Assembly (NCBI RefSeq): GCF_006345805.1
Contig: NW_021836558.1
Coordinates: 1 to 23,696, forward strand
Direction of reading: 5' to 3'
DNA: 23,696 nucleotides
DNA from: Octopus sinensis
Lineage: Eukaryota
Below, one piece after another: positions 1 to 23,696 of this stretch. Below the pieces are notes generated by a model. The model saw only the letters and a program-made list of their open reading frames with translations, was not told the origin of the DNA and ran no database searches. How positions within the stretch are numbered: the stretch's first letter is position 1; each line of letters begins with the position of its first letter. A program made the translations under genes and the position numbers.

Positions 1-324
1 TATGTGTGTGCGTGTGCGTGCGTGCGCGCTTACAAATTATATACTAATTATATAGTATTTATTTATTATTTCGTACTTTATTTAGTTCTTGGTAAATGTT
101 TTATCTTATCGTAATTTTTTTCTATATGGTATGATTTAAGTATATCATTGTTGAATTGCTACATGGCGGTTCTTCTCTAATTTATATACATGTATATATA
201 TATACATGTATATATATATACAATATTATTTATGTGTACTTCTTATTCACATAAGGTACTTTTTTCTTTTATTTTTATTTGCATTTTATATGTATATATG
301 TATATTTTTACTTTTATATATATA

Positions 325-720
325 CTAGCAGTATCGCCCGGCGTTGCTCGGGTTTGTAAGGGAAATAACTATATAAGCATTTTTAGAGAGTTATAGCCAA
401 AAAAAGCCAAAAATGCATTAAAAATGGGAAAAAAATTATGGTAATTTTTTTTTTTAAATCGTTGACTCATCGTAGACATTTTAAGAGAGTTACTTCCCTT
501 ATATAATAGCGAAAAAATGCATTAAAATGGAAAAAAATGATGGTATTTTTTTTTTAAATAGTAGACTCATCGTAAACGCGCGCTAATACCCAGAAGGGCT
601 CGATATGAATCACGACTATAAGATACCCGGTTTTGGTTAAACTGCACCGCAAAATGTGGGAGTAGTTAGGAATCTAAATCGTAGGAGACAGACACACAAC
701 TTCACTTTTATATATAAAGA
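325..720 (-). mobile_element. Non-autonomous Helitron, copy 1 (with ~90 bp internal tandem duplication)
   Basis: The minus strand starts TC after an A (GA at 719-720) and ends with hairpin CCCGAGCAACGCCGGG followed by CTAG|T (325-328). It sits in an AT dinucleotide with no TSD. Near-identical to 4954-5259 in the opposite orientation. Confidence 0.8.
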
Positions 721-1667
721 TATAGCAATACAGGAGCCACGTCAGCGGGCAGGTTGCGAGCCAATAAAAACATACATTTATGTGCATCTATGCATGCACA
801 TATGTGCATATGTATGCACGTATATATGCGTACTTGCATATATGCATGCATGTATGTGTGTCTACGTGTGTTGTGTGTGTGTGTGTGTGGTGTGGTGTGT
901 GTGTGTACTCCCCGACAGAACTCCTTCTTATATTTCTCTGCACCGATTTGCAGACACTTCCTTGTCGCTCTCGCTCACCGTTATTAACATAATGCAGCCA
1001 GTGACTGGTCGTCACTTTGAAACGACGCTATTGTTCACCAATTACATTATATAATGCGTAAATAAACAATTATGGCTGCCATTATTCAGCGTATCCATGT
1101 ATCGAAAATGCAGTCCTGGTGTTTCTTAAGAGACATCCTTACGAGAAAAAAAAACAACAACAAAATCAAAATTTAATAAAGAGAAAAATAACAACAGTAG
1201 GTTCAGTTCACCAATAAAACAACAATTGAGAGGGGAAAACATTAGCACAGTAACTTCAAATTCAGGTCAGAGCTTGCCACAGAAGAGAAACTAAGTATCT
1301 AAGAAGCTGTTTGTCCGTTTATGGCAAGCAATAAATTTAAAAAGCGAAACACCACGGGCAATGCACGTCAGCGTACCTTGAGCCAATCTTCTATATAATA
1401 AATCAATTATTATTGACATTTTTGTTAGGCTCTTCATATCAAGACTATTAACGTCGTTCTCACAGAACGTGGCGACAGCATACGTCACAGTACACGTGAC
1501 TTTCGTTCGTTCTCAATTATATTATTAAACTTAAAAGAGATTTCTTCAACATTGCCTTGCAGATTCTTTCATTTTTTTAAATTTTTGTTTTTTGATTGGT
1601 GTCATCCGAATGATGTACGGACGTTCGCCCAAATCATTCGCAGATATATATATATATATATATATAT

Positions 1668-1735
<68 letters not shown>

Positions 1736-1736
<1 letters not shown>

Positions 1737-2148
1737 CTCTTTACTCTCTCTTTTACTCTTTTCTTGTTTCAGTCATTTGACTGCGGCCATGCTGGAGCAC
1801 CGCCTTTAGTCGTGCAAATCGACCCGGGACTTATTCTTTGTAAGCCCAGTACTTATTCTATCGGTCTCTTTTGCCGAACCGCTAAGTGACGGGGACATAA
1901 ACACAACAGCATCGGTTGTCAAGCAATGCTAGGGGGACAAACACAGACACACAAACACACACACACATACATATATATATATACATATATACGACAGGCT
2001 TCTTTCAGTTTCCGTCTACCAAATCCACTCACAAGGCTTTGGTCGGCCCGGGGCTATAGACACTTACCCAAGATGCCACACAGTGGGACTGAACCCGGAA
2101 CCATGTGGTTGGTTAGCAAGCTACTTACCACACAGCCACTCCTGCGCC
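1736..2148 (-). mobile_element. tRNA-derived SINE family A, full length
   Basis: Minus-strand head GGCGCAGGAGTGGCTGTGTGG (A-box-like) and GGTTCAGTCCC (B-box-like), internal (TA)/(TG) microsatellite, and tail GGCGGTGCTCCAGCATGGCCGCAGTCAAATGACTGAAACAAG. Many copies in the window. Confidence 0.9.
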
Positions 2149-2160
2149 TATATATATATA

Positions 2161-2438
2161 TTTTATTTATTTATTTTTTTATTTTTATCTAGTTTCAGCT
2201 CACAAGCTGCGGCCATGCTGGGGCACCGTCATTTGATGTTGCTACATGATTTTACTTCACGAATGCTTTTTAGCAAATGCCATTTGGTGCATGAGAGAGT
2301 TCGATGCAGCCGCCCTCATCTGCACCTCCTGCCGTGAAGTTGGTTCATCTGGGACACCTGACAAGAAGAGATCCAGTTTTACTTTAAAGACATCTGCATC
2401 CACCCCATGCAGGTCTCTTAGGTTCTTCAGGAGGATAT
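2161..2438 (-). mobile_element. LINE 3' end (CR1/L2-like ORF2 C-terminus plus 3' UTR), 5'-truncated
   Basis: Minus-strand peptide ILLKNLRDLHGVDADVFKVKLDLFLSGVPDEPT...AASNSL resembles the FK..LD..L..PD.P C-terminal pattern of CR1/L2-group ORF2. It is followed by a short UTR and an A-rich tail. Confidence 0.7.
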
Positions 2439-2609
2439 ATATAGGCTCAAATTCATAAAAAACAAAAAACAAAAAAAAATTGAGATTTATGAAATCAATT
2501 TTAAAACTGTTTCTGCAATAATAATTCCAAAACATATATATATATATATACATATATACACCCATATATCATAGATGAATACGTATATATAATATATTTA
2601 CGTATGCAC

Positions 2610-2642
<33 letters not shown>

Positions 2643-2915
2643 CATTAGAAACAATGTAATTAGGTATTCCATCTGACAAATAGAACATACTTTATTCAAA
2701 AGATAAAATATCAAGACAAGAGGAAAGAATTCTATAGAATTATCGAGGGTTTAATATGAAGAAAATTAAAATTAGAACACCTACAACATTAGCTTATCAT
2801 AAAGATGTGATTCAGAGTATCTAATCATATGAAATGTCTCGTCCTTTTCCCTCTCTCACTCACTCCCCTTCTCTCTCTCTCTCTCTCTCTCATTTTCTCA
2901 TTATATATATATATA

Positions 2916-3291
2916 CTAGCAGTATCGCCCGGCGTTGCTCAGGTTTGTAAGGGAAATAACTATAAAGCATTTTTAGAGAGTTATAGCCAAAAAATAGCAA
3001 ACAAATGGAAAAAAATGATGGTAATTTTTTTTGAGATTTTAAAAAGGTGGAGTTGCGTCCCCTAGACAGTTTGTGGTTCGGTTTCTGATTCTCGACCCAT
3101 GTCGAATTTATCGATTTTTTTCAGAACTGGAGGAACTTTTCAAAATTTTCGCTGCGTTAGTTTTGAATTAGACTTGGGCTATGTGTTGTCAAGTTCATCA
3201 GAATCGGTTGAAAGCCGTGGTCAGGGGAGGGTACAAGCAAACAGACACACAGAAACACGCACAGACAAACTGCCGTTTATATAGAGAGAGA
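2916..3291 (-). mobile_element. Non-autonomous Helitron, chimeric variant (shared 3' end, different 5' part)
   Basis: CTAG at 2916-2919 and the hairpin are near-identical to copy 1 over ~110 bp, then the sequence is unrelated. It has ACAG/ACAC short repeats and a 5' TC (GA at 3290-3291) next to a T. Confidence 0.7.
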
Positions 3292-3301
3292 TATATATTT
3301 A

Positions 3302-3912
3302 TTCTGTGTTTTTTTCTCTCTGTGTATCTTTTGTTTGAAGAGCGTAGGCTCGAAACGTTAAAGACTTGTTTTATTTAATTTTCCTGAGCGCCATACTACT
3401 ACAATTGTTTGTTTGTTCCCACCTGCCTTCGTCTTTTGTCTATTTTCATAAAGCTTCCCGTTATATATTATGCGCTCACGTGGTCTCATTTCATCTATAT
3501 TCTACCAATACCACTATCAACACTTACCTCTACCTTGGATTTTCTTTACCTCTTGATACTTACCATTGGCTGCACCTCTCTTTCGCGGATCAAAGTGACT
3601 TTGTTATTGATGTGAATCCTTAAAAAATATACCACGACGTCTACACATTTCTAACCTTGAACTTTCAACCTTGAACTTGTTCGCATAAACTGTCCGTTTG
3701 TTGTATTTTTTTTTCATCATTATTACTGCACGCATTTTTTTCTCTCCTTCTGTGTTTTTTTTTCTCTCTGTGTATCTTTCTGTTGAAGAGCGTAGGCTCG
3801 AAACGTTAAAGACTTGTTATTTATATTTCCTGAGCGCCATACTAATACAATTGTTTGTTTGTTTCCAACCTGCTTCGTCTTTTGTCTATTTTCATAAAGC
3901 TTCCCGTTATAT
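3302..3912 (+). mobile_element. Non-autonomous PLE-like/retrozyme-like unit: two ~165 bp direct repeats (3302-3468, 3748-3912), each with a hammerhead-like motif
   Basis: Direct repeats 448 bp apart, each containing GAAGAGCGTAGGCTCGAAACGTTAAAGA. Related copies on the minus strand at 15446-15650 and 17643-17818. Confidence 0.65.
3775..3812 (+). ncRNA. Minimal type I hammerhead ribozyme-like motif, A6U core variant
   Basis: P1 UCUUU/AAAGA; core CUGUUGA+A; P2 GAGC-guag-GCUC; GAAA; palindromic P3 ACGU; GUU cleavage triplet (3805-3807). The upstream copy at 3327-3364 has a damaged core (UGUUUGAA). Confidence 0.6.
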
Positions 3913-3925
3913 ATATATATATATA

Positions 3926-4089
3926 TATACTCAAAATAAGCAACAAGAATGACTCCGGTATTTTTGGTACGATCGTTTCGTACTAATCATTTTAACACTG
4001 GTTGTAATACTTACATTTAATAAAATGATGTAGTACGAAACGATCGTACCAAATTACCGGAGTCATTCTTGTTGCTTATTTTGATTATA
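3926..4089. repeat. Fold-back inverted repeat (~65 bp arms, ~26 bp spacer)
   Basis: 3931-3994 is the near-perfect reverse complement of 4021-4084. Confidence 0.9.
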
Positions 4090-4187
4090 GTCACCCCACG
4101 GATTTTATGGATAACACCATACAGATTCTTGTGCATCTAAATTAAGTACCATATTCATTTGAATCTAAATTTTTGCTGAACTTATAT

Positions 4188-4248
<61 letters not shown>

Positions 4249-4281
4249 TATATTCTTTTTCTTTATTATATATTCTTATTC

Positions 4282-4435
4282 CTTTTACTTGTTTCAGTCA
4301 TTTTGACTGTGGCTATGCTGGAGCACCGCCTTTTAATCGAGCAAATCGACCCCACAACTATTCTTTGAAAGCCTAGTACTTATTCTATCGGTCTCTTTTG
4401 CCGAACCGCTAAGTTACGGGGACGTAAACACACCA
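4282..4435 (-). mobile_element. SINE family A, 3' fragment
   Basis: Matches the tail half of 1736-2148. Confidence 0.85.
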
Positions 4436-4953
4436 AGTGTGTTTTATGAAACTTCGGGAGAGATGTACAGCAAGTTGTACTTTCAGATATCCTTTCTTAA
4501 TGCAGGCGGACAAGCACTCTTCAGGGATAAAGCATCGCTCCTGAACTAATCACTGGAGTATTTCTTGACTTACCCCGACACCATCTATGTGGCCTGTTAC
4601 TCAGCAGCTCATCGTAACCAACAAGAGCCGGAGAAAATAGACATTACACGTGAATCATTCATTGAAGAGATTGTTGGAAGAGATTGTGGAAAGATAACAG
4701 GAGCCAATAGAATCCTACCAGAGATTCAGAAGAGTGAGAGCCCAGCGTTACACACCGAACATTACTTTTTAATCAGCTTCAATGAACAAAGTAATCTACC
4801 AAGGGACCTCTATGATAAGTTATCGTCACCGTCTAAAATTACTAACAGGGGAGGAAAATGTGCTGCCTGTTGTAGTAAAACCCTAGCAACAAATATGTGA
4901 TTTTTTTTAAGGATAAATAGGAAACTAGTGTTCGTCCTCTTCCCAGGGGCATA

Positions 4954-5259
4954 TCTTTATATATAAAAGTGAAGTTGTGTGAGTGTCTGTCTCCTACGAT
5001 TTAGATTCCTAACTACTCCCACATTTTGCGGTGCAGTTTAACCAAAACCGGGTATCTTATAGTCGTGATTCATATCGAGCCCTTCTGGGTATTAGCGCGC
5101 GTCTACGATGAGTCTACGATTTTTAAAAAATTACCATCTTTTTTTCCCATTTTTAATGCATTTTTTTTTTTTGCTAATATATAAGGGAAGTAACTCTCTG
5201 AAAATGCTTATATAGTTATTTCCCTTACAAACCCGAGCAACGCCGGGCGATACTGCTAG
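4954..5259 (+). mobile_element. Non-autonomous Helitron, copy 2
   Basis: A|TC start (4954), hairpin at 5232-5247, CTAG|T end (5256-5259). Reverse complement of 325-720 lacking one internal repeat unit. Confidence 0.85.
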
Positions 5260-5281
5260 TGCAAGATATAATGAGAAGACT

Positions 5282-5561
5282 ATTGCAGCGTGGAAGGTTT
5301 TTGTAAGCCATTTAAAAAACACACAAAAGTCGTTCGATTCACTTCAACATTTAAGTTTAATTTGTCAAAATATTTTCGTCGCTATAAGACTGCGACCTGT
5401 TCACTGACAAAAATCCGTGCTGCATCTTAAATGTTGAAGTGAATCGAACGGCTTTTGTGTGTTTCTTAAATGGCTTACAAACACCTTCCACGCTGCAATT
5501 GTTTTCGTTCCAGAAACACGATCTCAGATCAAATCACTTGCTATGCAAGTACATCTCCGTA
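5282..5561. mobile_element. Fold-back PLE-like mini-element with 12 bp TSD
   Basis: Inverted arms 5282-5355 and 5426-5499, flanked by direct repeat AATGAGAAGACT (5270-5281, 5562-5573). A further fragment lies at 21294-21319. Confidence 0.75.
5361..5411 (-). ncRNA. Minimal type I hammerhead ribozyme-like motif, G3-C8 core variant
   Basis: Minus strand: P1 UUUGUCA/UGACAAA (7 bp); core GUGAACA+G; P2 GUCGC/GCGAC with 9-nt loop; GAAA; palindromic P3 AAUAUU; UUU triplet. Confidence 0.65.
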
Positions 5562-6362
5562 AATGAGAAGACTGAAATATATTAATTAGAATGACATTGT
5601 AAGGTGCAATTGTTGTGGTTTAGGTATGGCTTTTCTTTTTATTGTTCTGGGTGTTCGATAGTGTGTTTCTTGCTTTGTTGACAGAAGATGACAAATATAA
5701 ATTAATTAGAATTTCCCCCGATATTTTCCCAGTTTCTGCTTTCTTGCCTGTTTGTTTTACTTTTTATCGCAACAAACCTATATAATTAACAATATCGGTA
5801 AAAATCCTGGAATTGGTATAATTGCGTTTCTATCAGGTTCTTAAAACAGTCGTGTAACAAAAGATATACTCATTAACACCAGTAATCTAATAAAGCGAGT
5901 TATTCATAACAAAAACTAATGGCTTAATTGATATTTTCACAAAGGAAACATGAACAGTAACCTTGTTACTACACGTGCCATCGAAAGAACTCCTACGTGG
6001 TTTCTGCTAAAACAACCATTAAATATCTCTCAAACCATACTCTACTGCCTTACAAGTGGAAAGACAATGATAAACATGAAAATCTTTATTACTGAAACAA
6101 CTTAGACGATAATTCAACTCAGATCATAACTGGCCTGGGACAACATTAGCAGTGTACCTACGCAATGTCATAACTAAAACTCATTTGAGTCGGAAGGAAT
6201 CGATTTTCTTACTGCAAAATTCTCGATATGAATCTCTACATACACCAATCAGTAAAATTTCATGTTTCATAGAACAACATGTGGAAATAAACATGTAGAA
6301 ACGCTTCAACAATGTTGTTTCATCAATGGTTAAAGATAAAATAGATGAAACACAGATGTTAA

Positions 6363-6621
6363 AAATAAAAATAAATGCGCCCGTTTAAAGCCTAGCCAGG
6401 TTCATGGGCCCGGTTTCCCGATTTCTATGGCGTATGTGTTCCCCAGCTGGACGGGACGCCAGTCCATCGCAGCGTTACTCTTTTTGCCAGCTGAGTGGAC
6501 TGGAGCAACGTGAAATGAAGTGTTTTGCTCAAGAACACAACGCGTCGCCCGGTCCAGGAATCGAAACCACAATCTTACGATCATGATGCTGACACCCTAA
6601 CCACTAAGCCATGTGCCTCCA
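6363..6621 (-). mobile_element. tRNA-derived SINE family B (CORE-like central domain)
   Basis: Reverse complement of 7267-7532, with A and B boxes. Probable TSD GAAACACAGATG/GAAACCCAGATG (6347-6358, 6623-6634). The CORE resemblance is from memory of TTGRGCAARNCACTT. Confidence 0.85.
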
Positions 6622-6678
6622 AGAAACCCAGATGATACCATTTTAATTTGTATCATGATAATATTACAGATTTATATA

Positions 6679-6830
6679 CAGTAAATCCTCGAGTATAGTC
6701 CGCCCTTGAGTATAATACGCAGGGGATTTTTAGGGGGCTGTACCTCTAAAAACCTAAACCTTGTGTATAATACGCACTCCTTCTCTAACTTGAGTCAAGG
6801 AGGTCTATATACCAAGTATAAATACGCATG
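6679..6830 (+). mobile_element. Probable pogo/Tigger-type DNA transposon terminus
   Basis: TA|CAGTAAATCCTCGAGTATA start and four copies of a GTATAATACGCA-like subterminal motif. No partner end found. Confidence 0.4.
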
Positions 6831-7266
6831 CGCAGAAGGCAGTGTGACAAAAATAAAGATATGTTATGGTGAAAGTGCGGATAACTTTTGACTTCCCCTC
6901 GTATATATCCAAAATGCAAGAATATAAAAGAAGGCGACAGACTCTAAACTTTGTAAGACATTTAGTAGGGCGCTGTACTGCCTTTCGATTTATTTTGTTC
7001 TTCCAATGTTATAAATGTAAATTATGAGGACAATATTGCTACAAACGTGAGTCATAAAACATACGGCTTAACAGCGCACATTACTGTTGTACAAATCTAC
7101 TAAAATTGTAGCGTATAATTATATATGTGCTAAAGTTTTGAATCGTTATTAACACACCAGAAAACATGATTGTAAAATAATTGACATGCTTATTAGGTCA
7201 CAACCTTATTTACATATGTTCTGCCTGTGAATTACTATGGAATACAGATGGCCTATAATAGTAATT

Positions 7267-7532
7267 GTGGAGGCGCGTAGCTTAGTGGTTAAATTGTCAG
7301 CATCATGATCGTAAGATTGTGGTTTCAATTCCTGGACCGGGCGATGTGTTGTGTTCTTGAGCAAAACACTTCATTTCACGTTGCTCCAGTCCACTCAGCT
7401 GGCAAAAATGTGTAACCCTGCGATGGACTGGCGTCCCGTCCAGCTGGGGAACACATACGCCATTGAAACCGGGAAACCGGGCCCATGAGCCTGGCTAGGC
7501 TTTTAAAAGGGCGCATTTATTTATTATTATTT
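7267..7532 (+). mobile_element. tRNA-derived SINE family B
   Basis: A box TAGCTTAGTGG, B box GGTTTCAATTCC, (TTA)/(TTTA) tail, and TSD TAGTAATT (7259-7266, 7533-7540). Confidence 0.88.
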
Positions 7533-7566
7533 TAGTAATTAGTAAATCAGACGTAAGTATAAAATA

Positions 7567-7940
7567 TGGCTGTGAGACAAGAAGTTTGCTTCCCAACCAC
7601 ATGGTTCCAGGCTCGGTCTCACTGCGTGGCACCTTGGACAAGTGCCTTCTACTATAGCCTCGGGCCGCCCAAAGCCTTGTGAGTGCATTTGGCAGACGGA
7701 GACTGAAAGAAGCCCGATGTGTGTGTGTGCGTGCGTGCGCATGTTTGTCTGTGTGTTTGTCCCCCACCACCGCTTGACAACCGGTGTTAGTGTGTTTACG
7801 TTCCCGTAACCTAGCGTTTCGGCAAAAGGCCCGATAGAATAAGTAACCGGCTTTAAAAAAAAAACAAGTACTAGAGTCGATTTGTTCAACTGAAACGCTT
7901 CAAGACGGTGCTCCAGCATGGCTGCTGTCTAATGACTACA
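7567..7940 (+). mobile_element. SINE family A, diverged copy
   Basis: Collinear with 13343-13731, with more substitutions. Confidence 0.85.
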
Positions 7941-8119
7941 TCAGTTGGAAGGTAAAAGATGACTTCGGATAGGTTACTCTAAGGTGATAACGATGTAGTG
8001 ATAGAGGCTTGCAAATGAAACTAATAAAGAGGAGATTAATAAAGGTGAGACAAGTAATAATATAGATAAAACTTACTTGATGCGTGACGTTCGATCATAT
8101 GATATAAATAATATATAAA

Positions 8120-8516
8120 TACTCTTTACTCTTTTACTTGTTTCAGTCATTTGACTGCGGCCATGCTGGAGCACCGCCTTTAGTCGAGCAAATCGACCCC
8201 GGGACTTATTCTTTGTAAGCCCAGTACTTATTCTATCGGTCTCTTTTGCCGAACCGCTAAGTAACGGGGACGTAAACACACCAGCATCGGTTGTCAAGCA
8301 ATGCTAGGGGGACAAACACAGACACACAAACACACACATACATATACATATATACGACAGGCTTCTTTCAGTTTCCGTCTACCAAATCCACTCACAAGGC
8401 TTTGGTCGGCCCGAGGCTATAGTAGAAGACACTTGCCCAAGGTGCCACGCAGTGGGACTGAACCCGGAACCATGCGGTTGGTAAACAAGCTACTTACCAC
8501 ACAGCCACTCCTGCGC
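8120..8516 (-). mobile_element. SINE family A, full length
   Basis: Near-identical to 1736-2148. Confidence 0.92.
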
Positions 8517-8815
8517 TATGAGACCGAGCATATATACATACATATATGTACATACCTAAATATAAATGTATATATATATATATACATGCATATATGGATA
8601 CAGGACATCAAAAAAAAGTTTGAACACAATGAGAAACGAAAACATAAAAACAAAAACATAGAAACGAATTTTTTTTTTTCGAACATCGAAAAAAACAAAC
8701 AGAGAAACGAGACATGCAACATAAAGAATATTCCCCTATATTAATTAATAATATAGATTCGTTAAGAAGTAATTACCTGCTATTATTAATAAACGAATTA
8801 TATTACTGTCATAAT

Positions 8816-9020
8816 ATTGGTTTCAAATTTTGACACAGGGCTAGCAATTTTAAGGGAGGAGCAAGTCGGTTGCATCGACCCCAATATTAAACTGGTACTT
8901 ATTTTATCGACTCAGAAGGGATTGAAAAGCAAAGTCGACCTCAGGCGGGATTTGAACTCAGAATGTTTAAATGCTGCTAAGCATTTTCCCCGGCGTGCGA
9001 ACGATTCTGCCTGCTCGCCG
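8816..9020 (-). mobile_element. tRNA-derived SINE family C
   Basis: Diverged reverse complement of 21989-22200. B box GAGTTCAAATCC; ends TTTGAAACCAAT. Confidence 0.75.
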
Positions 9021-9141
9021 CTTTATTAATGAATGTCATGATATATAAATTACAAATCTTGTTAATTAGATTATAAATTGAAAAAACAATTCAAATCAAT
9101 TTTAAAATTCTAATTTTAGAATTCTTCTGAATGTGTGCAGT

Positions 9142-9179
9142 GTCACGTGGCCGGAAGTGAACGTGTCTGAATATATAAA
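9142..9179 (+). promoter_or_regulatory. Candidate Pol II promoter: E-box GTCACGTG, ETS site CCGGAAGT, TATA box TATATAAA
   Basis: Three consensus motifs within 38 bp of non-repeat sequence (9142-9149, 9151-9158, 9172-9179), with a splice-donor-like AAG|GTAAAT at 9299/9300. Confidence 0.5.
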
Positions 9180-9304
9180 TCACAGCCACCTACTTATTTT
9201 AATATAGCTGTATTATTTCTGCCTTTACCTTCAATTCCTGATCGTTTTATTCGGCCTACGAAATCGATATATTTGTCTGCTAGGCGTTTTCTCGAGAAGG
9301 TAAA

Positions 9305-9374
9305 TACGTCACTGTACGTCACTGTACGTCACTGTACGTCACTGTACGTCACTTTACGTCATGTTACGTCAACT
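9305..9374 (+). repeat. 10-bp minisatellite, 7 x TACGTCA(ctg), CRE/ATF-like sites
   Basis: TACGTCA starts at 9305, 9315, 9325, 9335, 9345, 9355 and 9365. Confidence 0.9.
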
Positions 9375-9691
9375 TTAAGTTACACTGCGTTAACTGATCG
9401 TGGGCTGGAGTACATTATGAATGATGTGCACTCAGATACGTTCGTGACTAGATGTTATTGTGTTATATAAAGTTATTCAGAGAGACAAAGACAGAAAGAA
9501 AGAGTGATTCAGGTAGGCATGACCGAATAATACATTTTGCAATTATCGGATTGGAAGTTCGATCCCTATCCATGGATTATTGGACAAGTAATTTTTACCA
9601 TAGGCTCAGTATGACTCGAGTATTTTCGTCTGTGAAATCAGGTCGAAGAAAACGTGTGGCAGTTCCACAGGTGCGCAGTATTGGCATCATT

Positions 9692-10216
9692 ACAGTTCTT
9701 TATTTAAGAGATGAGGAATTATGTACATTATTTACATTATTTACATTGACATTTGACGAGCATATGGCGTAGTGGTTAAGAGCGCGGGCTACTAACACCC
9801 AGATTCCGAGATCGATTTCAGGCAGTGATCTGAATAATAATAATAATTATAATAATATCGCTGTGAAAACAACATCCATCCATGAATTTATTTATTTATT
9901 AATTTTTAAATACATATTTTATCTGTGAATTTGCGTGTGTAAGCTGGGAATGCATACAATGAGCTTCTTTGCCCTAGGTGTATGGAAAACACTCGGCGAG
10001 AAACGGAAGAAAATTTGAAGAAAGAAGGAAAAAACATAATAATAATAATAATAATAACAACAACAACAACAACATCGAAAAATACCTTAGGAATGAGAAC
10101 CCAAGTTCGAAATTTCCCCATGACACCTGATGAAGATTGGAGAGTATATCAGCCGAAACGTGTTAACAACAAACAAGATGAGGACAAATATCCGTCAAAT
10201 GTAAATAATGTAAATA
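9692..10216 (+). mobile_element. Composite element: inverted tail copy + tRNA-like head + (AAT)n + hammerhead-containing tail
   Basis: A box TGGCGTAGTGG (9765-9775) and degenerate B box (~9809-9819). 9729-9758 is the reverse complement of 10193-10216 with a 6-bp indel. CTGATGA...GAAAC lies at 10127-10159. The 5' boundary is approximate. Confidence 0.55.
10122..10164 (+). ncRNA. Hammerhead ribozyme-like motif, canonical C3-G8 core, probably decayed
   Basis: P1 GACAC/GUGUU; CUGAUGA+A; imperfect P2 GAUUG/CAGCC; GAAAC. No NUH triplet is left between GAAAC and P1 in this copy. Confidence 0.5.
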
Positions 10217-10619
10217 GAGTATTAGCATCGTTCAAATGTCAGCCTTTACCATCGCTATATCTTTATGATTCTACCTAAAGGTATACGTGTCTGTGGAATA
10301 CTCGACCACTTTCACTACAATTCATGCAGTAGGCAATCCAGTTGATCGAACAAGTTGAATACTCGTCGCCGAAAGGAATGGCGAACCGTTACGTGTGTAC
10401 GTGAGTACATATGTAATAGATACATCTTTATCGATATCATCTACACACGCATATATATGTATATACACACACAGAATAGTGTTGATTGTGATTTCGAAGT
10501 TTCGGCCAGCGAACCCATAATCAGAATGTAATGCATTTAGGTTCGTCTTTGGATTTATAGAGTCTCTGCTAAGTTAAAGTTTTCAAAGGATATGCTGAGT
10601 TCTGTTGGTTCATCCGTTG

Positions 10620-10671
<52 letters not shown>

Positions 10672-10759
10672 ACATGTAAATATATAGATCAAAACAGTTT
10701 GATTCAAATTATATATATATAGCATAGTATCTATCTATATATATATACATACATACATA

Positions 10760-10814
<55 letters not shown>

Positions 10815-11268
10815 GTATAAAAGATGGGCTACAGCAAATATTTTGCTCAATACCACAGATCTGCTTGTCAGTTGTTTGACCTTAACCAGTTGAGCATGTC
10901 CCTTAGGGCTGACGATATGTGCATCTCTGATCACGAGCAGAAGTATGGGGGAGCATCATAGCCATGTGTGAGAAGGATTCTTTGGGGTTTGAATTATTCA
11001 CCTCTGGAACATGGGTGTTTCGTTCAACATCCTTAAACAACCCTTATTCAGGGACCTTTTGAGCCGGATGGGGTTACTCGATCTGAAGAAAATTCTAACT
11101 GGGCTCCACTGCAAGGTCAGTGCTGTTATCTTGATATGAGATCACCATGTCGCGCACATATGGTTGGATGCATGTGCCTGGTGTACCCTTATCAGACGGG
11201 TAGTCATGCTGGGTATACTGGGCTTCGTATATTTTACCCCAGTGTCACTTTGCTCTGCTCGCTCACTC
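10815..11268 (+). mobile_element. Probable interspersed element embedded in an (AAT)n array
   Basis: ~450 bp GC-richer block bounded on both sides by (AAT)n (10768-10814, 11269-11352), with a near-terminal hairpin ACTGGG...CCCAGT. Confidence 0.4.
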
Positions 11269-11491
11269 AATAATAATAATAATATAATAATAATAATAGT
11301 AATAATAATAATAATAATAATATAATCATAATATAATAATAATAATAATATAGGAGTAAACTCCAAACTTACAGGGAAAAATTCAATTTAGATTAAAATC
11401 AAATTTCACAATATATAAATCAAAAGAAAAAATCTTATGATATGTTTAGTCTGTCATTGTTTGAATTACATAATAGAGGTTTTATCTAATT

Positions 11492-11525
<34 letters not shown>

Positions 11526-11864
11526 ATAGATATATATATAATATATATATATATTATATATATTATATATATACACATATATATATAGCATAATACTCAG
11601 ACAGAATCTAAAGATGTGTGTGTGTGTGTGTGAATGTGTGTAAATCAGATAAGCTGAAATAAATTTAAACATTACAAAGCCTAATTGTGGGTTAAATAGG
11701 AATGTAAACACACTTTTTCTGTTATCGCGGTGCAAGAAAAGTAAGGATGGAGTATCATGACAGACCGTTCCACAGTTAGTTAACCGCTCCTGAGAGATGT
11801 ACCCGGTTTCAGTCGACAATCAATCGTACGACTCAGCTGTTACTGCAAAAGTATACATTCGTAT

Positions 11865-12167
11865 GTGAGAGAGCGTGTGTGTGTGTGTGTGTGTGTGAGG
11901 AGAGAGAGAGAGAGAGAGAGAGCGTGTGTGTGTGTGTTTGTGTGTCTATGTGTGTCAGTATATACACGCGCGTAGAAAAAAGTGCGAAGGAGATAAACAG
12001 ACGTATGGATGGATTGGTGGATGCATGTATGGATTGATGTATGGATTGATGGATGGATGGATGGATGGACGAACAGCCTGAGAGACAGACATACAGACGG
12101 ACAGACTGACGCACTGACAGACAGATAGATAGATAAAATGATAGATTGATTGATTGATTGATTGATT

Positions 12168-12205
<38 letters not shown>

Positions 12206-12259
12206 TAGATAGATAGATAGATAGATAGATGATGGATGGATGGATGGATGGATGGATAA

Positions 12260-12332
<73 letters not shown>

Positions 12333-12341
12333 TAGACAGTC

Positions 12342-12418
<77 letters not shown>

Positions 12419-12453
12419 GGCAGACAGACAGACAGACAGACAGATAGACAGTC

Positions 12454-12530
<77 letters not shown>
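11865..12530. repeat. Compound microsatellite: (TG)n, (AG)n, (GATG)n, (GATT)n, (GACA)n, (GATA)n
   Basis: Directly visible. Confidence 0.97.
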
Positions 12531-12531
<1 letters not shown>

Positions 12532-13162
12532 ATTTTACTGGAATATAGTGAAGATGTTTTCATATTTCACATGGGAGAATTTTTTTTTTTAATCTTAGAT
12601 CGGAGACGTTGATATCAAACAGAATATCGTGATTGGTATCAATGAAATCTATGATATCAACCTCACCAAAACAATGATACGTGCACATGCGCACGCCCGC
12701 TCACTCACGCTCACATTAACACATTCAATCACGCGTACATGTACTCAAGTTTGTGCATTCGTATAAACCCCATCACACACATGCACATGGAAATTGCATA
12801 AAATGTCTATCATACGTATGTGTATATATGTGCGCGTGTGTATATCTTTATGTGTGTGTGTAGGTGTACGTGTGTGATCTTATGTGTTTGATACAACGTC
12901 GTCTCTTACATGATCATGATGTCGTGTTATGATAGTAATTTAGCTAATCGATAATAATACACGCAGTGTAGGCTCTCACATAAGGTATGAGTTTTAAAAA
13001 CAATGATTGAATAAGATTATCCTAGTAATTAGCAGACAAAATCTGCATCTTGGGATGATCACACATTTAAAAAAAGAAGTAAACAAGGAGATAATCTGAA
13101 TGCGATTATCCAACCAAAATAATTGAAAAATAAGGTAACTGGTATTTCTCTCCACTCGTAAT

Positions 13163-13308
13163 GTTACTCTTTTAATCTGTTACTCGTTTCAGTCATTTGA
13201 CAGAGGCCATGCTGGAGCACCACCTTTAGTCGAACAAATCGACCCCAGGACTTATTCTTTGTAAGCCTTAGTGCTTATTCTATCGGTCTCCTTTTGCCAA
13301 ACGCTAAA
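13163..13308 (-). mobile_element. SINE family A, 3' fragment
   Basis: Matches the SINE A tail and is inverted relative to the adjacent copy. Confidence 0.85.
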
Positions 13309-13342
13309 TGACTTTTATAAATATATTGTTTTATATGACATA

Positions 13343-13731
13343 GGCGCAGGAGTGGCTGTGTGGTAAGTAGCTAGCTAACCAACCTCATGGTTCCGGGTTC
13401 AGTCCCACTGCGTGGCATCTTGGGCAAGTGTCTTCTGCTATAGCCCCGGGCCGACCAATGCCTTGTGAGTGGATTTGGTAGACGGAAACTGAAAGAAGCC
13501 TGTCGTATATATGTATATATATGTATATGTGTGTGTGTTTGTGTGTCTATGTTTGTCCCCCTAGCATTGCTTGACAACCGATGCTGGTGTGTTTACGTCC
13601 CCGTCCCTTAGCGGTTCGGCAAAAAGACACCGATAGAATAAGTACTAGGCTTACAAATTCCGGGGTCGATTTGCTCGACTAAAGGCGGTGCTCCAGCATG
13701 GCCGCAGTCAAATGACTGAAACAAGTAAAAG
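13343..13731 (+). mobile_element. SINE family A, full length
   Basis: Complete head (GGCGCAGGAGTGGCTGTGTGG) to tail (GACTGAAACAAGTAAAAG), followed by an A-rich run. Confidence 0.92.
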
Positions 13732-13845
13732 AAAAAAAAAGAAAAAAATGTCCTCTTTATTCCAGGTCTTCTTCGGACAAACAGGGAATGTCATTGATGA
13801 GGGCTTGGGTGACTTCGACAAACGGCTTGTTTACCAGCGACGTTC

Positions 13846-14240
13846 TTCCGGGTTCAGTCGCACCTTGGGCAAGTGTTTTCTACTATAGCCTCGCGCTGAC
13901 CAAGGCTTTGTGAGTGGATTTGATAGATGTAAACTGAAAGAAACACGTCGTATATATATATCTGTACATGTATATGTATGTGTGTGTCCGTGAGTGTTTT
14001 TGTGTGTATGTGTGTGCGCGCGCGCGTGTCTCTGTGTGTGTATGTGTGTGTGTGTTTATCCTCCACCATGCTTGACAGCTGGTGTTGTGCTTATATCCTC
14101 GTAACCTAGCTGTTCGACAAAAGAGAGGTAGAGAGAATAAGTAACAGGCTAAAAAATATGTACTGGGAGTCGATTCATTCGACTACAAATTCCTTAAGGT
14201 GGATCCCCTCCAATTATTGCAACAAGTAAAAGATAAAAGA
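13846..14240 (+). mobile_element. SINE family A, diverged, 5'-truncated
   Basis: Collinear with the preceding copy from the B box onward. Confidence 0.8.
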
Positions 14241-14372
14241 TCAAACAATGAGATTATTCAAACAAAATTAATTGACAAAAATTCACTTTATCGGTGTTTA
14301 AAATATTAAAAGAAATGCAAACAAGAAAGATAACTCCGATTAAACAAGTTGATCGATTTGTGTGGACCATAA

Positions 14373-14779
14373 GAAAGGCTGAAGACGATCGACCTTTATT
14401 CTCTAGAAAAACGACGACGCCGTGGTGATCTCATTCTTGCTCACAACATCATAAGCGGAAAGTGTAACCTCTCGAAAGAGCTGTTCTTCACTCCTGCTCC
14501 AGAGCGTCGGCTGCGGGGTCACTCCGAAAAGCTCCATCTGCGATGATTTCATCTCAATCGAAGGAGAGGGGCTTTCTCCGTCCGGGTTGCGGATCCGTGG
14601 AATAAGCTGCCGGACGAGATAGTGAAGATGCCGACGACCGCTCGGTTCAAAGTCTCTCTTGACCAGAAATGGCCTGAACTCTTTGCATGAACACCCCTCC
14701 CTGTACATAACTCCATGTCCCCCTACATGGCCTTGCTTTTTGCTTTTTGAGCCAAAAAATTAACTTAACTTAACTTAAC
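14373..14779 (+). mobile_element. CR1-type LINE 3' end (ORF2 C-terminus pseudogene plus tail)
   Basis: Frame from 14373: ERLKTIDLYSLEKRRRRGDLILAHNII...RLRGHSEKL(HLR*)...RRGAFSVRVADPWNKLPDEIV...RFKVSLD. One in-frame TGA (14544), natural stop at 14688-14690, and a (TTAAC)n tail at 14760-14779. Confidence 0.9.
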
Positions 14780-15164
14780 AATTCAAATTTCAGTGAAAAT
14801 GTACTTTAAAACTATGTTTTTAAACTTAAATGAAAGCTATGTAAAGACAAAAATTAAACAAACTATTTAATGTTGATTTCCTCCCAGAGTAAGCGGAAAC
14901 GATCTGGGATCACTTTAGGTGGTACAGTTGCTGCCGAAGATAGATTTGAAGGGCGAAGGAAGTCGTTGTAATTATTTTAATATAAATCTGTTGAAATGTG
15001 ATTTCATCATATTTTATATTTCTTTGAATGGACAATGGCGTGAGTAAGGAGACAAAATGGATCTTAACTTAATTTGTTGTTGTTGCTGTTGTTGTTTTAA
15101 TACCAGGGATGTTTGCAGAGTGACCCCAATAGATATATTACTTTTTTTTTTTTTTTACTTATTT

Positions 15165-15748
15165 ACCTTTTACTTGTTTCAGTCATTAGAGTACGGCCAT
15201 GCTGGGGCACCCCCTTGAAGAATTTTTAGCCGAATGTATCGACATCCACACGCAGTACTTTTTTTTTCGAAGACTGGTGCTTATTCTGTCGGTCTGTTTT
15301 GCCGAACCGCTATGTTACGGGGGCGTAAACACACCAACACCAGTTGTCGAGCGACGATGGGGAACAAATACAGACACAAAGACACACACACATAAATATA
15401 CATACATATATACATACATATATACATACATATGTACAAAGAAAATATGTAGGGGAGAATTCACAAAAAAATCAAAAGACGAAGACAGGTGGTGTAGACA
15501 ACAAACAGGTGTATCAGTATAACGCTCGGGAAGTGAAAAAGTCTTTAACGTTTCGAGCCTATGCTCTTCCACAGAAAGGAACACAGAAAGAAACAAGGAG
15601 AGAAAATAAAGAATGTGTAGTGGCTAGCGATCTATCATGGCGAATGCCGGGGGCTTCTTTCAGTTTCCGTCTGCCAAATCCACTCACACAGCTTTGGTCG
15701 GTCCGAGGCTCTAATAGAAGACATTTGGCCAAGGTGCCACGCAGTGAG
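15165..15748 (-). mobile_element. SINE family A interrupted by a nested insertion
   Basis: The tail half (15165-15430) and head half (15652-15748) flank a foreign segment. Confidence 0.8.
15446..15650 (-). mobile_element. PLE-like mini-element with A6U hammerhead motif (15543-15578)
   Basis: Minus strand CUUU-CUGUGGAA-GAGC-auag-GCUC-GAAA-CGUU-AAAG. Near-identical to 17643-17818 and related to 3302-3912. Confidence 0.65.
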
Positions 15749-16285
15749 TCTGAAATTATAGCAATTTTCTACATGTTTAAAAGCATTTCTCGTTTCATAT
15801 GCTTTTAACTCGTATCTATGAAGTTGAGTTACGTTTCTTGCTGAGGGAAAGGACATATACCACATTTCTTTGGTTAAGAAACCAAATTCTTTAGGTTCAA
15901 ATGCCTCATATGGAAATTACGATGTTAAAATTGTTTAAATGAAAAGATTTAATGACAAACTTCTAAATTTGTTTCCTCTAAGGATGTTTAAAATCTAAAT
16001 GCAACAACCAAAGGAAATATCTTTAATAAAATCAATCGATTGAAACATTTGGATATTGTAGACAATGATGCGACAAGATTTCTGCAGAAAAGCTGGTGCC
16101 CTCTGCCAAGGATTTAGTCAGAGTGGGGAGAGCAGTGTCTATAACACTATTCAGAAAATTGGTGTGAAGAAGAGAGAGAGAATACCCTACTTGCAATTAG
16201 TGTACTCTGCTAGAACCCAAAAGCTAAGTGGTATACATACACTTACACACACACACACCACACACATATATATATATATATATAT

Positions 16286-16925
16286 ATGTGTGTGCTTGCT
16301 ATGGAGTTAACACCGAAGATATCACTCACATTATAAGCAGTTGTCCGAAAATGTTATCACAGTATTGTTGTGTGGACGCCCCCAGACGATGAAGTAGACT
16401 AGCCCAATACGTAGTTATAGAGGGGGAAGTCTAGACGTCGAGGAGAGCAGAGTTGAGTAGAAGGCATCCAAACGTGCGACATAACAGGTATAATGTACCG
16501 ATGAGACATGATGTAGCATTATGAAATCCGTCTGAAGGACAACCCCGAGGCCAAAGAAATAAGAACCCACAGTATGGTGGAAGTCATAGCCACTCATAAT
16601 AAAAAAGAAGTGCTGATGGAATGTCCGAGGGAAAACCTCAATAAACTGTAAAGAAGAGAAACTGTGCACAGCTGTGGAAATCAGTGAACAAGAAAATACC
16701 TGCGCTGAACTATTGAGGAATCTACAGTTACTCTATCCAGATTATGAGTTCAGTTTATACCAGTAATTATTGGGGCACTGGAATATGTAACACACTGCCT
16801 AAATGCCAATTTTGAGGAATTAGGTTTCTCAAAATCAGAAATGAGAAAGCTGATTCGAAGACTACAGACCCAAGTCAACACTGGAACTGTCAAAATTAGT
16901 ATAAAACTTTCCAGTTTATCATTTA
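16286..16925 (+). pseudogene. Decayed R4/Dong-type non-LTR retrotransposon C-terminus (CCHC knuckle plus restriction-like endonuclease)
   Basis: Peptides TEDITHIISSCPKM, PMRHDVA, KEEKLCTAVEIS, ELLRNLQLLYPDY, IPVIIGALEYV and LQTQVNTGTVKI occur in order, with frameshifts. Confidence 0.75.
16366..16486. mobile_element. 121 bp solo-LTR-like insertion
   Basis: TGTTGTGTGG...CGACATAACA imperfect terminal inverted repeats (TG...CA) and 5-bp TSD AGTAT/GGTAT. Removing it restores the host reading frame. Confidence 0.6.
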
Positions 16926-17219
16926 ATTATATATGAGCATGTCTATACATGCAACTATGTACATGAGAATACATACATAAAGCAAAACATACAAATCTGC
17001 ACACATATATACACACATACGTACATTCATACATACATACATACATACATACATACATACATACATACATACATACATACATACATACATACATACATAC
17101 ATACAAAAATACACGATGTTGAAATGAAAATGAAAGGGCCTCAGATCTAGGTTAGAAAGCGGTTCTTTCTCTATTAACAAGAAATCTTGAAACAAAACTG
17201 AATGACAACACACACACAC

Positions 17220-17258
<39 letters not shown>

Positions 17259-17260
17259 TC

Positions 17261-17314
<54 letters not shown>

Positions 17315-17341
17315 GAATATTACTGTGAAGCATTGTGTAGA

Positions 17342-17617
17342 ATATTGTATAAAAGATCGTAGGTAAGGCCAAAACAATGCGAAGTGAATGCAAGGTAAAT
17401 CACTAGAAAACAAATATGTGAATTAATGTAGACTTACCTTGTATTCAATATTTTGGGGTAATGGCTCTATTTTCTCAATTTCTTGAAAATGGGGTCATAA
17501 CCCCGAAATATTGAATACAAGGTAAGTCTACCTTAATTCATGTATTTGTTTTCTTGTGATTTACCTTGCATCTACTTCGCATTGTTTCGGCCTTACCCAC
17601 GATCTTTTATACAATAT
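17342..17617. repeat. Long fold-back palindrome (~133 bp arms, 10 bp spacer), PLE-like
   Basis: 17342-17474 is the reverse complement of 17485-17617 with scattered mismatches. Confidence 0.92.
17480..17515 (+). ncRNA. Minimal hammerhead-like motif, U3-A8 core variant
   Basis: P1 UUC/GAA (short, next to the inversion point); core UUGAAAA+U; P2 GGGGU-caua-ACCCC; GAAA; palindromic P3 AUAU; AUU triplet. Confidence 0.5.
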
Positions 17618-17642
17618 ACATATATATATACACACACACATA

Positions 17643-17818
17643 TATGTAGGGGAAAATTCACAAAAAAACAAAAGACGAAGACAGGTGGTGCAGACAACAA
17701 ACAGATGTATTAGTTTAACGCTCGGGAAGTGAAAAAGTTTTTAACGTTTCGAGCCTACGCTCTTCCACAGAAATAAACAAGGAGAAAAAATAAAGAATGT
17801 GTAGTGGCTAGCGATCTA
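17643..17818 (-). mobile_element. PLE-like mini-element with A6U hammerhead motif (17740-17773)
   Basis: Second copy of 15446-15650; core CUGUGGAA, P2 GAGC/GCUC, GAAACGUU. Confidence 0.65.
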
Positions 17819-17838
17819 CATGTATGTATATGTATGTG

Positions 17839-17883
<45 letters not shown>

Positions 17884-17948
17884 ACATCTCTGTATGCGTG
17901 CGTGTGTGTGTGTATGCGTAAATATATAAAATATATATGTGTGTGTTA

Positions 17949-18110
17949 TCTTTTACTTGTTTCAATCATTAGGCTGCGGCCAGGCAAGGGCAACGCCTTG
18001 AGGAATTTTAGTCAAAGGAATCGACCCCACTACTTATTTTCTTTTTAAGCGTGGTACTTATTCTGTCGATCTCTTCTGCGGTACAGCTAAGTTACGGAGA
18101 AGTACACACA
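17949..18110 (-). mobile_element. SINE family A, diverged 3' fragment
   Basis: Similar to the SINE A tail. Confidence 0.75.
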
Positions 18111-18559
18111 CACACACACACACACATATATAATACTATGATTTATGAATGTTAAGATAATATTGTGGGAACCTGACATATTCTACCAGAGAACTGGTGT
18201 AAACTTTACAGTGTTTTTTCTGTCTGATTTCTGATCGATATATGATGTTATCAATGATTTGGCAGTCTGGCATATAGAAGTAACATTGATTGTAAAGTAT
18301 CCTCAAAATACGAGATATCGGAATTTACAAGCTAATATTTATGGTCACATATTAACAAACATAGACTTATTTCAATTCTATTTTTCTGTGGAAAGGGGTT
18401 ACTGTCGGAGATAAACAATATTATGTAACTGACATAATTTCCATAGTGATATTCAAGGAGAAAGAACACTGCAGTATTTGCTGGTTGCTCTCAGAAACGT
18501 TATAGTACATATTGCCCTGGCCATATTAATTCCATTATGAAAGAAAACGAAAATTTATA

Positions 18560-18970
18560 GCCGCAGGAGTGACAGTGAGGTAAGTAGCTTGCTTACCAAC
18601 CACATGGTTCCGAGTTCAGTCCCACTGTGTGGCAACTTGGGAAGTGTCTTCTGCTATAGCCTCGGGCCGACCAAAGACTTGTGAGTGGTTTTGGTAGACC
18701 GAAACTGAAAGAAGCCTGTCGTATATATGTATATATATGTATGTGTGTGTGTGTGTACGTTTGTGTGTCTGTGTTTATTGTCCTTCAGCATCGCTTGACA
18801 ACCGATGCTGGTGTGTTTATGTCCCCGTCACTTAGCGGTTCAGCAAAAGACACCAATAGAGTAAGTACTAGGCTTACAAAGAATAAGTCGTGGGATCGAT
18901 TTGCTCGACTAAAGGCGATGCTCCAGCATGGCCGCAGTCAAAATGACTGAAACAAGTAAAAGATAAAAGA
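18560..18970 (+). mobile_element. SINE family A, full length
   Basis: Collinear with 13343-13731. Confidence 0.9.
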
Positions 18971-19030
18971 TATGTGTGTCTGTGTATCTGTATGTACACT
19001 TATATGTGTGTGTGTGTGTGTGTGTGTATG

Positions 19031-19103
<73 letters not shown>

Positions 19104-19864
19104 TATATATATATTTAATATATATATGTGTGTAATATATATATATATATAATATATAATATATATATATTATATACATACATATATCTATACATATGTG
19201 TGTGTGTGTGTATGTATACATACCTATCTATTGTGTGTATGTGTGTGTGTGTGTGTGTGTGTCTAAGTGTATATACAAGGTACCGAGCAACGCTGGGTGG
19301 AGTAAGTGACCCGTAATGGAATATTTAAAAGTAAAGAGCACACATTACAAAAGATTATTCAAATAAACAAAATAACGACTTTAATTTGATGAATACATGA
19401 TGTGTATAAAGAGAAGGAGTCATAAATATTTCATAGACGTGAATGCTACTTTCCATATCACGTTGGATATTTGCCCACAGGATCATATATATATATATAA
19501 TATATATAATAATATATATATATATACATATAAATATATATACGTGTGTGAGGGGGGGTTTCATGTGTGTGTGTGTGTAAGTACGTATGCATATATAAAT
19601 ATACATTTACATACGTACATATGTATAGGTGTATGTGTGTGTTTGTATTACGTATGTAAACATACATACATATAAATATATATATACATATATATATATA
19701 TATGCTTACATACACCCGTATATACATACATACATGCATACATACATATATATATAATATATGCTTACATACCACATACATACATACATACATACATACA
19801 TACATAAAACATACATACATACATACATACATACATACTACATACATACATAATATATACATAC

Positions 19865-19915
<51 letters not shown>

Positions 19916-19922
19916 ATTATAT
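18971..19922. repeat. Low-complexity (TA)n/(TG)n/(CATA)n region with short unique islands
   Basis: Directly visible. Confidence 0.9.
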
Positions 19923-20400
19923 TAACGTTCACGGCGATAGTTTCATAACCTGTCCTACTTATGCACCAACGATATATTAATTGAAGAGTTTCCGCTTGTG
20001 AAGTATTTTATAACTCAATCGTTCATTAAGTCTTACATATTTGATGAGACGTCTCGGAGAGTTATTCACCCAATATTTCGCTTAGTTAAACAGCTTTTAC
20101 AAATCCAGTGAATCGATTTACTTTTTTTCTCTCACTTAAATCATGGCAGTTCTTGCAGTTTTCATCTTTTAAAATAAGACTGTTTGCAGAAATCTGCGAT
20201 TCCTGCATCTTCCATTTGGATTGTTACTCGATTGCTCCACATTCTGCTTATTTACCAAATCCTATTGATAACTGATGAACGATGGCGAAACAATCGCCAA
20301 TTGAGTTGTTATAACTAAACCTGGAATTGTCTTCGAAATGTCAACATGAAAATTCTTAAGGTTTGTCCCAACAGTATCTGAAATTTAGTTATACACGCAT

Positions 20401-20451
<51 letters not shown>

Positions 20452-20488
20452 GTCTTTTTGAATAGACTGTCCAAGATCGACTCCCAGA

Positions 20489-20823
20489 ATGGCTCTTCTT
20501 TTGAAACGTCGCTCAAATTTGGATTCTCCACTGACAATTAAGATACCAAAAATAGAAACCTGGACAACTGGGAACTTCTCGCCAATTTCGTTAAGTTCTT
20601 TCCGAAGTTTAGATTCTTCGATGAATTCTAGTTTATCGATAGCTTCCAACGATTTTCTCTCACGGAGCAGCTCTTGTGATTCTATCATTTCCCATGACGT
20701 CCAATTAAAGCCAGCACTTCGGAATATGGGAACGGTGGGTGACATGCTAAACACCGAACCGAAACCATCAAAGAAAAGAGTCACTCTACAAGATTCACTG
20801 CAGAAAAAATCTAAAGTTCGGCG
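20489..20823 (+). CDS. Probable first coding exon of an unidentified host gene (Ser-rich N-terminus)
   Basis: 111 open codons in non-repeat sequence, acceptor-like TCTTTTTGAATAG| (20465) upstream of the ATG, and donor CG|GTAAGA (20823/20824) overlapping the apparent stop. No family recognised. Confidence 0.55.
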
Positions 20824-21354
20824 GTAAGAACTCCTTTTATTCTTTCTTTTATATAAACTACATCTTAATACTTAAGCATGGGTAAATGTCTTTTGTTTTG
20901 TTTGGTCTGGAGGACGAGCTTTCCCCATGGCCTTCACAGACTCACCAAGATTAGACAGGCTGATGCTGTTAACTGATGCAAATCGACAAATGCTGGAAAA
21001 ACACGTACATGGTAAAAATTCCAGAAGGTTCATATTTTGGAGAGAAAGGAAGTGAGACTAGTGCCTCTTTTTGTGATAATTTAATTTTTTCTGTTTATCT
21101 GAAGTTGATGTATTTATCATTGTTTACAGCAAAATACAATGAAAGAATTGAAACCAGAAAGAAAGCTAAAACCACACACAGTTATCATATCGTGTTTACT
21201 TGACTTACCTGAGCGGCCAGGTAGCTAATTCGTTAATTGTAAACCTTATCTGCAGAATGTAATGCCATTAGATAACTGTAAAAATATAATTTTAAACACC
21301 TTCCACGCTGCAATTGTTTATAATTTTTAAGTTTTTCATAAAATTTCGCGACGT

Positions 21355-21720
21355 TGGCTGTGTGATTAAGCCGCTCGCTTTGAAACCATGTGGTTTTGGG
21401 TTCAATCACACTGCGGGGCACATTGAGAAAATGTCTTTTACTATAGCTTGGGACAGCCAAATCTTTCTGAATGGGTTTTGGTAGATGGAAACTGAGCTGA
21501 AGCCCGAAATATTTGCCTGTTTGTGTCTTTCTGTTCGTGATTGTCCCCCACTTCAATCACCTGACAGCTGATGTTGGTTTGCTTAGCGGCTCAGCAAAAG
21601 AGACCGATAGAATAAGTAGCAAGCTTTTAAATATATATACTGAGGTCTATTTGTTCGTCTATATCCTTCAAGGCGGTGCCCCAGCGTGGCCACCGTCCAC
21701 TGACTAAAACAATTAAAAAA
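21355..21720 (+). mobile_element. SINE family A, old diverged copy
   Basis: Recognisable head, GGTAGATGGAAACTGA, GATAGAATAAGTA and AAGGCGGTGCCCCAGC blocks. Confidence 0.75.
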
Positions 21721-21988
21721 TAGCAGATAACAGATAACACGATATTGCAGGAAGATACATTTTTCAAAGCCTACCTCATGTCACCTAAAACCCGAGGACA
21801 TGACACTACTGACACGCATGTCATAGGTTCGACTCCACTGGGGGGAGTGAAGTGAGATCAGACAAACGGGAGGGGACGAGGCATTTGGTGTAAGAATTTT
21901 AAAAATGTTAAAAGGGCGGCATGTGTGTTGGCCAGAGATGAAAGTGTGTTTGTGAGCAACATCATGTCTTACAATATTTTGACAAGAC

Positions 21989-22200
21989 GGCGAGCTGGCT
22001 GAACCGTTAGCACGCTGGGTAAAATGCTTAGCGGCATTTCGTCCGTCTTAACTTTCTGAGTTCAAATTCCGCCGAGGCTGTCTTTCCCTTTCATCTTTTC
22101 GAGGTTGATGGAATAAGCACCATTTGAATACTGGGACCGATGTAATCGACTTACTTCCTCCCCTGTAATCGCTGGCCTTGTGCAAAAATTTGAAACCAAT
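21989..22200 (+). mobile_element. tRNA-derived SINE family C (Meta-domain-like centre)
   Basis: B box GAGTTCAAATTCC and central CCTTTCATCTTTTCGAGGTTGATGGAATAAGCACC. Second copy at 8816-9020. The domain name is from memory. Confidence 0.75.
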
Positions 22201-22453
22201 TTTGTTACATGTCTTTGAATATGGACGACGGTATATGGGTATGTCCCAGGTCCCAGCAATAGATCCCAGATATAAAAATAATACATTCTGTGCTTCACTT
22301 TGGAGGGTTAACAGTTGTTGGGGACTGAAATATTTTGAAATATTTTGTGGTCTAGAATTAAAAGGCAACTCTTTGTGCTGCTGAATTTGAATTGACAATA
22401 ACTGGTTATGTTGTAATTGATATCTAAATGTACAGAGCATTGCTTTCCAGCTC

Positions 22454-22580
22454 CCATGGTTCCGGGTTCAGTCTCACTGCGTGGCACCTAAGCCAAATGT
22501 CTTTGATTATAGTCTTAGGCTATCTAAAGTCTTGTGAGTGGATTTGGTGAACGGAAACTAAAAGAAGCCTGTCGTATATA
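22454..22580 (+). mobile_element. SINE family A, 5' fragment, followed by (TG)n(TATG)n
   Basis: CCATGGTTCCGGGTTCAGTC...AAGAAGCCTGTCGTATA. Confidence 0.8.
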
Positions 22581-22592
22581 TATATATATGTG

Positions 22593-22628
<36 letters not shown>

Positions 22629-22715
22629 ATGTGTATGTATGTATGTATGTATGTATGTATGTATGTATGTATGTATGTATGTATGTATGTATGTATGTAT
22701 GTATGTATTTATGTA

Positions 22716-22844
22716 TCAGGCTGAGTAAAATGTAAGCAACATTTTCAAACACGAAATTCATTCACAATATATTTCAACAATGCGGACATTTTATTTATCA
22801 AAGTAAGTACCATTACAATCAACACATTTTTGACAACGAGTTAC
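22716..22844 (-). mobile_element. mariner transposon 3' end
   Basis: Minus frame 22844-22791 reads VTRCQKCVDCNGTYFDK*, matching the mariner C-terminal RWQKCV..NG.YF motif. The terminus abuts TA (22714-22715). Confidence 0.8.
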
Positions 22845-23484
22845 GTTTTCCAGCACAATTTTTCCAGACACCTTTCATGCATTTCTTTGTCACGGCCTCC
22901 CCAGCGGTACCAATATTCTTGATACACGTCAGGATATTGTACTTTTTCCAAAATTCTTGCAGTGATAGTTCTTGGTCGGCGACTATGGCTTGAACGAAGG
23001 TGGTTCGAAAATAGCTAGCCTTCAGTGTTGCAATCGAACCTTGATCCATTGGTTGGATGAGTGGAGTCGTGTTCAACGGGGGGGGGGGGAAACACCACTT
23101 TCACGTCGGGATAAAGATCCAATAGATGAGATGGATGTCCAAGCGCATTATCCAGAAGCAATAAAATCTTGAAAGGAATTCCTCTTTCCAAACAATATCC
23201 ACGAACTTGAGGAATAAAACAATTCAATAACCAGTCTTCAAACAGTCTTCTTGTCATCCATGCTTTAGGCTGAGAACGAAAGTAGACGGGTAATGTGTGT
23301 TTATCTACATTCTTGAACGCACGCGGGTTTTCTGGGTGGTAAATTAAGAAAGGTTTCAGCTTAAACCCTGTAATGTACCCGCCAAGCGTCAGAGTCAGTA
23401 TGTCCTTAAATACTTTAAATCCAGGCGTGCATTTGGCTTCGTTCTTGATATAAGTGCGTGCTGACATGCGTTTCCAAAATGCTC
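22845..23484 (-). pseudogene. Tigger/pogo-family DDE transposase fragment
   Basis: FWKRM...KLKPFLIYHPENPRAFKN...KAWMT..LFEDW...KILLLLDNALGHP...VFPPP / NTTPLIQPMDQG. Frameshift at the poly-G run (23078-23089); the N-terminus is missing. Confidence 0.93.
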
Positions 23485-23607
23485 CTGATGAGGATCTCAT
23501 CATCATCATCATCATGATTATGATGCAAAAATTAACATCAGATTACCTTGAATGTCATTCCTTCGATAAATAAAATAGCAGTAAAATACTGTGGGAGATT
23601 TTTGTCT

Positions 23608-23613
23608 TTCTCT

Positions 23614-23696
<83 letters not shown>
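23608..23696. repeat. (CT)n microsatellite
   Basis: Directly visible. Confidence 0.97.

Follow-up and report, generated by a model that had tools for sequence, protein, structure and literature searches.

The window examined here is a stretch of 23,696 nucleotides of Octopus sinensis DNA (contig NW_021836558.1, positions 1 to 23,696, forward strand). A descriptor search of the window with core positions 3, 6, 7 and 8 left free gives five matches, which are all of the intact hammerhead motifs of the original prediction and no others, compared with a mean of 0.017 matches in 60 local dinucleotide shuffles. Their cores are CUGUUGA (3780, plus strand), CUGUGGA (15574 and 17770, minus strand), GUGAACA (5404, minus strand) and UUGAAAA (17483, plus strand); with the relaxed descriptor and the sequence itself, every core that had been listed is found at its position. 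All five intact motifs share the predicted architecture, i.e. P1 (3-7 bp), one extra nucleotide 3' of A9, P2 opening with a G-C pair, GAAA, a palindrome and an NUH triplet. They have type I topology with P1, P2 and G10.1-C11.1, as in the minimal hammerheads of Penelope-like elements. Palindrome and triplet occur as ACGU/GUU, AUAU/AUU and AAUAUU/UUU, always with U17, and the 3-8 pair is Watson-Crick in five of five motifs. Rfam covariance models find no hammerhead among 110 matches in the window (E up to 10).

The motifs belong to four families, which we call A to D. Family A, with U at position 6, has three intact copies identified by the descriptor: CUGUUGA at 3775..3812 (plus strand, predicted cut after 3807 in GUU), and CUGUGGA, which also has G7, at 15543..15578 and 17740..17773 (both minus strand, predicted cuts after 15547 and 17743). 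The first lies in a plus-strand Penelope-like remnant at 3305..3907, made up of a 5' pseudo-LTR, a body of ~260 nt and a 3' pseudo-LTR with (TA)n borders. Positions 3305-3726 match a locus in which two hammerheads surround a reverse transcriptase (RT) frame (L318; 93.5% over 432 nt), and the remnant is likely to be internally deleted. A sixth window motif, at 3327..3364 (plus strand), is a family A copy recognised by its sequence, whose core (UGUUUGA, 3332-3338) is broken; the span of the original prediction starts at this copy. Family B is represented by an insertion at 5281..5562, in which a minus-strand hammerhead-bearing 3' end is joined to another copy of the 3' end in inverted orientation (5426-5562), which has a tail of ~60 nt. 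Its hammerhead (5361..5411, minus strand) has the G3-C8 core GUGAACA, the palindrome AAUAUU and a predicted cut after 5368 (UUU). The family C insertion (17342..17617) consists of two inverted 3'-end copies with arms of 133 nt, and carries a U3-A8 hammerhead at 17480..17515 (plus strand; UUGAAAA, palindrome AUAU, predicted cut after 17512 in AUU). The family D element (9713..10212, plus strand) comprises a short inverted 3' copy, a Pol III A/B-box-like head from ~9759, an (AAT)n tract split by another retroelement's 3' end, and a hammerhead-bearing 3' end. Its hammerhead (10122..10164, plus strand) keeps the canonical CUGAUGA, with three nucleotides lost at the GUU cleavage triplet and a damaged P2.

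The families had been described as unrelated mini-elements associated with Penelope-like elements. The association holds for A, B and C, but these are not separate mini-elements: they are the 5'-truncated 3' ends of three autonomous-type Penelope-like lineages, with the motifs sitting in a pseudo-LTR downstream of an RT/GIY-YIG ORF. In family A, the RT frames of L262 (675 aa) and L266 (623 aa) end ~0.5-0.8 kb upstream of the hammerhead, and in locus L265/L318 the ORF region is flanked by two hammerheads. The family A ORF has RVT_1 matches and a YIG-type C-terminus, and gives no match to solved structures. In family B, a 363-aa frame with a GIY-YIG domain (L311; E 6e-5, over the cut-off) lies 0.9 kb upstream of the hammerhead, and the upstream frame resembles the RT of another element (E 5.5e-10). 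Both A and B thus have the order of an RT followed by a C-terminal GIY-YIG domain that identifies endonuclease-bearing Penelope-like elements, and by motif reading alone both ORFs carry a CX2-5CxxC-type linker. Upstream of the family C hammerhead there are RT-thumb/GIY-YIG fragments in L267, L268 and L270; these frames are fragmentary, and their GIY-YIG match is below the Pfam cut-off (E 0.009). A supposed upstream extension of family B was rejected, as its pattern matched a single locus. In all three families the copies share a fixed 3' end and differ at the 5' end, with inverted 5' copies and one-sided tails, and partial tandems and microsatellite targets are also present, as in Penelope-like elements (PMC8557442).

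Family D has the standard minimal hammerhead core, CUGAUGA, in five of six copies. The NUH/palindrome region lost in the copy at 10127 is intact in most of the family, and the same deletion recurs in 7 of the first 100 of 3,873 matches. No Penelope ORF was found upstream of family D in 30 search loci and 6 further loci. Its head gives no tRNA identity in 16 loci searched with ARAGORN, nor any Rfam match in two regions.

Genome pattern searching gives 11,398 exact matches to family A and 2,649 to family B. The family A count, like the subfamily comparison below, is anchored on P2 and GAAA; the BLAST collection was made without that anchor. Among the matches listed, U6 is present in 100 of 100, C3 in 99 and G8 in 98, while position 7 may be any nucleotide and position 17 is A, U or C, with G in none of the 100. 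U6 is kept across three subfamilies whose 3' flanks diverge by 16-26%. An alternative register with an inserted U was rejected from the sequence, since it breaks the 3-8 pair. A canonical sister family with A6 (core CUGACGA) is present in the same genome, and the change from A6 to U in family A is unrelated to 3-8 pairing. In family B, GUGAACA is found in 94 of 100 listed matches, and in the assembled contigs of four sequencing runs the seven core positions differ by no more than 5%, with loop and CpG positions varying. Family C keeps UUGAAAA in 22 of 23 copies.

A relaxed search of the kind that the original prediction called for was run on the window and on 800 kb of arbitrary DNA, and shows enrichment of 3-8-paired cores over shuffles. 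When all seven core positions are free, U4-G5-A9 occurs in 20 of 32 matches in the 800 kb, 19 of which pair 3-8, and in 2 of 133 matches in ten shuffles, none of which does. The strict descriptor gives 25 matches in the 800 kb versus 9 in six shuffles. Of 28 clusters, 23 have a 3-8 pair, including 12 of 12 multi-copy clusters with a Watson-Crick pair (permutation p=1.4e-4, a value that overstates independence given that the families are related), and none is an A3-U8 family. The proposed covariation is thus supported between families but not within them, where the pair is fixed. G3-C8 and U6 are each represented by one origin.

Small hammerhead variants with a reduced stem III, associated with Penelope elements and cleaving as dimers, were reportedly described by Lünse, Weinberg and Breaker in 2017. 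The motifs found here share with the minimal hammerheads of metazoan Penelope-like elements (Cervera & de la Peña 2014, PMC4209133) the type I topology, short helix I, an extra nucleotide (A9/10.1), G10.1-C11.1, a palindromic 15.2-16.2, NUH often with U17, the pseudo-LTR position and the predominance of solo or inverted copies. Such minimal hammerheads, and the U3-A8 core, are already known (PMC4209133). UUGAAAA with GUU is published from Penelope-like elements of Schistosoma and Saccoglossus (PMC4209133, text and Fig. S3), with about 1,300 matches to the U3-A8 core in S. mansoni and others in S. kowalevskii, and family C has the published U3-A8 core. The cores of families A and B fall outside both CUGANGA and U3-A8, and so are classified as variants rather than standard minimal hammerheads. 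Neither G3-C8 nor a position 6 other than A occurs in the 56 representatives of Fig. S3 (PMC4209133), in contrast to families B and A, and the extra nucleotide, H in the published consensus, is G in family B. A further difference is that most cores here depart from CUGANGA: 19 of the 23 strict motifs in the 800 kb, or ~19 of 27 once canonical motifs with long loops are added. The expectation that CUGANGA searches would miss them is borne out, with the qualifications that U3-A8 was on record and that U6 is not a 3-8 effect.

Two other systems are informative. The Anolis Poseidon element (PAc, PMC11167929) also carries a hammerhead in a Penelope-like pseudo-LTR, and a C3G/G8C double mutant engineered in it regains part of the cleavage activity; in family B, G3-C8 is natural and fixed. 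Phage and bacterial hammerheads, with U3-A8 and with the A6C of Bcep176 (PMC3088659, PMC7151607), show that natural changes at 3-8 and 6 can leave residual activity. A natural C6 hammerhead is active, most of all with Mn2+ (PMC7151607). These are rare single cases, with C rather than U at position 6, whereas U6 in family A is a fixed feature of an animal retroelement lineage that exceeds 11,000 copies and has a canonical A6 sister. No natural G3-C8 or U6 hammerhead family was found in the literature searched, the scope of which excludes the Lünse 2017 survey and part of the PMC4209133 supplement.

We propose that several Penelope-like lineages carry minimal type I hammerhead folds in their 3' pseudo-LTRs, with cores fixed per family (C3-G8, U3-A8, G3-C8, and C3-G8 with U6), and that these folds probably self-cleave, slowly, just after NUH. 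As P3 is too short within a single copy, it would form where a tandem transcript brings together the palindromes from two copies, or with assistance from the protein that the element encodes; the Anolis Poseidon hammerhead is reported to require its protein to cleave (PMC11167929). The duplexes that the palindromes would form have very low predicted stability (-1.7 to +1.6 kcal/mol), and two-strand minimum-energy folds pair the palindromes in one of five cases. Any Watson-Crick 3-8 pair would place the 2'-OH at position 8, so that lineages could swap the pair. Cleavage would trim read-through transcripts, and the majority of genomic copies would be 5'-truncated passengers. We strongly expect measurable cleavage of U3-A8 motifs and consider it probable for G3-C8 motifs, while for U6 motifs slower cleavage has a somewhat better than even chance. 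More tentatively, the U6 lineage may be a working hammerhead that has lost the A6 supposed to be essential and has reached more than 11,000 copies, its activity switched to the element's protein or to a different metal dependence. Together with natural G3-C8, this would make most hammerheads of this genome, and perhaps of many animals, invisible to the standard core.

It is unlikely, in our estimation, that the U6 lineage, and perhaps G3-C8 too, is a dead or nearly dead hammerhead descendant whose sequence persists for a different task in the pseudo-LTR: it could act as a splice acceptor following the pyrimidine tract, serve as an internal promoter or be bound by the element's protein. Such a reading draws on the standing of A6 in the standard core and on C6, whose activity in Mg2+ is severely reduced; in one ribozyme, at 0.3 mM Mg2+, the A6C penalty is as large as five orders of magnitude (PMC7151607). 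A long run of pyrimidines immediately precedes the family A core, which has AG dinucleotides at its 3' edge, and the intron of D. virilis Penelope ends at helix I. In predicted monomer folds of two of three U6 copies, U4-G5-U6 pairs with the GAAACG strand in a non-catalytic arrangement. Copy 5' ends lack a cleavage footprint: none of 35 family A and none of 11 family B bystander copies begins at the predicted cut, and in two of the B copies the start lies 4 nt before the cut; this comparison rests on A and B, as 2 of 75 family C matches were informative and (TA)n matches swamped the rest. The missing footprint and the non-catalytic fold also count against the self-cleavage proposed above, as does the Anolis study, where the cut site showed no read ends and insertion in vitro could do without cleavage (PMC11167929). 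The Naiad clade also thrives without canonical hammerheads (PMC8557442). Against loss of the ribozyme, the U6 subfamilies vary where hammerheads are free to do so (position 7, position 17 except to G, loop II and distal P1), and keep C3, U4, G5, G8 and A9 constant.

Self-standing, non-autonomous retrozyme-like units, copied via hammerhead-cleaved circular RNAs, are a very improbable alternative. Most copies are short and without an ORF; in family D, for which no ORF was found, 11 of 30 loci show a Pol III-like head; and animal retrozymes have been proposed to come from Penelope pseudo-LTRs (bioRxiv 10.64898/2026.07.22.740005). For A, B and C this reading is refuted by the linked ORFs; their copies occur solo, inverted or as pseudo-LTR pairs, unlike non-LTR retrozymes, their ends are those of truncated elements, and the window holds no head-to-tail hammerhead array. 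Chance look-alikes within AT-rich repeats, suggested by the noise of loose descriptors (12-19 matches per shuffled 800 kb) and by the 5 of 28 clusters that are single non-paired matches, have a negligible probability and are refuted by the window shuffles, the strict counts and the free-core enrichment, while the position relative to the ORF agrees with the published one.

CUGANGA descriptors underlie both the counting of hammerheads and statements that a given element has none (e.g. the searches in PMC8557442). Applied here, they would overlook roughly two thirds of the intact motifs, which by rough extrapolation amounts to tens of thousands genome-wide. The U6 lineage with its homologous A6 sister, and natural with engineered G3-C8, provide natural matched tests of the role of Penelope hammerheads and their need to cleave. 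Upstream of the A6 sister family no ORF was found in 14 loci fetched, not counting a B-like ORF ~1.7 kb upstream in L332, which was not assigned to it.

Five intact minimal hammerhead motifs are present in the window, in three repeat families named here A, B and C by their cores. The descriptor applied to the whole window was a minimal type I hammerhead with P1 of at least 3 bp, a core N-U-G-N-N-N-A, an optional extra base, P2 of at least 4 bp, GAAA, a palindrome beginning at A15.1 and then H, with positions 3, 6, 7 and 8 left free. Its matches are three family A hammerheads (3780, plus strand, CUGUUGA; 15574 and 17770, minus strand, both CUGUGGA), one of family B (5404, minus strand, GUGAACA) and one of family C (17483, plus strand, UUGAAAA), each with positions 3 and 8 paired. 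These are exactly the motifs listed as intact in the original prediction, and 60 local dinucleotide shuffles of the window gave a mean of 0.017 matches per shuffle. The family D copy at 10127 has a canonical core and a cleavage triplet hit by a 3-nt deletion, and the core is broken in the copy at 3327. Rfam detected none of the window's hammerhead motifs. A lone CUGAUGA at 23485 has no hammerhead fold.

In a sample of 80 stretches of 10 kb, taken at round coordinates from 30 large contigs, the strict descriptor gave 25 matches, 23 with a Watson-Crick 3-8 pair; six pooled shuffles gave nine, two of them paired. The 23 paired matches comprise CUGANGA (4), U6 (5), C6 (1), U3-A8 (9) and G3-C8 (4, one doubtful), with inverted pairs counted double. 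Non-CUGANGA cores are the majority within the sample; the strict rule leaves out three to four canonical motifs there that have a long loop II. When all seven core positions are freed, U4, G5 and A9 occur together in 20/32 sample matches, 19 of them 3-8 paired, and in 2/133 matches from ten shuffles, neither paired. Clustering of 177 distinct matches from 1.64 Mb, partly regions fetched on purpose, gave 28 clusters. The majority core is 3-8 paired in 23 of these and in all 12 multi-copy clusters (U-A 6, C-G 5, G-C 1; permutation p=1.4e-4, optimistic because the families are related and one two-copy cluster, a tie, was scored as paired). Cluster 7, with homologous members carrying C3-G8 and U3-A8, represents a direct swap of the pair.

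The genome amounts to 2.72 Gb in 13,516 contigs, of which the 23.7-kb window is one in full. First-look searches of it gave 252 candidates for family A, 2,444 for B, 1,105 for C and 2,781 for D; for each family 40 were scored and 30 loci retained. Exact patterns with free core positions provided whole-genome counts, with base tallies confined to the first 100 matches in each listing. Family A has 11,398 matches, and a hand tally of those listed gives U6 in 100/100, C3 in 99 and G8 in 98, with N7 as U 57, A 16, C 14 and G 13, and H17 as A 55, U 44, C 1 and G 0. Among the 100 listed of 2,649 family B matches, 94 are GUGAACA and six have a single change at 3 or 8, none compensatory. The 3-8 pair is therefore constant inside each family and different from family to family; the proposed covariation holds across families and does not hold within them.

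For the U6 lineage, a broader pattern has 18,867 matches. In a hand tally of the first 100 listed, U6 goes with a 4-nt loop II (78 matches) and A6 with a 3-nt loop (22 matches), without exception. Homology links the A6 group to the U6 group (about 68-69% identity over 180-190 nt at two loci), and the difference arose by one split of the lineage, not by co-evolution in several instances. Three subfamilies with 3' flanks 16-26% apart, a figure that includes 4-12% decay inside clusters, all retain U6. A single sister-group copy (L199:4926, minus strand) has C6, in the core CUGCAGA.

The motifs of families A, B and C are carried by Penelope-like elements. Family A copies have upstream sequence in common up to 1.5 kb or more, with reverse transcriptase frames 5' of the hammerhead at two loci outside the window (L262, 675 aa; L266, 623 aa; RVT_1, E about 2e-7). 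At L265/L318 two hammerheads 4.35 kb apart flank the ORF region, and window positions 3305-3726 match the 5' end of this element (93.5% identity). Walking upstream in family B reveals, at L311, a GIY-YIG frame 0.9 kb 5' of the hammerhead, above the Pfam cut-off, and extension of family C recovers fragments of RT-thumb and GIY-YIG. Protein identity among A, B and C is as low as 21-28% and confined to short stretches, which makes them distinct lineages. A further lineage has intact frames of about 780 aa with UUGAUAA downstream. A young Penelope-like family has RT/GIY-YIG frames intact at 780-781 aa (L271, L273-L275, L278), and at some of these loci a second frame of as much as 479 aa overlaps upstream; in related loci the UUGAUAA hammerhead has no extra nucleotide. 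Across copies the 3' end is fixed and the 5' end variable, inverted 5' copies and a tail on one side occur, and the targets are (TA)n, in agreement with the published insertion anatomy of Penelope-like elements (PMC8557442). A family B subfamily and an adjoining repeat are copied as one composite unit (L243, L247, L249, L251, L260), and 21299-21314 in the window is a short fragment of the family B 3' end.

In family D (window 9713-10212; L092-L120, L342-L347) a canonical hammerhead is combined with an (AAT)n tract and, at 11/30 loci, an A/B-box head. The family resembles a non-autonomous element with a Pol III head whose 3' end bears a Penelope-type hammerhead. The head gave no tRNA call, and no ORF was found upstream of the loci examined. 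Its cleavage-region pattern has 3,873 whole-genome matches, indicating at least that many copies, and the deletion of the window copy recurs in 7 of the 100 listed. The (AAT)n tract is a target of a non-LTR retroelement, whose 3' end lies at about 9858-10035 in the window.

The observation is real, and the system is mostly known. PMC4209133 already describes minimal Penelope hammerheads, including their palindrome, the additional nucleotide, U17 and the U3-A8 pair, and PMC3088659 reports natural U3-A8 and A6C. Families B and A differ from the 56 representatives in Fig. S3 of PMC4209133, none of which has G3-C8 or a non-A at position 6. No natural G3-C8 or U6 family and no octopus hammerhead survey were found in the literature searched, which did not include most subscription papers or Lünse 2017. 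New here are two core variants, G3-C8 and U6, each fixed in a large family linked to Penelope-like ORFs, and the non-CUGANGA majority among sampled cores.

The motifs combine hammerhead anatomy, a set position in the element, fixation within families and 3-8 pairing across them. They probably self-cleave slowly following H17, with P3 presumably formed by pairing of the palindromes of two copies or by protein-assisted folding. A Schistosoma motif showed no cleavage as a monomer and a low level as a dimer (Cervera & de la Peña, PMC4209133), and an Anolis element hammerhead requires protein, is partially rescued by C3G/G8C and belongs to an element whose insertion in vitro is independent of cleavage (PMC11167929). 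The main rival is that the U6 motifs are dead and retained for another role, for example as a splice acceptor. Counting against cleavage, copy 5' ends fall at the predicted cut in 0/35 cases for family A and 0/11 for B, the palindrome duplexes are predicted to be weak, and the predicted fold is non-catalytic in two of three U6 copies. In Mg2+ an A6C hammerhead cleaves poorly; in Mn2+ its cleavage is good (PMC7151607).

Other remnants occur in the window. An inverted-repeat remnant at 3926-4090 contains GAAA, the palindrome ACGAUCGU and an A, and is likely to be a further Penelope hammerhead reduced to its 3' half, the core having been lost; L237 and L202 hold similar remnants. A strongly decayed frame at 19990-20860 (minus strand) resembles a Penelope-like C-terminus by eye, and tblastn with the Penelope-like ORFs found in this genome did not match it. 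The decayed coding stretch at 16500-16910 we take, from its motifs, to be like a non-LTR retroelement C-terminus. Finally, canonical-core families with a loop II of 40-70 nt and 8-nt palindromes occur at L117, L262, L276, L291, L195, L173 and L275, and these would also escape short-loop descriptors.

Follow-up and report, generated by a model that had tools for sequence, protein, structure and literature searches.

A head-to-head insertion of an abundant, probably Penelope-like repeat carrying a G3-C8 hammerhead-like core in Octopus sinensis

What kind of element inserted at positions 5270–5573 of Octopus sinensis contig NW_021836558.1, and is the hammerhead-like motif that it carries, in which G3 and C8 replace C3 and G8, a working ribozyme or a remnant of one? 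We analyzed the window, that is, the whole stretch of 23,696 nucleotides (assembly GCF_006345805.1, forward strand), together with public sequencing contigs and the literature. The reading that we favor, with a probability of roughly 0.6, is that the locus holds two head-to-head copies of a repeat of ~220 nt, likely the terminal repeat of a non-autonomous Penelope-like element (PLE), placed there by one reverse-transcription event, and that its G3-C8 core is family-wide and predicted to allow slow cleavage, in dimeric form or aided by protein.

The original prediction described 74-bp inverted arms around a minus-strand G3-C8 hammerhead fold, bounded by a 12-bp target-site duplication, and all of these parts are present. 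The arms (5282–5355 and 5426–5499) are complementary at 71 of 74 positions. The exact 12-mer AATGAGAAGACT has only two occurrences in the window, 5270–5281 and 5562–5573, which enclose 280 bp; given the local composition, such a flanking match is expected by chance at a given site with a probability of about 1e-7. The 62 bases that separate the right arm from the right repeat (5500–5561) lack a pairing partner, and the inverted repeats are therefore not terminal. The features of the locus, and of a second insertion of the same family, are as follows.

5270..5281, plus strand: left 12-bp target-site duplication (inferred), an exact direct repeat of 5562–5573
5282..5427, minus strand: hammerhead-bearing copy, read from 5427 to 5282; depth is continuous across 5355/5356
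5282..5355, minus strand: 74-bp arm, lying 3′ of the hammerhead within the repeat; 71/74 paired with 5426–5499
5361..5411, minus strand: minimal type I hammerhead-like motif (descriptor match, shuffles; P1 and P2 by RNAfold)
5411–5405/5367–5361, minus strand: P1, 7 bp (sequence, RNAfold)
5397..5404, minus strand: core strand G3 U4 G5 A6 A7 C8 A9 plus an extra G9.1 (sequence)
5396–5392/5382–5378, minus strand: P2, 5 bp, with closing pair G10.1-C11.1 (sequence, RNAfold)
5391–5383, minus strand: loop 2, 9 nt (sequence)
5368..5377, minus strand: G12 A13 A14, palindromic P3 (AAUAUU), and U17 (sequence; layout per PMC4209133)
5426..5561, plus strand: second copy, inverted and 5′-truncated, arm plus tail (depth collapse at the junction)
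5500..5561, plus strand: 62-nt tail, at one end only (contigs exit at 5562)
5562..5573, plus strand: right 12-bp target-site duplication (inferred), an exact direct repeat of 5270–5281
21286..21327, plus strand: second insertion from this family; its 26 bp at 21294–21319 match 5479–5504 exactly (blastn 26/26, E 3e-8)

The predicted fold, with its 7-bp P1, 5-bp P2, core, GAA, and AAUAUU, is found as described, and the layout needed two additions that the prediction had omitted: the extra G between A9 and P2 (position 9.1, at 5397) and H17, which is U (at 5368). From hammerhead numbering, the cut site is predicted between 5368 and 5367. The Watson-Crick 3-8 pair is present, and U4, G5, A6, A9, G12, A13, A14, A15.1, and U16.1 are intact. 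Metazoan PLE hammerheads are described as having a base between 9 and 10.1, a G10.1-C11.1 pair, and a palindromic P3, as cutting weakly and as dimers, and as commonly having U17 (PMC4209133). All of these layout features, including H17, are present here, the extra base being G against a consensus of H. The literal core CUGANGA, with C3 and G8, is absent; with G3 and C8 in its place, we class the motif as a variant and not as a canonical member of the PLE minimal type I hammerheads. Two further observations concern the same strand. Loop 2 (5383–5391, minus) has the potential to form 6 bp with a stretch that starts some 20 nt upstream of P1, a match made by eye that is possibly due to chance and is left out of the evidence; the two commonest loop polymorphisms would retain this pairing as G-U. 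In addition, G3 and C8 both contribute to CAG words after a U-rich tract, which resemble a splice acceptor (5397–5412, minus).

Public contigs were used to see whether other copies share these features. Of 24 public runs listed, 17, under four organism labels, contain 0.30–0.77 of the sampled words. Four runs were aligned to 5341–5760, the small-share metatranscriptome runs X18–X20 being left out, at 80% likeness, and differences were listed from 4%, so that the comparison covers families at least 80% alike, with rare variants falling outside it. The aligned contigs numbered 10,700 of 36,192,745 in run X2 (organism B), 8,948 of 28,342,437 in X8 (organism C), and 666 of 792,775 in X16 (organism A, RNA by guess). 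Raw DNA reads in X21, which carries the organism A label of X1, gave 0 of 12,895,792, which is surprising for a family of such abundance; the result may reflect a label or filter effect and counts as no test. In X2, the summed depth is 0.8–3.8 million over the element versus 18.6 on the right flank; the two values differ by four to five orders of magnitude, which indicates a very abundant repeat, although summed depth is no copy number. X2 contig 16 covers 5539–5760 with 0 differences, and organism B thus has the same insertion. An empty site was absent among the loose ends listed in the public contigs (508 further loose ends were found).

Both the core and the stems are kept in the other copies. 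No variant reaching at least 4% was seen in X2, X8, or X16 over 5395–5412, which hold the core strand and the 5′ strand of P1, or over 5361–5376, which hold the 3′ strand of P1, U17, P3, A13, and A14. G3 and C8 are present in more than 96% of the aligned depth, so the swap is family-wide and was already present in the master copies, as expected from the earlier claim of a natural double-transversion core. Changes within the motif occur at CpG sites in P2 and at G12, at 2–7% in X2 and X8 (2–5% for the CpG decay at G12), and one such change accounts for 40% of the depth in X16. Loop 2 varies at 5384, 5386, 5388, 5390, and 5391. In a comparison of polymorphism across the element, 5425, 5428, and 5515 were set aside because they reflect the junction or indels, and 5384, 5391, and 5514 because their states are nearly private to this copy. 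None of the 10 non-CpG polymorphic sites fell within the 42 core and stem positions (P = 0.12), a pattern that does not demonstrate selection on the core.

This last value bears on the most serious competitor of the favored reading, which we consider unlikely: that the element is the same PLE and the motif a dead or repurposed hammerhead relic, carried along in a successful master copy. With P = 0.12, the family may be young enough for fixation to reflect the master copy only, and G3-C8 may persist for another reason, such as the CAG words described above. In line with a relic, insertion in vitro proceeds without cleavage (PMC11167929), and in Drosophila virilis a Penelope intron has its end at helix I (PMC4209133). 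P1 and P2 both appear in the RNAfold prediction, together with a G3-U17 wobble that could represent an inactive fold; this possible pairing and the departure of G9.1 from H count against activity. On the other side, the 3-8 pair survives the two transversions, and nine other core bases, the stems, and the palindrome are intact, a combination for which selection on the fold is the simpler account; no splice joint was found among the 15 joints listed for X16 (15 of 74). Depth shows no step at the predicted cut (2.65M versus 2.91M), so the copies do not mainly start there.

A bolder reading, which we consider less likely than not, is an active, naturally selected subclass of PLE hammerheads, defined by G3-C8 and a bulged base, that would here rank among the most numerous ribozyme families of an animal genome while being invisible to every CUGANGA descriptor and to Rfam.

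The contigs of X16 also hold a pattern that may reflect double-stranded RNA. Seven substitutions reach at least 4% in X16 and stay below 2% in both other runs. Five of them are A>G or T>C changes in the arm (5467, 5468, 5475, 5476, and 5499) at 7–17% in X16, in 15–46 of 666 contigs compared with 7–37 of 10,700 in X2; they reach 1% or less in the two other runs, and the differences lie on both strands of the arm. The remaining two are C>T changes, in 6 and 7 contigs, and none of the core adenosines has an A-to-I-like signature. The A>G/T>C pattern fits A-to-I editing by ADAR of hairpins made from head-to-head copies; because X16 is RNA only by guess and its organism label differs from those of X2 and X8, an allelic difference is also possible.

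The contigs also revise what the unit is. The original prediction took the fold-back element as the unit, and this does not hold: the family unit consists of a short leader, the hammerhead, the 74-nt arm, and the 62-nt tail, contiguous and ~220 nt in length. In X2, depth falls to 8,690 at 5425 and 3,166 at 5428 versus 0.7–1.9 million at 5417 and 5446. Where contigs join at 5427 from the right, they contain the 3′ strand of the hammerhead, and those exiting at 5427 from the left continue for ~15 further common letters (X2, X8) before they diverge. The hammerhead has the sense orientation and precedes the 3′ end of the terminal repeat; an antisense reading was considered and is overturned by the family contigs, in which hammerhead, arm, and tail are contiguous. 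The hammerhead-bearing copy at our locus lacks ~15 nt at its 5′ end as well as the tail, and it is joined head-to-head through a 2-nt overlap (5426–5427) to a second copy. The inverted, truncated repeat of PLE type that had been expected is thus found, its identity being the right arm plus the tail (5426–5561). Since the 12-bp duplication encloses both copies, a single insertion event, part of the earlier claim of a non-autonomous PLE, is supported. Membership among the PLEs is probable, the label being drawn from structure (the geometry and the hammerhead type). None of 11 frames in the window matched an RT or GIY-YIG ORF in a Pfam scan, and comparison of a 42-aa tail frame with longer proteins, which is weak evidence, gave none sharing words.

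Copy ends lie at 5499, 5503–5504, and 5561–5562, which gives a fixed 3′ end near 5562, a second end near 5499–5504, and an optional tail of 57–62 nt compared with the published 30–40. At 5562, 144 contigs of X2 and 127 of X8 exit into unrelated AT-rich flanks. Head-to-head joints occur at varied places (5404–5427 to 5456–5540) and make up nine of the 15 joints listed (74 found), with one contig each. Joints 5361–5427 and 5376–5427 were excluded from this count because the P3 palindrome can fake them; two opposite-strand joints, together with two that fall inside the arm and tail, were likewise left uncounted. In X2, depth at the best-supported head-to-head joints is 136–344, compared with 18.6 on the single-copy flank, and re-amplification may thus have acted on some composites as whole units. 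The second insertion, the 26-bp end of the arm at 21294–21319, is flanked by a direct repeat of 8–9 bp, and duplication lengths within the family thus differ (12 bp and 8–9 bp). This micro-insertion (21286–21327) adjoins a SINE-like repeat.

Target-primed insertion in general yields 5′ truncation and duplications of variable length. As no linked PLE ORF was found in the window, these features would also suit a SINE-like or retrozyme-like hammerhead repeat moved by a non-Penelope LINE, with the inversion arising by twin priming or from two insertions. We consider this improbable: the 3′ end of the repeat carries neither poly(A) nor a simple repeat, both copies lie within one duplication, and the two 3′ ends bracketing the tail and the repeated head-to-head joints are described PLE traits. 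More improbable still is a MITE or fold-back DNA transposon with the arms as terminal inverted repeats. The 74-bp inverted arms, the absence of coding capacity, and the high copy number would agree with such an element, but the right arm ends 62 bp inside the insertion, the junction at 5425–5428 is nearly absent from other copies while joints vary, and the duplications differ in length, so that the family does not behave like a MITE.

The descriptor used for the motif was relaxed after the motif had been seen, to allow any Watson-Crick 3-8 pair, an optional 9.1, and a palindromic P3; it has one match in the window, and any match occurs in 2 of 400 dinucleotide shuffles of the window. That the hammerhead look is a chance fold is scarcely credible: this relaxation was post hoc, an Rfam search (E-values up to 5 and 10) matched no hammerhead family, and the folding z-score of the 70-nt loop on the minus strand is only -0.99, but a P1 of at least 6 with a P2 of at least 5 arose in 0 of 400 window shuffles, the descriptor matched 0 of 20,000 shuffles of the loop, and the position and strand of the motif in the repeat are those of PLE hammerheads.

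Returning to the favored reading, the match to published traits of PLE insertions and PLE hammerheads leads us to propose that the element consists of the pLTR alone, is mobilized in trans, and carries a ribozyme that is compensated and probably slow. AT-rich DNA would be nicked by a Penelope RT/GIY-YIG protein supplied in trans, and reverse transcription would start at either end of the tail. The two cDNAs would then join at the 2-nt overlap, the hairpin being a by-product. In the transcript, a G3-C8 pair would substitute for C3-G8, the bulged G9.1 would be tolerated, and the AAUAUU sequences of two molecules could pair to form P3. Cutting would be dispensable for insertion, and hairpin transcripts may be edited by ADAR.

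The C3-G8 pair of the hammerhead core was proven by engineered swaps, and in the accessible literature U3-A8 is its one natural alternative. A G3-C8 pair fixed in a high-copy animal repeat would show that the double transversion can pass through evolution, and the repeat offers a natural substrate on which the swapped pair can be tested. A dead motif would lend support to the idea that PLEs can spread without cleavage. If the active subclass is real, PLE lineages currently described as lacking hammerheads could conceal G3-C8 cores, and the family's head-to-head insertions would provide an intrinsic supply of double-stranded RNA edited by ADAR. Published searches require CUGANGA (methods section of PMC8557442), so genome ribozyme counts and claims of hammerhead-less PLE clades may be biased.

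Several other features of the window were recorded. A repeat with a GC hairpin and a CTAGT end, which we take to resemble a Helitron 3′ end, occurs at 4951–5260 (9 bp left of the insertion), 324–723, and 2895–3032; after the copy at 2895 come 12 letters that agree with 5266–5277, probably by chance. Long inverted pairs lie at 6361–6621/7268–7531 (264 bp at 93%) and at 17342–17617 (133-bp arms, 10-nt loop). A frameshifted remnant of a DDE_1 transposase (PF03184; 22822–23542, minus) is the only Pfam match in the 11 frames. Within the insertion, an open frame of 58 codons spans the junction (5533–5357, minus), and an ATG frame of 30 codons reaches the end of the tail (5470–5559, plus). PLE terminal repeats often contain the start of an ORF.

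The swap is not unique to this family. A 169,713-bp IMG/VR phage contig (L016:56–125) holds a full type I G3-C8 fold with P1, P2, and P3 of 5, 5, and 10 bp. In viral scans, G3-C8, G3-G8, and C3-C8 cores occurred in 18, 37, and 52 stretches, mostly by chance, and a full-fold filter passed one of each (1/18, 1/37, and 1/52), the G3-C8 fold being the only strong one and the two control folds totaling 10 and 13 bp; these counts give no enrichment of G3-C8 over the control cores. A viral scan with an 18-nt core stretch gave 0 matches. Two metagenome matches to a family-shaped pattern lay in GC-rich contigs without similarity to the unit and were taken as chance. What is particular here is that G3-C8 is fixed in a very high-copy animal repeat. 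In the accessible parts of the literature searched, G3-C8 appeared in engineered uses only and no natural G3-C8 hammerhead was found, although alignments in figures or supplements could hold one. The accessible text of PMC6765202, PMC6962438, PMC13282606, PMC8967140, PMC6155905, and 10.64898/2026.07.22.740005 contains no description of this family. Nine probes of 11–14 nt had no match in the accessible supplement of PMC8557442, in which long runs are incomplete and line-broken.

Among known cores, the natural U3-A8 pair (PMC3088659, PMC4209133) is likewise a compensated change of the 3-8 pair, but it arises by transitions that keep the pyrimidine-purine order, whereas both positions here are transversions. 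An engineered G3-C8 variant is stated to perform worse with C17 than with G17, data not shown there (PMC3884650). Animal non-LTR retrozymes resemble this repeat as we interpret it, being short, non-coding, derived from PLE pLTRs, and equipped with a type I hammerhead; they form tandem arrays with a hammerhead per unit, whereas at this locus a single hammerhead lies beside an inverted partner (10.64898/2026.07.22.740005). Published PLE insertions include an inverted 5′-truncated copy, an optional tail of 30–40 bp, and duplications of 8–10 bp (PMC8557442, PMC3846280). The inverted-pLTR Penelope insertions of Adineta vaga and the Naiad and Chlamys elements share with our locus the head-to-head truncated copy, the tail at one end, and solo pLTRs (PMC3846280, PMC8557442), the difference being that the unit here is the pLTR only.

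The PLE minimal type I hammerheads of PMC4209133 resemble the present motif in the 9/10.1 base, the G10.1-C11.1 pair, the palindromic P3, the U-rich 5′ and AU-rich 3′ flanks, mostly dispersed single motifs, and opposite-strand arrangements. They differ in having C3-G8, or U3-A8 in the Cercyon elements of Schistosoma, where this repeat has G3-C8, and the motif here has G rather than H at 9.1 and a P1 of 7 bp. The closest functional comparison is with Poseidon PAc of Anolis carolinensis, for which reverse transcription is reported from two internal sites defining a tail, with AT-rich targets, and cleavage needs protein, whereas insertion can proceed without cleavage (PMC11167929). PAc has a C3-G8 core and is autonomous; for the repeat described here, no linked ORF was found in the window, and its tail measures ~60 nt. 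Both have a hammerhead upstream of two tail-bracketing 3′ ends, AT-rich targets, and no depth step at the cut site, which in our repeat is a predicted one. In PAc, C3G and G8C singly abolish cleavage and the double mutant partly restores it, and that engineered C3G/G8C state is the natural state of the repeat described here (PMC11167929).
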